Source: Lachnospiraceae bacterium (GTDB lineage: Bacteria; Bacillota; Clostridia; Lachnospirales; Lachnospiraceae). Taken from it: 64,000 bases of DNA. Location of the stretch: assembly GCA_036653135.1 (NCBI GenBank), contig JAVVUO010000009.1, forward strand, positions 890 through 64,889, read 5' to 3'. The notes beneath the pieces are model-generated. The model did no database searches. It was not told where the DNA came from and saw only the letters and a list, made by a program, of their open reading frames with translations. This document shows, one piece after another, positions 1 through 64,000 of this stretch. Made by a program: the position numbers and the translations under genes. How positions within the stretch are numbered: position 1 is the stretch's first letter; the number at the start of each line of letters is the position of its first letter.

Positions 1-963
1 ACGGCTTTCGATGCTGTTTGGTATCACAGGATATCCTAGGCTTTCATAAATATTTGCTGCAAATATGGCTCCTTTCAATGCCCCTGCTACAACGGTTGGC
101 GCTAGAAATAAACCTTGAAAAAAGGACTGTATCACGCCTAATGAGGCACCCACTTCTTTTCCAAGTCCAGGAGAAGTCAAACGATAAGATGCATTATCTA
201 CACATTCTTTTTTTCCAACAATGTATCCACCAATAGGTGCCAGTCCGCCACCTGGGTTTTTAATTAAGGAACCTACTATCATATCAGCTCCAACTTCCAA
301 TGGCTCTTGTTTTTCCACAAATTCTCCATAGCAATTATCTACCATACAAAGGACATCCGGTTTGATTTTTTTTATAAAAGAAATGAGTTCTCCTATTTTT
401 GCAACAGAAAAAGAGGGTCTGGTCTGATATCCTTTGGAGCGTTGTATGGTTACCAATTTTGTTTTTTCATTCAGTGCTTTTTTAATTTCATCGTAATCAA
501 ATGTTCCATCTAAAAGCAAATCCACCTGACGATAGGTAATTCCATATTCTTTCAAAGAACCTTGGGAGGGACGTATTCCAATTACTTCTTCCAAGGTGTC
601 ATAGGGCTTTCCTACAGGAGATAATAGTTCATCACCAGGGCGCAGATTGGACATAAGTGCCAATGCCAAAGCATGTGTTCCACAGGTGATTTGTGGACGA
701 ACTAATGCTGCTTCACCACAAAAACAAGTAGCATAGACTTCTTCTAAAGTATCTCTTCCTAAATCATTATATCCATAACCAGTACTTCCCATAAAACATT
801 CTGCACTGACCTTATGAGTCTGCATGGCTTTGATTACTTTCAGCTGATTATATTCTGCTAGTTCCTCAATAGATTCAAATCTTTCTTTTAAAGTTCCTTC
901 TATCTTTTTTCCATAATCATACACTTTTTTTTGTATTCCCAATTCTTGATACATAGTTTCCAC
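1..963 (-). CDS. Methionine gamma-lyase family / aluminium-resistance (YnbB-like) PLP enzyme, partial (runs off the left edge)
   Basis: Not in the ORF track; translated by hand from GTG 963 (or in-frame ATG 954) after an AAGAGG RBS: MYQELGIQKKVYDYG...; sampled segments include RPQITCGTHAL and VDNCYGEFVEKQEPLEVGADMIVGSLIKNPGGGLAPIGGY; typical position after miaA. Confidence 0.85.
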   Translation of the reverse strand, partial: METMYQELGIQKKVYDYGKKIEGTLKERFESIEELAEYNQLKVIKAMQTHKVSAECFMGSTGYGYNDLGRDTLEEVYATCFCGEAALVRPQITCGTHALALALMSNLRPGDELLSPVGKPYDTLEEVIGIRPSQGSLKEYGITYRQVDLLLDGTFDYDEIKKALNEKTKLVTIQRSKGYQTRPSFSVAKIGELISFIKKIKPDVLCMVDNCYGEFVEKQEPLEVGADMIVGSLIKNPGGGLAPIGGYIVGKKECVDNASYRLTSPGLGKEVGASLGVIQSFFQGLFLAPTVVAGALKGAIFAANIYESLGYPVIPNSIESR

Positions 964-1005
964 TTTTTATCCTCTTTTCCCTTTCAATTGTATACTTATC
1001 ACTGT

Positions 1006-1950
1006 CTATATTATATTGCAGTGATGAAGTTTTTCTTTCATATAGGCTATGATTTTATCATTATCATACGCAAATTTTTGTTTGTCTACCCAGATTACCT
1101 CCGATTCTCGGCGAAACCAGGTAAGCTGGCGTTTAGCAAAATGTCTAGTATCACGCTTGATTTGATACACAGCATCTTCCAAAGAATAAGTTCCCTCTAG
1201 ATAATTTAAAATTTCTTTGTATCCTAATCCCTGCATGGACACCATCTCTTTTTTACAGCCACTTTCTTTTAAGGCACGTACTTCCTCTACAAGCCCTTGC
1301 GCTATCATCAAATCTACCCGATTATTGATTCTTTCATATAAATGGCTGCGTTCATCATTTAATACAAAATAGGAAAATTCATATGGGGATTTTTTTTGCT
1401 GCTGCTGTTCATTGTGCTCTGATATTTTATTTCCGGATAAATGATGAAATTCCAGTGCCCGAATAACACGTTTTACATTATTTTCATGAATTTCTTCCGC
1501 TGCTTTTTCATCCACCTGTGCCAAACGCTGATGAAGTGCATGTGCACCATACTCCAATGCAAATTTTTCCAACTCTTGTCGGTAATTTATGTCTTCCTGC
1601 TCCTTAGTAAAGTCAATGTCATAGAGCAACGCCTGGATATAAAATCCAGTTCCTCCTGTAATAATAGGAATTTTTCCTTGTTGATAAATTTCTTCTAAAT
1701 ATTTCTTGGCATACCTTTGAAACTTTACAACATGAAATTCTTCTTCCGGCTCAAAGATATCTATTAAATAGTGAGAAATTCCGTCCATTTCTTCTGGTTT
1801 TATTTTGGCAGAGCCAATATCCATACGTTTGTATACCTGCATGGAATCAGCTGAAATAATAGCTCCATTCACGGATTTTGCAAGCTGAATGGAAAGTTCT
1901 GTTTTACCCACCGCAGTAGGACCTGTTAATATAATTAATGGTTTTTTCAT
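1006..1950 (-). CDS. miaA: tRNA dimethylallyltransferase
   Basis: GPTAVGKT P-loop, DSMQVY, GGTGFY, TRHFAKRQLTWF. Confidence 0.97.
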   Translation of the reverse strand: MKKPLIILTGPTAVGKTELSIQLAKSVNGAIISADSMQVYKRMDIGSAKIKPEEMDGISHYLIDIFEPEEEFHVVKFQRYAKKYLEEIYQQGKIPIITGGTGFYIQALLYDIDFTKEQEDINYRQELEKFALEYGAHALHQRLAQVDEKAAEEIHENNVKRVIRALEFHHLSGNKISEHNEQQQQKKSPYEFSYFVLNDERSHLYERINNRVDLMIAQGLVEEVRALKESGCKKEMVSMQGLGYKEILNYLEGTYSLEDAVYQIKRDTRHFAKRQLTWFRRESEVIWVDKQKFAYDNDKIIAYMKEKLHHCNII

Positions 1951-3839
1951 TACAACACCCGCTTAAATTTCTTTTCCAGTTCATATTTTGTCATCGTTAT
2001 AATCGTTGGTCTTCCATGAGGACAGTGATACGGATTCTCAAGGGTCAGCAATTCATCAATCAATTTTTCAACCTCTAAACGGGACAATTTCTGATTTCCT
2101 TTTACCGCAGCCTTACATGACATAGACGCAATTTTTTCTACAATCATCTGTGGCTGTTCCGTTCCATGAAATGTCATAAGGCTGTCTAAGATTTCCACTA
2201 CCAGACGTGTTCCATCTAATCCAAAGAGATTGGCAGGAACTGCGGTAACTGAGTATTCTTTCCCCCCAAATGGTAAGATTTCGTAACCTAATTTTTCAAA
2301 ATAGCTCTTATATTTTTTCAAAAGTTCTTCTTCCATCATATTTAACGTCAAAAGAATGGGTGGATAAATTGTCTGAGACATAAATTCTTTCTGTTCCATA
2401 GAGGCTATGGTGCGTTCATAAAGCACCTTTTCATGGGCAGCATGCTGATCTATAATATATAGTTGATTGTCAAATTCTACTAACCAATAAGTATCAAAAA
2501 GCTGTCCGATGATTTTGTGTTCTGGTTTAGAGGAACTGCTTAGAAGTTTTCGCATGTCTTCTTGAACCGCATCTGATTGTGGTTGTATGGATTCTTTTCT
2601 ATCTGATTTTTCTTTTTCACCATTTGAACTTTTAAAGCTATCTTCTTCTGCTACAAGTTGCTTCCTAGAAACAGAAGGATATTTCTCCTCATAAGGGCTG
2701 TCTTTTTTTATCGCATTTTTTATAGATTCCAGCCTTTTTTTCTCAAAAGGTTCTGGAATATGACGCTGACTTTTTAGCTGTTCTAGTTTTTCCTGTTGAA
2801 TTTTGTGTCGAACTTCCTGCTCTTTGTCCAAAGTCACCTGATATACCAGCTCACTTTTATTAATGGCATCTCTTAATAATGTGGAAAGAAATTGATACAT
2901 TCCTTCTCCATCCGAAAATCGCAGTTCCATTTTAGTAGGATGCACATTTACATCTAAAAGCTGCCCATTAATGGAAATATGCAGTACGGTAAAGGGATAT
3001 TTGTGCTGCATCACAAATGATTGATATGCTTCTTCAATTCCTTTGGCGATAATACTGCTTTTTACATAACGTCCATTGATAAAATAATTTTCAAAGTTTC
3101 GATTTCCTCTGGAAATCAGGGGCTTTCCTATAAATCCTTGAATAGAACACATCTGATTTTCATTCTGAATTTCAATAAGATTTCCAGCAATCTCTCTTCC
3201 GTAAATGTGATAAATCACTTCTTTCAAATTGGAATTGCCGGAAGTATGAAGTTTCACTTGATTATTGTTAATAAACTGAAACGAAATTTCAGGATGTGAC
3301 AGTGCCATTCTCTCCATTAAATCTCCAATATAGGAAGCTTCTGTTTGAGGTGTTTTTAAAAACTTACGTCTTGCCGGAGTATTAAAAAATAAATTTCGTA
3401 CTAGGAATGTAGTACCTTGAGGTGCTCCAATTTCCTCGCTGATTTTTTCTAGACTTCCTTCTATCACATAACGCACGCCGCTGATTCCCATCGGTGTCTT
3501 TGTAATGAGTTCTACCTGGGATACCGCTGCAATACTAGATAAGGCTTCTCCTCGAAACCCCAAAGAGGATACGGTAGTTAAATCTTCTACACGTCTTATC
3601 TTACTAGTAGAGTGACGTAAAAAAGCAAGAGAAACCTGTTCTTTATCAATACCAGAACCATTATCTGTAATACGAATGAAAGAAATTCCTCCTTCTTTAA
3701 TTTCTACCGTAATTGCTCCGGCTTTGGCATCAATGGCATTTTCCACCAATTCCTTTACTACGGAAGCAGGACGTTCAATGACTTCTCCGGCTGCAATTTT
3801 ATCAATGGTTGGCTGGTCTAATAATTCAATATCTGCCAT
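1950..3839 (-). CDS. mutL: DNA mismatch repair endonuclease MutL
   Basis: KIAAGEVIERPASVVKELVENAIDA, GFRGEAL, DQHAAHE endonuclease motif, CPHGRP; start moved to ATG 3839 behind GGAGG. Confidence 0.97.
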   Translation of the reverse strand: MADIELLDQPTIDKIAAGEVIERPASVVKELVENAIDAKAGAITVEIKEGGISFIRITDNGSGIDKEQVSLAFLRHSTSKIRRVEDLTTVSSLGFRGEALSSIAAVSQVELITKTPMGISGVRYVIEGSLEKISEEIGAPQGTTFLVRNLFFNTPARRKFLKTPQTEASYIGDLMERMALSHPEISFQFINNNQVKLHTSGNSNLKEVIYHIYGREIAGNLIEIQNENQMCSIQGFIGKPLISRGNRNFENYFINGRYVKSSIIAKGIEEAYQSFVMQHKYPFTVLHISINGQLLDVNVHPTKMELRFSDGEGMYQFLSTLLRDAINKSELVYQVTLDKEQEVRHKIQQEKLEQLKSQRHIPEPFEKKRLESIKNAIKKDSPYEEKYPSVSRKQLVAEEDSFKSSNGEKEKSDRKESIQPQSDAVQEDMRKLLSSSSKPEHKIIGQLFDTYWLVEFDNQLYIIDQHAAHEKVLYERTIASMEQKEFMSQTIYPPILLTLNMMEEELLKKYKSYFEKLGYEILPFGGKEYSVTAVPANLFGLDGTRLVVEILDSLMTFHGTEQPQMIVEKIASMSCKAAVKGNQKLSRLEVEKLIDELLTLENPYHCPHGRPTIITMTKYELEKKFKRVL

Positions 3840-3885
3840 AATTTCCTCCATTCCCTTTTTTGTTTACATACAATTTTTATGTAAA

Positions 3886-6534
3886 CTACCATCTGTTTTT
3901 TATTTTATTTTGAAGTTGATACAATTTATTTAATGCATCAATTGGTGTTAAATTCCCTAAATCTATTTCTTTCAGTTCCGTTAAAATATCATCGTCTTTT
4001 ACCGTATCAAAAAGAGACATTTGTGTCAAATCCACTTCATCTAGGTGTTTGGATTTTTTCTTGTGTAAAGTAGTTCCCTCTGTTACAATACTGCTTGCCA
4101 CTTCCATAATATCATTGGCACTTAACTCTTCTGCAATTACTTTGGCACGTTCAATGACAATTTCTGGTACCCCTGCTAATTTTGCCACTTGAATGCCATA
4201 GCTTCTATCGGCTCCACCTGGTACGATTTTTCGCAAAAATACAATGTCATCGCCTTTTTCTTTTACCGCAATACAGTAATTATTTACATTATTTAATTTT
4301 CCTTCTAGTTCCGTTAATTCATGATAATGGGTAGCAAACAACGTCTTGGCACCTAACAGTTTGGGATTACTAATGTATTCTACCACTGCCCATGCAATAC
4401 TTAATCCATCAAAAGTACTGGTTCCTCTGCCAATTTCATCTAATACCAAAAGACTATTACTGGTAGCGTTTCGTAAAATATTAGCCACCTCTGTCATCTC
4501 AACCATAAAAGTACTTTGTCCGCTTGCTAAATCATCAGAAGCTCCTACTCTGGTAAAAATTCGATCTACAATTCCAATTTTAGCACTTTCTGCCGGAACA
4601 AAACTGCCAATTTGTGCCATTAGTACAATTAATGCAGTTTGACGCATATAGGTGGATTTTCCTGCCATGTTGGGACCTGTAATAATAGAAATTCGCTTTT
4701 TTCCGTTATCTAAATAGGTATCATTAGAAACAAACATATCATTGGAAATCATTTTTTCTACTACTGGATGACGTCCATTTTTTATATCTATTACACCTGT
4801 TTCATTCAGAATGGGTCTGCAATAGTTGTTTCTCTCTGCTACAAGTGCCAAAGAAGCAAATACATCAAGTTTGGCTACAGATTTTGCGGTTTTTTGAATA
4901 CGCAGTACTTGTGCCGCTATGGTATCTCTGATTTCTCGAAATAGCTCATATTCTAAGGAAATCAGCTTGTCCTCTGCCCCTAAAATAATATCTTCTAGTT
5001 CTTTTAATTCCGGAGTAATATAGCGTTCTGCATTGGCAAGGGTTTGTTTCCTAGTAAAATAATCAGGCACCATATTTTTGTTGGAATTTGTTACTTCCAG
5101 ATAATAGCCAAATACTTTATTATACTTAATCCGCAGATTTTTAATCCCTGTTTTTTCTCGTTCTTTATTCTCTAATTCCATTAACCAGGTCTTTCCTTCT
5201 GTCTTGGCATGGCGCAGCTTATCTACTTCTTCATGATATCCTTCTTTTAAAATACCTCCATCTCTGATGGAAACAGGAGGTTCTTCTGTAATGGAATTTT
5301 CGATTAAATCAAAAAGGTCTGTTAGTGGATCCATTTCCTCATAGATTTCCAAAAGCAAACCACTTTGAAACTCTTTTAAAAGATTCTTAATATGGGGAAG
5401 CATGGAAAGTGAGCTTTTAAAGGAAGTTAAATCTCTAGGATTTGCGGTTTGGTAAGTAATTCGGCTAATGAGCCGTTCCAAATCATAAACCGGATTTAAG
5501 TACTCCCGAAGTTCTTCTCTAGTAATGGCATTTTCATTTAAGGCTGTAATTGCTTGGAACCGCTGTTCTATTTGTTCCTTATCAATTAATGGCTGCTCCA
5601 CAAAACTTCGAAGCATTCTAGCACCCATGGCTGTTTTTGTTTTATCTAGTACCCACAATAACGAACCACGTTTTTGCTTCTCACGCAAGGTTTCCACTAG
5701 TTCTAGATTTCTTCTAGTAGAGCTGTCGATCATCATGTATTTTCCGGTAATATAAAGCTGCAAAGAAGTTAAATTCATAAGACCGGTTTTTTGTGTTTCA
5801 TAAAGATACTTCAATAATGCTCCAGATGCAATAATTCCACACTCATAGTCGGAGATACCAAGACCTTGAAGATTTGCTACTTTAAAATGCTCCAGCAGGG
5901 TGTTTTTTGCCATATCATCGCCAAAATACCAAGGCTCTAGAGAATAAATGGCAATACCCAAACGATACTTTAAATCTTCAAAATCTAAACCTGTCATATA
6001 AAAAGCTTCATTACAAATAATTTCAGAGGGAGAAAATTTATAAATTTCATCCAAAAGTTTACGCTCATTTTCTACTTCTGTCATGTAATATGCTCCAGTG
6101 GTTACATCTGCAATAGACACGCCATAGCGGTCTTCCATATATACCACACACATAATATAATTATTTCTAGTTTCATCTAAAGCTTGCGTATCCAAGTTAG
6201 TTCCAGGTGTTACAATTCTTACCACTTCTCGTTTCACAAGTCCCTTTGCCATTTTAGGGTCTTCCACCTGCTCACAAATGGCTACTTTATATCCTTTAGA
6301 TACTAGTTTATTTAGATAACCTTCTACAGCATGATAAGGAACTCCACACATAGGTGCTCGTTCTTCCTGTCCACAGCTTTTTCCGGTAAGTGTAATTTCC
6401 AATTCTTTTGATGCAGTAATGGCATCTTCAAAAAACATTTCATAAAAATCTCCCAACCGGTAAAATAAGATACAATCGGGATTCGCTTCTTTGGTTTCTA
6501 TGTATTTTTGCATCATTGGTGTAAATTCTGCCAC
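3886..6534 (-). CDS. mutS: DNA mismatch repair protein MutS
   Basis: FYRLGDFYEMF, GPNMAGKST, STFMVEM, DEIGRGTST; likely start GTG 6534, as the ORF-track extension overlaps the upstream gene. Confidence 0.97.
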   Translation of the reverse strand: MAEFTPMMQKYIETKEANPDCILFYRLGDFYEMFFEDAITASKELEITLTGKSCGQEERAPMCGVPYHAVEGYLNKLVSKGYKVAICEQVEDPKMAKGLVKREVVRIVTPGTNLDTQALDETRNNYIMCVVYMEDRYGVSIADVTTGAYYMTEVENERKLLDEIYKFSPSEIICNEAFYMTGLDFEDLKYRLGIAIYSLEPWYFGDDMAKNTLLEHFKVANLQGLGISDYECGIIASGALLKYLYETQKTGLMNLTSLQLYITGKYMMIDSSTRRNLELVETLREKQKRGSLLWVLDKTKTAMGARMLRSFVEQPLIDKEQIEQRFQAITALNENAITREELREYLNPVYDLERLISRITYQTANPRDLTSFKSSLSMLPHIKNLLKEFQSGLLLEIYEEMDPLTDLFDLIENSITEEPPVSIRDGGILKEGYHEEVDKLRHAKTEGKTWLMELENKEREKTGIKNLRIKYNKVFGYYLEVTNSNKNMVPDYFTRKQTLANAERYITPELKELEDIILGAEDKLISLEYELFREIRDTIAAQVLRIQKTAKSVAKLDVFASLALVAERNNYCRPILNETGVIDIKNGRHPVVEKMISNDMFVSNDTYLDNGKKRISIITGPNMAGKSTYMRQTALIVLMAQIGSFVPAESAKIGIVDRIFTRVGASDDLASGQSTFMVEMTEVANILRNATSNSLLVLDEIGRGTSTFDGLSIAWAVVEYISNPKLLGAKTLFATHYHELTELEGKLNNVNNYCIAVKEKGDDIVFLRKIVPGGADRSYGIQVAKLAGVPEIVIERAKVIAEELSANDIMEVASSIVTEGTTLHKKKSKHLDEVDLTQMSLFDTVKDDDILTELKEIDLGNLTPIDALNKLYQLQNKIKNRW

Positions 6535-6566
6535 GCTATTACTTCCTTTCTTTTTCTTTCTCTTCG

Positions 6567-8177
6567 TTATTTTCCAAATGGCTGATAACGCATGATAATT
6601 GCCTCTGCTACTTTTAATCCATCCATGGCAGCAGACATAATTCCACCAGCATATCCCGCTCCTTCTCCACAAGGATACACTCCTTTTTTATTGCTTTCGA
6701 AAAATTCATCTCTTGTAATTCGAACCGGAGAGGAAGTTCTGCTTTCTACTCCAGAAAGAATCGCATCCGCTCTGTTGAAATTTGGAATATAGTGGGAAAA
6801 ACAATGCATGCCTTCTATAAAAGAAGTTCGAATTTCTTCTGAAAATAATTCATGTAATGCCCCAAAAGTATGCTGTCCTTTGATTTCGGTTTCAAAAGTT
6901 CCATACTGTTGGGATATTTTTCCTTGTTCATAATCACCAAAAAGTTGCTGAGGAACCTTTCCATTTCCAAGTTCATATGCTTTTTTTTCTAACTGCTGTT
7001 GAAATGCTACTCCACCTAAGGGACCTTGATTAGGATAATCCTTGGGTGTTACCGTTACAATAATAGCACTATTGGAATTTTTTCCATTTCTTCCATGATA
7101 ACTCATTCCATTTACTGCCAACTGTCCTTGTTGAGAAGAAGCGTTTACCACATAACCACCTGGACACATGCAAAAAGAATAAACGCCTCTTGCGTTTGCA
7201 AGAGTTGTCGCTAGTTTATAAGAGGCGGGAGGGAGTTTTTTAGCCGCTTCTATGCCATATTGGTTCTCGCTAATCATTGCTTGTGGATGTTCTACCCTCA
7301 TACCAACAGCAAAAGACTTAGCTTCCATCTCAAATTGTTTGGATAAAAGTAGTTCAAAGGTGTCTCTGGCACTGTGACCAATAGCAAGAACAGCTATCTG
7401 GGTTGCTATTTTGATGTTTTCGCCGGTCTGCTGATTTTTGCAAAGAACTGCTTTTAAATCATTCCCCTGAAATTCAAAATCTGTGACACAAGTTTGAAAT
7501 AAATAAGTTCCACCCCATGCCTCTATTTGTTTTCGCATATTGGATACTACCTGAAGTAAAATATCAGTTCCTATATGCGGCTTATTATGATATGCAATTT
7601 CTTTTGGTGCACCATTTTCTATAAAAACATCCAATACTTTTTTATTTCTTCCTTTTACATCTTTTACCAGTGTATTTAATTTTCCATCTGAAAAAGTTCC
7701 TGCACCTCCTTCTCCAAACTGTACATTGGATTCCGAATTTAGTACCATTTCTTTCCAAAACAATGCTACGTCCTGTTGACGCTCTTCTACCTTTTTTCCA
7801 CGCTCTATGAGAATAGGAGCATATCCTTGTTCTGCTAATAAATAGCCACAAAACATACCGGCTGGACCGCTTCCTATGATCACTGGAGCATGAGAAAGTG
7901 TCTGTGTTCCCGAACCTACTACTTTATAAGATATTCTTTTTGCCTGTGACACCAGTGGATTTTTTATTTGCTTTAATCGCATTTCTTCCTGTGCCATTAC
8001 AACATCAATGGTATAGACAAATGACACCTCATTTTTCTTTCGTGCATCAATGGATTGCTTTACAATTTCATAAGATAAAATATCCGAAATAGGAATTCTT
8101 AAAATCTTAGATATTTTTCCCTCTAATTCCTGTGATGTATGTGAAATTGGTAATTTTAACTGCTGAATTCTTACCAT
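6567..8177 (-). CDS. Uncharacterised FAD-dependent oxidoreductase (COG2509-like)
   Basis: IIGSGPAG, NVQFGEGGAGTFSDGKL, FCMCPGG, GEGAGYAGGIMSAAMDG; ATG 8177 follows GGAAGGA. Confidence 0.85.
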   Translation of the reverse strand: MVRIQQLKLPISHTSQELEGKISKILRIPISDILSYEIVKQSIDARKKNEVSFVYTIDVVMAQEEMRLKQIKNPLVSQAKRISYKVVGSGTQTLSHAPVIIGSGPAGMFCGYLLAEQGYAPILIERGKKVEERQQDVALFWKEMVLNSESNVQFGEGGAGTFSDGKLNTLVKDVKGRNKKVLDVFIENGAPKEIAYHNKPHIGTDILLQVVSNMRKQIEAWGGTYLFQTCVTDFEFQGNDLKAVLCKNQQTGENIKIATQIAVLAIGHSARDTFELLLSKQFEMEAKSFAVGMRVEHPQAMISENQYGIEAAKKLPPASYKLATTLANARGVYSFCMCPGGYVVNASSQQGQLAVNGMSYHGRNGKNSNSAIIVTVTPKDYPNQGPLGGVAFQQQLEKKAYELGNGKVPQQLFGDYEQGKISQQYGTFETEIKGQHTFGALHELFSEEIRTSFIEGMHCFSHYIPNFNRADAILSGVESRTSSPVRITRDEFFESNKKGVYPCGEGAGYAGGIMSAAMDGLKVAEAIIMRYQPFGK

Positions 8178-8193
8178 ATGCGTTTCCTTCCTG

Positions 8194-9447
8194 CTAATTT
8201 TGCTTTTGTTGTGCCTTTTGTGCTGCATGACTACCTGCTACCCAGCCACTAGACCATGCCCATTGAAGGTTATATCCTCCACACATTCCATCAATGTCTA
8301 CCACTTCTCCGGCAAAATATAATCCAGAAAGTAGGACAGATTCCATACTGTTTGCCAAAATCTCCTTGGTGTTCACTCCCCCTGCTGTTACCTGGGCACT
8401 TTCAAATCCTTTGGTTCCAACAATATCTACATGCAAATGTTGAATACATTCTGAAAGTGTTATAAGTGACTGTCTTTTGCAGTGTGTGGCTTTACTGGTT
8501 GGAACAATTCCAGCTTCTTTTAGTAATACCCCAATTAGTTTTTCCGGAAATAGTCCAATTAATGACTCATGGGAAGTCTTGCCTTCACCATAAGTAAGAA
8601 ATCGTTTTTCCAGTAAGGACTGAACTTCTTCTAAGGTGAATGATGGTAAAAAATTTAACTGTACAAATACCTTTTTTCCTTGGGACAATCCATAGGACGC
8701 AAATCTGCTGATTTGAAAGATTGGAATACCTGATACTCCAAATTCCGTTAATTGAAGTTCTCCTGTGTCTTCTGCAATTTTTTTCCCATCAATATAAAGT
8801 TCGACTTTATTTTCTGCACGAATTCCTGCAATTTCTTTTAAAAAGGACTGTTTTCCTTGCAATTGAACTAAAGCTGGAACCATATCTGTCATATGGTGTC
8901 CTAATGACCTAATATAGGGAATTCCACTTCCATCACTTCCTGTTTTTTTTCCGGATTTTCCACCTGTTGCAATAATACAGGTGGAACCTTGAAACTGTTC
9001 TTGTTTTGTATTAAAAACAAATAATTCATTTTGTTTTTGAATAGAGCGAATGCCTATGTTATATTGAATCGTTACCTTTTGCTTTTTACATGCTAATAAT
9101 AGCACTTGCACCATAGAAGATGACTGTCCGCTTGCTGGATAAAAATAGCCATCTCTTTTGTTTTGTGGATAAATACCTAGGGTTTCAAAAAATGTAAGGG
9201 TTTCCTTTATTCCAAATTGTTCCATTACTGGTAATACAAAGGCAGGGTCACTACCTCTGTAATAGGAGATGCCCTGCTTCATATTTGTAAAATTACATTT
9301 TCCATTACCAGTAACTAGTATTTTTTTACCGGCAGACTCCATATGTTCTAATAACAATACACTTGCGCCTTTTTGTGATGCACTAATTGCTGCTATTAGT
9401 CCGGCTGCTCCGGCGCCTACAATAATCACATCATATTGTTTGCCCAT
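8194..9447 (-). CDS. HI0933/YhiN/BaiN-family flavoprotein
   Basis: IVGAGAAGL, GKKILVTGNGKCNFTN, AQVTAGGV, GEVVDIDGMCGGYNLQWAWSSG. Confidence 0.9.
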   Translation of the reverse strand: MGKQYDVIIVGAGAAGLIAAISASQKGASVLLLEHMESAGKKILVTGNGKCNFTNMKQGISYYRGSDPAFVLPVMEQFGIKETLTFFETLGIYPQNKRDGYFYPASGQSSSMVQVLLLACKKQKVTIQYNIGIRSIQKQNELFVFNTKQEQFQGSTCIIATGGKSGKKTGSDGSGIPYIRSLGHHMTDMVPALVQLQGKQSFLKEIAGIRAENKVELYIDGKKIAEDTGELQLTEFGVSGIPIFQISRFASYGLSQGKKVFVQLNFLPSFTLEEVQSLLEKRFLTYGEGKTSHESLIGLFPEKLIGVLLKEAGIVPTSKATHCKRQSLITLSECIQHLHVDIVGTKGFESAQVTAGGVNTKEILANSMESVLLSGLYFAGEVVDIDGMCGGYNLQWAWSSGWVAGSHAAQKAQQKQN

Positions 9448-9467
9448 AACGAAACTCCTGTTCTGTT

Positions 9468-9869
9468 TTAGCTAGAGTAATTTTCTAAAAACTGATAAAG
9501 TTCGTCTTCACTATTCATATATTTTCCTTCTTTTATTTCTTTTTGAAGGTTCTTGGGAAGCCTGTCCAAAATAATATCCGTATCGGCATAACGTGTTTTT
9601 CGATCTGTATGATATACTGATACATAGCCATCTTCTTCTAGCAGAATGTATTCATAGGGCTCTGACAAACTAAAACTCTCCGTTAACGTTTCTTTGTGTT
9701 CTTCTTGTGTTTGTTGCAACAATTCTTTTTCTTCTTCCAGCAAAGCAATTCTTTCCTCGTATCCTTGCCAGTTTTTCCCAGTTCCCATAAGAAAACCTGC
9801 GAGGATTCCTAATAGTAAGGATAAGAAAATCCCAATCCATAACAAATGAATACTACATACTTTTTTCAT
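9468..9869 (-). CDS. Membrane-anchored protein with BofC C-terminal-like domain
   Basis: N-terminal TM helix, coiled coil, C-terminus ...LPKNLQKEIKEG...ELYQFLENYSS; AAGGAG before ATG 9869. Confidence 0.65.
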   Translation of the reverse strand: MKKVCSIHLLWIGIFLSLLLGILAGFLMGTGKNWQGYEERIALLEEEKELLQQTQEEHKETLTESFSLSEPYEYILLEEDGYVSVYHTDRKTRYADTDIILDRLPKNLQKEIKEGKYMNSEDELYQFLENYSS

Positions 9870-9937
9870 AGCAAACTCCTTTTTTGTAGTATTCACTTTA
9901 TTTTAAATTTTATTCCAAATTTTTCTTTTGATTTTTG

Positions 9938-11599
9938 CTATTTACGTAATAAATGAAGTTTTTTTGCTATTTTAACTAATACAGTCCCCTTGGGAAAATG
10001 CTTCAGCTCCGTTTCGGTAAGACCTTTTAGCAGCAGCAGCAATATTCCATACACAACAATACCAACTACAATAGCAACTGCTGTTGCTATTGTGTTTTTC
10101 TGAATCACCTTCATGAAAAAATGATAAACAAAGTATACTGCTACACCCATAAAAGCTGCTGAAATTCCAGGAATTACAAAGGTACGCAGAACTTCCTGAT
10201 GATATCGCAAATATCTTCTAATGGCTCTTCCATTTAGCACACACATTAAAAAAGCAAAAAAAGTATTGGCCCAAACCACTGCATAAATATTTAAGTCAAA
10301 ACCAAACATCAATGCAAGTAATAGTACAATATGTAAGCATAATGAAATTGCGGCATTTCTCACCGGAATTTTCATGTGGTCAATTCCTTGCAAAATTCCA
10401 TTGCTTAATGTGGAAAGAGAATAAAACACAATAGAAACTGCACCAACCGCCATCAATTGTGCCGGTAATGCACTGCTGTCTCCAAACAGCAGCTGTAAAA
10501 TAGGAGATGCTAATACTCCCATTCCAACTGCGCATGGAATAGCAATTACCATTACAAATCGAATAGAAGAAGATACCTTATGCCTTACCAATGCAATATT
10601 TTGAGATGCAAACGCATTTGAAATGCTAGGCACACTAGATGCTGCCATAGAGGAAGCAATTGCAATGGGAACATTTACTAAAGTTCTGTATTTTCCACTG
10701 TAAATCCCCCATAAGGTACTGTATGTTTCTTCCTTATATCCTTGGTATGCTACTACATGTTTAAAGATACCCATATCCAAAATAGTGCTGATATTGTAAA
10801 TTGTAGTACTTAAAAGTACCGGAACAATGGTCAGTAATAACACATTGAAAATAGTGCCATAACTTTCCAAATGTTTTCCACTGTCCTTTTCTGTTTTGTG
10901 CTTAAAAGTGGGGCGGTATAGCATAAATACTAGTGCCGTAAACAGCAATGCTGCTATTGCTCCTACACCTGTTCCAATGGTTCCTCCAGCAGCACCATAT
11001 GCCTGAGCATAATTATCTGAACTTCCCAAAGCAGCACCAATTCTAGTACCATATCCAAAAAGCATATAGGCTGTCCATACACTGACAAAGGCATTGATTA
11101 CTTGTTCTATCAGTTGTGATATTGCACTGGGCATCATAGTGCCAAGTCCTTGGAAAAACCCACGAACTACCCCTAAAACTGCTACCACTACTAGGGTTGG
11201 TGCTAATACTTTTAGTGCAAACACGCTAAGTGGTGTCTTTACTAAATAGGTGGTAATAACACCTGCACCAAAATATACAATGAGTCCAGCAATCGTACCT
11301 GAAATTATGGCAAATAAAATGGCTCCTTTCAAGATACGATATGCATTTTTTCTTTGTCCCTTTGCAATTCTAGCAGATACTAGTTTAGACACAGCCAAGG
11401 GCAAGCTATAAGAGGAAATCAACAGTAAAATGCTGTATACCTCCATAGCTGCCCCATAATAGTCATTTCCAATATCGCCTATAATAGCCGTTAAGGGAAG
11501 TCGGTATAGTAATCCAATTACCCTGCTGATAATGGATGCAATTGCAAGAATCGATCCCTGTACTAGGAAGTTAGATTCATTTTCTTTATTTTTACTCAT
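9938..11599 (-). CDS. MOP-superfamily flippase (SpoVB/MurJ-like polysaccharide biosynthesis protein)
   Basis: FLVQGSILAIASIISRVIGLLYRLPL, RGFFQG, about 14 hydrophobic segments. Confidence 0.85.
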   Translation of the reverse strand: MSKNKENESNFLVQGSILAIASIISRVIGLLYRLPLTAIIGDIGNDYYGAAMEVYSILLLISSYSLPLAVSKLVSARIAKGQRKNAYRILKGAILFAIISGTIAGLIVYFGAGVITTYLVKTPLSVFALKVLAPTLVVVAVLGVVRGFFQGLGTMMPSAISQLIEQVINAFVSVWTAYMLFGYGTRIGAALGSSDNYAQAYGAAGGTIGTGVGAIAALLFTALVFMLYRPTFKHKTEKDSGKHLESYGTIFNVLLLTIVPVLLSTTIYNISTILDMGIFKHVVAYQGYKEETYSTLWGIYSGKYRTLVNVPIAIASSMAASSVPSISNAFASQNIALVRHKVSSSIRFVMVIAIPCAVGMGVLASPILQLLFGDSSALPAQLMAVGAVSIVFYSLSTLSNGILQGIDHMKIPVRNAAISLCLHIVLLLALMFGFDLNIYAVVWANTFFAFLMCVLNGRAIRRYLRYHQEVLRTFVIPGISAAFMGVAVYFVYHFFMKVIQKNTIATAVAIVVGIVVYGILLLLLKGLTETELKHFPKGTVLVKIAKKLHLLRK

Positions 11600-11619
11600 A
11601 CCATTTCCTCAAATTGTTC

Positions 11620-12741
11620 TTACTCTGTGGTTCTTGCCTGTGCAAGTGCATCTTCTGTATCATATACATGAAAACGGTCTTTATAATTCTTGCGTACTAC
11701 ACAGACCCAGGTTTTCCCCTGATTAATTGTAATTTCTTTTCCAGAAGCATCAAAATAACGTGCTGGTGAATCTTCATTTGCTTTGGTCCAAGTAACAGGT
11801 TCCATCTTGCCATTTGTAATATAGATGCCATCTCCTCCAGAGGTAGTGTTAATATCAAGATAACCGTTTTCATCTTTATTAGACCAGTCACAATACTGTA
11901 CAATTACATTTTTCACTGCAAGCTGACCTTGCGTTGCTCCATCAATTTGCTTATCCTTAAATTCATAACGATAATATAAACCATCCGTTGCATTATAAAC
12001 AAACCAAGGCTTATTTACGAAATATCCAGGACTTACCACGACCGCGTTTTCTCCTGTTGTTAATTCTACAGGAGCATTATCTTCTGCAAACAAGTAGTGA
12101 CCTTGATAGGTATCTAACAGTTCTGTGCGATATTCTTTTTTTGCAATTCCAGCATTAATACCATCTGCACTGATAAATGCATTATGTGGTGCTTTTCGGC
12201 TAGTATCACGGTAAAACATAAGAGATTCAATGGAGGAATCCATACCACTTAAATTATTCACATCATCTCGTTCTAAAACAGGTACCGCATAGATAGATTG
12301 TCCATAATGAGTATAAATTGCATCAAACTCTTTTGCAAAATAGACAAAATAATGTCTACAGCTTCGAATGGAACCAATTTTATCCAACCCCGTATAGTCT
12401 TGGAAAATTGCCATTAATCGTGTATAGGAGCCTTCTACTGGTACTTCATAAATAATATCTGCTGAAGAAAGACCGTATTGTGGTAATGCATCTGAAGTAT
12501 TTCCAATCATAACAGCCAAAGGACGTTTTTTTGCCACTGCTTCATTAATCCATTCACCGGAAAGATAACTTTTAGCCATTCCAGCATGTGGATCTACTGG
12601 TTCTTCTACTATCGGCGGTTCCTCTTTTGGCTTTTCTACTACCGGTGCACGCTGAGGCTCTTTCTTTTCTTTTCCACAACCTGCTACCATACTTACAGCA
12701 CAAATGGCAGCCAATAAACAACATAGCATACGTTTTTTCAT
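11620..12741 (-). CDS. DUF3048 (YerB-like) lipoprotein
   Basis: Lipobox VAGC; RPLAVMIGN, YEVPVEGSYTRLMA, GSIRSCRHY, APHNAF. Confidence 0.8.
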   Translation of the reverse strand: MKKRMLCCLLAAICAVSMVAGCGKEKKEPQRAPVVEKPKEEPPIVEEPVDPHAGMAKSYLSGEWINEAVAKKRPLAVMIGNTSDALPQYGLSSADIIYEVPVEGSYTRLMAIFQDYTGLDKIGSIRSCRHYFVYFAKEFDAIYTHYGQSIYAVPVLERDDVNNLSGMDSSIESLMFYRDTSRKAPHNAFISADGINAGIAKKEYRTELLDTYQGHYLFAEDNAPVELTTGENAVVVSPGYFVNKPWFVYNATDGLYYRYEFKDKQIDGATQGQLAVKNVIVQYCDWSNKDENGYLDINTTSGGDGIYITNGKMEPVTWTKANEDSPARYFDASGKEITINQGKTWVCVVRKNYKDRFHVYDTEDALAQARTTE

Positions 12742-12768
12742 CTTAGTTCCTCCAATTCTACTTATAGT

Positions 12769-13263
12769 TTATCTTAAAATTCCTATTTGATTCAAGATAT
12801 TTCTCTGTTTTTCTTCCATAACAATAGCTTCTTCTTCTGTCATATGATCATATCCAAACAAATGTAACATACTGTGCAAAATTAAAAAAGCAAATTCTCG
12901 TTTTTGACTATGTCCAAAACGTTCTGCTTGTTCTTTTACCTTATCAATACATAAAATAACATCTCCTAATAGTGCTTCTCCTGTATCAGGATTGAAATTA
13001 TCCTCATCCTGATCTATACTTGAAAATTCTCCTGGTATTTCATAATTAATCATGGGAAAAGATAATACATCGGTAGGTCTATCTATCTTTCGGTGTTCTC
13101 GGTTAATTTCTTGAATCTCTAAAGTGGATACCAGCAAGATAGTAACCTCTGCTTCATAGGGGAATTTTTCTATTTCAATTGCAGCTTCCACCACTTCTTT
13201 TGCCACTGTTTCATAAGGAAAATCAAATTCTGGTATTTCTTCTGTTTCTACTGTTACTGTCAT
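12769..13263 (-). CDS. ybeY: rRNA maturation endoribonuclease YbeY
   Basis: DRPTDVLSFP and HSMLHLFGYDH metal motif. Confidence 0.95.
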   Translation of the reverse strand: MTVTVETEEIPEFDFPYETVAKEVVEAAIEIEKFPYEAEVTILLVSTLEIQEINREHRKIDRPTDVLSFPMINYEIPGEFSSIDQDEDNFNPDTGEALLGDVILCIDKVKEQAERFGHSQKREFAFLILHSMLHLFGYDHMTEEEAIVMEEKQRNILNQIGILR

Positions 13264-14456
13264 GAAAGTTCTGCCTCCTTTATAAGATAATCTCTGATTT
13301 TCAAAAACATGTTCATACTAAAACCGGCTTTATCATAAAGCCCAGCTGCTGAATTCTCATTTAATGTCTGATATACAACAATATCCTGATTCCAAGAACT
13401 TGATAGTGTTTCTTTATCTAATACATCAAATTTAGTTACCACACTATCTACAATATGTATAATAGCTGATTCCACTGTAGAAGGCATTTTTTCGATTCCA
13501 TTATATTCAGAAAGAATGGTAATTACCTGCTTTGGAAAATGATGCTTTTTTGCCAATGCCACTCCATTTTCCACATAAGGTTCTCCTTCCATACGACCTA
13601 AACGATAATAAAAACCTGCTGCTATTGCTATCGATGGATTAGCATTTAATAAGCGTGCACAGGCTCCTGAGATTTTAGATACTCGTTTGGCATGTTCATA
13701 GTCTTTTATGGAATATTCTAAGATAGCTTGTACCAATCCATATTGTTCTGATATAATCCGATCCAATTCCCGATTTAAGTTGTATTCCGGTGTATGCTGT
13801 TCTTGCTTAAATAATATACGTGCAATCAAAAATATGCAAATTAATGTTATGACTCCATTGCATAACCCATAGCTTACCACATTCCCTTTCAATTGACTAG
13901 TCTGAAGATAAGAAAAAATCAATACACAGCCAAAAGAAAGTATCCCGCCAAAAAAGGCGGCATACCTGCGATTTTCTTTCTTTTTTAAATATTGGGACAA
14001 CACGCAGCCACCTGCCCCAAGGAGAATATAACATAAAAGTAAAAAAATATTATGATTGTGATATATTACTAAAACCATACAATGAAACAAGGTTCCAAGT
14101 AATCCAGTTAAAGGAAGAGACAGTACGCTTAAAAGAACTGCCACTGCTAACATAGGAACAGAATACGCTGGAACCATTTGCGCAATGGTCATCACAACGC
14201 AAACAGCAGCATAGCATAATACATATTGTTTATTTTGCTTTGCTCTTCCATGTTCTAAATTCAAAAAAATCAATAGAGAACAAAAGATTCCACAGCATAT
14301 CATTGCCGCTATTTTATCCATTCCCTGTTTCATTATCATTCCAGCTATGATGGCTTCTGCTGTGGTAGATATTACAATGATCCATAGCCATACCAACATC
14401 CTATCACTGGCTGTTACTTTTTTTTCCTTTGTTCTCTTGTTCTTCATATTTTTCAT
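13260..14456 (-). CDS. Membrane protein with degenerate HD domain (PgpH/YqfF-like)
   Basis: About 7 TM helices, then YEHAKRV...AGFYYRLGR...HHFPKQV, which I align with PgpH-type YHHS...GAYYHDIGK; sits just upstream of ybeY. Confidence 0.6.
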   Translation of the reverse strand: MKNMKNKRTKEKKVTASDRMLVWLWIIVISTTAEAIIAGMIMKQGMDKIAAMICCGIFCSLLIFLNLEHGRAKQNKQYVLCYAAVCVVMTIAQMVPAYSVPMLAVAVLLSVLSLPLTGLLGTLFHCMVLVIYHNHNIFLLLCYILLGAGGCVLSQYLKKKENRRYAAFFGGILSFGCVLIFSYLQTSQLKGNVVSYGLCNGVITLICIFLIARILFKQEQHTPEYNLNRELDRIISEQYGLVQAILEYSIKDYEHAKRVSKISGACARLLNANPSIAIAAGFYYRLGRMEGEPYVENGVALAKKHHFPKQVITILSEYNGIEKMPSTVESAIIHIVDSVVTKFDVLDKETLSSSWNQDIVVYQTLNENSAAGLYDKAGFSMNMFLKIRDYLIKEAELS

Positions 14457-15694
14457 AAGCCTTTACCATTTTCGTTAGGCGCATCTGATAGGATTGTATC
14501 TTGCTTGCTACCTATGGGTTCTATCACAGTCAGCATACCAGAAGCACTGCATTGATTTTCTTCTGTTACTATCATAACATTATTTTCTATAATTTGAACC
14601 CCTTTTTGTGTTAATTTTTTACAAAATTCATTCAATTTTTTTTCAGCCAATTGCTGAGCCTCTTCTTTTTCGTATTTTTTTTCAATTACTTGGTATTCCA
14701 TTTGCGTTTCTAGTACACCAATTACTGGTAAATAAAAATTTTCACCGATTTTTAAATCATACTCATTTGTAATACAATCATATTCTTTGAATTTCTTTGT
14801 AAATACTGGTATATTTTTTTGCGTTTGAAACAAACGTACACCATAAATCTTTCTTTGATTGCCAGTGAAATCCTTTGCTTCATAAATCATGGGAAATCTG
14901 TCCGTATAGCCATATTGAGTGACACCCATAATATCTGCATCAGAAACACAATACTGATAAGATGCCACTTCACCGCTGTCATTCATTACTGGGATTTTCC
15001 CCTCTACTAACACATCACCTTCTTTTACCAAAGTTCCTTGTTCCACAAGTGGAATGCCTTGTCTGGTGAAAATGCTTTGAATAGTAGTGTCCTTATTTGC
15101 TACGATATCTTTTGGAGTACCATCTTCTAAGGATTGTGTCACAGCCTGTTCGTTTGTAGAAAGATTTTCCTGAAGTTCAATTACTAACATGGTTCCTTCT
15201 AATTTAGCGGATGCCCAAATCACATCATCATAACCTGCCCGAAGGAGTTCTTCAATGGCTTCACAATTTACTTTGCTCTTTAACAGGCCATGATATACTT
15301 GATTTTGTTCTAAAAATTTTAATACCGTACTGTCGGTACGATGCATATTTCCATTAATTTCTACTTTCCATACAAATAAAGACATGGCATACAAAAGTCC
15401 ACAGCACACCAAGACACCGCAGGCAAACAACTTTCGTTTTCGATATCTGTGAAGTAAAAAAGGTAATCCATGACGTTCTAATATTACAATTTTGGTTCGC
15501 GTTTTCTTTAAAATTGCTTTTAAATGCTTCACACCACGAACACTGATACAGAACTCATATTGTTCCTTTTGATACTCCAAATTCCAAATTAAAATGTTAT
15601 GATTGCTGCAAAGATTCAAAAAACGTTCCGGTGCATATCCACATAACCTTACTTTTACATACCCTTGCAAATACTTTAATTTATTAATTAGCAA
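14453..15694 (-). CDS. yqfD: Sporulation protein YqfD
   Basis: GYAPERFLNLCS, LPFLLHRYRKRK, VKEGDVLVEG; follows yqfC. Confidence 0.9.
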   Translation of the reverse strand: MLINKLKYLQGYVKVRLCGYAPERFLNLCSNHNILIWNLEYQKEQYEFCISVRGVKHLKAILKKTRTKIVILERHGLPFLLHRYRKRKLFACGVLVCCGLLYAMSLFVWKVEINGNMHRTDSTVLKFLEQNQVYHGLLKSKVNCEAIEELLRAGYDDVIWASAKLEGTMLVIELQENLSTNEQAVTQSLEDGTPKDIVANKDTTIQSIFTRQGIPLVEQGTLVKEGDVLVEGKIPVMNDSGEVASYQYCVSDADIMGVTQYGYTDRFPMIYEAKDFTGNQRKIYGVRLFQTQKNIPVFTKKFKEYDCITNEYDLKIGENFYLPVIGVLETQMEYQVIEKKYEKEEAQQLAEKKLNEFCKKLTQKGVQIIENNVMIVTEENQCSASGMLTVIEPIGSKQDTILSDAPNENGKGL

Positions 15695-15705
15695 ATCGAT
15701 ACCCC

Positions 15706-15993
15706 TTATGAGTCATATAATATTCCCTGAATAAATCCAGTAATTTTCATTTCCTCATTGGTATAATATTCCACCAGTAAACATTTTCCACAAATAGTCA
15801 CCTGACCGTTTTTTGTCTGAAGGCGTATCTTTTCTGTGGTATATTCAATAATACCTTTATAATTTTCAATCAGCACTTGATTACGTCCAGTGGCAGTGAT
15901 AATTACTGCACCATACATAATGTCCCTAGGAAGTTCTAAGGATGTTACAATATTAGATTTTAGATTGGTTTTTATTTTCTTCAACTTTCCCAT
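15706..15993 (-). CDS. yqfC: YqfC/YabP-family sporulation protein
   Basis: LELPRDI...IENYKGIIEYT...EEMKITGFI; precedes yqfD. Confidence 0.85.
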   Translation of the reverse strand: MGKLKKIKTNLKSNIVTSLELPRDIMYGAVIITATGRNQVLIENYKGIIEYTTEKIRLQTKNGQVTICGKCLLVEYYTNEEMKITGFIQGILYDS

Positions 15994-15998
15994 ATTGA

Positions 15999-16027
15999 AC
16001 TATATGTAAAAAAACCTGTACTTATAC
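15999..16027 (-). promoter_or_regulatory. Putative sigE promoter of yqfC-yqfD
   Basis: Minus strand GTATAAG-N14-CATATAGT fits the sigE consensus; yqfCD is sigE-controlled in B. subtilis. Confidence 0.55.
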
Positions 16028-16032
16028 CTATC

Positions 16033-17337
16033 TTATTGAACGATTCCCTTTATCATGGCAATGGGTTCCTGTTCATTTTTTTGAATTTCATAGGCATGTA
16101 CGATTGTTCCGTATGCTTCCTTGGCTTTTTCTATATCATTGGCATAAATCGTAGCTAAGGTATCCTCAGGTACTACTTTATCCCCACGTTTCTTGTTTAG
16201 CAGAACACCCACAGAAAGGTCTATTTCACTTTCCTTGGTCACACGTCCTCCACCTAGAACAAGACTTGCAATTCCAATGTCTTCTGCTTTGATTTGAGAA
16301 ACATACCCTTCTTCTGTATTTTTCACTTCCATCAAAATACTTGCTGTGGGAAGTAATTCAGGCTGGTATACTAGACGTTTCTCTCCACCTTGTGCTTCTA
16401 TAAATTCTGCAAATTTATTCAATGCACTCTTGTCCTTTATGGTTTGTTCCAACATTTTTTGAGCTTCATGCAAAGTAGCTGCTTTTCCTGCAAATACAAC
16501 CATCTGACTTCCCAGTGCATATACAACTTCCATGAAATCCTTCGGTCCTAGTCCATTCAAAGACAAAATTGCTTCTTTTACTTCTAAAGCATTTCCTACT
16601 GCATTGCCCAGTGGCTGCTCCATATCCGTCACAACCGCTACTATTTTTTTTCCTGCATTTTTCCCTATTTTAACCATTTCTTCTGCTAGTGCAAAAGCAT
16701 CTTTTTCTGATTTCATAAAGGCTCCGTTTCCGGTCTTCACATCCAAAACAATAGCATCTGAACCCGCTGCTAATTTTTTGCTCATAATACTAGCTGAAAT
16801 TAGAGATAATTGGTCTACGGTAGCAGTTACATCTCGAAGAGCATATAACTTCTTATCAGCAGGTGCTAAGTTAGCTGTCTGTCCAATAATGGCCACTTTA
16901 ACCTTATTTACATTTTCATAAAATTGTTCTTCACTTAAAGACGTGGTAAATCCTGGAAAACATTCTAACTTATCGATCGTTCCACCTGTATGTCCCAAAC
17001 CTCTTCCTGACATTTTTGCCACCGGAATTCCAAGTGCTGCCACCATAGGGGTTAGTACCAAAGATGTTTTATCTCCTACTCCTCCTGTACTATGTTTGTC
17101 TACTTTTATTCCTTCAATTTTGGATAAATCTAAGACATCTCCGCTATCTCGCATGGCTAATGTTAAATCCAATGTTTCTTTATCATTCATTCCCTGAAAA
17201 CAAATTGCCATCATCATGGCTGACATCTGATAGTCTGGAATCTCATCTTTTGTAAATCCTTCCACCATAAATTCAATTTCTTCTTTCGTAAGGATTTCGC
17301 CCTTTTTCTTTTTCATAATCAAATCATACATTCTCAT
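16033..17337 (-). CDS. pdp: Pyrimidine-nucleoside phosphorylase
   Basis: DKHSTGGVGDKTS, KMSGRGLGHTGGTIDKLE, SIMSKKLAAG. Confidence 0.95.
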   Translation of the reverse strand: MRMYDLIMKKKKGEILTKEEIEFMVEGFTKDEIPDYQMSAMMMAICFQGMNDKETLDLTLAMRDSGDVLDLSKIEGIKVDKHSTGGVGDKTSLVLTPMVAALGIPVAKMSGRGLGHTGGTIDKLECFPGFTTSLSEEQFYENVNKVKVAIIGQTANLAPADKKLYALRDVTATVDQLSLISASIMSKKLAAGSDAIVLDVKTGNGAFMKSEKDAFALAEEMVKIGKNAGKKIVAVVTDMEQPLGNAVGNALEVKEAILSLNGLGPKDFMEVVYALGSQMVVFAGKAATLHEAQKMLEQTIKDKSALNKFAEFIEAQGGEKRLVYQPELLPTASILMEVKNTEEGYVSQIKAEDIGIASLVLGGGRVTKESEIDLSVGVLLNKKRGDKVVPEDTLATIYANDIEKAKEAYGTIVHAYEIQKNEQEPIAMIKGIVQ

Positions 17338-17525
17338 CGTTGCTACCTCCTACTTTATTCCTGTTTGTTCTATCTCTATTAAAATGACATATTTTATAAT
17401 TATATCATATCCATTTTTATTATTCATGTAAATATTCTTATTTTTTCATAAAATTCCATTCCTTTCATTGTATTATTCTTAAGTTTATCTTATAATTAAG
17501 GTATCTTAAAAAGTGAGGTAACAAT

Positions 17526-18077
17526 ATGAATACATCAAATGATACACCACCGGATTCTTCCGGTCTTGACGGACAGGACACCTTGTCACAATTATTGCGT
17601 GAACCTTCCCACACATACATAGAAACAGAAAAGAAGATGGAAGATGTTCGTTCCAGTGCCTGGGTCTGTAGTATTACTGGCAGCATGGGACTGTTAGCGC
17701 TTCTTGCACTTTGGCTTGGAATTATCCCCTTGCCTATTTCTCTTGGTACAAAATATATGTCTAGTGTGGTATTAGGAGGCTTATTTATCTTTTTTTTAGT
17801 GATTGGTATCAAATCTTTTGGAGAAATGAAATCTTTGAAATTAGCAAGAGCCTTTGAAGATGCACTTTCTCCAAAAATTGTTACATGGTTTTCAGAACAT
17901 TATTCTTCCGATGCATTGTCTAGCGGAATGGATGAATCTGATATTTCCATTGAAGAACTTTATTATCTGCGTTCTGAAAATATTAGTCGTGTTATGTCCG
18001 ATGAATTTGGTTCCATGTCCCAAGACTATATGGATTATATGATTGAAAAAATATATCAAATGTATTTCCCAGATTAA
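17526..18077 (+). CDS. Hypothetical membrane protein (2 TM)
   Basis: GAGGT RBS, two hydrophobic helices, acidic tail. Confidence 0.7.
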
Positions 18078-18084
18078 GAAAGTC

Positions 18085-18103
18085 TGTTATAATACTTATA
18101 ACA
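18085..18103 (+). promoter_or_regulatory. Extended -10 promoter (TGtTATAAT) inside the perfect palindrome TGTTATAA-TAC-TTATAACA, upstream of xpt
   Basis: Read directly from the sequence. Confidence 0.45.
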
Positions 18104-18127
18104 AATAAAACTTCGAGGTGGACGCGT

Positions 18128-18703
18128 ATGAAATTATTAGAAGATAAGATTCTTTCCGACGGCATTGCCGTAAATGAACATATTTTGAAAGTAGATGGTT
18201 TTATCCATCATCAAGTAGACCCACAGCTAATGTTAGAAATTGGTAAGGAACTGGCTGAACATTTTAAAAATCAAGGAATTACCAAAGTTGCTACTATTGA
18301 AAGTTCAGGGATTGCCCCTGCTCTTATGGCTGCTGTTTCCATGAATATTCCTCTGATTATATTAAAAAAGCAGCCTTCCAAAATATTAAATCAAGATTTA
18401 TATCAGACAGTTGTGACATCTTATACCAAAGGAACCAATTACGAACTGACACTTTCTCAAAAATTCATCACAGAAAATGATCATGTATTGATTATTGATG
18501 ATTTTTTAGCAAATGGAGAAGCAGCAACCGGTGCAATCCGTTTAATTCGTAAAGCTCATGCTACCATTGCAGGGGTAGGGGTTCTTATTGAAAAATCCTT
18601 TGAACCAGGACGAGAGAAGTTAGCTCAGCAAGGGGTGGATGTATATGCTTTAGCACGTATTTCCAAATTGGAAAAAGGCATCGTAGAATTTATTTCAGAA
18701 TAA
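18128..18703 (+). CDS. xpt: Xanthine phosphoribosyltransferase
   Basis: [38 protein letters not shown] loop. Confidence 0.93.
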
Positions 18704-18730
18704 CTAAAGAAGATTTCATAAATACCATAG

Positions 18731-18765
18731 AAAAAGAAGACAATGAATTCCATTGTCTTCTTTTT
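18731..18765. terminator. Bidirectional intrinsic terminator between xpt and the TPR gene
   Basis: AAAAAGAAGACAATG-aattc-CATTGTCTTCTTTTT perfect inverted repeat between convergent stops. Confidence 0.85.
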
Positions 18766-19902
18766 CTATTCAGGAATATAAATATAATTACATTTTAATA
18801 TATTTGAACACAAATCGTGCTCATTTATTACGATTAACGATAGAATATTATTTCCTTCTGGTACTTCAATTGGTTCTGTATACTGTGCATTGTTTACCGT
18901 AGGGATACTTCCATCCCAAGTATAATATACGCGGCATCCTTTTGGCACTTCTACCGTAATATTCTGTGGTATATTAAATTTACCACTATCCGGTATTACT
19001 TTTGGTGTTTCCGGTGCTTGGAATGCAATGGTATAGGTTCCTTCTATTTCTTCACTGTAGATATCATGTTGATTACAAGAAACGGCTCGTATGGTTACAC
19101 TGCCTTCTGTAAGTTCTATCTCTTTTGTATATTCGATTCCATTTTTTACTGGATTTGAGCCATCCTGCGTATAGTAGATTTTGCAATTTTCTTGACAAGA
19201 CAGTGTCAGCATTATCTTTTTTTTGTAAGTTCCAGGGTCTGTTTCAAATACAGGAGTGCTTACAGCATATCCTTCAAAAAGCTTTTGTGCATTACTGTCT
19301 TTGGTCTTGATGTAAAGTTTTTGAATTTCATCATACTCTTCTACTGCGGCATATAACTCAATGAGCTTCTGCATGGCATCCATATCTGAGCTATCCAAAG
19401 AAATAATATCTTTTAACATATCAATAGCACTGTCACGTTCCTCTAAAGAAAGATATATCTCCACTAATCTGTGTTTTACTTCAAGATTTTCTTTTTCTAG
19501 CTTTAATGCTTGTTCAAAATATTTTTCCGCTTTTTCATACTCTTTTTTTTCTTCATAAGCAATCCCTTTGTTCCGTTGATAATCAAATGAATTTCTTTGA
19601 TTATACTTAATCAGTAATATAGTAATAGTGGTAATCAAAATTGCAGCAATTACTAATCCAATTGCAAGAAAAAGTTTTTGATTCTTTTTTTTATTTGCAT
19701 TTGTTTTTTTGGGAATGGATTCTACTGGTTTTTCTTTTTTTCTTTTTTTTCGAGCCTTTTCTTTTTCTTCTTCGCTTAACAGTCCACGCAAAAAATCATC
19801 CTCTAATAGATTGTAATCCGATACAATCTGAGCTTCTTTTCCACACACAGAACAATAAATACAGCCAGTCTTTAACTCTGCTCCGCACTTTACACATTTC
19901 AT
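18766..19902 (-). CDS. Zinc-ribbon / TM / TPR / two chitobiase-C-terminal (FN3-associated)-like domain protein
   Basis: CVKCG...CSVCG ribbon, TM helix, TPR-like helices, twice YYT.DGS.P. Confidence 0.7.
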   Translation of the reverse strand: MKCVKCGAELKTGCIYCSVCGKEAQIVSDYNLLEDDFLRGLLSEEEKEKARKKRKKEKPVESIPKKTNANKKKNQKLFLAIGLVIAAILITTITILLIKYNQRNSFDYQRNKGIAYEEKKEYEKAEKYFEQALKLEKENLEVKHRLVEIYLSLEERDSAIDMLKDIISLDSSDMDAMQKLIELYAAVEEYDEIQKLYIKTKDSNAQKLFEGYAVSTPVFETDPGTYKKKIMLTLSCQENCKIYYTQDGSNPVKNGIEYTKEIELTEGSVTIRAVSCNQHDIYSEEIEGTYTIAFQAPETPKVIPDSGKFNIPQNITVEVPKGCRVYYTWDGSIPTVNNAQYTEPIEVPEGNNILSLIVINEHDLCSNILKCNYIYIPE

Positions 19903-19905
19903 TTC

Positions 19906-20748
19906 TTAATCCTCTTCTATACTTTGTACACAATTATGCATTAACATGGCAATAGTCATAGGTCCAACACCACCTGGAACAGGGGTGATAGCAGAGGCTA
20001 CCACTGCTGCTTCTTCAAACTTTACATCTCCACATAATTTGTTATGTACATTGCGATGCATTCCTACATCAATGACAACCCCTCCTTCTTTAATATAGTC
20101 TGCCCCTATCAACTGCGCTTTTCCAATTGCTACAATGAGAATATCTGCCTGCTTACATAGTTCCTTTAAGTTTTGAGTACGAGAATGAGCAATGGTAACC
20201 GTTGCATTTTCTCGTAGCATCAAAAGTGCCATGGGTTTTCCCACAATATTGCTTCTTCCAATTACAACACAGTGTTTCCCTTCTATCTCTATATTAGTAT
20301 GTTTCAAAAGCTGTATGATTCCCGCCGGTGTACAAGGTAAAAAGCCAGGTTCCCCAATGGTCATAGCTCCCACGCTTTGAGGATGAAAGCCATCTACATC
20401 TTTTCTAGGATGAATTGCCTGGATAATATGGTCTTCACAAATATGTTTTGGAAGTGGCAGCTGTACTAAAATTCCCTTTACTTCTTTTTGATTGTTCAAT
20501 TCCTCTATTCGTGCAAGAAGTTCTTCTTCTGATGTGGTTTCCGGTAACTCATATGATAAAGATTCAATTCCAATATAGGCACATGCATTTTTCTTATTTC
20601 TTACATAGACACTAGATGCCGGATCTGCACCTACTTGTATTACTGCCAATGCTCCTGTTTTTCCTTCTGCTTTTAATTTTGTTACTTTTTTCTTTAATTC
20701 ATCTTTGATTTCTTGAGAAATCTTTTTTCCATCAATTAGTTCTGCCAC
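19906..20748 (-). CDS. folD: Methylenetetrahydrofolate dehydrogenase/cyclohydrolase
   Basis: YVRNKKNAC, KDVDGFHP, PCTPAG, GRSNIVGKP, TPVPGGVGPMT. Confidence 0.97.
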   Translation of the reverse strand: MAELIDGKKISQEIKDELKKKVTKLKAEGKTGALAVIQVGADPASSVYVRNKKNACAYIGIESLSYELPETTSEEELLARIEELNNQKEVKGILVQLPLPKHICEDHIIQAIHPRKDVDGFHPQSVGAMTIGEPGFLPCTPAGIIQLLKHTNIEIEGKHCVVIGRSNIVGKPMALLMLRENATVTIAHSRTQNLKELCKQADILIVAIGKAQLIGADYIKEGGVVIDVGMHRNVHNKLCGDVKFEEAAVVASAITPVPGGVGPMTIAMLMHNCVQSIEED

Positions 20749-20832
20749 AATCCTCTTCCCTTCTTATTTCCAGCCATTCTTCATTTTATCCAGTTTTTCT
20801 AGTTGTCTATCATTTATCTGCTTTATCTATTT

Positions 20833-22503
20833 TTAAAATAATCCGGTAATTACACCAGTATTGTCTACATCAATTTGATTTGCCGCCGGCTGTTTTGGTA
20901 ATCCTGGCATAGTCATAATTGCTCCCGTTACGGCAACTACAAATCCGGCTCCGGCAGATACATATACTTCACGCACCTGAATGGTAAATCCAGTAGGACG
21001 TCCTAGTTTTGTTTGGTCATCGGATAAAGAATACTGTGTTTTTGCCATACAAACTGGAAAACTTCCCATTCCAAGCTCTTCTATGCGTTTTAACTCTTTT
21101 AATGCTAAAGAACTATAGGTAACACCATCAGCACCATAAATTTCCTTTGCCACTGTTTCAATTTTATCCTTTAAAGAAAGTTCATCTTGATAAAGAGGTT
21201 GAAAATGGCTTTCTTTTTCTGAAAGTGTCTGCAATACTTTTTTGGCCAGTGCAATTCCACCTTCTCCGCCCTTTTCCCAAACTTGTGACAATGCAAACTC
21301 ACAACCACGTTCCTTACAAAATGCTTCAATATAATTTGTTTCTGCCTGAGTATCTGTGATAAAAGAATTTAATGTCACTACTACAGGAACACCATATTTT
21401 TGTAAATTTTCAATATGCTTTTCCAAATTTACAATTCCTTGTTCCAATGCAGGTAAATTCTCTTTTGATAATTCTGCTTTCGCAACTCCACCATTGTATT
21501 TCAATGCCCGAACCGTTGCCACTAAAACTACTGCGTCCGGCTTTAATCCTGCCATTCTGCACTTAATATCCATAAACTTTTCTGCACCTAAATCCGCACC
21601 AAATCCTGCCTCTGTTACCACATAATCTGCCAGTTTTAATGCTGTCTTAGTAGCACGGACACTGTTACAACCATGTGCTATATTCGCAAATGGTCCACCA
21701 TGAATAATTGCTGGCGTATGTTCTAAAGTTTGAATCAGATTTGGTTTCAATGCATCTTTTAATAAGGCAGCCATAGAACCCGTTGCCTGTAAATCATCTG
21801 CTGTTACCGGTTTTCCTGCAAAGGTATATGCCACAATCATACGTCCTAACCGTTTCTTTAAATCCGACATATTATCTGCTAAACAAAGTACCGCCATAAT
21901 TTCAGATGCCACTGTAATTACAAAATGATCTTCTCTTACCATTCCATCCATTTTCGTTCCTAAACCTACCACCACATTTCGAAGCACTCTGTCATTCATA
22001 TCAAGACAACGCTTCCATACAATCTGCCTAGGATCAATTTCAAGAGAATTGCCTTGTTGAATATGATTATCCAGTAATGCCGCCAATAAATTATTTGCAG
22101 AAGTAATGGCATGAAAATCACCAGTAAAATGTAAATTCAAATCTTCCATTGGAACCACTTGGGCATATCCACCTCCAGCAGCACCACCTTTAATACCAAA
22201 ACAAGGTCCTAACGAAGGTTCTCGTAACGCAAGCACTGCCTTTTTTCCGAGTTTTCCAAACGCTTCTCCTAATCCTACACTGGTGGTAGTTTTTCCCTCT
22301 CCTGCTGGAGTTGGATTAATTGCAGTAACTAAAATCAGTTTACCATCTGGATTACTTTTTACACGCTCCATAAGCTCATCGGACAATTTGGCTTTATATT
22401 TTCCATATAATTCCAATTCATCTTCTGAAATAGCAAGCTGCGCTGCAACTTCCTTAATATGAATCATTTCTGCTTCTTGTGCAATCTGAATGTCTGTTTT
22501 CAT
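20833..22503 (-). CDS. fhs: Formate-tetrahydrofolate ligase
   Basis: [39 protein letters not shown]. Confidence 0.97.
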
Positions 22504-22518
22504 TTTTCATCCTCCATA

Positions 22519-25131
22519 TTAAATGTATTCTTCTACATATTCCTCAAATTCTGACAATGACATCAGAATTTTTCTAGGCTTGGTTCCATCTTCTGTTCCT
22601 ACGACACCGGATTCTTCTAATTGATCCATAATTCTAGCTGCCCTGTTAAATCCGATTTTAAACATCCGCTGGAGCATGCCAATAGAACCCTTGTCTTTCT
22701 CTATTACAAATTTGCCTGCTTCTACAAAATAAGCATCTCGGTCGTCTCCTTTACTGCTTCCATCTAAAGACTCATTACCGTTTACTGCACGATTCATTTT
22801 TTCTTCCATTTCTGCACTGTATACCACGGTACTTTGTTTTTTCAAAAAGTCTACTACTGCTTCCACTTCTGTATCAGATACGAAAGGACCTTGTACACGT
22901 AAGGGTTTTTGATAACCTTGAGGGTAAAATAGCATATCGCCATTTCCCAACAATTTTTCTGCCCCATTCATATCCAGTATGGTTCGTGAATCTACACCGG
23001 AAGACACGGAAAAAGCAATTCGCGAAGGCATATTTGCCTTAATTAATCCAGTAATAACATCTACGGAAGGTCTTTGTGTAGCAATAATCAAGTGAATCCC
23101 CGCCGCTCTTGCCAGCTGAGCCAAACGACAAATTGCATCCTCCACATCTCCTGGAGCTACCATCATCAAATCCGCTAACTCATCTACTACAATGACAATC
23201 TGAGGCATTTTTTGAGGCTTTGTTTCATCTTCTATTTCTTCAATTGCCTCCACTTTTTGATTATATCCTTTTAAATCACGAACCTGATATTCTGCAAACT
23301 TTTGATACCGATCTGTCATTTCAGCAACGGCCCAGTGAAGAGCACCAGCTGCTTTCTTTGGATCAGTAACCACTGGTATAAAAAGGTGTGGAATTCCATT
23401 GTATACACTTAGTTCTACTACTTTTGGATCAATGAGAATTAATTTTACATCTTCCGGATTGGCTTTATAAAGAATACTCATGATAATGGTATTAATACAA
23501 ACAGATTTACCTGAACCGGTAGCGCCAGCAATGAGTAAATGGGGCATTTTTGCAATATCTGCAACCACGACTTGTCCCCCAATATCCTTTCCGGCTGTAA
23601 AACAAATACTGGATTTATGTTTTTGAAAATCTCCTGACTCTATCATATCTCGAAAACGTACCATTACATTTTCTTTATTGGGTACTTCAATCCCTACTGC
23701 TGCTTTTCCAGGGATAGGAGCCTCAATCCGAATATCTGCCGCAGCTAAATTTAATTTAATATCATCTGCTAAATTTACAATTTTACTAACTTTTACACCC
23801 ATCTCTGGCTGTAACTCATATCTAGTAACAGAAGGCCCGCAGCTTACCTGAGTAATAGTAACATTTACCCCAAACGTCTTTAAGGTCTGCTGCAGCTTTA
23901 TAGCCGTTTCCTGTAAATGCTTTTTGGTATCCCCTTGTGCATTGGTACCTTTTGTAAGCAATTCTACAGGAGGAAATACATACGTTCTTTCTATTTCTTT
24001 TTGTGAAACAGAACCTAGTTCCATTTCCTTGGAAATTTCTTTTGCTATTTCCGTTTCGGTTTCTTCTTTGACTATTTTCTCCGGTTTTGGATTTCTATGT
24101 ACTTTTTCTACCACAACAGGCTCTGGAATGATATTTTCTGGTTCTAGCTGAATAAAAGGAACCTCGTTTTCTTCTATGGGAACTTTGGTTATTTTAGCAG
24201 ACTCTATGGGAATAGAATCCATTTCAAATGGTTTTGCATGAATTACTGGTAATTCAGCAGGTTCCATGGATAGGGGGATTTCTTCCACCGGCTCATGACA
24301 TACCTCTTTATTTGCTGCAAACAAGTTATCTCTTACTTCTTTGGAAAAAGCTGTTTCTACTGGTGCGGTTAATTCACTGATATTATCTGATTTTCCTTTT
24401 CGTGAGTTTCCTATTTTAGTGTCAATTGCCACGCCTTCTACTTTATTGTCCATACGAAGTGCACGTTCTTCTCGTTTCAGTTCTTTCACTTCCCGACGTT
24501 TTTGTGCATCCTCTTTTGCAGTATCATAAACCTTCTGACTGCCCTTTTTGACTCCCCCTAAAAAAGAACGTTCTGTGAGAATTACCATAGAAATAATCAA
24601 TGCAATAATATCCACCACATACGCCCCTAGCTTACCAATAGCAGGACATAACAGCCACGCAAAAAAGCCGCCTACTGCACCACCGCCACTTCTATTTGCC
24701 ACCGCATAGGAAAAAGAAGCTTTAACCGAATAGATATTCTCATTTCCTGCGACCAATTCTACAAATAAGCACAAAAACACTACAAACATAAGCGCTGCTA
24801 CTAATTTGAAGATGGCAATTCCATTTTTTCGATTGGAAATAAAGAATGCTGCTCCAATAAAAAAACAGATAGGAGATACATATGCCATAATACCGAATAT
24901 TCCAAAATTTACGGAACTTACTTTGTTGCCCAAAAAACCACCAATTCCTAAATTACTGATAAATAGCAGAATACAAATTGCTAAAATAGATAACAGAATT
25001 ACTTCATCTCGAAACGATTCCTGCTGCTGGCGGGATGCTCTAGTCGTTGATTTTCTCCCAGTTTGACTTTTTCTGACTGTATTTTTTGTGTTTCCTCTTG
25101 CTGTATTATTTTTAGGCTTTGCCGCCATCAT
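22519..25131 (-). CDS. ftsK: DNA translocase FtsK/SpoIIIE
   Basis: N-terminal TM domain, [30 protein letters not shown], gamma domain [12 protein letters not shown]. Confidence 0.95.
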
Positions 25132-25252
25132 TACTTCCTCCTAAATCAAAAACACTCTCTATGATGTCTTTTTACGCATAAATAACGCTTCACTAATAAT
25201 CTAACGCAAAGCGCTATTTACATTTTAGCATATTTATACAAACTTGTCATTA

Positions 25253-25948
25253 TTACTTTTTTGTTTTTTCCTCAATCATTTTATGCAATTTTTCCATTGC
25301 TTCTGCAATTCCACCTACTTCATTGATAATTCCCTCGGCTACGGCTTGTCTTCCTACCAAAATAGTTCCCAAATCTTTGGTAAGCATACTGGTATTTAAC
25401 ATCATCTTTTCTAATCTTGCCTGATTGGCAAAACAATGGTCTGCAATAAATCCTGTAATGCGATCTTGTATTTGCTGAAAATATTGATAGGTTTGTGGGG
25501 CTCCAATTACCATTCCATTTAATCTCACTGGATGAATTACCATAGTTCCAGATGGTACAATATAAGAGTAATCCGTTGAAACTGCCAATGGAACTCCAAT
25601 AGAATGGCTTCCGCCTAATACTAGCGATACCGTGGGTTTACTTAAAGAACTAATCATTTCTGCAATGGCAAGACCTGACTCTACATCTCCTCCTACGGTA
25701 TTGATAATTACCAATACACCATCTATCGTTTCATCATCTTCAATAGAGGCTAACTTAGGAAGAACATGTTCGTATTTTGTTGTTTTGGTGTTTGAGGACA
25801 ACGTTTCATGTCCTTCGATTTCACCAATGATAGAAAGAAGATGAATCTTATGTTTTTCTTTTCCCTGCTCTAAGGTTAATTGACCCATTTCTCTTATTTC
25901 ATCATTTTCACTTTCGTTTTTTTCCTGCTGTCTATTATTTTCTTTCAT
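25253..25948 (-). CDS. tepA: ClpP-like protease, TepA family
   Basis: IEGH...TTKYEHVLP, NTVGGDVESGLAIAE, GGSHSIGVP, IHP; upstream of spoIIIE as in Bacillus. Confidence 0.85.
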   Translation of the reverse strand: MKENNRQQEKNESENDEIREMGQLTLEQGKEKHKIHLLSIIGEIEGHETLSSNTKTTKYEHVLPKLASIEDDETIDGVLVIINTVGGDVESGLAIAEMISSLSKPTVSLVLGGSHSIGVPLAVSTDYSYIVPSGTMVIHPVRLNGMVIGAPQTYQYFQQIQDRITGFIADHCFANQARLEKMMLNTSMLTKDLGTILVGRQAVAEGIINEVGGIAEAMEKLHKMIEEKTKK

Positions 25949-25991
25949 ATAAAAACTTCCCTTCCTATGTGCCGGCAATACGGTTTTCACA

Positions 25992-26021
25992 TAGTATGGG
26001 AAGTTTTCTTTTATTTTATCC
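25992..26021 (-). promoter_or_regulatory. Putative sigG promoter of tepA
   Basis: Minus strand GGATA-N18-CATACTA matches the sigG consensus. Confidence 0.6.
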
Positions 26022-26076
26022 TTCTTTGGTAATGATTGAGTATGAAAGATATCGGATTATATTATTAAATTTTGAT

Positions 26077-27537
26077 TTAACATTCACCCATGAGGTACCG
26101 ATATAGTCCTTCGTACCGGAATTTAGAAGCATTCCATGAATAATCATTTGCCATAGCACGGTCTACCATCTGGTTCCATTGACGTTTTTTATCAAAATAA
26201 ATATGTTTAGCATAATTTATGGTATTTAGCATTTCTTCTCCATTATAATTTTGAAATGAAAAACCATCTCCTGTATTATCATATTCGTTATAAGAGTGTA
26301 CGGTATCCTTTAATCCACCTGTTTCACGAACAATAGGAATGGTTCCATAACGGAAAGAAATCATCTGGGTTAATCCGCAAGGTTCAAAACGTGATGGCAT
26401 TAAAAATGCATCTGCAGCAGCATAGAGCTTATGTGCCAAGTCATCAGAATAACAAATATTAGCAGAAATTCTATCCGGATATTTCCACGCATAGTGACGG
26501 AACAAATTCTCATATTGAGATTCTCCAGTTCCAATTACTACAAACTGAGTATATTCATCTGAAATTCGTTCTATTACATAGTTGATTAAATCCAGTCCTT
26601 TTTGATCGGTCAAACGTGAAATAAGACCTATCATAAAACGTTTCTTATCTACCGCAAGTCCAAGTTCTTCCTGAAGTTTCATCTTATTCATGCATTTTTT
26701 CTTACGGTGGCTCTCTGCGTCATAATTCACAAATAGTTTTTCATCTGTGGCTGGGTTATAAACATCATAGTCAATTCCATTGACTATTCCCTGTAAATCC
26801 ATGTGTCTAGCATGAAGCAGTCCGTTAAGACCCTCTCCATAATAGTTTGTTTGAATTTCTTGTGCATAAGTATCGCTTACCGTTGTAATGTAGTCTGCAT
26901 ATACCAATCCACCCTTTAACATATTGCCATCTTTTTTAAATTCTAACTTATCTGGCACAAATAAATTGGTGGGAAATCCGGTAAGTCCTTTCATAATCTT
27001 AGTATCCCAAATTCCTTGAAATTTAAGGTTATGAATGGTCATAATGGATTTCATTCCCCAAAAGAACATATCTCCTTGAAACTCCGTTTTTAGATATACT
27101 GGAATAAAGCCAGTTTCCCAATCATGGCAGTGAATAATATCAGGCTGAAAATTCACTAAGGGTAGCATAGATAATACTGCTTTATCAAAAAAGACGAATT
27201 TCTCAATATCAAATCGAATATCTCCATATGGCAAAATACAATCAAAATACTCTTGATTATCAATAAAGTAATAGGTGATTCCATCTAGCTTATATTGTAA
27301 AATACCTACATACTTATTTTGAATTACATTTCCACAGCCCATATAAAAATGAGTTACATATTCAAACTGATTTCTCCATTTCTCCGAAATACAGCTATAA
27401 TTAGGAAGAACTACTCTCACATCCCAATCTTCCTTATTAAATTCTTTTGGTAAGGCACCACATACATCTGCCAATCCTCCCGTTTTAATAAATGGTACAC
27501 ATTCTGATGCTGCAAATAAAATTTTTTTCATTTCCAT
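26077..27537 (-). CDS. glgA: Glycogen synthase
   Basis: KTGGLADV, HCHDWETG, PSRFEPCGLTQM, RETGGLKDTV. Confidence 0.95.
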   Translation of the reverse strand: MEMKKILFAASECVPFIKTGGLADVCGALPKEFNKEDWDVRVVLPNYSCISEKWRNQFEYVTHFYMGCGNVIQNKYVGILQYKLDGITYYFIDNQEYFDCILPYGDIRFDIEKFVFFDKAVLSMLPLVNFQPDIIHCHDWETGFIPVYLKTEFQGDMFFWGMKSIMTIHNLKFQGIWDTKIMKGLTGFPTNLFVPDKLEFKKDGNMLKGGLVYADYITTVSDTYAQEIQTNYYGEGLNGLLHARHMDLQGIVNGIDYDVYNPATDEKLFVNYDAESHRKKKCMNKMKLQEELGLAVDKKRFMIGLISRLTDQKGLDLINYVIERISDEYTQFVVIGTGESQYENLFRHYAWKYPDRISANICYSDDLAHKLYAAADAFLMPSRFEPCGLTQMISFRYGTIPIVRETGGLKDTVHSYNEYDNTGDGFSFQNYNGEEMLNTINYAKHIYFDKKRQWNQMVDRAMANDYSWNASKFRYEGLYRYLMGEC

Positions 27538-27560
27538 CCTCCCTATTGTCCTTATGTGTA

Positions 27561-28841
27561 TTATATATTGTCCATTGCCTGCTTTAAATCTGCAATAATA
27601 TCTTCTACATTTTCAATTCCTACAGAAAGGCGAATCAAATCCGGTGCAACTCCTGCTTCTAATAACTGCGCATCTGTCATTTGTCTATGAGTATGGCTTG
27701 CTGGGTGAAGTACACAAGTTCTTGCATCTGCTACATGAGTTACAATTGCAACAAGATTTAATTGATCCATAAATTCTACGGAAACATCTCTTCCACCTTT
27801 TAAACCAAAAGAAATCACTCCACAAGTACCATTTGGCATATATTTTTGTGCCAGACTGTAATATTTATTATCTGTAAGTCCAGCATAATTAACCCAAGCT
27901 ACTTTTTCATTGCTGTTTAAAAATTCTGCTACTTTTTTAGCATTTTCACAATGTCTTGGAACTCTTAAATGCAAGGTTTCCAATCCTACATTTAGTAAAA
28001 ATGCATTCTGTGGTGACTGAATAGATCCTAAATCACGCATAAGCTGTACGGTAGCTTTAGTAATATACGCACCTTTTCCAAACTTATCGGTATATGCAAT
28101 TCCGTGATATGTGGGGTCGGGCTGGGTTAATCCTGGAAATTTATCTCCATGACTGTTCCAGTCAAAATTGCCACTGTCTACAATACATCCTCCTACACAC
28201 ATTGCATGACCGTCCATGTATTTTGTAGTGGAATGTGTTACAATATCTGCGCCCCATTCAAAAGGACGGCAATTGATGGGAGTTGCAAAGGTATTATCTA
28301 AGATTAATGGAACTCCATGCCCATGTGCCAAACGTACAAATTTTTCAATATCCAAAACTACCAATGCCGGGTTTGCGATGGTTTCTGCAAACAATACTTT
28401 GGTGTTGGGTTTAAATGCTTTGGCTATTTCATCTTCAGTAGCATCTGGATCAACAAAGGTACAATCAATCCCCTGTTTTTTCATGGTTGCACCAAAAAGA
28501 TTAAATGTTCCGCCATATACTGTAGATGAACATACAATATGATCTCCTGCTTCACAAATATTAAACACTGCGTAGTAATTAGCTGCCTGTCCAGAAGAAG
28601 TAAGCATTGCTGCCACACCACCTTCTAATTCACAGATTTTTTGTGCAACTGCATCATTGGTAGGATTTTGTAGGCGAGTATAAAAATAGCCTTCTTCTTC
28701 TAAATCAAACAATTTTCCCATCTGCTCACTAGTATCATACTTAAATGTTGTGCTCTGATAAATAGGAAGTACTCTTGGTTCTCCCTTCTTGGGATGCCAG
28801 CCGGACTGAATGCATTTCGTTTCAATTTTGTAATTGCTCAT
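27561..28841 (-). CDS. metY: O-acetylhomoserine aminocarboxypropyltransferase (MetY family)
   Basis: PIYQSTTF, YTRLQNPT, HSTTKYMDGH (PLP Lys), HPASHTHRQM, IRLSVGIE. Confidence 0.9.
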   Translation of the reverse strand: MSNYKIETKCIQSGWHPKKGEPRVLPIYQSTTFKYDTSEQMGKLFDLEEEGYFYTRLQNPTNDAVAQKICELEGGVAAMLTSSGQAANYYAVFNICEAGDHIVCSSTVYGGTFNLFGATMKKQGIDCTFVDPDATEDEIAKAFKPNTKVLFAETIANPALVVLDIEKFVRLAHGHGVPLILDNTFATPINCRPFEWGADIVTHSTTKYMDGHAMCVGGCIVDSGNFDWNSHGDKFPGLTQPDPTYHGIAYTDKFGKGAYITKATVQLMRDLGSIQSPQNAFLLNVGLETLHLRVPRHCENAKKVAEFLNSNEKVAWVNYAGLTDNKYYSLAQKYMPNGTCGVISFGLKGGRDVSVEFMDQLNLVAIVTHVADARTCVLHPASHTHRQMTDAQLLEAGVAPDLIRLSVGIENVEDIIADLKQAMDNI

Positions 28842-28936
28842 GTTGTCTCCTCCTGAAAATATATTCGTTGCTTATAATTTTAACACAACTGATAGAATTT
28901 CGCTAGATATTATATGAAAAAGGTTGTTGTTCAATG

Positions 28937-29770
28937 TCATCTATATACAATTTTTTCCCATCCAATTAATAATATACCAAAAAAAATGATGATATCTAAC
29001 AAAAGCAATGTCATTACTGAATGAACAACACCAAATAAATATAAAATAGTGAATACTTCTATGGATAGCAGAACAAAACATGAAAAATTTGTAATATAAT
29101 TTAGAATGAGCCTACTGTATATGACTTTTCCCTGTAGCCATTGCTTGATAAATGGTGGTAATATCAGACGGATTACAACACACAAAATAGGATAGATAAA
29201 GATGAATATTTTGTTCATTTCAGAACTCACCCCAGTTTCATTCCATTGTACCGGTATTTTATTTGGAAGATACGGAAAGGATAAAATGGAAAAGATAAAA
29301 CATAACAAAGTAAGAATTTTCCATACAGTAAATCCTCCCAGTCTGTCAATGAAATTAGCGGAATCCACTTTAAAAATCTTAGTATTTTCTTTCCAATATT
29401 TTTTTATTTCAGTTATATAATCCTCCACATGCAAATTTTCATAATTTAGATTTTTAGAAAGAAGCATTTTCTTACACATGTTTTGTGCATTTTGCATTTC
29501 ATTTATTTGAGTACTAAGTACCTGCTCTTGATTTCTTACTATTTCTAAAAGTGAATGTTCACCGCTGATTATTTTTTTTATTTCTATGACCGAAATACCA
29601 ATCGTTCGTAAATACGCTATTTTTTTTATATTGTCAATATCTTCTTCTGAATATTCTCTGTAACCGCTATTTGAATTTCGAGAAGGTAATAATAAATGTT
29701 GTTTCTCGTAAAAACGTATGTTTGAGCGCGTCAAACCTGTCTTTTCTTCTACCTCTTTTATTTGCATCAA
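28937..29770 (-). CDS. MerR-family regulator fused to a DUF1648-like membrane domain
   Basis: N-terminal IKEVEEKTGLTRSNIRFYEKQHLLLPSRNSNSGYREYS; C-terminal four TM segments with LPNKIPVQWN. Confidence 0.8.
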   Translation of the reverse strand: MMQIKEVEEKTGLTRSNIRFYEKQHLLLPSRNSNSGYREYSEEDIDNIKKIAYLRTIGISVIEIKKIISGEHSLLEIVRNQEQVLSTQINEMQNAQNMCKKMLLSKNLNYENLHVEDYITEIKKYWKENTKIFKVDSANFIDRLGGFTVWKILTLLCFIFSILSFPYLPNKIPVQWNETGVSSEMNKIFIFIYPILCVVIRLILPPFIKQWLQGKVIYSRLILNYITNFSCFVLLSIEVFTILYLFGVVHSVMTLLLLDIIIFFGILLIGWEKIVYR

Positions 29771-29799
29771 TAAATCCTCCTGTTTTGTTTATCCCTTAC

Positions 29800-29829
29800 T
29801 ATTACAGTATAAACAAGGTTTACAGTCAA
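29800..29829 (-). promoter_or_regulatory. Possible MerR-type promoter/operator
   Basis: TTGACT followed by the imperfect dyad GTAAAC-CTT-GTTTAT; the -10 is ambiguous. Confidence 0.35.
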
Positions 29830-29861
29830 GCGGAATCCTCATTATAGAGTAAAAATGATGA

Positions 29862-29946
29862 AAAAAGAATCCTGCTTGCAGGATTCTCCAGCTGCGGAAG
29901 GTCAATTTATTGACCTATTACATCTTTGCCGCAGTGTGATCCTCAC
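29862..29946 (-). repeat. Dispersed 85-bp element, copy 1 (homologous to 56858-56942)
   Basis: Hand alignment 71/85 identical, no gaps; includes the palindrome AGAATCCTGC-AA-GCAGGATTCT plus a U-tract. Confidence 0.9.
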
Positions 29947-29988
29947 GGAGTGCTTTTTATTACAGAGGGGGCACTTTCCTATGTAATG

Positions 29989-30035
29989 AAAAAAGACTCT
30001 TTCCATTATCACGCATGATATAGGAAAGAGTCTTT
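29989..30035 (-). terminator. Intrinsic terminator downstream of yebC
   Basis: 13-bp AAAGACTCTTTCC/GGAAAGAGTCTTT stem with inner TATCA/TGATA, T-run on the minus strand. Confidence 0.75.
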
Positions 30036-30152
30036 ACAAGTGCAGTTCTAGAAGCGGTCTTCGTAAAAACTCACTCGCAAGCGGTGCATCCCTCTTCTAG
30101 AACAAGTGCGGTTCTAGAAGCGGTCTTCGTAAAAACTCACTCGCAAGCGGTG
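30036..30152. repeat. Direct repeat of 51 bp (30036-30086 and 30102-30152)
   Basis: ACAAGTGC(A/G)GTTCTAGAAGCGGTCTTCGTAAAAACTCACTCGCAAGCGGTG twice, one mismatch, 15-bp spacer. Confidence 0.95.
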
Positions 30153-30157
30153 AGTTT

Positions 30158-30886
30158 TTACTCATCCCAGTTTGTGAATACGGCTTGGACATCGTCGTCT
30201 TCGTCTAGGAGGTCTAATGTTTTTTGTAAGGATTTCACAGCGTTTTCTTCTGTTAACTCCACATAATTTTGGGGAATCATGGTGACTTCTGCTGAAATCA
30301 TGGTAATATTCTCTGCTTCTAATTTTTGGCGTACTTCATAAAAAAGATCAGGATCGGTTATAATTTCAAAGCTGTCTTCTTCTTCTGAGAAATCTTCTGC
30401 TCCTGCATCTAATGCAATCATCATTAAATCATCGGCATCTATTTCACATTCTTCTTTGTCTAGAATGATTTGACCTTTTTTATCAAACATATAGGATACA
30501 CACCCTGGTGTTCCAATGTTTCCATTTCCCTTGGTAAATGCACTTCTTACATTTGCAGCGGTACGGTTCTTATTGTCTGTTAATGCATCTACAATAATAG
30601 CAATGCCGTTTGGTCCATATCCTTCATAAGATACATACTCATAATTAACAGATGCGGCATCTCCTGCGGCTTTTTTAATTCCTCGGTCAATGGTATCATT
30701 TGGCATATTGTTTGCTTTTGCCTTGACAATGACATCACGCAGTCTGCTGTTATTGTCTGGGTCAGAGCCACCTTCTTTTACGGCTACTGCAAGTTCTCTT
30801 CCTATAATGGTAAAAACCTTGCCCTTTGCCGCATCATTCTTTTCTTTTCTATGCTTAATATTTGCAAATTTAGAATGTCCTGACAT
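30158..30886 (-). CDS. yebC: YebC/PmpR-family protein
   Basis: MSGHSKFANIKHRK, YEGYGPNG, TDNKNRT. Confidence 0.95.
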   Translation of the reverse strand: MSGHSKFANIKHRKEKNDAAKGKVFTIIGRELAVAVKEGGSDPDNNSRLRDVIVKAKANNMPNDTIDRGIKKAAGDAASVNYEYVSYEGYGPNGIAIIVDALTDNKNRTAANVRSAFTKGNGNIGTPGCVSYMFDKKGQIILDKEECEIDADDLMMIALDAGAEDFSEEEDSFEIITDPDLFYEVRQKLEAENITMISAEVTMIPQNYVELTEENAVKSLQKTLDLLDEDDDVQAVFTNWDE

Positions 30887-30958
30887 ATGTTTTCCTCTTT
30901 TCTATTTCTCTTTTTCTTATGATTTTAATATGTATGTGCGCTAGCACAACAATCTTTG

Positions 30959-32362
30959 CTATTCTATCACTTTATTGTCATTCTGACAAGTATCAGGTAT
31001 GGAAGATTCTGGATACAAATTCTCTCCATCCTGCTCCTTTGCTTCCTCTTGAGCCTCGGTCACCCTTACGGTTTGAATCATTTTGTTTTTCACTGACACT
31101 ACCTGAAAATTCCAGCCATTTTCCGTAATTTCAAATTGTTCATTATCTCCTGGTATCTTGTCAATGAGTGAAATTAGATATCCATTTAAGGTATCGTATT
31201 CTTCCTCATCCACGGTCATCTGTAAAGTATCACAAACTTCATCAAAAGGTGCCATACCATTCATGACATAACCACCCTCTAATTGTTCCACAATCATGGT
31301 ATCATCTTCATCATATTCATCTAATATATTTCCTACGATTTCTTCTAGAATATCTTCCATTGCCACAATTCCAGCAGTTTGACCATATTCATCGACTACT
31401 ACTACCATATGGTTCTTCTGTGACTGCATACTTTTAAATAATGCATTGATATTTCTAGTTTCCGGAATAAATACCGCTTCCCTTACTAAACCTGGAATAT
31501 CTTGAATTTCCCAGTTCAAATACTGTGTCTGTCTGCTTTGAATCATAACATCCTTAATATGTATAATACCAATAATATTATCAATATCTTCTTTGTATAC
31601 CGGAAAACGAGAATTGTTCTTGTCTAACATAAATTGAAGCACATCCTGAAGGTTCATACTGCCGTCAATCACAACCATATGCTTTCGATGTGTCATAATA
31701 TCTTTGGCTTCTTTATCATCAAACTCAAAAATATTATGTATCATTTCTGCTTCACTTGCTTGAAGAACTCCTTGTTCGTGTCCTTCCTTTACCATAGAAA
31801 TAATCTCTTCTTCTGTGACATCATCAATTCTTTCGTAGGGGTCAATTCCCGCTAAACGCACCACCAAGTTAGATAACTTCTCTGTTAAATATGAGTAAGG
31901 ACGTAATACTAACATCATCATATGTACTATCCCAGCTAAGCGAAAGAGCCACTGGTGTGGACATCTTGCAGCAATTTTTTGGGGGGCAAGGACACCAATT
32001 GCAGTAAACAAAAAAATACATCCTATTGCAGCAGCTGTATAACATAACATATGAAGATAAATGCTGGCGTCTTCATTTAAAACATTCTGAATTAACATTC
32101 CACCAAACAGGCGTACTTGATAAATTCCAAAAATAACGCTGACGAACGTTACTAAACTTTGAATGGTATGTTTTGTATTATAAGGGGAATCTAATACCGT
32201 CAAAAGCCATTGCGCCTGCTTATCTCCTTCTTCTGCTTTTCGCTCCACTTGACTCTCTGCTACCTCATCTAGCGCGGTAAGAAATCCATAAAATATACCA
32301 TCCAATATCAGCAACACTAAAAACACTATAAGTCCTATGACCGGACTCCCGCCATCATCCAT
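30959..32362 (-). CDS. HlyC/CorC (hemolysin-family) CNNM-CBS transporter
   Basis: N-terminal TM domain, AKDIMTHR, SRFPVY, VDEYGQTAGIVAMEDILEEIVG, CorC C-terminal domain; ATG 32362 after AAGGAG. Confidence 0.9.
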   Translation of the reverse strand: MDDGGSPVIGLIVFLVLLILDGIFYGFLTALDEVAESQVERKAEEGDKQAQWLLTVLDSPYNTKHTIQSLVTFVSVIFGIYQVRLFGGMLIQNVLNEDASIYLHMLCYTAAAIGCIFLFTAIGVLAPQKIAARCPHQWLFRLAGIVHMMMLVLRPYSYLTEKLSNLVVRLAGIDPYERIDDVTEEEIISMVKEGHEQGVLQASEAEMIHNIFEFDDKEAKDIMTHRKHMVVIDGSMNLQDVLQFMLDKNNSRFPVYKEDIDNIIGIIHIKDVMIQSRQTQYLNWEIQDIPGLVREAVFIPETRNINALFKSMQSQKNHMVVVVDEYGQTAGIVAMEDILEEIVGNILDEYDEDDTMIVEQLEGGYVMNGMAPFDEVCDTLQMTVDEEEYDTLNGYLISLIDKIPGDNEQFEITENGWNFQVVSVKNKMIQTVRVTEAQEEAKEQDGENLYPESSIPDTCQNDNKVIE

Positions 32363-32426
32363 TTTAATAACTCCTTTTTTCCATTTTCCTTTTGTACGTT
32401 GCATTTTCTATACAGTAAACACTTGA

Positions 32427-32455
32427 AATATACCATTTTAAAGAATATTAGTCAA
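32427..32455 (-). promoter_or_regulatory. sigA-type promoter of the CorC gene
   Basis: TTGACT-N17-TATATT on the minus strand. Confidence 0.6.
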
Positions 32456-32465
32456 GAATTTTTGC

Positions 32466-32813
32466 TTATGTATATAATTCTAAACTGATTTCCAGTGCTT
32501 TATCTACTTTTTTCAAGACTACACTGTCTAAATGACAAACTTTATCTTTTAACCGCTGTTTATCTATAGTACGAAGCTGTTCTAAAAGTACCACAGAATC
32601 CTTAACCAAATCATACTTTCCTGCATCTAGCTCCACATGAGTTGGAAGCTTTGCTTTATTCATCTTAGATGTTATTGCCGCACAGATTACCGTTGGGCTA
32701 TGGCGGTTGCCAATATCATTTTGTATAATAAGCACTGGTCGTATTCCACCTTGCTCTGACCCGATAACCGGGCGTAAATCTGCATAAAATATATCCCCTC
32801 TATGAATTATCAC
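32466..32813 (-). CDS. mazF: MazF/PemK (NdoA-like) endoribonuclease toxin
   Basis: [40 protein letters not shown]...KLPTHVE...[12 protein letters not shown]; GTG 32813 after GGAG. Confidence 0.93.
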
Positions 32814-32881
32814 ATTATCACACTCCAAAATTTTTATAGGTTATTTCCTATTCTTCCCAATTTTTTCGTGTGTATACTGTT

Positions 32882-34051
32882 TTATTCATTAAAATAATCT
32901 TTTGTCTGTACTACTTTTCCTGATTTTGTATATACTCTTGGAATTCGTTTGCTTAAATCACAGGCAAATTCATAATTAAATCTTCCTGATAATTCCCCCA
33001 GTTCCTCAAGTGATATGTTATTTTCTCCTTGACGCCCTACTAATACCACTTCATTTCCCTCTGCTGCCTGTGGAATATTAGTAACATCTACCATAAACTG
33101 ATCCATACAGATTCTTCCGCAAATAGGTGCCTTTTTTCCCTGTATTAAGACGTATCCTCGATTGGATAAACTTCTAGGGTAACCATCTCCGTAGCCTATT
33201 GGAATCGTTGCAATGCGTTGTGTTTGCTTTGTTTCATAAGTAGCCCCATAGCTAATAGTTCTGCCTTTTTCTAATTCCTTGAGAAATACAATTTGACTTT
33301 TTAAGGATAATACCGGCTGTAAATCAATATTTTCCTTGTGTACTTCATTGGATGGCCACATGCCGTATAAACTAATTCCAGCACGCACCACGTTCATGCT
33401 GGCATCTGGCATATCAATAATAGCTGCACTATTGGCACAATGAGTCATTGGAATAGAAATACTGCGCTTTGCAAGCATTTCATTCATTTGTTGGAACCGA
33501 TTCAGCTGTTGACGTGCCATGGTCTTATCCTTTGCATCTGACTTAGCAAAATGAGTAAAAATTCCCTCCAATATGATATGTGGCATCTTAGCAATTTGTG
33601 CTATTTCATCTGCATCTTTTTCTGTTACCTGAAATCCAAGCCGGCTCAGTCCAGTATCTATTTTTACATGAATCATTATTTTTTTATTTAATTTTTCAGC
33701 GACATCTTCCATCTGCTGTGCCTGACGTAAAGAATAAACGGTTGCCCGAATGGCATCATCTGCCAAAAGCTCATAATGCTCCATAAAAGTGGCTCCCAAT
33801 ACCAAAATGGGCTTTTTAAGTCCATTTCTACGCAAAATATGCGCCTCTTCCACCGTGGCAGCGGCATATCCCCAAGTATCCTCCAAAGTCTCTAATTCCA
33901 TGCCAATGGGCACTGCTCCATGTCCATATCCGTCCGTTTTAATCACTCCCATAATTTTTGTATTGGGATGAATCAGTTTATGCATCTGCTCCATATTGTG
34001 ATGAATTGCATCTAGATTGATTTCGGCATATACTCTGCTGTATGTCTTCAT
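32882..34051 (-). CDS. alr: Alanine racemase
   Basis: VIKTDGYGHG (PLP Lys), GIFTHFAKSD, ISYG, IGYGDGYPR, GRICMDQ. Confidence 0.95.
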   Translation of the reverse strand: MKTYSRVYAEINLDAIHHNMEQMHKLIHPNTKIMGVIKTDGYGHGAVPIGMELETLEDTWGYAAATVEEAHILRRNGLKKPILVLGATFMEHYELLADDAIRATVYSLRQAQQMEDVAEKLNKKIMIHVKIDTGLSRLGFQVTEKDADEIAQIAKMPHIILEGIFTHFAKSDAKDKTMARQQLNRFQQMNEMLAKRSISIPMTHCANSAAIIDMPDASMNVVRAGISLYGMWPSNEVHKENIDLQPVLSLKSQIVFLKELEKGRTISYGATYETKQTQRIATIPIGYGDGYPRSLSNRGYVLIQGKKAPICGRICMDQFMVDVTNIPQAAEGNEVVLVGRQGENNISLEELGELSGRFNYEFACDLSKRIPRVYTKSGKVVQTKDYFNE

Positions 34052-34076
34052 AATAATTCCTTCCCTGCTTACTTCT

Positions 34077-35567
34077 TTATTTTGTCAGTTCTCTGATTCC
34101 GGTAATTAAATCTCCAGCCAAAAGTCCGTATGTTCCCACTTGTTTCACCATAATATCTCCGGCTTTTCCATGAATATAAACTCCAAGAGGAGCTGCCTTT
34201 TCCGGTTTTAGTCCCTGGGCAATCAAGCCTGCGATGACACCTGTTAAAACATCACCAGAGCCTGCTGTTGCCATACCATTATTTCCACTTGTATTAATCC
34301 ATCCAGTTCCATCTGGGAGTGCGATTACCGTTCTAGCATCTTTTAAAACACATATTACATTATATTCCTTTGCAAAATCTCGTGCAACCTGCAATAATTG
34401 CTTTTGTATGTCAATGATGCTTTTTCCAGTTAGCCTTTCCATTTCCCCTAGATGAGGTGTGATGATAATAGGCACATTGGATTCTTTTAACCACTCTAAA
34501 TGATCAGACAAAATAGTTAATGCATCTGCATCTAAGATCAGAGGTACCTTACTGTATGCTAAAAGTATTTCTATCATTTCAAATGCTGCTTCTCCCATGC
34601 CCATGCCAGGTCCTGCTACGATAATCCTTGCCCAGTCCATGTTTTGTTTTAATTGTTCTTTTCCTTGCTCTGTTGTGTCATAAGTTGTAAGAATCGCTTC
34701 CGGAAATTGCTGCTGAATAATAATGCGATTTGCATCTTCTGTGAAAATATGAACCAGTCCTGCGCCCATTACAGCGGCGGCTTTTCCACTGAGCAATGCA
34801 GCACCTGCCATGTTTTTATGCCCTGCAATCGTAAGAACCTTTCCATAAGTGCCTTTATTGGAATACGATTTTCGCTTTGGTATTTGCAGCAAATCTATTT
34901 CATCCATTAGGTATGTTTGTATTTCATCCACTGGAATGCCAAAGGTATCAATGCCTATATCTGCGCAAATAACTTTACCTGCATATTCAGTTCCTGGATA
35001 TAATAGCAGTCCTATTTTATAAAAAGCAAAAGTCACCGTGATATCTGCCCGAAAAGCCACCCCCATTACAGCACCAGTATCTCCTTTAATTCCAGAGGGA
35101 ATATCAAGCGCTATTTTATATCCACACATTTCATTCATTTTTTCTACATATTCCCGATAAATGCCGGTTAAATCTCTAGTAAGTCCAATACCAAATAAAG
35201 CATCTATGATAATATCAAAGTTTTCATCCGGTATTTTATCTTTTACTGGTATTCCATAAGCTTCAAGGGTTTCCTTTTGACATTGGGTTTCCAATGATAG
35301 TTTGTTCCCACTTGGAATCAGAACCAAAATAACATGATATCCCATTCTGTTTAGAATTCGTCCAGTACAAAGTCCATCTCCCCCGTTATTTCCGGTTCCG
35401 CAAACCAAAAGAATCTGTGGTTTTTCCGGATGTGCCCAATATTTCACAATTTCATTTACCACACATAAAGACGCACGTTCCATTAAAACTAACGATGGTA
35501 TTTTAAATCGTGTTGTAGTTGCTTCATCACATAACTTCATTTGTCTGTTGCTTACTGCTGGCTTCAT
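34077..35567 (-). CDS. nnr: Bifunctional NAD(P)HX epimerase/dehydratase
   Basis: LVLMERAS, GTGNNGGDGL, DALFGIGL, ILDADAL, TPHLGEM, MATAGSGDVLTG. Confidence 0.93.
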   Translation of the reverse strand: MKPAVSNRQMKLCDEATTTRFKIPSLVLMERASLCVVNEIVKYWAHPEKPQILLVCGTGNNGGDGLCTGRILNRMGYHVILVLIPSGNKLSLETQCQKETLEAYGIPVKDKIPDENFDIIIDALFGIGLTRDLTGIYREYVEKMNEMCGYKIALDIPSGIKGDTGAVMGVAFRADITVTFAFYKIGLLLYPGTEYAGKVICADIGIDTFGIPVDEIQTYLMDEIDLLQIPKRKSYSNKGTYGKVLTIAGHKNMAGAALLSGKAAAVMGAGLVHIFTEDANRIIIQQQFPEAILTTYDTTEQGKEQLKQNMDWARIIVAGPGMGMGEAAFEMIEILLAYSKVPLILDADALTILSDHLEWLKESNVPIIITPHLGEMERLTGKSIIDIQKQLLQVARDFAKEYNVICVLKDARTVIALPDGTGWINTSGNNGMATAGSGDVLTGVIAGLIAQGLKPEKAAPLGVYIHGKAGDIMVKQVGTYGLLAGDLITGIRELTK

Positions 35568-35648
35568 ATCTGTTTTTCACCTTTTCTATATTAGTGTTAA
35601 ATAGAAAAAAAGACACTCCTAACAATGTAAGCTGCTAAGACTGCCCTT

Positions 35649-36263
35649 TTAAGTTTGATCTATTTCTTCAACATTTACATCAAATACATCTATCATCTGA
35701 GCACCTAAAATATCATGCAGGTATGAGTACATTTCTCTATTTAAATCATCTATATTTTGCTTATAAATTATTTTTTTCTTTAATTCAATACGAATTCTTG
35801 TAATCCATGCACCAATTTCCTTACTTTCTTCCTCATTTTCTCTCATTTTCCCATAACAATAGGACATGGTGGCTACCATCAATTGTTCATTTATTTCTTT
35901 CATCCGTGTGGGAAGTGCTTCCAGTTCATCTTCATAATCTTCTATTTTTTCATTGATTTCTCCAATGAACTTTCTATCTGCTTTCAGTTTTTTGGATTCC
36001 TGTCCGCTTTCTTTGATTTCATCCATATTGATTACAATATTGGTCAATAATTTACTTTTTAAATTTTTCAGCTCTTTTAATTCCTGATTTAAGTATCCCT
36101 GCCTTGCTAAGGAAGCATTTAATTCTTTTTCAATTTTTTGCACTCGCCTTGGCTTTTCCTCTGCTGCAAACAGACTATGCCACTTTTGATCTAGTACTAG
36201 TAATGGTAATTTCTGCTTATGTAATATTTCTTTAAAATCTGGTTTTGCATCGCTTCGATTCAT
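35649..36263 (-). CDS. Hypothetical coiled-coil protein
   Basis: 204-aa K/E-rich ORF starting 4 bp after the rex stop. Confidence 0.75.
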   Translation of the reverse strand: MNRSDAKPDFKEILHKQKLPLLVLDQKWHSLFAAEEKPRRVQKIEKELNASLARQGYLNQELKELKNLKSKLLTNIVINMDEIKESGQESKKLKADRKFIGEINEKIEDYEDELEALPTRMKEINEQLMVATMSYCYGKMRENEEESKEIGAWITRIRIELKKKIIYKQNIDDLNREMYSYLHDILGAQMIDVFDVNVEEIDQT

Positions 36264-36267
36264 ATTC

Positions 36268-36915
36268 TCACTTTTTACCGTTTCTTTGTTTCTGTTTTGC
36301 TATGTTATAAGATAACTGCATCAAACTGTCGGAAAGATGTACGTTCTCAACAACAACATAATCTGGCAGTTCCAAATCCAAATGTGCAAAATTCCAAATT
36401 GCATTAATTCCAAAATCCACTAGCATATTTGCTACTTCATCGGCTTTGCCCTTGGGCATAGTTAAGGCTGCAATATCAACTTGATTGTACTTCATAAATT
36501 CTTCCAATTCATCCATCATACGTACCTTAATACCACGGACTGAAATTCCTTTGATAGCAGGATTTACATCAAAAAGTCCAATAATGACAAAACCACGTTT
36601 TTCAAATTGTACGTAGTTAGCAAGTGCCTGACCCAAGTTGCCTGCTCCGATTACAATAATATTGTGCTGTTGATTCATGCCTAAAATCTTTCCAATTTCA
36701 TCATATAAATATTTTACATTGTATCCATATCCCTGCTGTCCAAAACCACCAAAATTATTTAAATCCTGACGAATTTGTGATGCAGTTACTCGCATTTTTG
36801 TACTTAGTTCATTAGATGAAATTCTTTCTACTCCGATATCTATTAATTCACCTAGGTAACGGTAGTATCTTGGCATCCGGCGAATCACTGCCTGCGATAT
36901 TTCCTTTTCTTCCAT
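36268..36915 (-). CDS. rex: Redox-sensing repressor Rex
   Basis: VIRRMPRYYRYL, QIRQDLNNFGGFGQQGYGYNV, GAGNLG, IWNFAH. Confidence 0.97.
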   Translation of the reverse strand: MEEKEISQAVIRRMPRYYRYLGELIDIGVERISSNELSTKMRVTASQIRQDLNNFGGFGQQGYGYNVKYLYDEIGKILGMNQQHNIIVIGAGNLGQALANYVQFEKRGFVIIGLFDVNPAIKGISVRGIKVRMMDELEEFMKYNQVDIAALTMPKGKADEVANMLVDFGINAIWNFAHLDLELPDYVVVENVHLSDSLMQLSYNIAKQKQRNGKK

Positions 36916-36997
36916 TGAGGTTCCTCCTAGATGCATATTATCCTATTACTATGTTATTCACTGTAAATAGTAACATTATCATGCATAATCTGTTATT

Positions 36998-37026
36998 ATT
37001 ATAATGAATTCACCGGTGTATGTCAA
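36998..37026 (-). promoter_or_regulatory. Consensus sigA promoter of rex
   Basis: Perfect TTGACA-N17-TATAAT on the minus strand. Confidence 0.8.
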
Positions 37027-37027
37027 T

Positions 37028-37045
37028 GTGTCAAAAAATTAACAT
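37028..37045. promoter_or_regulatory. Possible Rex operator next to the -35
   Basis: gTGTCAA-AAAA-TTAACAt versus the clostridial Rex box TTGTTAA-N4-TTAACAA. Confidence 0.4.
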
Positions 37046-37046
37046 A

Positions 37047-38954
37047 CTACATAAAAGTTTCCCATGTTTCATATAGTAATTCCAACTGTCGCTGCTTTTT
37101 GTCATATTCTTCATGTAGTTCCTGAAGTTTTACAGAATTAGTTGCAACTTCACTATCTGCAAATTGCTCCTCTATTTCAGCAATTCTTTCTTCTGTTTGC
37201 TCAATTGTTTCTTCTGTTTTCAGTCGCTGGTTCTCTAACTTTCGTATTCTCGCCTGCTCTTCTTTTTGCTGTTTCCAGTCTAGTTTTGTCTCACTTTCTA
37301 AGTCTGCTTGAAGTGATATTTCTTGGGATTTTACATAAATTTCCGTAAGTTCCTTACATTTTTCTAAATAGTAATCATAATTTCCAATGTAATTCACAAT
37401 GGTTTCACCTGTCAGATTTAAAATTCTTGTGGCCGTTTTATTGATAAAATAGCGGTCATGAGATACAAATAATACCGTTCCGGTATAGCTATTTAGTGCC
37501 TGTTCTAAAATTTCTTTGGAAGTAATATCTAAATGATTGGTAGGCTCATCCAAAATCAAAAAATTAGACTCTGAAAGCATTAGTTTTGCCAACGATACAC
37601 GCCCACGTTCTCCGCCGCTTAATTCTCCAATTCGTTTGAATACATCATCACCGGTGAATAAAAATGCTGCCAACACATTTCTGATTTGTGTATTGGTTAA
37701 ATCAGGATAATCATCTGATATTTCTTCTATTAAATTTTTCTCTTTGTGAAGCACTTGATGTTCCTGATCGTAATATCCGATATTTACATTGGCTCCTAAT
37801 TGAACTGTTCCCTTATCTGCCATTACCATATCATTGATGATTTTTAAAATAGTTGTTTTACCCGTCCCATTATCTCCTATTAAGGCAACTCGTTCACCAC
37901 GTTTTACCTCAAAAGAAATATTTGAAAACAATAGTTGGTTTGGATAAGATTTTGCTAGACACTCTATTTGTAACACATCATTTCCACTTACAATTCTAGG
38001 TTCTAGATGAATGTGAATATCTGTGTTTACGTCCGTTGGCTTATCTAGTTTGTCTATTTTATCCAGCATCTTTTCTCGGCTTTCTGCCCGTCTAATGGAT
38101 TTTTCACGATTAAATGATTTTAATTTTGTAATAACTTCTTCTTGATGCTTAATTTCTCTCTGCTGATTATAATATTGCTTTAACTTAGCTTCTCGTACTA
38201 GTGCACGTTTTTTAGCATAATCACTGTAATTTCCGCTAAAAGAAGAAACTTCTCTTCGGTCTAACTCCACAACTTTTTTGACTACGCGATCTAAAAAATA
38301 CCGGTCATGGGATACAATCAGCACCGCTCCCTTATAATTTAATAAAAAAGTCTCTAACCAAGTAATGGCATTGATGTCTAAATGGTTGGTTGGTTCATCC
38401 AATAAAATAATATCAGGCTTAGTTACCAATAATTTGCCAAGGCACACTCTAGTACGTTGACCACCAGATAATTCCTGCATATGCTTTTTAAATTCTTCTT
38501 CTGAAAAGCCAAGTCCTTTTAGCACACCTGTAATTTCACTTTGATAGGAGTATCCTCCCTTTAAGTCAAATTCATGATTAAGTCTGTTATAGGATTCAAG
38601 GAAAGATTCTAATTCCATACCTTGATACTGGCTCATGGCTTTTTCCATGGAAATTAATTTCTTCTCCATGGAAATAAGTGCTTCCTGGGCAGAAAGCACT
38701 TCCTGGTAAATCGTCTTATTTCCTGTTACATCCGGATTTTGTGGGAGATATCCCAGCGTTTTGTCCTTTGAAATAGTAACTTCTCCGGTATCAGCAGCCA
38801 TTTCTCCCACGATAATTCGAAGCAGCGTGGTTTTTCCAGCTCCATTAATCCCTACAAGTGCAGCCTTTTCATTTGCCTCTATATGAAAAGACGCATTTTG
38901 TATGATTTCATCTGTGCCAAAGGACTTACTTATATTTTGGCAGGCTAAAATCAT
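37047..38954 (-). CDS. ABC-F family ribosome-associated ATPase
   Basis: Two ABC cassettes (GINGAGKTT/LSGGQ/DEPTNHLD; GDNGTGKTT/LSGGE), no TM, coiled-coil tail. Confidence 0.93.
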   Translation of the reverse strand: MILACQNISKSFGTDEIIQNASFHIEANEKAALVGINGAGKTTLLRIIVGEMAADTGEVTISKDKTLGYLPQNPDVTGNKTIYQEVLSAQEALISMEKKLISMEKAMSQYQGMELESFLESYNRLNHEFDLKGGYSYQSEITGVLKGLGFSEEEFKKHMQELSGGQRTRVCLGKLLVTKPDIILLDEPTNHLDINAITWLETFLLNYKGAVLIVSHDRYFLDRVVKKVVELDRREVSSFSGNYSDYAKKRALVREAKLKQYYNQQREIKHQEEVITKLKSFNREKSIRRAESREKMLDKIDKLDKPTDVNTDIHIHLEPRIVSGNDVLQIECLAKSYPNQLLFSNISFEVKRGERVALIGDNGTGKTTILKIINDMVMADKGTVQLGANVNIGYYDQEHQVLHKEKNLIEEISDDYPDLTNTQIRNVLAAFLFTGDDVFKRIGELSGGERGRVSLAKLMLSESNFLILDEPTNHLDITSKEILEQALNSYTGTVLFVSHDRYFINKTATRILNLTGETIVNYIGNYDYYLEKCKELTEIYVKSQEISLQADLESETKLDWKQQKEEQARIRKLENQRLKTEETIEQTEERIAEIEEQFADSEVATNSVKLQELHEEYDKKQRQLELLYETWETFM

Positions 38955-39001
38955 CTCTTCTACCTCTTCTTTCTCAAATTGTAATAGTCAATCATTGCCG
39001 C

Positions 39002-40210
39002 TTATAAAGACTGCTCTAATGTCTTACGTACTGCTTTGATAAATTCCTCACTATTTAACACGGTGGGTTCTTTTAATGTAGTAATCAAGGCTAAATCTTT
39101 CGTCATTTTTCCATCTTCAATAGTAGCAAGACATGCTTTTTCTAACCGATTGGCAAATTCACACAATTGTGGAAGCTGATCTAGTTCTCCACGTTTATTC
39201 AATGCTCCTGTCCATGCAAAAATAGTTGCTACGGAATTGGTAGAAGTTTCTTCTCCCTTTAAGTGCTTGTAATAGTGACGCTGTACAGTTCCATGGGCTG
39301 CTTCATATTCATAGTATCCATCTGGAGATACCAGTACGGAAGTCATCATGGCAAGTGAACCAAAGGCAGAAGATACCATATCGCTCATGACATCTCCATC
39401 ATAATTCTTGCATGCCCAGATAAATCCGCCTTCTGCTTTCATGATACGTGCTACAGCATCATCAATTAACGTATAAAAATATTCTATTCCCGCTGCTTTA
39501 AATTTATCTGCAAATTCTCTTTCATATATTTCTTGAAAAATATCTTTAAAGGTATGGTCATATTTCTTGGAAATAGTGTCCTTAGTGGCAAACCATAAGT
39601 CCTGTCCAAGGTCTAATGCATAATTAAAACAGCTTTTTGCAAAACTTTCAATGGAGCTATTGAGATTATGCTGTCCTTGAATAATACCAGCACCGGTAAA
39701 ATCATGAATTAATTCTCTTGTTTGAGTACCATCTGCTGCGGTATAAACCAGTTCACATTTTCCAGGACCTGGTATTTTCATCTCAGATGCTTTATAGACA
39801 TCCCCATAAGCATGACGGGCAATGGTAATGGGTTTCTTCCAATTCTTCACACAAGGCTCAATTCCATTTACGGTAATAGGTGCACGAAATACCGTTCCAT
39901 CTAAAATGGCACGAATGGTTCCATTGGGACTTTTCCACATTTCCTTTAGATTATATTCTGTCATACGAGCTGCATTGGGTGTAATCGTTGCACATTTTAC
40001 GGCAACCCCATATTTCTTAGTAGCCTGAGCCGAATCAAACGTTACCTGGTCATTGGTCGCATTTCGACATTCCAGACCTAAATCATAATATTCTGTCTTT
40101 AATTCTAAAAATGGCTCTAAGAGTTCCTCTTTGATGATTTTCCAAAGAATTCTGGTCATTTCATCTCCGTCCATCTCTACTAAGGGTGTTGTCATTTTAA
40201 TTTTATCCAT
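39002..40210 (-). CDS. icd: NADP-dependent isocitrate dehydrogenase (eukaryote-like type)
   Basis: [46 protein letters not shown]. Confidence 0.96.
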
Positions 40211-40225
40211 GATTTTAGCCTCCTA

Positions 40226-40327
40226 TTATGTGAATTTTCCTGTGTTATGTGAAGTTCCCTGTATTATGTGAATTTTCCTGTGTTATGTGAATTTCTCTGT
40301 GTTATGTGAATTTTCCTGTGTTATGTG
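40226..40327. repeat. Tandem repeat, 19-bp unit x about 5.4
   Basis: Consensus TTATGTGAATTTTCCTGTG starting at 40226, 40245, 40264, 40283, 40302, partial at 40321. Confidence 0.95.
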
Positions 40328-40999
40328 TTACATTTTGGGATAGTTCACAATTTCTTCCCATCCATAAAAATCAATATTGTGAATGGTGTTAATCATATGA
40401 AGCGTTGCACAAGCCTCTGCTTTCTTTTCATCTTGTTCTTTTACTGCCACTAAAATTTGTTTATGTTCTTTATTGGATTCCACGGAACGCTTTTCCGATG
40501 CAAGTGTTACTTTTCGCACCCTTTCCAAATAGTGATGGTAATCTCTTAGTGCATGTTCCAACACTTTACTGGCACATGCTTCATACAAAATCTCATGAAA
40601 CCTTGTATCTAGTTCCACCAGTTGCTCAATATGTCCTTTTTGGGTATGAAATTCAGAAAGATACAGAATCTCTTCCAATTCTTCTAGCTGCTTTTGGGTA
40701 GCTCTGGTTGCGGCACGTTTGGCACACAATCCTTCTAGTACGGTACGAATTTCATAAATATCTTTAATGTCTTCTACGGTAAATCCTACTACATAAGCCC
40801 CCTTATTGGGAATAATAGATACCAGGCCTTCCAGTTCCAGCTGGCGCAGTGCCTCGCGAACAGGAGTCCTGCTTACACCTAATTCTTCTCCAATGGTCTT
40901 TTCCTTTAATTCTTCTTCCTTTTTATATGTTCCAGACAATATGTCTTCTCTTATTTTATGAAAGACCTGCTGTCCCAAGGAATGATTCTCCTCATTCAA
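40328..40999 (-). CDS. GntR/FadR-family regulator (FCD domain)
   Basis: LGVSRTPVREALRQLELEGLV...KGAYV, then FCD motifs D..FH and EHKQI; TTG start. Confidence 0.92.
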   Translation of the reverse strand: MNEENHSLGQQVFHKIREDILSGTYKKEEELKEKTIGEELGVSRTPVREALRQLELEGLVSIIPNKGAYVVGFTVEDIKDIYEIRTVLEGLCAKRAATRATQKQLEELEEILYLSEFHTQKGHIEQLVELDTRFHEILYEACASKVLEHALRDYHHYLERVRKVTLASEKRSVESNKEHKQILVAVKEQDEKKAEACATLHMINTIHNIDFYGWEEIVNYPKM

Positions 41000-41017
41000 A
41001 AAAAAACCTCCTTATAG

Positions 41018-42400
41018 TTATAATACAATTTTCAATTTATTACAACTGTCAGTTATCACAACCACAAGTTCATTGTCTGTAATAACAGTTACTCTGCCAT
41101 CATCATACTGTTCATCTACCCATGTTTTTACGTCTTTTACCAATGCAGAATTTTTATCTACGCTACGCTCTTTGGGTAAACGGTAATAGGTGTTAATCCA
41201 ATGAGCAATCCCTGCAAGTCCTGAGGTATTGGACACGGATACTAATGCCGGACGGTTTAAAAATTTACCGGTATCAAAAATATTATAAATTTCTTCATTT
41301 TTCAATAACCCATCTGCATGAATTCCAGCTCTTGTTACATTGAAATTCTTGCCGCAGAAAGGTGTTCTGCTAGGTAGGGTATAGTTTAATTCTTTTTCAA
41401 AATACTCCGCCATTTCGGTGATTACCGTAGTATCCATTCCATCTAATGTGCCCTTTAGCTGTGCATATTCAAATACCATGGCCTCTAAGGGAGTATTTCC
41501 CGTACGTTCCCCAATTCCAAATAAGGAGCAGTTCACTCCACTTGCACCATAAAGCCATGCTGTGGTGGAATTATTTACTGCTTTGTAAAAATCATTGTGG
41601 CCATGCCACTCTATCATATCCGACGGAACCCCTGCATGTGTGGTAAGTCCATAAATAATGCCCTGTACACTTCGTGGTATTACAGCTCCTGGAAAATTTA
41701 CTCCATATCCCATGGTATCGCAGGCACGAATTTTCACCGGAATGTGATACTCTTTGCTTAATTTCATCAGTTCTAAGCAAAATGGAATTACAAATCCATA
41801 AATATCAGAACGTGTAATATCTTCTAAATGGCATCTGGGACTGATTCCTGTTTCTAAACATTCTCGAATCACACTTAAATAATGATTCATGGCTTCTCTT
41901 CTTGTCATTTTCATCTTATAAAAAATATGATAATCAGAACAGCTGACTAAAATTCCAGTTTCTCTTAATCCAATATCTTTTACTAATTGAAAATCCTGCT
42001 GACTGGCACGAATCCAACTGGTTACTTCTGGAAATTTGTAACCTCGTTCCATACATTTATATACCGCATCTCTATCCTTTTTACTGTATAAAAAGAATTC
42101 ACTTTGACGAATAATTCCATGTTCGCCACCTAAACGATGTAAATAGTCATAAATAGTTACAATCTGTTCTGTGGTATACGGAGCTCTAGACTGCTGTCCA
42201 TCTCTAAAAGTTGTATCTGTAATCCAAATATCATCCGGCATATTATGGGGTACTATACGGTCATTAAATGCAATTTTTGGGATTTCTTCATAAGGAAATA
42301 AATTTCGAAATACATTTGGTTCTTCTACGTCCACCAATTGATAAAAATGTTCTTCTAACTTCAGCAAATTTGTGTGGTCATTCATTACAACTTCTCTCAT
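41018..42400 (-). CDS. Re-citrate synthase (IPMS/homocitrate synthase fold)
   Basis: DVEEPNVFRNLFPYEEIPKI, ITDTTFRDGQQSRAPY, EFFLYS, HGHND and GIGERTGN resemble the C. kluyveri/Syntrophus Re-citrate synthases as I recall them; icd lies two genes downstream. Confidence 0.85.
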   Translation of the reverse strand: MREVVMNDHTNLLKLEEHFYQLVDVEEPNVFRNLFPYEEIPKIAFNDRIVPHNMPDDIWITDTTFRDGQQSRAPYTTEQIVTIYDYLHRLGGEHGIIRQSEFFLYSKKDRDAVYKCMERGYKFPEVTSWIRASQQDFQLVKDIGLRETGILVSCSDYHIFYKMKMTRREAMNHYLSVIRECLETGISPRCHLEDITRSDIYGFVIPFCLELMKLSKEYHIPVKIRACDTMGYGVNFPGAVIPRSVQGIIYGLTTHAGVPSDMIEWHGHNDFYKAVNNSTTAWLYGASGVNCSLFGIGERTGNTPLEAMVFEYAQLKGTLDGMDTTVITEMAEYFEKELNYTLPSRTPFCGKNFNVTRAGIHADGLLKNEEIYNIFDTGKFLNRPALVSVSNTSGLAGIAHWINTYYRLPKERSVDKNSALVKDVKTWVDEQYDDGRVTVITDNELVVVITDSCNKLKIVL

Positions 42401-42422
42401 AGCTAACACTCCTTTATGTATT

Positions 42423-42461
42423 ATCGTATACAATCTTGTTATCTTTATCATTGTATACAAT
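42423..42461. promoter_or_regulatory. Two GntR-type operators: ATCGTATACAAT (42423-34) and ATTGTATACAAT (42450-61)
   Basis: Same core as the B. subtilis GntR operator TTGTATACAA; a GntR gene is in the operon. Confidence 0.65.
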
Positions 42462-42479
42462 AATACATGTATTTGTCAA
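42450..42479 (-). promoter_or_regulatory. sigA promoter of the citrate synthase operon
   Basis: TTGACA-N18-TACAAT; the -10 overlaps the perfect operator. Confidence 0.6.
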
Positions 42480-44890
42480 GAAAAGTTTTTAAAATATTTC
42501 AGATATAAAATGACTCTTTTTTTCTTTCCCATGAACAGATGATACTTCATTTGTTCATACAGCAAAACCATATCCTGCCATTGGGCTTTTTTTATACTGT
42601 CTTGAGAAAATGTGGCCTGCTGCATTTGTGCTATAAATTCTGTCCAGGAAAGTCCTTGATTAAATGGAAGTTTTTTCTCCAGCCATATGCCATATTCTGT
42701 TTCCTCTAATTCTTTTGGTTTAGCAAGATGTTCTTCTTTTAAAATTCTATAGATTTCACTCCCCAGTGCCAGGATTGCTTTGTTATAATCTAACTGCTCA
42801 AATTGATGTTTCTTAAATTTCAATACATGATTTCTGCGTAATATCAACAACAAAATGATTAGGATACCTAGTAGCAACATAGAAAATACGACAATCCAAA
42901 GTTGTAATATAGGTGTTTTAGGTTTTAGGTTCATGGTGACAGGCTCTTTTGTGTCCAAAGAAGGTGAGTTGTCTGTTTCTATGTGTTGTGATGTGGATTT
43001 ATCTTCTTCTACTTTTTTATCTGCTTCTTCTTGTTGTTCCTTTATCTGTTCTTCTGGGGGAAGTAGTGGTTTCTTTTCATTATTCTCTTTTTTATTCTCT
43101 GTCTGTCCCCTGTTATAGATAGGGGGAGTCATTTCTACAGGGTAAAATCCCAGTTCTTCTTGGAAAACCTCTGTCCACGCATGAGCCTGTTTATCGGTTA
43201 CTACGGCAGTATAGGTTCCCTTTTCATTTTTCTTGAAATCAGTAGATGGTATCAGGTATCCGGATACATACCGTGCTGGTATTCCAAGCATTCTCAATAG
43301 AAGTGTTCCTGTAGTTGCATAATGTACACAATATCCCTTCTTTTGTTCCAATAAAAAATAAGAGGAAAATTCTTTTTCCGGTGGAAGTTTTTGTAAATCA
43401 AGGCTGTAACTGGTATCCTCCCACAATCTGTGCTGTACAAGTGATTCCCATAAGGAATAAGAAGCTTCTTCTTTGACCTGGGGAAAAAGATTCCCATTAG
43501 GGGTGAATAATTGTTCTTCCAATTCTTCTGCTACCAAACGAAGATTTTCCATGTTTTGATTAGGAACCATAGTATCCCGCTGCTTTACATAGTTTTGGTA
43601 AACATCCCATTTAACCTTTTTTTTCAAATTTGCATTTACTATGATATTTAAGGAAGGCTCCATGGAAAATGTTTTTGATAAATCAGATGGTATCGTTGCA
43701 TAACCAGATAATTGATATAACTTCTCTTTTCCAGGCTCAATTCCACCGTCTGCTTCCATAATCATGCCATCCGTCATTGATGTGTAATAGGGAAGTAAGG
43801 TATATCCTGGAATACGTTGATTGAACTCCATTACAATATTCACTGGACTATGATCAAATACATGAAAGCTCTGGTAAGGAAACTGCTGAATCATTTTGGC
43901 ATACTCTTCATTGGAATAACCAACACTTTGGGCTAAATCTGAAAAATCCTGTTTATTGACTGCTTCCCAAGTTCCATTCTCATAAATTTCCCCTACAAAC
44001 CCTTTTACATATACTGTGTCTTTAGGCCGCTCTGACATGGTAATGTGAAATATCTTCTTTCCTGTTTGATTTGGTCTACGGTTGCTTAATGTCATTTGCG
44101 TAAGAGGAAGCTCCGCTGCTAAATTACTAAAATCTAAATGTGCTTCTGCAAATTTCCAAGCTTCATTTTCCATTTTATGTTGTGCATGAATCCAAGTATC
44201 GTGATATTTTAATAAAATTTGTTCGGTAACACCACTATTGGCAAATACCATAAAACATACCAAAACACCTGCCATGATCCCTGTTAAAACACCATGTCCT
44301 TTTTCTATTACCCAGCCTTCCATAAAAAGAATACCTGTCAGCATAAAACAAATACCATAAAAAGAAGGGGCATGTCCCAATAACAGACCTAAGGTCACCA
44401 ACCCAATGGGCAGCAACAATCTTGCTATTTTTTGGCATCTTCCCTTTACTCCATACCAGCAAATTCCCTCTAATAAACCTAAGAAAAATAAAAGTAACAA
44501 AAAAAATGCTGTCTTTTGTTTCATTGTTTTGTCCACATACCACAGCAGCATCTCCATACTATAATAATTATTGATTTTCAAAATCAAGGTATTGGCACAG
44601 TTTTTCCCCCCTGCTATCAAGGATTCTTTCCCTATCCACATCACCGCTGCTGTTCCTACTATGGTTGCTAATCCCATGTACCATGACAAAGATTTTGAAA
44701 AACTGCCCACCAAAAAGATGACAGATACCAATCCGATTACTAGCAGTAGTGGAATACCAAAAAGCTTTACTTCAAGAAGTGTCATGGTACAAAAACCTAT
44801 TCCTAGCATAACCAAATAGAAACAACATACTGTCTGTAATGCTGCGTTTCGTGTGCTACTTTTCCTTTTAGGTATGTTATCTTCATTCAT
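42476..44890 (-). CDS. Membrane transglutaminase-like domain protein
   Basis: Multi-TM N-terminus; GYCVHYAT, GIPARYVSGY, AHAWTEV, EMTP; TAATG coupling to the DUF58 gene. Confidence 0.85.
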   Translation of the reverse strand: MNEDNIPKRKSSTRNAALQTVCCFYLVMLGIGFCTMTLLEVKLFGIPLLLVIGLVSVIFLVGSFSKSLSWYMGLATIVGTAAVMWIGKESLIAGGKNCANTLILKINNYYSMEMLLWYVDKTMKQKTAFFLLLLFFLGLLEGICWYGVKGRCQKIARLLLPIGLVTLGLLLGHAPSFYGICFMLTGILFMEGWVIEKGHGVLTGIMAGVLVCFMVFANSGVTEQILLKYHDTWIHAQHKMENEAWKFAEAHLDFSNLAAELPLTQMTLSNRRPNQTGKKIFHITMSERPKDTVYVKGFVGEIYENGTWEAVNKQDFSDLAQSVGYSNEEYAKMIQQFPYQSFHVFDHSPVNIVMEFNQRIPGYTLLPYYTSMTDGMIMEADGGIEPGKEKLYQLSGYATIPSDLSKTFSMEPSLNIIVNANLKKKVKWDVYQNYVKQRDTMVPNQNMENLRLVAEELEEQLFTPNGNLFPQVKEEASYSLWESLVQHRLWEDTSYSLDLQKLPPEKEFSSYFLLEQKKGYCVHYATTGTLLLRMLGIPARYVSGYLIPSTDFKKNEKGTYTAVVTDKQAHAWTEVFQEELGFYPVEMTPPIYNRGQTENKKENNEKKPLLPPEEQIKEQQEEADKKVEEDKSTSQHIETDNSPSLDTKEPVTMNLKPKTPILQLWIVVFSMLLLGILIILLLILRRNHVLKFKKHQFEQLDYNKAILALGSEIYRILKEEHLAKPKELEETEYGIWLEKKLPFNQGLSWTEFIAQMQQATFSQDSIKKAQWQDMVLLYEQMKYHLFMGKKKRVILYLKYFKNFS

Positions 44891-45981
44891 TACAAAATCA
44901 GCTCCAGTTCCAATAATTGTTCTTTGATTGGCTGCTCCTTGATGCAAGTTACAACAACTCCATTACATAATAATTCCAATTTTTCATTCAGCTCTATCCA
45001 AGACGCATAGGTATCTCCTTTGAATTCATTGATATATTCTATTTTCCCATTACACTTTCCCAAAGAATAAGATATGATCTCATACCAAAATTCATGAAAA
45101 ACTTCTTCATTGAAAATTTTTTTACGTAACAGCCTTTTGTTCTTTTGATCAAACCACACAAAAAAATGGGAACATTCCTGCTGCAAAATTTCATTTGAAA
45201 TAGAGGATACGAGTTCCCAATAGCTTTTCCATTGTTCCGTGGTAAGCTCTTTGCTTTCCACATTTAAAAAAAATACAATATTACAGCCAATGGGCAGACT
45301 CATTTCTTTCACCATTAAAATATCATTTTTCGCAGACAATTTCCAATGTACTTTATTAAATCCATCTCCCATCTGATATTCCCGTAATTTAAAAATTTCC
45401 GTAGGGTCATCTCCATTCATCTGAGGATGATATTGTTCTCCATCTGATAAAAACAATCTGGTACGAATTCCAATTTTAACTGTAGTTTCATAACAGGTAG
45501 GAAAAATCATAAACTGTCTAGTTTCATTCCATTTTTTTTTCAAGGAAAACCAACCCATCCATTCATAGAACCATATATATTTTCCGGTTATCTTCCACAA
45601 TCCAAACTCTAATTCTTCTGTTTCTATCTTCCACACGGTTTTTGGTAAAGGAAGAATGCTGCCCACTATTTTTTTCTTATATTTTTTCCCAGTTCCTACA
45701 TTTTCAAGGAGAAATCCTATCTTTACTTTAGCAATGGGAATTCTTTGCTTTTGTGTGATTTGTATCACAATTTGATTCTTATTTTGCTGCACTTCCAAGG
45801 AGCCTTGTAGCTTCAGGTGAATCTGTGATTTTCTCGTATTCCATCCTAGCAGATATAAGAAAAAAGACGGTAATAAAAATCCCACACCGCCTAATACCAC
45901 TAATCCTCGGCTATTATAAATGATTGCAAGATAGCCAATCAATAGTAACCCAAGTATATAACTGAATTTTTTTATCATCAT
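44890..45981 (-). CDS. DUF58 domain protein
   Basis: EIFKLREYQMGDGFNKVHWKLSAK. Confidence 0.85.
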   Translation of the reverse strand: MMIKKFSYILGLLLIGYLAIIYNSRGLVVLGGVGFLLPSFFLYLLGWNTRKSQIHLKLQGSLEVQQNKNQIVIQITQKQRIPIAKVKIGFLLENVGTGKKYKKKIVGSILPLPKTVWKIETEELEFGLWKITGKYIWFYEWMGWFSLKKKWNETRQFMIFPTCYETTVKIGIRTRLFLSDGEQYHPQMNGDDPTEIFKLREYQMGDGFNKVHWKLSAKNDILMVKEMSLPIGCNIVFFLNVESKELTTEQWKSYWELVSSISNEILQQECSHFFVWFDQKNKRLLRKKIFNEEVFHEFWYEIISYSLGKCNGKIEYINEFKGDTYASWIELNEKLELLCNGVVVTCIKEQPIKEQLLELELIL

Positions 45982-45984
45982 TTG

Positions 45985-46932
45985 TTACCCTACTGCCTTT
46001 GGTGCTTCTATTTCTTTTAAAAGTTCTGTTAATATTTCGTTTGCATCCTTATGCGCTCCTCTTGCTTTAGCATTTAGTATAATGCGATGAGCACATACCG
46101 GAAGAAATGCATCTTGAACATCTTTTGGAATTACAAATCTGCGCTGTCGCAAAAAACTCAACGCTTTCGTCATCTGAAGCAAGTTCCTAGTTCCCCTTGG
46201 ACTGATACCAAGTTCTATCATTTCATGGGTTCTAGTTGCTGCTGCTAATACACCCATATACTGATAAATGCAGTCATTTACATATACTTCATTTACCATT
46301 TGCTGCATTTCCAGCAATGAGGTTTGAGAAATCACGGGCAGAACCTCTTTTTCTTGCTGAGTTCCTTTTAAAATAGCAATCTCATCCTCCATACTTGGAT
46401 ACCCCATGCTCAAGCAAATCATAAAACGATCAATTTGAGCTTCTGGAAGCATCCAGGTTCCAGCACTTCCTATGGGGTTTTGTGTTGCAATTACAATAAA
46501 TGGATTCGGTACTTCATGGGTCACACCGTCTATGGTTACTTTTCGTTCCTGCATTACCTCTAACAATGCAGATTGTGTTTTCGGTGACGTTCGATTAATC
46601 TCATCTGCAAGAAATAAATTGCACATTACACTACCCGGTTGATAGCGAAAAGTTTGAGTTTCTTTTTGATACATGGAAAATCCAGTAAGGTCAGAAGGCA
46701 GAATATCCGGTGTAAATTGTACTCTGTTTTCCTTTAAGGACATGGATTTAGATAATGCGATGGCAAGTGTAGTCTTACCTACTCCTGGAATATCATTTAA
46801 TAAAATATGCCCACCAGCTAAAATAGCGGCTACTGCTTTTACAATGCAGTCGTCTTTTCCTATTACCGCTTTTTTTATTTCATTGATTACCTCAAATGCC
46901 GGCAGCTGCTGCGTTCCAATTACTTCTTTCAT
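45985..46932 (-). CDS. MoxR-family AAA+ ATPase
   Basis: PGVGKTT, RVQFTPDILPSD, ADEINRTSPKTQSALLE, ATQNP, QIDRF, SPRG. Confidence 0.93.
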   Translation of the reverse strand: MKEVIGTQQLPAFEVINEIKKAVIGKDDCIVKAVAAILAGGHILLNDIPGVGKTTLAIALSKSMSLKENRVQFTPDILPSDLTGFSMYQKETQTFRYQPGSVMCNLFLADEINRTSPKTQSALLEVMQERKVTIDGVTHEVPNPFIVIATQNPIGSAGTWMLPEAQIDRFMICLSMGYPSMEDEIAILKGTQQEKEVLPVISQTSLLEMQQMVNEVYVNDCIYQYMGVLAAATRTHEMIELGISPRGTRNLLQMTKALSFLRQRRFVIPKDVQDAFLPVCAHRIILNAKARGAHKDANEILTELLKEIEAPKAVG

Positions 46933-46992
46933 TGTGAAACCTTTCTTTTTTATTTCTATATAGAAACAATTCTTCTATCAATTTATTTAAGG

Positions 46993-47622
46993 CTACATCT
47001 TAGTTCCACTTTGTTTCATCTTCTTAATTACTTTCAAACGGGTAAATTCTTCTCGTTCTTTCTCCTCTAAGGAGCTTTGAATACTTTTTGTTAAAATTTG
47101 GTATCTAGGAATGGTAATATTTTGCAACGCATTGGCACGTTTTTGTGTTTTTTTTATGTTATACGCCAAACGATACGCGCTTGTTTCTACCTGTGCAAGA
47201 CGAATGGTCAATTCTTTCACTTTGTGAAAACGTTCACATGCCTGATCCAATGACATTTTTGTACCATAAAAAGGATAATTTGGTTTTAAATCCATAATTT
47301 CATACTCTACTTTTGGAATTTCTGTTCCCATTACACTTCGTCTTTTAATTGTAATGGTATCCTCCACTGGCATCCCAAGGCTCAATGCTTCTACCTCATG
47401 AATTCCCATCTGAATATTGGCTTTTTGCAGTGCCTGATACGCACTTGTAAAAGTAGTATCAATTTCCTTTTGAATATCCTTAGCCTCACCAATGAGTTCC
47501 ATAAGTTCCCGAATTAAAATATTACGTTTTTTATCCATTAATTCATATCCCTGTCTTGCTAAAGCCAGAGAGTTCTTTGCCAGTATTAAATTTCCCTTGG
47601 TGGGAAATGTGGTTGGATCCAT
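46993..47622 (-). CDS. V/A-type ATP synthase subunit D
   Basis: PTKGNL, GYELMDKKRNIL, KTQKRANAL, EREEFTRLK. Confidence 0.93.
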   Translation of the reverse strand: MDPTTFPTKGNLILAKNSLALARQGYELMDKKRNILIRELMELIGEAKDIQKEIDTTFTSAYQALQKANIQMGIHEVEALSLGMPVEDTITIKRRSVMGTEIPKVEYEIMDLKPNYPFYGTKMSLDQACERFHKVKELTIRLAQVETSAYRLAYNIKKTQKRANALQNITIPRYQILTKSIQSSLEEKEREEFTRLKVIKKMKQSGTKM

Positions 47623-47634
47623 AGTATCACCTAC

Positions 47635-49008
47635 TTACTTGTCAAAATATTTTGTCAAAATCTTAGTATCAATTCGATCTAATTCTTCCTTTGGTAAGAT
47701 ATGCAGCAGTTTCCATCCAATGTTCAGTGTTTCTTCGATGGAGCGATTTTGGTTTGTTCCTTGCGCTACAAACTCCTGTTCAAAAGCAATTCCAAACTGC
47801 AAATATTTTTTATCCGTTTCAGAAAGTTCATCTTCTCCAATTACACTTGCCAAATCTCTAGCTTCTCCTACTCTTGCATAAGAAGAAAACAGCTGGTTGG
47901 ATACATCTTGATGATCTTCTCTTGTATACTGTGCACCAATTCCATCCTTCATCAAACGGGATAAGGAAGGAAGTACATTGATGGGAGGATACACATTCTT
48001 CTGGTGCAGTGCACGCTCTAATACAATCTGTCCCTCTGTAATATATCCAGTTAAATCCGGAATAGGGTGAGTAATATCATCATTTGGCATGGTCAAAATC
48101 GGAATTTGTGTAACACTGCCTTTTTTCCCCTTTACAATTCCGGCACGTTCATATATGGTAGCCAGTTCACTGTACAGATATCCCGGATATCCTTTACGGC
48201 TTGGAATCTCACCTTTTAAGGAAGATACCTCACGCATAGCTTCTGCATAAGAAGTCATATCTGTTAAAATAACTAAAATATGCATATCTTTCTCAAATGC
48301 CAGATATTCCGCTGCTGCTAATGCCACTTTAGGTGTAATCAAACGCTCTACCACTGGGTCATTGGATAAATTTAAAAACATGGTTACATGATTGCTTGCT
48401 CCACTTTCTTCAAATCTTCTGCGAAAGAATTCTGCTACATCATATTTTACACCCATTGCAGCAAATACCACACCAAATTTTTCTCCAGACTCTTCCCCTA
48501 AGGTGGCCTGTTCTACAATCTGTGCTGCAAGTTGATCATGTGGCAGTCCATTGCCAGAAAAAATAGGCAGTTTCTGTCCACGAATCAATGTGGTTAATCC
48601 ATCAATAGCAGAAATTCCCGTTCGAATATAGTTTCTAGGATACTCTCTGGTACAAGGATTTAAAGGAAGACCATTAACATCTAAAACAACTTCTGGCTTA
48701 ATTGCACCAAGACCATCAATGGGTTCTCCTAGTCCATTAAATGTTCTTCCTAAAATATGTTCCGATAACCCAATTTCCATGGGATGACCACTTAATCTAG
48801 TATGTGTATTTTTCAATGACATTTCATCGGTACTGTCAAATACCTGAATTACCGCCCGTTCTTCATCAAGGGCTACAATTCTTCCTCTTTTTGTCTTATT
48901 TCCTTCTATTACAAATTCTACCATTTCTTCGTAGAAAGCGCCCTGAACTCCCTCTAGGACAATGAGAGGACCGTTGATTTCACTTAACCCTAAATATTCA
49001 ATTGACAT
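47635..49008 (-). CDS. V/A-type ATP synthase subunit B
   Basis: [50 protein letters not shown]. Confidence 0.96.
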
Positions 49009-49019
49009 CTTGCTTCCTC

Positions 49020-50789
49020 CTATGCATTTGTTTCTACCAGTTCCTGGAAAAATTCATCAATCATTTTCTTATATTCCACAAACTTATATAATTCCTGATT
49101 TCCAACATCATATTTTATGGAAATAATCTTTTCGAAAATACGGTTTTCCCGCAACATTGCCATAGGCATTCCCATTCCTATTAGCACTTTACATTTTTCA
49201 TAAAGATACAAAATAGTTTCCATCATCTTAAGCTGCTTGGACATAGGTACAAATGTATCTTCTGCATGAAATGCATTCTGTTGTAAAAAGCCAAGACGAA
49301 TCACTCTTGCAATTTCTAATACCAGCTTTTGGTCATCAGGCAACACATCGCTTCCTATAAGTTTTACAATTTCATTTAAGCGACTTTCTGTGGTAAGAAT
49401 ATTTAATAATTCATTCCTGTATGGGATAAACTCTCTCCCTACATGTTCCATATACCAAGGCGTTAAATCTACTAAATATTCGGTATAGCTATTCAGCCAA
49501 TTAATGGCAGGGTAATGTCTAGCATATGCAAGAGATTTGTCTAGAGCAAGAAAACATCTTACAAACCGCTTGGTATTTTGGGTGACAGGCTCTGAAAAAT
49601 CACCCCCCTGCGGAGAAACAGCCCCTATAATGGTAACACTTCCTTCGGTATGATTGAGGTTTTCCACATATCCTGCACGTTCATAAAAAGCCGATAACCT
49701 AGATGCCAAATATGCAGGAAATCCTTCTTCCGCAGGCATTTCTTCTAATCGACCAGATAATTCACGTAAAGCTTCTGCCCAACGGGAAGTGGAATCTGCC
49801 ATAATTGCCACATGATATCCCATATCACGATAATATTCTGCTAAGGTAAGTCCGGTATAGATACTTGCTTCTCGGGCTGCTACAGGCATATTGGAGGTAT
49901 TGGCAATCAACGTGGTTCGATCCATAAGCAAATTTCCAGTTTTGGGATCCGTTAACTGTGAAAATTCTTCTAATACATTGGTCATTTCATTTCCACGTTC
50001 ACCACATCCAATATATACAATAATATCTGCATCTGACCACTTGGCAAGCTGATGCTGTGTCATAGTCTTGCCGGTTCCAAAACCTCCTGGAATTGCTGCG
50101 GTTCCGCCCTTTGCAATGGGAAACAAGGTATCCAATATACGCTGTCCAGTAACCAAAGGGCGACTGGCTGGATAACGTTTACTAATGGGGCGGGGGATTC
50201 TAATTGGCCATTGCTGAGTCATGGTAAGACTTTGCACTCTGCCATCTTTTTTTTCAATAAAAACCAGTGGTTCTTCTATGGTATAACTGCCATTTTCTAC
50301 GGTTTTAATTACGGTTCCTTCTGTATCCGGAGGAACCATTACTTTATGAAGGATTGCCGGCGTCTCCGGAACTTCTGCAATGATACATCCTCCTTGTATT
50401 TCATCTCCTGGTTTTACTAAAATCTTTGTTTCCCACTTTTTATCCCGATCTAGAACGTCCACGTTAACACCCCTTGGAATATAAGCACCATTGAGTTCTC
50501 CAATTAATTGTAAGGGACGTTCAATTCCATCAAAAATATTGGTGATAATTCCCGGTGCCAGTGTTACAGAAATAGCCTTTCCGGCTCCTTCTACCACTTC
50601 TCCTGGATATAATCCAGTAGTTTCTTCAAACACTTGTATGGTAGTCTGATTTTTAGTTAATGCAATTACTTCTCCAATCAGGCGTTGTGTTCCTACATAG
50701 ACCATCTCAGACATTTTAAATCCCAAATTTCCTTTTAATGTTACAATGGGACCATTAATTCCATATATTTTTCCTATTACTGCGTTCAT
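49020..50789 (-). CDS. V/A-type ATP synthase subunit A
   Basis: [46 protein letters not shown]. Confidence 0.97.
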
Positions 50790-50806
50790 AAGTAGGTCTC
50801 CTCCTG

Positions 50807-51373
50807 CTAAAATGTATATGCATTCCGTTCCTCTTTTATTTTGGTCACAAAGGACTCATCCATTAAGATGTTCTTAGAACGAATCACTGCGCGGATTCCA
50901 CCGCCAAACTCTACTTCACTTACGGTAAGTACTGTTTGCGTTTTTTCCTCTAATAATTCTTTTTTAGAACAATCCTCACGATTCAAATAAATAATAAGCT
51001 CCTCACCGTTGGCGAGTTCCTTTGCCTTGTTGATTTTTTCAATTAAATAATAGGTATATTCCTCTGTTTTTTTATATGCTTCCAGCAATTCCTCTACCCG
51101 TTGAAACAATGTTTGCTTTTTATCTTGCTGGCAATCATCCAATGCATGCTTTTGTCTGGTGATTTCCTGAGAAATTCGACGATTCACTTCACGTTTAATA
51201 CGTGTTTCCTCTATCTGAAATAAGTTGTCCATTTCCTCCTGCTTATTTTTACGAAACACTTCCAGATTTTCTCTCCCAGCGGTTTCGTAATCTTCCATCA
51301 ACGCCCTTCGCTCTGTTTTTGCTACCTGAACCGTGGACTGATAGAATACCTCCAGTTTATCCTTTATCTGCAT
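50807..51373 (-). CDS. V/A-type ATP synthase subunit E
   Basis: Coiled-coil N-terminus, FGGGIRA, operon position; ATG 51373 after AAGGAG. Confidence 0.8.
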   Translation of the reverse strand: MQIKDKLEVFYQSTVQVAKTERRALMEDYETAGRENLEVFRKNKQEEMDNLFQIEETRIKREVNRRISQEITRQKHALDDCQQDKKQTLFQRVEELLEAYKKTEEYTYYLIEKINKAKELANGEELIIYLNREDCSKKELLEEKTQTVLTVSEVEFGGGIRAVIRSKNILMDESFVTKIKEERNAYTF

Positions 51374-51393
51374 TTTCTTCTCCTTCACTCATG

Positions 51394-51702
51394 TTAAAGC
51401 TTTAATCCTATCGCTTCATTCACATAATTCGTAATAAAATTCTCATTTCGGCCAGTTCCATGCCGATCCGGGATTTCTACCAAAAGAGGCAGTCTATGGT
51501 TTGCCCTTACTTCATCTATTAAATCTGGAAAGTCACGTCCAAATTTTTCAGTTAATAAAATAATACCAATGTCTTTCTCTTTTAAAATTGTGTCCAATGC
51601 TTCTTTTAATTCTTCCCGTTCGTGTACCACTACTCCTTCTACGCCTGCTAAGCGCATTCCGGTATAGGTATCTCTATTATCACTAATCAGATACATTTTC
51701 AC
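51394..51702 (-). CDS. V/A-type ATP synthase subunit F
   Basis: DTYTGMRLAGVEG, IGIILLTE, LVEIP. Confidence 0.9.
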   Translation of the reverse strand: MKMYLISDNRDTYTGMRLAGVEGVVVHEREELKEALDTILKEKDIGIILLTEKFGRDFPDLIDEVRANHRLPLLVEIPDRHGTGRNENFITNYVNEAIGLKL

Positions 51703-51719
51703 TTAAATGCCCCCTTGTA

Positions 51720-52142
51720 TTATCCTAAAATGGAAAAGGAAATTAGTAAACCATAGAGTGCGATGGACTCTGCTAATGCTACGAAAATCAATGCTTTACC
51801 CATAATGCTGGAATCTTCACTTAATGCACCCAGTGCTGCACTTGCTGCACTGGCTACTGCAATACCAGCACCAATACAAGAAAGTCCCGTAGACAATGCT
51901 GCTGCCATGTATCTCCAGCCATCTACATTTGCGGATACTTCCCCAACCACTTCTTCGGCCGCTTGTACATTGCCGCTAAACAATAAGATATCTGCCACTG
52001 CTATTGTCCCGAAAAAGAAAAACAAATTACTTACTAAAGCTGCTTTAAATCCACCTTTTTTCTTCTTGCTCAGTAAAAATCCTCCCACCGGAATTATCAT
52101 ACTGCAAAGTAAAATTGCTACTAAAATAATTTTGATTGTCAT
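51720..52142 (-). CDS. V/A-type ATP synthase subunit c/K
   Basis: GLSCIGAGIAVA...LIFVALAESIALYG hairpin with the ion-binding Glu. Confidence 0.9.
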   Translation of the reverse strand: MTIKIILVAILLCSMIIPVGGFLLSKKKKGGFKAALVSNLFFFFGTIAVADILLFSGNVQAAEEVVGEVSANVDGWRYMAAALSTGLSCIGAGIAVASAASAALGALSEDSSIMGKALIFVALAESIALYGLLISFSILG

Positions 52143-52154
52143 TGTTGTATCCTC

Positions 52155-54062
52155 CTATTGATTTTTTTTCTTAAATGATGTAAATGGTTTTCCACTTCCA
52201 GAATAGAAGCGGCTAAACATTTCATAATATTCTAAACGCAATACCTGAATTCCTACTACCAACCCTTCTAGGGCTGTAACTGCTATATTCCCTAATACAA
52301 TAATAATCCAGTTTGGGTCTCCTTTTTCAAAACCTGCCAAAGTAAGTACTACACCCATCATACCTGCATGGCTTAATGCAAATGCACCTACACGCACAAA
52401 AGAAATGGTATTGGTGGCATAACTAAGTACCACATCAAATCCTTCTACCAAAGCTTCTACAAAAAACATCACTTTACTGCCCTGTGGAAAAATTTCGGCT
52501 TTCCGTTCAATGAAATGGCTTAAGGGTTCTTTTAACAAAATAGCTACTAAGGGAACACCTACTGCAAGTCCCATGATAATAGTTGCGGGCAGGCCATGAC
52601 CGGTTAGAAACAATACCGCACAAAATGCTACAAATCCATAACAAATCAGCCCCGCCAGACCACTTTGATGAAATAAGAGTCTGCCATATTCTTTTGCCCG
52701 TACTGCATTGATCATATTTAATATCATGGCAATGAGAATTAAGGCTACTCCAAATCCAACGGAAATCATCAACGTGGTCATAATATTATCCATAGGCTTC
52801 ATCCATACTGCTGGCAGCAGCTCTTCAAACCCAAATACACTTCCATACATAACACCGAAAAAGGTAGACCAGATACCTGCCAGAGAAATAATTCCTGCAA
52901 GGCGCATTCCCTTTAACCGGTACAGCAAAAATCCACCCAGTACTAGCACTAGTCCCTGCCCTACATCTCCAAACATAATGCCAAACATCAAGGTATAGGT
53001 AAGTGCTACAAATAAGGTGGGATCCATTTCGTTATATGCCGGAAGTCCATACATTTCTACAAACATCTCAAATGGCTTTAAAATTCCAGGATTCTTAAGC
53101 TTGGTGGGAGGAACCGCACTCTGTTTCCCATCCACTTCTTCTTCTACACAGTAAATGCTGCTATCTCCTTCTATTTCTCGTTCCAGTCGTTCTGCATCTT
53201 TGACCGTCATCCACCCATAGAGAATATAAAACTCTCCTTCTTCTTGATGTTTAATACAAGCTGCAAACTTTCTAATTTCAAAATTATCACAGTAACTATC
53301 CAAATATTCATTGGCAACGTACAAGGACTCTGCTTTTTTTTCTAGAATTTCTTCCATTGCTATCTGTAACTGTTTTAATTCTTCGTCTAATGTAGCCACT
53401 TCTCCTTGCCCTTTTTCATATGCATTTAACGGTGTTCCTTCAAAATCATCCGGTATCTGAATATCTTCAAAATGAAAGGACGCATATACTGCATCTAATT
53501 CTGTGGCATGAACATGAGGTACAAAGTAAACACCCCACACATATTCCAAATCGCTGTTACACTCATAAAATAACGTATAAGGATTATGGAATATATATTG
53601 TTCTAGTTTATGATAATCAGCCACACTGATTCTACCAAAACGATAATCAATAAAATGAAAATCTTTTAATTTTTGAAATTCAAAATCCAATTGTGTAATT
53701 GGTTTAATTTGTTCTAGCCAATTTTTTGATTTCAGCATCTTTTTTTGGATTTTTTCTTCTTGATTGATAATTTCTTCGATTTCCTTATAAGCTGCATCGA
53801 TGATATCTTTTGCTTTTTTTATTGTAAATTCTTTCTTCGCAGTTACTGGAACCGGTTTTGCATAGGACATAAGCATATGCGCCTTTTGCGCTGTCTCTTT
53901 GTACATATTCGTTTCTACAAAGGGACGAACATTTTTCAAAGTACTTAGGCTGGTCATTGCATTTTCAAAGTGAATCTCATATTTATTCAAATACACCCGC
54001 ATAACACGGTCAATGTCTTCCTTTGGACCTGCCATATGCAATAATTTCATTTTTTCTATCAC
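52155..54062 (-). CDS. V/A-type ATP synthase subunit a/I
   Basis: PPTKLKN, PAYNEMDPT, FGIMFGDVGQG, NTISFVRVGAF, LRLEYYEMFSRFY. Confidence 0.95.
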   Translation of the reverse strand: MIEKMKLLHMAGPKEDIDRVMRVYLNKYEIHFENAMTSLSTLKNVRPFVETNMYKETAQKAHMLMSYAKPVPVTAKKEFTIKKAKDIIDAAYKEIEEIINQEEKIQKKMLKSKNWLEQIKPITQLDFEFQKLKDFHFIDYRFGRISVADYHKLEQYIFHNPYTLFYECNSDLEYVWGVYFVPHVHATELDAVYASFHFEDIQIPDDFEGTPLNAYEKGQGEVATLDEELKQLQIAMEEILEKKAESLYVANEYLDSYCDNFEIRKFAACIKHQEEGEFYILYGWMTVKDAERLEREIEGDSSIYCVEEEVDGKQSAVPPTKLKNPGILKPFEMFVEMYGLPAYNEMDPTLFVALTYTLMFGIMFGDVGQGLVLVLGGFLLYRLKGMRLAGIISLAGIWSTFFGVMYGSVFGFEELLPAVWMKPMDNIMTTLMISVGFGVALILIAMILNMINAVRAKEYGRLLFHQSGLAGLICYGFVAFCAVLFLTGHGLPATIIMGLAVGVPLVAILLKEPLSHFIERKAEIFPQGSKVMFFVEALVEGFDVVLSYATNTISFVRVGAFALSHAGMMGVVLTLAGFEKGDPNWIIIVLGNIAVTALEGLVVGIQVLRLEYYEMFSRFYSGSGKPFTSFKKKNQ

Positions 54063-54085
54063 AGTGTCTCCTCCGTTCTTTCCCT

Positions 54086-54916
54086 TTATCTGGTACTTAA
54101 CACTAATTCTCTAATATCTTTGGTGGGAACCTGATAACGAATTCCTTCCAAAGCAGTGGTTAAATGTTGAATTTCTTGTTCCTTATCATAAAAATACTGA
54201 AATATCGGTGCCATGGAAGCCGGATATTTACTGCAGGTTTTTTGATACATTTTGCGCATTACTTCATGGTAGGAAATATCATCCTGCATTTTCACCAGTG
54301 CTTCCTTCCCTTTAAAGTAAACTGTATTGGAAAGTATATGAATAAATTCTTCTATCTTCTCAGTGTCTAACATCTGCTGAAATTCAGATTTTTTCAAGCG
54401 ATAGTGCACTGGAATTAACATCTGGGTGATTTCTTCTGGCTGCTGATGAAAAAAACACTTTGCCCGATACATCCACATAATGTTCAGCCAGTCTATCTGG
54501 GTACCGAATATTTCCTGCAATACCTGTTTCATCTTTCCAGTAAAAAACTTATGGATACTCTGCCAGGTTTTTACAAAATAAGTGGTATCTATTTCCGGTA
54601 CAGACGCTCCATACTGTAACTGTTTTTGGTATAATGCCAATGCGCTGCGCTGCTTTTGATTACTGAATAAATATAAACATTTGTAATCTTCTAAAATAGA
54701 ATTGTGAATCAGTGCTTCTACTTGACCCCGATGCTGAATATCTTCATGTCCACCATATATTTTTCCGTAGCTTTCCTGCTCCCTTAAGAAGACAATGGTT
54801 TCATAGACCGTTGGAATTTCTAGAATTTTTTCAAAATCTTCCCTTTTCAAAAGCCTTCCATGCATCGCTCTTGTCTTAGTAAGCAGTCCACTATACTGTA
54901 GTAACCCTTCTGTCAT
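54086..54916 (-). CDS. V/A-type ATP synthase subunit C/d (short)
   Basis: YSGLLTKTRAM, IDWLNIMWMYRAK, KEQEI..LTTALEGIRY; operon position. Confidence 0.8.
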   Translation of the reverse strand: MTEGLLQYSGLLTKTRAMHGRLLKREDFEKILEIPTVYETIVFLREQESYGKIYGGHEDIQHRGQVEALIHNSILEDYKCLYLFSNQKQRSALALYQKQLQYGASVPEIDTTYFVKTWQSIHKFFTGKMKQVLQEIFGTQIDWLNIMWMYRAKCFFHQQPEEITQMLIPVHYRLKKSEFQQMLDTEKIEEFIHILSNTVYFKGKEALVKMQDDISYHEVMRKMYQKTCSKYPASMAPIFQYFYDKEQEIQHLTTALEGIRYQVPTKDIRELVLSTR

Positions 54917-54918
54917 TC

Positions 54919-55230
54919 TTACACCTCTGTTATTTTTTTCACAATTTCTTGAGCAAAACTATCATACTTGCCTTCATAAGTTTCCTCTAAGTGGCGGATA
55001 CTTTCCTGGTTTTTGAACACAATTTCTTCTACTTTCTGATTTACCTGTTCATCCAATATAGATTTCAAACTAGTTAGTTGTCCTTCCATCTCTTCTGTGA
55101 TTTCTTTTGTAATATTTTGTTCTGCCTGAGTATTCTTTGCCATTATTTCCAGTTTTTCTTGCTTTGTCTCTTCCATAATCTGCGTTGCCTTTTCTTCTAT
55201 TTCATAAAGGCGTTCTATTATTTCATTCAT
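54919..55230 (-). CDS. V/A-type ATP synthase subunit G/H-like
   Basis: MNEIIERLYEIEEKA, E/K-rich helix at the operon head. Confidence 0.7.
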   Translation of the reverse strand: MNEIIERLYEIEEKATQIMEETKQEKLEIMAKNTQAEQNITKEITEEMEGQLTSLKSILDEQVNQKVEEIVFKNQESIRHLEETYEGKYDSFAQEIVKKITEV

Positions 55231-55247
55231 ACATTCCCTTCTTCTTT

Positions 55248-56267
55248 CTAAAAATATATTTGAGCAGCAAATGAATTTCCACTATGTTCTTGGACTGCAC
55301 GTACCGAAATTGCTTTGACCACTTCTTGTACCATACGTACCATCACTTGTTTTGCCCGATTGCTACTAATGATTGGCTGATATTCATCTTGAGGATACTG
55401 AAAACTCAGCTTAATTACATAAAGTTCACCCTCTTGTTCAATGATGGCAGATGCATCATATTGTCCACATATTTCTTTACACAAATAAGCACTCATAAAT
55501 ATGGTATATGCCATTTTCTGCATGGCTTTACATTCAATTTCTTTTTCTGTATTGCTTTTTATAATAAAATTTTGTGCTTCCTTGGGATGATGAAACATAT
55601 TCTTTAAATAATTCGCATGAAAGATAAAATTCCGTGCTTCAAACATATAATAACGCATAAATTCCTGGAACAAACCTTCAAATACCTTATTGACCAAAGA
55701 TTCCTCTTCTTCCGTAAATGGAACTTTTCCATATTTTAAATTTGTTCTTACAATTCCCACTGCCATATCGTAAACGCTGGTGTAACTTTGCTTTTTTTCT
55801 TCTAACTTCTGATTTAGTTCTTCTGATTTTTTATTCAGCATTTCCAATTCCAGTGAAACATTTCTTCTATAACATTCCTCCACTTCCTGATGTTCATAAT
55901 ATTTAATGGCTTCTTGTATTGGCGTTAATAAATCTTCCACCAGAAAAAAAGGTTTTAAAATCAGCTTAAATATTCTGCTTTGATTCATAATCTCCAATGT
56001 TTTTTCTACCTCTATAACCTGTGACATTGCAATTTTAATTGTAGTAGGAGATACCATTTCCACCATATCAAATAGTTCCTTGCCTGACATCACCGGCAAA
56101 TCTAACTCACTTAAAAGAACAGAGACAGAATTTTGTGCAATATACTCCAATGCTTCCTCTGGATACATGAAATAAATGAATTTTATTTCTTTCTGATAAG
56201 GTTCGAGCATTCGCTTATAATTAATGATAAGTTTACTATCTTTTTCTACCATTATCACTGTATTCAT
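55248..56267 (-). CDS. Atypical receiver-domain protein
   Basis: REC-like N-terminus (VLLSELDLPVMSG, IAMS, LKPF), coiled coil, unassigned C-terminal domain. Confidence 0.7.
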   Translation of the reverse strand: MNTVIMVEKDSKLIINYKRMLEPYQKEIKFIYFMYPEEALEYIAQNSVSVLLSELDLPVMSGKELFDMVEMVSPTTIKIAMSQVIEVEKTLEIMNQSRIFKLILKPFFLVEDLLTPIQEAIKYYEHQEVEECYRRNVSLELEMLNKKSEELNQKLEEKKQSYTSVYDMAVGIVRTNLKYGKVPFTEEEESLVNKVFEGLFQEFMRYYMFEARNFIFHANYLKNMFHHPKEAQNFIIKSNTEKEIECKAMQKMAYTIFMSAYLCKEICGQYDASAIIEQEGELYVIKLSFQYPQDEYQPIISSNRAKQVMVRMVQEVVKAISVRAVQEHSGNSFAAQIYF

Positions 56268-56345
56268 AAACTTCCTCCTTCTGTATATTCAATTTCAATT
56301 TTCTCAATTGTAATATTGCTCTCTTTTTCTTTACTCTCTAGTAGA

Positions 56346-56374
56346 ATTATATCAGACTATGAAGGATTTTACAA
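56346..56374 (-). promoter_or_regulatory. sigA promoter for the receiver gene and ATPase operon
   Basis: TTGTAA-N17-TATAAT with extended TG. Confidence 0.6.
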
Positions 56375-56403
56375 AAAAATTTTATATTTTGATTATTTTA
56401 GTA

Positions 56404-56430
56404 ACACATAGTAAAAATCTTCATATGATA
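56404..56430 (+). promoter_or_regulatory. Putative sigK promoter
   Basis: AC-N16-CATATGATA. Confidence 0.55.
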
Positions 56431-56461
56431 CCATGTAATTAAAATTTGGAGGATTTAAAAT

Positions 56462-56728
56462 ATGAGTGATTTAGCTGCAACAAACTGTGGATGTGGATGT
56501 GAAACCAACAACGGCGGAGGATGTTCTTCCATTCTCTGGATTATTATCCTGCTTTCCTGCTGTGGTGGTAATGGTGGTGGCATCATGGGTGGAGATGGCT
56601 GTGGAAGTAATAGCTGTCTGTGGATTATTTTATTACTCTTCTGCTGCGGTGGTAGCGGCGGTGGATGTGGCAGCAGTGGCGGCTGTGGCGGCAGCGGCGG
56701 CTGTGGATGCGGTACTTCCTTCTGTTAA
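56462..56728 (+). CDS. Small Cys/Gly-rich protein with two LWII(I/L)LLxCCGG repeats
   Basis: GGAGG RBS, 88 aa, 15 Cys and 28 Gly, own terminator. Confidence 0.85.
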   Translation: MSDLAATNCGCGCETNNGGGCSSILWIIILLSCCGGNGGGIMGGDGCGSNSCLWIILLLFCCGGSGGGCGSSGGCGGSGGCGCGTSFC

Positions 56729-56738
56729 TTCTACAAAG

Positions 56739-56767
56739 AATCCCGGGAATCTATTCCCGGGATTTTT
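56739..56767 (+). terminator. Intrinsic terminator of the Cys/Gly gene
   Basis: 11-bp stem AATCCCGGGAA-tcta-TTCCCGGGATT followed by TTT. Confidence 0.9.
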
Positions 56768-56770
56768 CTT

Positions 56771-56910
56771 GTGTGCTAGGCATGGCACTAATCTAGCTGG
56801 AGTAAGTCCAGTCACGGATATTTACCGCCAAGTGTAGCAAAACGCAAGTTGATATCAGTAAGGATTGCACTGCGGCAAAGACGTAACATGTCAATAAATC
56901 GAACTGCCGC
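56771..56910 (+). mobile_element. 5' fragment (domain I) of a group IIC intron; no RT ORF or domain V seen
   Basis: Starts GTGTG 6 nt after the terminator stem; GTGC...GCAC pairing around GGCATGG; CTGG-AGTAAGT-CCAG; TAGC..AACGCAAG; CGGCAAA; CGAAC. Collinear with IIC intron 5' ends as I recall them. Confidence 0.65.
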
Positions 56911-56942
56911 AAAAAAAGAATCCTGCAAGCAGGATTCTTTTT
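56858..56942 (+). repeat. Dispersed 85-bp element, copy 2
   Basis: 71/85 identical to the reverse complement of 29862-29946. Confidence 0.9.
56916..56942. terminator. Bidirectional terminator-like palindrome AGAATCCTGC-AA-GCAGGATTCT
   Basis: A-run before and T-run after; abuts the stop of the minus-strand small ORF. Confidence 0.75.
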
Positions 56943-57107
56943 CTATTCTGTTTCTTGTTTTTTAGTATATAGACTATTTAGCATCCATTCATTTTTATCT
57001 TCATGGGAAAGAAATTCCTTGACATTTTCTAACTGCTCTTTTTTTCTACGAATACAAGCATCATCTATTTCATATACACTATTACCTTCAATCATTAATT
57101 TTCCCAT
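56943..57107 (-). CDS. Small hypothetical protein (54 aa, MGKLMIEGNSVYEIDDAC...)
   Basis: GGAGGT RBS before ATG 57107; sigK-like promoter upstream. Confidence 0.65.
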   Translation of the reverse strand: MGKLMIEGNSVYEIDDACIRRKKEQLENVKEFLSHEDKNEWMLNSLYTKKQETE

Positions 57108-57129
57108 ACTTATATTACCTCCATAGTAC

Positions 57130-57155
57130 ATCATATGCTTTTTTTCTCTTATGGT
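57130..57155 (-). promoter_or_regulatory. Putative sigK promoter
   Basis: Minus strand AC-N16-CATATGAT. Confidence 0.5.
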
Positions 57156-57183
57156 CATATTTAAGAGATTTTTTTCATAGATT
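57155..57183 (+). promoter_or_regulatory. Putative sigE promoter
   Basis: TCATATT-N14-CATAGATT. Confidence 0.6.
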
Positions 57184-57204
57184 AGAATAAAAAATGGTGA
57201 TGCA

Positions 57205-57522
57205 ATGGACACTCTTGATACCTTAATTCAAGATAATCACCTGCAAATGATGAAAGCTGCTCTTCCTTATTTGGATTTTTCTCATCAAAAAGAGATTGCT
57301 ATGATTGTGAAATTCATGGAATTACAGCGTACTGCAGAATTGTTTCAATCTCCTAGCAACAATCTTCATATGTGTTCAGAGGAAGAAGATAATCAGGAAG
57401 AGCCTCAAATTCAAATGCTAAATGCCATTCGAAAATACTGCACCGATAAAGAAAAAGAAACCGTAGATACCGTCATCAATTTTGTACAGATATTCTCTAC
57501 TTATGGAACACTCTTCACCTAG
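57205..57522 (+). CDS. Hypothetical protein (105 aa)
   Basis: GGTG RBS; helical; HLQMMKAALPYL. Confidence 0.75.
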   Translation: MDTLDTLIQDNHLQMMKAALPYLDFSHQKEIAMIVKFMELQRTAELFQSPSNNLHMCSEEEDNQEEPQIQMLNAIRKYCTDKEKETVDTVINFVQIFSTYGTLFT

Positions 57523-57578
57523 GTAGCGTAATAAAAAGAAGCCTTTACTTAACCTTGTTTATTTTAGAAAGGAGTTTT

Positions 57579-57860
57579 ATGAATCCCAGTGATTTGTTAC
57601 ATAATCCACAACTTCAAAATATCTCTCCGGAGAAATTACAACTTTTTATGGAACTTGCACAAAGTACCTCTCCTGGCACTTCTTCTCCCAAAGATATGGC
57701 ATCTTCTTTAAAAAATGCCTCGGATACAGTTCAAAAAAAGGGAATTGATTTTTCTTCTACGGAACGAGAACTAATTATCGAAACCTTAAAACAAAATATG
57801 CCAGTTCAAGAACAGCGAAAGGTGGATTTGTTGATGCAAATGATGAAAAGTAGAAGATGA
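57579..57860 (+). CDS. Hypothetical protein (93 aa)
   Basis: AAAGGAG RBS before ATG 57579. Confidence 0.75.
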   Translation: MNPSDLLHNPQLQNISPEKLQLFMELAQSTSPGTSSPKDMASSLKNASDTVQKKGIDFSSTERELIIETLKQNMPVQEQRKVDLLMQMMKSRR

Positions 57861-57930
57861 AAATAGATATTTTAAAAACGAAAGACAACAGCCAGCAATG
57901 GACCTGTAGATGCATTCCAGATACGGATAT

Positions 57931-57996
57931 GTTCAGTTGTTAAGATTTGCCATAAGATACGCACTGAGTATCTCACGACAAATCTTACGTCTGAAC
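57931..57996 (-). other. Long RNA hairpin downstream of the C39-like gene
   Basis: 20-bp uninterrupted stem (57941-60 with 57968-87, three G-U pairs on the minus strand), 7-nt loop, extra GTTCAG/CTGAAC stem. Confidence 0.75.
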
Positions 57997-58012
57997 TCTT
58001 TACAGCAGCGAA

Positions 58013-58969
58013 TTAAGGTCTGTTCCATGCTCCTGTCATACAATTTGATTTCCAAGTATTATCTTGTTCTTTATATTCTGCTACTGCTAAATATTGATAT
58101 TGACTGCTGGTCTTTAACGCATCATAAATATAGCGCAGTGGAATTCGACTGCGGTTATTCTCAGGACTTCCAGGCTCTGCCAAAAATACGGTATCACTTT
58201 CTTTTTGATACAGCCAGATATTCACATAATGCCCTGGAGTCTTTTTCCAATACGTATTGTCATTGCTGCTACACACTAAAACAATGGCAGATTTTACATT
58301 AGCTATCTGATTTTGAAAAGCTTCATAAGTATCCGGCTTAAAATATACATCGCAATTCATGCCACAACTTGATAACGTTACCTTTATATTTCCCCAGTCA
58401 ATGGCTCCTGATTTTCCACTAGGAGCATATCCAGAAGCTTCCATGGCATACTCACACATATCCCAAGGGGAAACTTCGTATGGAGATAAGGTATCATAAA
58501 TATTTGCCATACAGCAAAGTCCGCATCCGAAATTTCCAAAAGAATTTCCACGGACTCCAAACGTACACCATTCCCCGGACCAGGGAACACTTCGTTCCCA
58601 TGACTTTGGACCTTGCAAAAAAGTATATACTTCCTCTTCTTCCAAGGTAAATCCTTGAATGAGCAATGCTCTTTCTTCTTGGGGAACTACTTGACCTAGC
58701 CATTCTCCTAGCCCCACCTGTAATTTAGCCGGTAGGCGCTTCTGCTGCTCTAGTTCTGTTTTTTCTAATGGCGGTACTGACCTGATTGCTATTTTTTCTG
58801 TTTGTTGCTCCAATTCTATTGTTTTTGCTGCTTTTACTTCTATATTCAATTCCGTTTCCGGTTTTTTGATTTTCACATTCTCTATGCTGTCATTTGCCAT
58901 GCTGATTAAGCCAAAACCAAACAGAAGTACCAGCAATCCAGATATTTTCTTTTTCATTTGCTCTTTCAT
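58013..58969 (-). CDS. Exported papain-like (peptidase C39-like) protein
   Basis: N-terminal signal/TM; GCGLCCMANI (Cys), GHYVNI (His), AEP. Confidence 0.65.
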   Translation of the reverse strand: MKEQMKKKISGLLVLLFGFGLISMANDSIENVKIKKPETELNIEVKAAKTIELEQQTEKIAIRSVPPLEKTELEQQKRLPAKLQVGLGEWLGQVVPQEERALLIQGFTLEEEEVYTFLQGPKSWERSVPWSGEWCTFGVRGNSFGNFGCGLCCMANIYDTLSPYEVSPWDMCEYAMEASGYAPSGKSGAIDWGNIKVTLSSCGMNCDVYFKPDTYEAFQNQIANVKSAIVLVCSSNDNTYWKKTPGHYVNIWLYQKESDTVFLAEPGSPENNRSRIPLRYIYDALKTSSQYQYLAVAEYKEQDNTWKSNCMTGAWNRP

Positions 58970-59081
58970 CCTTCTATTACTGCTTTTTTATTTGCATTCA
59001 TGATATTTTTTCTTATGTGTAATCATATCATATTGACAATCACTACGTAAAGCAGGATTTTGATAAAATTTGAAAATAAGA

Positions 59082-59110
59082 TTGACAAAAGTCTTTGCTA
59101 CGCATATACT
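59082..59110 (+). promoter_or_regulatory. sigA promoter of arsR
   Basis: TTGACA-N17-TATACT. Confidence 0.75.
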
Positions 59111-59118
59111 AATGACAT

Positions 59119-59134
59119 ATCGAAATAAATTGAT
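59119..59134. promoter_or_regulatory. ArsR/SmtB-type operator 1
   Basis: ATCGA-N6-TTGAT just after the -10. Confidence 0.6.
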
Positions 59135-59147
59135 GTGAGGTGATGAG

Positions 59148-59435
59148 TTGAACTCTACTTACCAAGAAGATGCCAAGGTATTTAAAGCACTTTGTGACGA
59201 AAAGCGTTTGGCAATCCTTGCCCTGCTGCGCAGCGGTGAAAAATGTGCCTGTGTTCTCATTGAACACATGAATATAGGGCAGTCCTCCTTATCCTATCAT
59301 ATGAAAATTCTCTGTGAATCCGGAATTGTGGATAGTCGCCAGGAAGGAAAATGGACACATTATTGTATTAGTCAAACTGGCAGTAAGCATGCAGCTGAAC
59401 TTCTGCTTTTGCTGACAACTCCAGCTGTAACATAA
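59148..59435 (+). CDS. ArsR/SmtB-family repressor
   Basis: FKALCDEKRLAIL, EKCACVL metal site, QSSLSYHMKIL, RQEGKWTHY. Confidence 0.9.
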   Translation: MNSTYQEDAKVFKALCDEKRLAILALLRSGEKCACVLIEHMNIGQSSLSYHMKILCESGIVDSRQEGKWTHYCISQTGSKHAAELLLLLTTPAVT

Positions 59436-59470
59436 GCCATCTGGTTGATGGCTTTTCTTTCACAGATTAT

Positions 59471-59486
59471 ATCAAGTTTTTTTGAT
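59471..59486. promoter_or_regulatory. ArsR/SmtB-type operator 2
   Basis: Perfect ATCAA-N6-TTGAT; both operators are followed by GTGA. Confidence 0.6.
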
Positions 59487-59515
59487 GTGACTATCTATAG
59501 GAGGTATTGACTTTT

Positions 59516-60529
59516 ATGAAACTAGTAGAAACAATATGGCTTTTTTTTCAAAATCAAATTCTTGGAATGAAATGGTTAAATGCATTGATTGGTTCTATCC
59601 TTTCACGTTTCGGTATTTCTATTTCAAATCCAATAGGTGGCAGTATTCAATTCTTTTTTTATGATGTGATAAAAATCACCTTACTCTTATGCTTTTTGAT
59701 TTTTATCATTTCTTATATTCAAAGCTATTTTCCACCAGAACGGAGCAAACGTATTTTAAAACGATTTCATGGTATTGGAGCAAATATCATTTCTGCATTA
59801 TTGGGAACGGTAACTCCTTTTTGCTCTTGTTCCTCTATTCCATTATTTATTGGCTTTACCAGCGCCGGACTGCCACTTGGTGTTACCTTTTCCTTTTTGA
59901 TTTCTTCTCCTATGGTAGATTTAGGAAGCTTCGTTTTGCTAATCAGTATTTTTGGTGCTAAAGTAGCTATAATTTATGTTTTGATAGGGCTTGTTGTGGC
60001 AGTCATTGGTGGTACTATCATTGAAAAGCTGCACATGGAAAAGTATGTAGAAGAATTTATTACTACGACAAACAGTATCGATTTAGAATCTCCCCATTTA
60101 ACAAAACTAGAACGGATCACCTATGGAAAAGAGCAGGTAGTATCTACTTTTCGTAAAGTATTTCCCTATATTCTTCTTGGTGTTGGAATTGGGGCTTTGA
60201 TTCACAATTGGATTCCAACTAGCTGGGTTGAAGCGGCATTGGGCAATCACAATCCTTTCGGGGTGATTTTAGCAACTTTGATTGGTGTACCTATGTATGC
60301 AGATATTTTTGGCACCATTCCTGTGGCAGAGGCACTGCTCTTTAAAGGCGCACAGCTTGGTACTGTTCTATCTTTTATGATGGCCGTTACAACACTTAGT
60401 TTACCTTCTATGATTATGCTCCGTAAAGCAGTAAAGCCAAAGTTATTAGTACTGTTTCTTACCATTTGTACGGTAGGAATCATTCTTGTAGGATACTTAT
60501 TCAATGCAGTTCAATTTTTATTTATTTAA
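59516..60529 (+). CDS. DUF318/ArsP-family permease
   Basis: TPFCSCSSIPLFIG, FLISSPMVD, GVPMYADIFGTIP, LSLPSMIML. Confidence 0.88.
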   Translation: MKLVETIWLFFQNQILGMKWLNALIGSILSRFGISISNPIGGSIQFFFYDVIKITLLLCFLIFIISYIQSYFPPERSKRILKRFHGIGANIISALLGTVTPFCSCSSIPLFIGFTSAGLPLGVTFSFLISSPMVDLGSFVLLISIFGAKVAIIYVLIGLVVAVIGGTIIEKLHMEKYVEEFITTTNSIDLESPHLTKLERITYGKEQVVSTFRKVFPYILLGVGIGALIHNWIPTSWVEAALGNHNPFGVILATLIGVPMYADIFGTIPVAEALLFKGAQLGTVLSFMMAVTTLSLPSMIMLRKAVKPKLLVLFLTICTVGIILVGYLFNAVQFLFI

Positions 60530-60542
60530 GGAGGATTTTAAT

Positions 60543-60788
60543 ATGGAATTAAAAATATTAGGCTCAGGCTGTGCAAAATGCAATCAGCTAGAAGCTGTTA
60601 CAAAGAAAGCGTTAACACAACTTCATATGGATTACACCATCAGCCATATCACTGATTTTTCTCAAATTGCGGCCTATGGTGTCATGTCCACCCCTGCACT
60701 TGTCATAAATGACAAGGTGGTTATCTATGGTAAAGTACCAAAAGTTGATGAAATTGTGAAACTGCTTGCCCCATTCAGCAGTTTCTGA
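60543..60788 (+). CDS. Small thioredoxin-like redox-active disulfide protein (MTH895-like)
   Basis: ILGSGCAKC (CxxC), YGVMSTPALVIN. Confidence 0.88.
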   Translation: MELKILGSGCAKCNQLEAVTKKALTQLHMDYTISHITDFSQIAAYGVMSTPALVINDKVVIYGKVPKVDEIVKLLAPFSSF

Positions 60789-60793
60789 TTGTT

Positions 60794-62410
60794 CTATGGT
60801 ACTGCTACAATGCGACCCTCGCCATAGGGAGCTTCATATAGGGCGGCATTTTCGGCGTAGCCATTTGAAAAATAGTTTTTCATTGCCTCGTGGTCTAGAA
60901 TAACGGGGTTTTCCACCACGTCTTTGTAAGAGAACATGGTATACCCGTCGCCGCCCTCCAGCAGCGTATGGGTAATACCTGCTAGAGTATAGCGATGATC
61001 AGGTACAAGAGGCTGACTTCCGATTAGTACATCGTGTACGCGCCGCTCGCCTGTAATGCCGATATACATACCGGAATCATCCCGCTGCACAGGTGAGGGA
61101 ATATCCGTATGAAAAGCAAAGGTTAGACCGGATACTTGACAAAAGCCACCAAATTCCTTGGGCGCGGAGCTCACGCTAAATTCCAGTGCATCCAGCAGTT
61201 GCTGTCCTGTAACGCTTAGCTTGCAAATAGGGTAGCTCGAAGGCATTACGCCTAAAAGGTCGCCAAAGGTAATTTCTCCCGCAGGCAGTTTGGCGCGTAT
61301 TGCACCCCCAATTTCTACGGCTACGTCTGCGTTTGTTGCAGCCCGTATTGCATCTGCACATAAATCTCCAAGGTTTGTTTCGGCATTGCGCACAATGCGC
61401 ACACCGGTAACCGGGTCTGCAATGATCATATCATTTTGCAGTGAAACGACGGGTTGTTGCAGCACTTCGTCAAAGGCAGATTGCTCTTTTTTTATAAATG
61501 CATCAATGTGAGCATCCTTGGCTGCGTAACTGCTTACAAGTCCTGTGCTGATATTGCCTCGCTTGTCAATGAGCAGATAGCCTATGTTTGCAAGTTCTGC
61601 ACCAGTGGAGGAGAGTAGCACACGGTCACCGTCCTTGTTTTTTACGCGCTCGCACTGAATCACGCTGTGAGAGTGGCCGTCAAGTACCACATCGATGCCG
61701 GTGGTGTTGGCAATTAGATTTGGAGATATATACGGTGCAGCCACGGTATCAATGCCCAAATGGGTCAGGGCGACAACAATTTGCGCGCCCGCTTGTCTTG
61801 CGCTGTCTACCGCCTGCTGCACAGCGGTCCAAAGAACCATACCGTCCTCACCAGGCAAAAAGGTGTATTTATCTTTGCCCGCCTCGTCCTGAAAAAAGGT
61901 TGGGTTGCTGGTGTTTGGGGTAAGCGGTGTAGACACTCCTACAAAGGCAATTTTTACGCCGTCTCGCTCCTCGATGATATAAGGCTTGTAAATGGGATTT
62001 TTTGTGGTGGCATCTACAAAATTTACCGATAAGAAGGGGAATTTTGCCCGCTCTGCCAAGGCATCCAATGTTTCGACATTATAATCAAACTCGTGGTTAC
62101 CCACTGCCGATGCGCTGTAACCCAGCTCGTTCATAATGTCTATGGGCAGCTTACCGTTTGACAGTCCCCCTAAGGGAGCACCCTGCACGGAGTCGCCAGC
62201 ATCCACCAAAAGCACCTCAGCTCCGTCGGCAAGCAGCTCGTTTTTAAAGGCGGCTAGGCCTGCGTAGCCAATATTTTTGTCCAAAGCCACATGCACGTCA
62301 TTTGTGTAAATAACGGCAATGTCTTTGGTACGCGTTGGGGCAGGGGCAGCGCAGGAAAAAAGTCCAACCGCCAAGGTTAGTGAAAGAATTAGGGCGGAAA
62401 TACGTTTCAT
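60794..62410 (-). CDS. 5'-nucleotidase / metallophosphoesterase lipoprotein
   Basis: Lipobox LFSC; TNDVH, DAGD, GNHEFD, GHSH, ETNLGDL. Confidence 0.92.
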   Translation of the reverse strand: MKRISALILSLTLAVGLFSCAAPAPTRTKDIAVIYTNDVHVALDKNIGYAGLAAFKNELLADGAEVLLVDAGDSVQGAPLGGLSNGKLPIDIMNELGYSASAVGNHEFDYNVETLDALAERAKFPFLSVNFVDATTKNPIYKPYIIEERDGVKIAFVGVSTPLTPNTSNPTFFQDEAGKDKYTFLPGEDGMVLWTAVQQAVDSARQAGAQIVVALTHLGIDTVAAPYISPNLIANTTGIDVVLDGHSHSVIQCERVKNKDGDRVLLSSTGAELANIGYLLIDKRGNISTGLVSSYAAKDAHIDAFIKKEQSAFDEVLQQPVVSLQNDMIIADPVTGVRIVRNAETNLGDLCADAIRAATNADVAVEIGGAIRAKLPAGEITFGDLLGVMPSSYPICKLSVTGQQLLDALEFSVSSAPKEFGGFCQVSGLTFAFHTDIPSPVQRDDSGMYIGITGERRVHDVLIGSQPLVPDHRYTLAGITHTLLEGGDGYTMFSYKDVVENPVILDHEAMKNYFSNGYAENAALYEAPYGEGRIVAVP

Positions 62411-62509
62411 ATAATAAATTCTCCTTTGGTGTTATGTTATTTGCCTCAGCAAATATAAAAAATATAGTATCATAATTTTGGGATTATGCCTCTTGTGGGC
62501 TGAATCCCC

Positions 62510-63520
62510 CTAAAAATTTTTTATACCAATTTTTATATGTTCATATGTTTTATATTTTTCAAAAGCTTGTAATACATGGTTAAAATCATATTCTGCTGTA
62601 ATCAATTTCTCTAATGATTCCCTTTTTATAACACGCGCTGCTGTTTTGATACTTCCCATACTGCAAAAGCTGGACCATATGACTGTGATATTCGACGCAT
62701 ACATGTCTAGTGCCGAAAAAGAAATAGTTTCCAAACTTCCATAATAGGTAAATATTTCTAATGTTCCACCTCTAGTCAGAAAGGACACTGCACTTTCAAG
62801 CATCCTGATACTAGAAGATGTTTCAATGACAATATCAAATCCATCGTATTGGCAACAAGTAGTCAACTTCAATTGAAAATTCTCTGCATCTGGGTTTACT
62901 GCATAATCTGCACCATAGGAAATTGCCTGTTTCCGGCGAGCCGCTATGGGTTCAATCACTGTAATATTTTTTACACCTCGCATTTTTAATAATTTTACAA
63001 AAACTAACCCTGTAAATCCAGCACCAATAATCAAAACTTCTTTGTCATAATCAATCGGTAACTTGGAAAGTCCTTCGATAACACCGCCCACGGGTTCCAT
63101 CAATACCGCCTGTTTAAAGGTAATATCGGAATCCAGTTTAATCAATTGCCGACTTGCTCTAATAATATGTTTTGTCATCGTTCCCATCACTACATGGGCT
63201 TCTGTACAGCACTGTGTTCTCTGTGATAAACAGTTTTCACATTTGCCACAGGACTCCCAAGGAAGTACTAGTACCGTATCCTCTAATGAAAATCCTGCAT
63301 ACTGTGCATAGGAACCTAGTTCTTCAATCACACCCACCACCTCGTGACCTACCACCCCTATATGTGAAAATACATCTGTTTTATCTTCATAGCGCATATC
63401 GTCCCTGCAAAAAGCAGAATATAAGACTCGGATTTTGACTTCGTCTTCTTTTAAAATATAAGGTTCTGGAATATCCGCTATGCGTATTTCACCATTTTCA
63501 TTTCTAACTAATGCTTTCAT
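62510..63520 (-). CDS. Zinc-binding (MDR) dehydrogenase
   Basis: GHE motif, CGKCENC-x7-C structural Zn site, GAGFTG. Confidence 0.85.
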   Translation of the reverse strand: MKALVRNENGEIRIADIPEPYILKEDEVKIRVLYSAFCRDDMRYEDKTDVFSHIGVVGHEVVGVIEELGSYAQYAGFSLEDTVLVLPWESCGKCENCLSQRTQCCTEAHVVMGTMTKHIIRASRQLIKLDSDITFKQAVLMEPVGGVIEGLSKLPIDYDKEVLIIGAGFTGLVFVKLLKMRGVKNITVIEPIAARRKQAISYGADYAVNPDAENFQLKLTTCCQYDGFDIVIETSSSIRMLESAVSFLTRGGTLEIFTYYGSLETISFSALDMYASNITVIWSSFCSMGSIKTAARVIKRESLEKLITAEYDFNHVLQAFEKYKTYEHIKIGIKNF

Positions 63521-63998
63521 CTACACTGCTCCTACCATAAAGTGTACGGAATTCTTTGGGCGAATATCCTACATGTTTCTTAAAGAGCTTTGCAAAGTAA
63601 TGGGCATCCGTATAACCCGTCATCTCTGAAATTTCATTGATGCGATAAATATCTTCACTTAAATACTCTTTTGCAGCAAATATTCGTAGTAATTGCAGGA
63701 ATTCTAAAAAAGTCATATTTGTCTGTAGCTTAAAAAGTCGGCTAAGATGCATTTTAGAAATAGAAAGTATTTCTGCCATTTTTTCCAAAGAGAGTTCCTC
63801 TTGGTAGTGTTTCAATGAATACACGATAGTTTCTACTACCATACCTGGCAGCTGCATCATCGAAATCTGCTTGGACCTTTCGTTCAAATACTGACTAGCC
63901 TTCACATATTCCTCTTCTAGGGATACACCTTGTATCTTAAATTCACTGCACTTTTTTCCCACGATAGAGGAAAATACGCTCTCACCAAACTGTATCCC
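63504..63998 (-). CDS. AraC-family regulator, C-terminal part (open to the right edge)
   Basis: LSLEKMAEILSISKMHLSRLFK...GYTDAHYFAKLFKKHVGYSPKEFR; frame stays open to the window end. Confidence 0.88.
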   Translation of the reverse strand, partial: GIQFGESVFSSIVGKKCSEFKIQGVSLEEEYVKASQYLNERSKQISMMQLPGMVVETIVYSLKHYQEELSLEKMAEILSISKMHLSRLFKLQTNMTFLEFLQLLRIFAAKEYLSEDIYRINEISEMTGYTDAHYFAKLFKKHVGYSPKEFRTLYGRSSVDESIS

Positions 63999-64000
63999 TT

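Follow-up and report, generated by a model that had tools for sequence, protein, structure and literature searches.

Group IIC introns insert directly behind the T-tract of Rho-independent terminators, oriented like the terminated gene and with no target-site duplication, and to our knowledge terminator targeting has so far been known only for them. Small intergenic repeats of bacteria, such as BOX and RUP (pneumococcal), bcr1 (Bacillus cereus), Correia (Neisseria) and ERIC, are 100-200 nt long, occur in dozens of copies, form stable hairpins, exist in modular or truncated variants and are restricted to particular lineages. We know of none among these repeats that sits systematically flush with terminator T-tracts while bearing a terminator of its own. 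Here, we analyzed a 64,000-nt stretch from the draft genome of a Lachnospiraceae bacterium (contig JAVVUO010000009.1, hereafter the window). Two stretches within it are members of one interspersed, modular, hairpin-rich Lachnospiraceae repeat family, whose units lie directly behind the terminators of other genes. The genome comprises 2.77 Mb in 133 contigs and is ~90% complete, and draft assemblies were used throughout.

In the preliminary description, positions 29862-29946 on the minus strand (copy 1) had been matched to 56858-56942 on the plus strand (copy 2), and every detail of that observation could be reproduced. The alignment is gapless, with 71 of 85 positions identical. In copy 1, the hairpin GGTCAA-TAAA-TTGACC (29915-29900) is nested in a CTGCGG/CCGCAG stem (29934-29929 / 29897-29892), and copy 2 carries the TGCGGCA/TGCCGCA stem. 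The GTGTG 5' end is absent from copy 1 and present in copy 2 at position 56771. Both copies lie 3' of another gene's terminator and have the same sense as that gene, which is yebC for copy 1 (30158-30886, minus strand) and an ORF for a Cys/Gly-rich protein of 88 aa for copy 2 (56462-56728, plus strand). Within the window, the 22-nt palindrome AGAATCCTGCAAGCAGGATTCT is confined to two sites, 29866-29887 on the minus strand and 56917-56938 on the plus strand, with a T-run behind each occurrence, while none was expected from 100 dinucleotide shuffles. In both copies this region forms a G+C-containing stem-loop followed by five or six T residues (H4), which by its sequence would be classed as an intrinsic terminator.

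The repeat in copy 1 was found to extend ~40 nt further in the 5' direction than the limits first drawn, up to position 29987, which adds a 5' hairpin (H1) bordered by a T-run (29989-29994) and an A-run (29954-29958). With this extension, copy 1 is a complete and typical long-form unit (29861-29987), which folds into three hairpins at -39.8 kcal/mol (z = -3.66). The parts of both copies and of the host terminators they abut are listed in Table 1. Just 3' of the yebC stop, the minus strand also carries a 66-nt tandem repeat (~30022-30157), of which each repeat consists of a terminator-like hairpin (CTCAC..GTGAG followed by T5) and a second hairpin (CTTCTAGAAC..GTTCTAGAAG). The window and GCA_036643315 have two such repeats each and GCA_036654895 has three, and related tandem units are located behind yebC in several further species of the genus (L076, L078, L079, L082).

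Table 1. Repeat units, host terminators and the intron remnant in the window
Feature	Positions	Strand	Remark
yebC intrinsic terminator, AAAGACTCTTTCC...GGAAAGAGTC + T6	29989..30035	-	Host target hairpin abutted by the unit, outside the repeat; -18.5 kcal/mol
Copy 1, H1, ATTACATAGG-AAAGTGCCC-CCTCTGTAAT	29959..29987	-	True 5' end of the unit, based on family alignments
Copy 1, core GCACTCCGTGAGGATCACA, H2 (CTGCGG/CCGCAG) around H3 (GGTCAA-TAAA-TTGACC), CTGG	29888..29953	-	
Copy 1, H4, GAATCCTG-CAAG-CAGGATTC + T6, terminator-like	29861..29887	-	3' end of the unit
Terminator of the Cys/Gly-rich ORF, AATCCCGGGAA...TTCCCGGGATT + TTTTTCTT	56739..56770	+	Host target hairpin
5' remnant of a group IIC-type intron, GTGTGCTAGGCATGG..., ~85-86 nt	56771..56855	+	Separate repeat
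Copy 2, 3' two-thirds of a unit: core, H2, degenerate H3, H4 (56918-56937), T-run	56856..56942	+	

Copy 2 is a chimera of the 5' remnant of a group IIC intron and a unit of which the 3' two-thirds are left. The missing part comprises H1 and the start of the core and is replaced by the intron fragment given in Table 1; this fragment resembles the 5' end of a bona fide intron on contig C41. The fragment occurs at three places in the genome (copy 2, C45:12587-12672 and C23:35963-36031). It starts 0-3 nt after a terminator T-run at all three, and is fused to partial units at only two of them, copy 2 and C45. At C45 the intron stump meets the unit at ...ATGTAATAAAAAAC, and copy 2 looks like a composite of the C45 type minus 16 further nucleotides. 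In the scenario we propose, an intron had entered the same terminator T-run, and a unit that lost its 5' third became fused to the intron stump.

These findings bear on the "intron-like core" that had been ascribed to the repeat. Typical units begin with ATTACATAGG, and the GTGTGC fragment is found only at copy 2, C45 and C23. Copy 1 and at least 38 other units have neither a GUGYG end nor domains D5/D6 nor an Rfam intron match. An Rfam search gave no match in the window at the gathering threshold, and copy 1 had no intron match even at E≤10. Both loci at this relaxed cutoff, and the units of relatives, returned only spurious hairpin or miRNA matches, together with a weak RF02003 match at 56794-56891 (18.8 bits, E=0.05, threshold 49 bits), which lies mainly over the fused intron fragment. 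Since the fragment is separable and copy 1 is without an intron match, the intron-like character is that of the neighboring intron relic and not of the shared 85-mer. The intron-derived reading is thus wrong for the unit and right solely for the stump fused to copy 2.

Two copies in the window had led to the prediction of many copies genome-wide. A combination of BLAST and iterated nhmmer returned ~18 copies of the 85-nt part in the source genome, and iterated nhmmer with a full-length profile extended this to ~40 loci, so the family is not limited to the initial pair. Copies aligned together with their flanks define a full long-form unit of ~130 nt. Behind the host T-run, this unit consists of H1, a run of five or six A residues, CGCTCCGYGAGGATYGCA, H2 with an A/G-rich asymmetric loop and H3, GGCGGAG, and finally H4 with its T-run. 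The consensus reads TTTTTT, H1 (ATTACATAGGAA-AGTGC-TTCCTATGTAAT), AAAAAA and CGCTCCGTGAGGATTGCA in the 5' part, CTGCGG, C, AAAGATGTAATAT, GTCAA-TAAA-TTGAC, CCG and CCGCAG in the middle part, where H2 surrounds H3, and GCGGA, H4 (GAATCCTG-CAAG-CAGGATTC) and TTTTTT in the 3' part. H1 combines an invariant ATAGGAAA...YCCTAT core with a covarying outer stem. Short-form units are devoid of the ~38-nt middle with H2 and H3, many copies consist of the 5' module alone and a few of the palindrome alone, and many are truncated, internally deleted or arranged in tandem. No small conserved ORF was found in the unit, which contains ATG-stop pairs only. At C14:12282-12480, repeats of ~24 nt, made of the 3' arm of H1 and the A-run (GTGCTTCTTATGGAATAAAAAAAT), stand ~7 times in tandem.

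Conservation of the structure was evaluated in 41 long-form copies from the source genome and at least 12 others, with 500 shuffles and slid registers as controls. Overall, 88.9% of the cells in the predicted stems were paired, and H4 was the best-kept helix at 96.6% across the 41 copies. Double-sided changes were seen in 19 pairs, compared with 11.8±1.8 in the shuffles (reached in 0 of 500), which bears out the earlier impression of structure retained under divergence. Counted by cells, there were 98 such changes versus 30.5 in the shuffles and at most 21 in the slid registers. All five pairs of H3 have undergone double-sided changes across the family, giving GTCAA/TTGAC, GTTGC/GCAAC, ATCGC/GCGAT, GTCGC/GCGAC and ACCGC/GCGGC. 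The outer stem of H1 varies between species as ATTACATAGG/CCTATGTAAT, GTTTCATAGG/CCTATGAAAC, ATGATATAGG/CCTATATCAT, ATTTTATAGG/CCTATAAAAT and ATGTAATAGG/CCTATTACAT. H2 and H4 can be replaced wholesale, and the sequence of the 3' hairpin differs between genera while its terminator-like form is always kept. An RNA stage, or a need for transcription termination, is therefore conceivable, since the 3' end is preserved as a terminator and not as a sequence. Wobble pairs, compared between strands as a possible means of telling RNA from DNA, carried little weight in this respect: the sense-strand stems showed no excess of G·T (40 cells) over A·C (78 cells), in counts that are dominated by a few inherited changes.

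Nearly all units start right at, or 1-2 nt past, the T-run of a locus-specific hairpin and point in the sense of the gene ending there. The upstream hairpins differ at every copy and include the terminators of a tRNA-Leu gene (C13) and, in a relative, of the tmRNA gene. For the 40 nt before the T-run, the median folding energy was -13.1 kcal/mol at units and -2.8 kcal/mol in 2000 random intergenic 40-mers, and values of -8 kcal/mol or lower were obtained for 79% of the units versus 10% of the controls. Five low unit values in this comparison were registration errors of the script at places where the terminators are obvious. With crude ORF calling (at least 90 aa, greedy choice), 35 of 40 units had the same orientation as the upstream ORF and 27 of 38 that of the downstream ORF. 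Units were located on the G-rich strand in 28 of 35 cases versus 84% of ORFs, indicating no strand bias beyond that of genes, and four units on the lagging strand still follow their own upstream gene. Together, the co-orientation and the lagging-strand units indicate that the terminator predicts the orientation of a unit better than the direction of replication does.

Units were also found in head-to-tail tandem arrays, in which the next H1 directly follows the previous T-run, at C20:44452-44622 and many times in relatives. T-runs of variable length border the units at both ends, and no other direct repeat was seen there. A second hairpin repeat (GTTCAYGAAGGGG..CACC..GGGTG..TTCGTGRAC with a T-run) is itself a terminator-like hairpin abutted by units. 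It stands just upstream of units in Blautia UMGS97 and Marseille-P3201T (L091/L107) and in Anaerostipes faecalis (L089). Its recurrence across genera, with units behind it, suggests that different repeat families stack behind genes.

Of 25 genomes sampled from the genus, 16 carry the unit, and it was found in none of the 16 genomes that represent other families of the order. An exact-pattern scan with one genome per species identified carriers in Anaerostipes faecalis AGMB03513 (many copies), an uncultured Blautia, Blautia sp. Marseille-P3201T, Lachnotalea, Lientehia hominis and other Lachnospiraceae, as well as in one Vallitaleaceae MAG and one Acetivibrio MAG. Units are also present on a 243-kb Roseburia plasmid (NZ_CP135163.1, Roseburia sp. 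831b), on one plasmid record from goat faeces that bears the label C. perfringens, and on 18 contigs from the human gut listed as "Bacteriophage sp.", which measure up to 91 kb and include MT835858, MT839789 and MT835472. Full-length units on the plasmid and on the unannotated virome contigs share 73-81% identity with the consensus, and these replicons are possible vehicles for spread between genera.

The copies differ in age. Those in the source genome are 69-93% identical to the consensus, which indicates that they are old. In three or four conspecific assemblies, located via exact matches to YebC and to the Cys/Gly-rich protein, the two window copies are both fixed, copy 1 differing by a single SNP and copy 2 not at all. 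Insertion polymorphism at the window copies was not seen among these assemblies, and in the source species both copies would accordingly be old and fixed. In A. faecalis, a 181-nt variant is present as 13 full copies with 90-99% identity, which lie at different loci, alongside ~25 partial ones, and these near-identical dispersed copies point to recent proliferation. Blautia UMGS97 and Marseille-P3201T differ at an orthologous locus whose flanks are highly similar: the former carries two tandem units there and the latter a single one. The resulting indel of 125 nt corresponds to about one unit and could equally be due to unequal recombination between tandem units. No clean empty site was found for copy 1 in other species, where the region downstream of yebC is non-syntenic and the terminators differ. 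The same was true of a young A. faecalis copy among 19 Anaerostipes genomes, in which the upstream gene retains 82-94% identity next to a different terminator and a different downstream gene.

The source genome is itself rich in group II introns, with 13 RF00029 (D5/D6) matches and five matches to GIIM (PF08388, the intron maturase domain) above the curated cut-off. Near-identical D5-D6 intron 3' ends and GIIM fragments lie at the ends of contigs C76, C72, C111, C100, C91, C78, C106, C77 and C7, and this location at the ends of short contigs suggests that introns still active or recently so are among the main reasons why this assembly breaks. At C40:15672-15828 there is a mini group II intron of ~160 nt, whose GTGCG end is joined almost directly to D5-D6 and which sits a few nucleotides past the T-run of a short-form unit's terminator (region C40:15600-15830). 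Two different group II introns occupy the same position in the H1 loop (...ATAGGA / intron / AAGTG..CCTATG...), one at C41:13846-14917 in the source genome and the other, spotted by eye, at G003:C17:76648-76721. The C41 intron contains TCCTAT ~250 nt from its start, a possible EBS1 for ATAGGA, as well as a reverse-transcriptase ORF that is truncated, and a search of 48 further genomes of the genus gave no DNA relatives of this intron. General homing of introns to the H1 loop was considered and dismissed, as a scan for the junction pattern in 251 genomes (about one per Lachnospiraceae genus) gave C41 and a chance-level match only. A paper on circularly permuted group II introns proved unrelated to the unit.

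We consider it probable that the family is a non-autonomous selfish mobile element, which inserts at the 3' edge of the T-tracts of Rho-independent terminators and is oriented like the gene that ends there. Behind this reading stand the observed position and orientation of the units, their tandem arrays, the young near-identical copies, the one-unit indel, and the presence of units on a plasmid and on phage-like contigs. Each unit ends in a terminator with a T-tract and may thereby regenerate its own target, which would explain the head-to-tail arrays. As the hairpins are kept by compensatory change, a helper acting in trans probably recognizes the unit in the form of folded single-stranded nucleic acid. 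A group II intron reverse transcriptase is unlikely to be this helper, and an HUH/Y1 single-strand transposase or another hairpin-reading enzyme is a possible one. PF01797 (Y1 transposase) had no match in the source genome and three in A. faecalis. Across 13 genomes it was present in four of five with units and in four of eight without, which amounts to no clear correlation. An autonomous parent was sought in A. faecalis and the source genome as a pair of 5' and 3' modules 1-3 kb apart, and neither genome had such a pair or modules flanking an ORF. In A. faecalis (L134, C33:1-2100), an IS605-like tnpA-tnpB element lies ~480 nt 3' of the T-run of a unit's terminator. Its left end has no similarity to the unit, and its boundary is ill-defined, as the contigs break and its sister copies are on collapsed contigs.

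The preliminary description had viewed the repeat as a short non-autonomous element with a terminator of its own. The multiple copies, the terminator-like end and the location behind the terminators of genes agree with this part of the proposal. The derivation of the unit from an intron did not hold. A SINE-like retroelement derived from a group IIC intron, and mobilized in trans by an intron-encoded reverse transcriptase, would share with the units the target logic of insertion 3' of a T-run, in sense and with no recognizable target-site duplication. It would also suit a genome rich in group II introns, in which intron pieces adjoin units at copy 2, C45, C40 and C41, as they do at G003:C17. 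However, typical units have no GUGYG end, no D5/D6 and no intron match, the intron fragment is a separate repeat, and the unit copies in this intron-rich genome are old. The youngest copies occur in A. faecalis, which has no RF00029 match, and neither have the unit-rich genomes G004 and G008. This burst in the absence of any detectable group II intron disfavors both the intron-derived origin and the suggested spread in trans by a IIC reverse transcriptase. An RNA of 130 nt without a ribozyme cannot reverse-splice, which further weakens this model, and we assign it the lowest probability of the explanations weighed here. Spread without dedicated machinery, through template switching or illegitimate recombination on T-tract microhomology combined with unequal crossing-over in arrays, would fit the T-runs at both ends of every unit, the numerous internal-deletion variants, and the boundaries of the UMGS97/P3201 indel inside the repeated H1 sequence. 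Such events may occur singly, but the 13-copy burst in A. faecalis would be hard to achieve via rare 6-nt microhomology, and the invariant core and covarying stem of H1 point to recognition by a factor. We therefore regard purely passive spread as very unlikely.

A different type of explanation is that the units constitute a functional family of structured RNAs, such as an sRNA gene, a 3'-UTR element or an insulator, which is transcribed by read-through or from an unrecognized promoter, ends at its own terminator, and has spread only secondarily. The compensatory changes in H1, H3 and H4, the stable fold of copy 1 and the well-kept H4 with its T-run, which remains terminator-like between genera, are all in line with this. 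Some units, moreover, stop a few nucleotides before a ribosome-binding site, as before dapF (C16:31807-31903). Against it, neither the unit nor the sequence before it yielded a sigma-70-like promoter, and little transcription should reach units that start directly after a terminator. The numerous truncated, internally deleted and tandem copies, the lack of a G·T excess in the sense-strand stems, the lack of an Rfam family match, and the occurrence on phage-like contigs and a plasmid argue in the same direction. The units also share no common class of downstream gene, and 11 of 38 downstream ORFs are convergent. We thus judge a functional RNA family to be an unlikely explanation, and favor the selfish mobile element. 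More tentatively, this element may belong to an unrecognized class that homes to the 3' edge of terminators, a possibility to which we give less credence than to the mobile element as such. This class would follow a IIC-like target logic without a ribozyme, terminal inverted repeats or target-site duplication, driven by a hairpin-reading machine present in Lachnospiraceae and in their phages and plasmids. An invariant AGGAAA-type motif, displayed by H1 as well as by the asymmetric loop that separates H2 from H3, would be what the machine reads. As each unit brings a new terminator, insertions would reshape the 3' ends of transcripts and seed arrays, and they would create landing sites later used by group II introns, as at C41 and G003:C17.

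The repeats fill dozens of 3' intergenic regions per genome in Lachnospiraceae that are abundant in the human and animal gut. At present they would go unannotated or be misread as sRNAs, attenuators or intron relics, and recognizing the family prevents such mis-annotation. It also accounts for the supposed intron-like core, for assembly breaks and for tandem arrays, and yields a marker by which strains can be typed. With every insertion, a terminator and long hairpins come to lie between genes, which may alter read-through and the stability of mRNA 3' ends. A helper, if found, would represent a second way to target transcription terminators, protein-based or otherwise new.

In their landing site, the units match group IIC introns, of which pieces are found at the same type of site in the source genome (copy 2, C45, C23 and C40). 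They differ from these introns in being only ~130 nt long, in lacking GUGYG, the ribozyme domains, D5/D6 and a reverse-transcriptase ORF, and in having young copies in genomes without a detectable group II intron. Like the PATEs of IS200/IS605 elements and the REP/REPIN sequences associated with RAYT, they are small and free of ORFs, carry a hairpin at or near each end, and have no terminal inverted repeats and no recognizable target-site duplication. Further shared features are the insertion beside a short sequence resembling the 3' end of the element (in this case the T-tract), the extragenic location behind genes, and the compensatory structure. Unlike in these systems, H1 and H4 of the unit are unrelated, H4 being merely a variable terminator, and no inverted pairing of the REPIN type was observed. 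In addition, no Y1 transposase was found in the source genome, and there is no replication-strand bias beyond that of the genes. A MITE derived from a DDE element would have terminal inverted repeats, whereas H1 and H4 are each self-complementary and not complementary to one another. BOX, RUP, bcr1, Correia and ERIC resemble the units in the general features given above, but they possess terminal inverted repeats, short duplications (TA, TTTAT) or both, or else lack a defined target. Full-text literature searches turned up no account of an element like the unit. The family is therefore apparently undescribed, being similar to group IIC introns in its landing site and to PATEs, REP sequences and MITEs in kind, while differing from each of them in the features by which they are defined.

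Follow-up and report, generated by a model that had tools for sequence, protein, structure and literature searches.

The insert under study lies between two convergent genes in the window, by which is meant the whole 64,000-nt stretch of DNA that was analysed. The coordinates of its parts and of the related elements discussed below are collected in Table 1. To its left is an ORF encoding a small Cys/Gly-rich protein of 88 aa, for which no Pfam family was found. About half of the protein consists of Cys and Gly, and two LWII(I/L)LL-CCGG modules can be recognised in it. The gene has orthologs in genomes of the same genus, with a DNA identity of ~75% across the genus. It is followed by an intrinsic terminator with an 11-bp stem, AATCCCGGGAA/TTCCCGGGATT (56739-56764), the loop TCTA, and then TTTCTT. 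GTGTG begins at 56771, 6 nt past this stem, and the region is closed by a 13-bp palindrome with a T-run that was picked up by the terminator scan. The motifs GGCATGG, TCTA, a GG-AGTAAGT-CC hairpin, TAGC..AACGCAAG, CGGCAAA, and CGAAC, which the initial annotation had listed after GTGTG, were all recovered on the sequence in the order and at the coordinates claimed. A- and T-runs lie on either side of the closing palindrome, which therefore probably serves as the terminator of the convergent gene to its right as well.

Uninterrupted alleles were looked for in relatives and were seen in two species of the same genus (genomes G216 and G214). In both, the ortholog of the Cys/Gly-rich gene is followed by this same terminator (...CCCGGGTTTTTCTT, ending ...GGGTTTTTCTT), which passes directly into the 3' end of the convergent gene that is also found here. 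From these empty sites, the left edge of the insertion was deduced to be exactly 56770/56771 and the right edge to be ~56944. The other species of the genus have unrelated spacers at the locus, and the stump was found in none of them.

Table 1. Coordinates of the insert, its neighbours, and related elements; entries without a prefix refer to the window, and those with C alone to other contigs of the same genome
Feature	Coordinates	Strand	Basis or remark
Cys/Gly-rich small protein, ORF	56462-56728	+	ORF list
Intrinsic terminator of Cys/Gly-rich gene with T-run	56739-56770	+	Sequence, fold
Stump assigned to a group IIC intron 5' end (nt 1-91)	56771-56861	+	BLAST, covariance model, IIC 5' consensus
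Junction zone CAGTAAGGAT	56856-56865	+	Three-way alignment comparison
Right two-thirds of ~138-nt repeat (profile positions ~55-140)	56862-56946	+	nhmmer profile, alignment
Terminator hairpin of the repeat, AAAAAGAATCCTGCAAGCAGGATTCTTTTT	56913-56942	.	Terminator scan, folds of both strands
Convergent gene right of insert	56943-57212	-	
Full repeat copy in window	29858-29995	-	
Further repeat copies	C60:2933-3069; C15:3310-3452; C1:19477-19615		
Tandem arrays of the repeat	G183:C9:34258-34716; G098:C19:73304-73674		~130-nt period
Solo terminator hairpins of the repeat	C6:88712-88742; C3:59627-59655; C21:14973-15004; C4:19542-19577		
Stump on contig C45	C45:12587-12682		
Stump on contig C23	C23:35956-36031		Locus L004, 1501-1568
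tmRNA gene beside C23 stump	C23:36134-36480		Locus L004, 1671-2017
Group II intron of a different class with internal deletion	C41:13846-15010		Locus L011
Miniature ORF-less IIC-like intron	C40:15600-15830		Locus L013

Identity of the left part of the insert

The initial annotation had described the insert as the 5' remnant of a group IIC intron at a canonical post-terminator site. For the left part, this was borne out by homology, by a covariance model, by the 5' consensus, and by the empty sites. On the strength of these sequence comparisons, 56771 to ~56861/65 is assigned to the 5' end of a group IIC intron, nt 1 to ~91-95, and we regard this identification as sound. Both the 5' boundary, GTGTGCTAGGCATGG, and the initial domain I hairpins are contained in this part. 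The assignment is supported by the following data. When 56771-56855 was searched against 200 family genomes, homologs were obtained in 18 other genera (E values of 1e-7 to 6e-25), and these were often located at contig ends, as is the case with multi-copy mobile elements. When longer stretches of the relatives were inspected, the homologous segments turned out to be the start of complete group II introns. BLAST comparison with intron 5' ends in other genomes gave E values of 1e-18 to 1e-25, and the identity of the stump to the 5' ends of full-length introns from other genera and to its sister stumps was 82-91% over nt 1-68/91. For the full-length relatives taken by themselves, a value of 82-88% was obtained over this part. 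A covariance model (R1) built from seven relatives only, with the window sequence left out, scored 69.3 bits at 56771 (rough E value of 4e-16). This was its sole match in the 64-kb window, and in the resulting alignment no non-canonical pair occurred within nt 1-56 of the stump.

The boundary was compared with the class C 5' consensus GUNYGCCNRGCAUGG (Abebe et al. 2013, PMC4028801), which GTGTGCTAGGCATGG fits at 14 of 15 positions, the exception being position 7 with T instead of C. The stump shares the fit to this consensus with the E.r. intron of E. rectale (7UIM/7UIN), with B.h.I1 of B. halodurans, and with the O. iheyensis intron. As in group IIC introns, its position is a few nucleotides past the stem of an intrinsic terminator, in the orientation of the gene. 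The upstream terminator is the 5' exon and the target of the intron.

The Rfam data required separate consideration. No match was obtained in the window at the gathering score, domain V (RF00029) was not matched there, and at relaxed thresholds the only group II signal was RF02003 with 18.8 bits against a threshold of 49. Of the two kinds of alignment by which the initial annotation could be checked, that to the Rfam group-II-D1D4 models was therefore negative at the gathering score, while that to IIC introns by BLAST and the covariance model was significant. The negative result with the D1-D4 models is uninformative, since in the relatives the RF02001 match sets in only at intron nt 82, where little of the stump is left. 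The absence of an RT and of domain V, which had also been claimed, was confirmed by Rfam and by the ORF list, in which no RT/maturase ORF occurs between 56771 and the next gene. The empty Rfam result would also be expected if the 140-nt stretch resembled intron motifs by chance or consisted of a short repeat only, and its distal half truly is repeat (see below). This explanation is regarded as refuted and is left with practically no likelihood, given the BLAST E values against the 5' ends of complete IIC introns, the E value of the covariance model, and the absence of the 91-nt segment from typical copies of the repeat.

Among the full-length relatives, the intron at locus L049 (genome G078) follows a hairpin and T-run and starts at position 143 with GTGTGCCAGGCATGG, which matches the IIC 5' consensus at 15 of 15 positions. 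RF02001 (D1-D4-3) scores 109.7 bits at 224-393 in this locus (98-114 bits across the relatives), and RF00029 (domains V/VI) matches at 1973-2048 with 46.6 bits. The 451-aa ORF between the two matches contains RVT_1 and GIIM only, the endonuclease domain being absent. The nearest solved relatives of this RT are the E. rectale IIC RT (7UIM, 2e-107) and the GsI-IIC RT (4e-98), and RT fragments of E. rectale and R. intestinalis are also among the closest, whereas LtrA (IIA, 2e-47) and the T.el IIB maturase (7e-44) match much less well. The stump is like the E. rectale IIC intron in that it is homologous to introns whose endonuclease-less RT is nearest to the E. rectale and GsI-IIC RTs. Relative to an intron of ~1,910 nt, the remnant corresponds to nt 1 to ~91-95, and the remainder of domain I is missing, as are domains II-VI, the RT gene, and the 3' boundary. 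Unlike the E. rectale, B.h.I1, and O. iheyensis introns, it is a fragment and not a working intron, and with neither domain V nor exon-binding sites nor an RT gene, it is unable to splice or to move.

The repeat and the joint

The right part of the insert was found to belong to a ~138-nt repeat. An nhmmer profile built from nine full copies of this repeat from the same genome matched 56855-56946 at profile positions 49-140 with an E value of 4.5e-22. The same profile gave 58 matches in this genome, estimated to represent roughly 40-45 distinct places. Among 201 genomes of the family, 41 contained the repeat, in some cases as tandem copies. It occurs in a long (~138 nt) and a short (~100 nt) variant. 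A typical copy follows a T-run and consists of ATTACATAGGAAAGTGCTTCCTATGTAAT (hairpin), AAAAAACGCTCCGTGAGGATTGC, ACTGCGGCAAAGATGTAATAGGTCAATAAATTGACCCGCCGCAG, and GCGGAGAATCCTGCAAGCAGGATTCTTTTT (terminator). The copies that were inspected lie directly behind the T-run of a gene's terminator, and each ends in a terminator of its own. No Rfam family and no known transposase could be attached to the repeat, which is apparently undescribed so far. The repeat and IIC introns choose the same kind of site. The repeat is not derived from the intron, from which it differs in starting with the hairpin ATTACATAGG...CCTATGTAAT and not with GTGTG. Rfam showed no group II similarity in a typical copy even at E<=10, and typical copies align without the 91-nt intron segment.

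The sequence at 56862-56946 is a copy of the right part of the repeat, including its terminator hairpin, and the left hairpin ATTACATAGG...CCTATGTAAT is missing at the window stump. On the basis of the profile match, the distal sequence CGGCAAAG...GCCGCAG is assigned to the repeat rather than to domain I of the intron. That the distal half might be diverged domain I was considered and rejected, as it matches the repeat profile and typical copies of the repeat carry no group II signal. The motifs CGGCAAA and CGAAC, which the initial annotation had placed in intron domain I, consequently go to the repeat, with CGAAC representing a private variant of the repeat's ATTGACC. The loop AATAA (56894-56898) had been proposed to be able to pair, in the manner of an EBS1, with the exon end TTCTT with one mismatch. 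It is instead the conserved loop of the GTCAATAAATTGAC hairpin of the repeat. In IIC introns EBS1 is located further into domain I, so that a true EBS1 is impossible in a stump that ends at nt ~95. The palindrome at the end of the sequence was present as described, but the terminator thought to cap the stump proved to be the repeat's own.

Hairpins of the form GAATCCTGC-NN-GCAGGATTC, corresponding to the terminator of the repeat, were also found on their own at several sites of this genome, where they terminate unrelated genes and are up to 100% identical over 28-31 nt. These solo hairpins are either extreme 5'-truncated copies of the repeat or the source of its terminator.

The joint between the two parts was examined by three-way alignment. 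The intron alignment is unambiguous to nt 91 (56861) and fades within CAGTAAGGAT, which can be read either as intron (CAGTAATGGTAT in the relatives) or as repeat (CCGTGAGGAT in the consensus). To judge from its letters, CAGTAAGGAT is an imperfect microhomology (CAGTAA-GGAT) at what would be a deletion joint.

Truncated copies in the genome and the family

When the whole L049 intron was compared with this genome, only three pieces were obtained, all of them 5' stumps behind terminators (nt 1-81, 1-91, and 1-67). The arrangement of a terminator followed by the intron was thus common to the window, C45, and C23, and it was also seen in most relatives. The C45 stump extends from nt 1 to ~90 and is fused to the repeat at position 33; synteny of its locus with same-genus genomes is limited to the upstream gene. 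The C23 stump extends from nt 1 to ~68, and its pairings are decayed, with 8 broken pairs in the first 50 nt according to the covariance model. It lies ~100 nt from the 3' end of a convergent tmRNA gene (RF00023, 154.8 bits). The three stumps end at nt ~68, ~90, and ~95, have different 3' partners, and diverge by 9-19% over nt 1-68. In this assembly, which is ~90% complete, no RT of the intron lineage was found by tblastn with the RT of the relatives, and no 3' part of the lineage was found. A full-length copy in the same genome was also sought by blastn and tblastn, with none obtained, and an assembly of ~90% completeness could miss one.

The frequency of such fragments was surveyed by searching the first and the last 418 nt of the intron against the same 401 family genomes. 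Fragments starting at nt 1 were found to end at nt 61, 92, 108, 133, 137, 140, 144, 155, 245, 255, 270, and 348. Most of the family stumps are preceded by a terminator and have unrelated DNA behind them, while those in genomes G288 and G359 are internal deletions. An over-representation of 5' stumps relative to 3' fragments was rejected, as the search with the last 418 nt gave a similar number of 3'-only fragments, in a comparison that is rough because two candidates were scored per genome. The view that a retained 5' end is unusual could therefore not be upheld, there being three stumps in this genome and, family-wide, stumps with scattered ends that are about as frequent as 3' fragments.

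The majority of bacterial group II intron copies are truncated (Abebe et al. 2013, PMC4028801), and fragmentation at the 5' or 3' end has been attributed to incomplete reverse transcription or rearrangements (Tourasse & Kolsto 2008, PMC2504315). The window stump is like these copies in being truncated at its 3' side. It is unlike them in that its deletion joint lies inside a second, unrelated repeat, with a second stump being similar. By nhmmer, the repeat was found behind the window and C45 stumps only and behind no other stump of the family. A stump in genome G364 appeared by eye to be fused to the repeat as well, and this candidate was rejected by nhmmer.

Other group II introns were also observed in this genome. 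At least 13 domain V/VI matches were obtained, many with the D5 sequence CCGCCGTGTACCGAACGGTACGCACGGTGG. Because these sit mostly on sub-kb contigs (C72, C76, C78, C91, C100, C106, and C111) and also at the ends of C7, C15, and C77, the genome is deduced to carry many intron copies that broke the assembly. The ~1.05-kb intron of another class at locus L011 lies exactly in the loop of the left hairpin of a repeat copy, being preceded by ATTACATAGGA and followed by AAGTGTTCCTATGTAAT; it scores 85.7 bits with RF02003 (D1-D4-4) and 49.6 bits with RF00029, and its RT remnant is only 243 aa. At locus L013, directly behind the terminator of a short-variant repeat, a 5' end of ~75 nt (TTGTGCGCCATGGGCG...) is joined straight to domain V/VI (RF00029, 45.2 bits).

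Origin and fate of the stump

The initial annotation had suggested that the insert may be a stand-alone RNA. No promoter-like site was found on the + strand between the two terminators (56730-56945), where the stump lies directly behind a strong terminator, and same-genus species lack the insert at this site. An exapted small RNA of ~170 nt that ends at the terminator and acts, for example, as a decoy or regulator would be consistent with the stable fold of the region (z = -7.7, although most of this is owed to the two terminator hairpins), with the intact local hairpins of nt 1-56, and with the strong terminator downstream of the stump. Such a role is nevertheless very improbable, since the three stumps of the genome vary in end point, in sequence, and in 3' partner, the pairings of the C23 copy have been lost, and the terminator belongs to a repeat that occupies ~40-45 places in the genome. 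The suggestion of a stand-alone RNA is thus unsupported, and the stump is considered to be transcribed at most by read-through. The RNA of the window stump may be under selection, with which its sequence is compatible because its local hairpins are all canonical.

With regard to its origin, it is highly probable that a IIC intron was inserted between the terminator and a resident repeat and that a deletion of ~1.85 kb followed, leaving a neutral relic. The intron, which was mobile and belonged to a group IIC lineage widespread in the family, retrohomed into its usual kind of site, a few bases past the terminator stem and T-run of the Cys/Gly-rich gene and bordering on a copy of the ~138-nt repeat. 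The repeat copy would have been there first, an order of arrival that we infer, and the repeat alone was seen at this site in no same-genus relative examined. The deletion would then have produced the joint that the alignments show, in which intron nt ~91-95 meets repeat position ~49-55 at the imperfect microhomology. Lost with it were the remainder of domain I and all of domains II-VI, along with the RT gene and the left hairpin of the repeat. It may have occurred as a later slipped-strand event near the 12-bp hairpin of the repeat or through faulty integration.

Alternatively, the stump and the partial repeat may have been formed in one step during faulty retrohoming, by a template switch at the microhomology. 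After reverse splicing, synthesis from downstream would have switched from the repeat DNA (position ~49) to the intron RNA at nt ~95, and only the 5' end of the intron would then have been copied into the 5' exon. Group II RTs are able to switch templates, and the joints in the window and on C45 are no more than ~10 nt apart in the intron but at different positions in the repeat (~49 and ~33), each at a short microhomology. The presence of three 5' stumps and zero 3' fragments of the lineage in this genome is likewise consistent with formation in one step. This route is considered unlikely, however, because the end points of the stumps in other genomes are spread over nt 61 to 348 and the DNA that follows them is unrelated, and because those of G288 and G359 are plain internal deletions, as ordinary decay predicts. 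Furthermore, we know of no experiment in which internal switching of this kind was shown for IIC introns.

Two of the three stumps of this genome, those in the window and on C45, are joined to the same repeat family at intron nt ~90-95. If terminators were chosen at random, the chance of two joints to the repeat is roughly estimated at ~0.006, a value for which ~45 repeat-bearing terminators among ~1000 were assumed and not measured. The repeated joint hints at a process more specific than random decay. Possible causes are deletions stimulated by the 12-bp hairpin, tolerated deletions into dispensable DNA, and a template switch at integration. That the fusion of intron and repeat is the footprint of a mechanistic link, and not a coincidence, is thought quite unlikely. 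Such a link could consist of a IIC RT that switches templates between intron RNA and the RNA or DNA of the repeat, or the repeat could be a non-autonomous passenger that uses the machinery of the intron to reach post-terminator sites.

The stump is an ordinary dead copy of a well-known class of retroelement, and its value lies mainly in correct annotation, with the first ~91-95 nt being intron and the remainder a different repeat. The locus also offers a clean natural case of a IIC intron targeted to the position behind a terminator, for which sister species supply the empty sites, and it records that only 5' stumps are left of a IIC lineage formerly active in this species. The repeated joint of intron stumps with an uncharacterised repeat is the one point that merits a second look.
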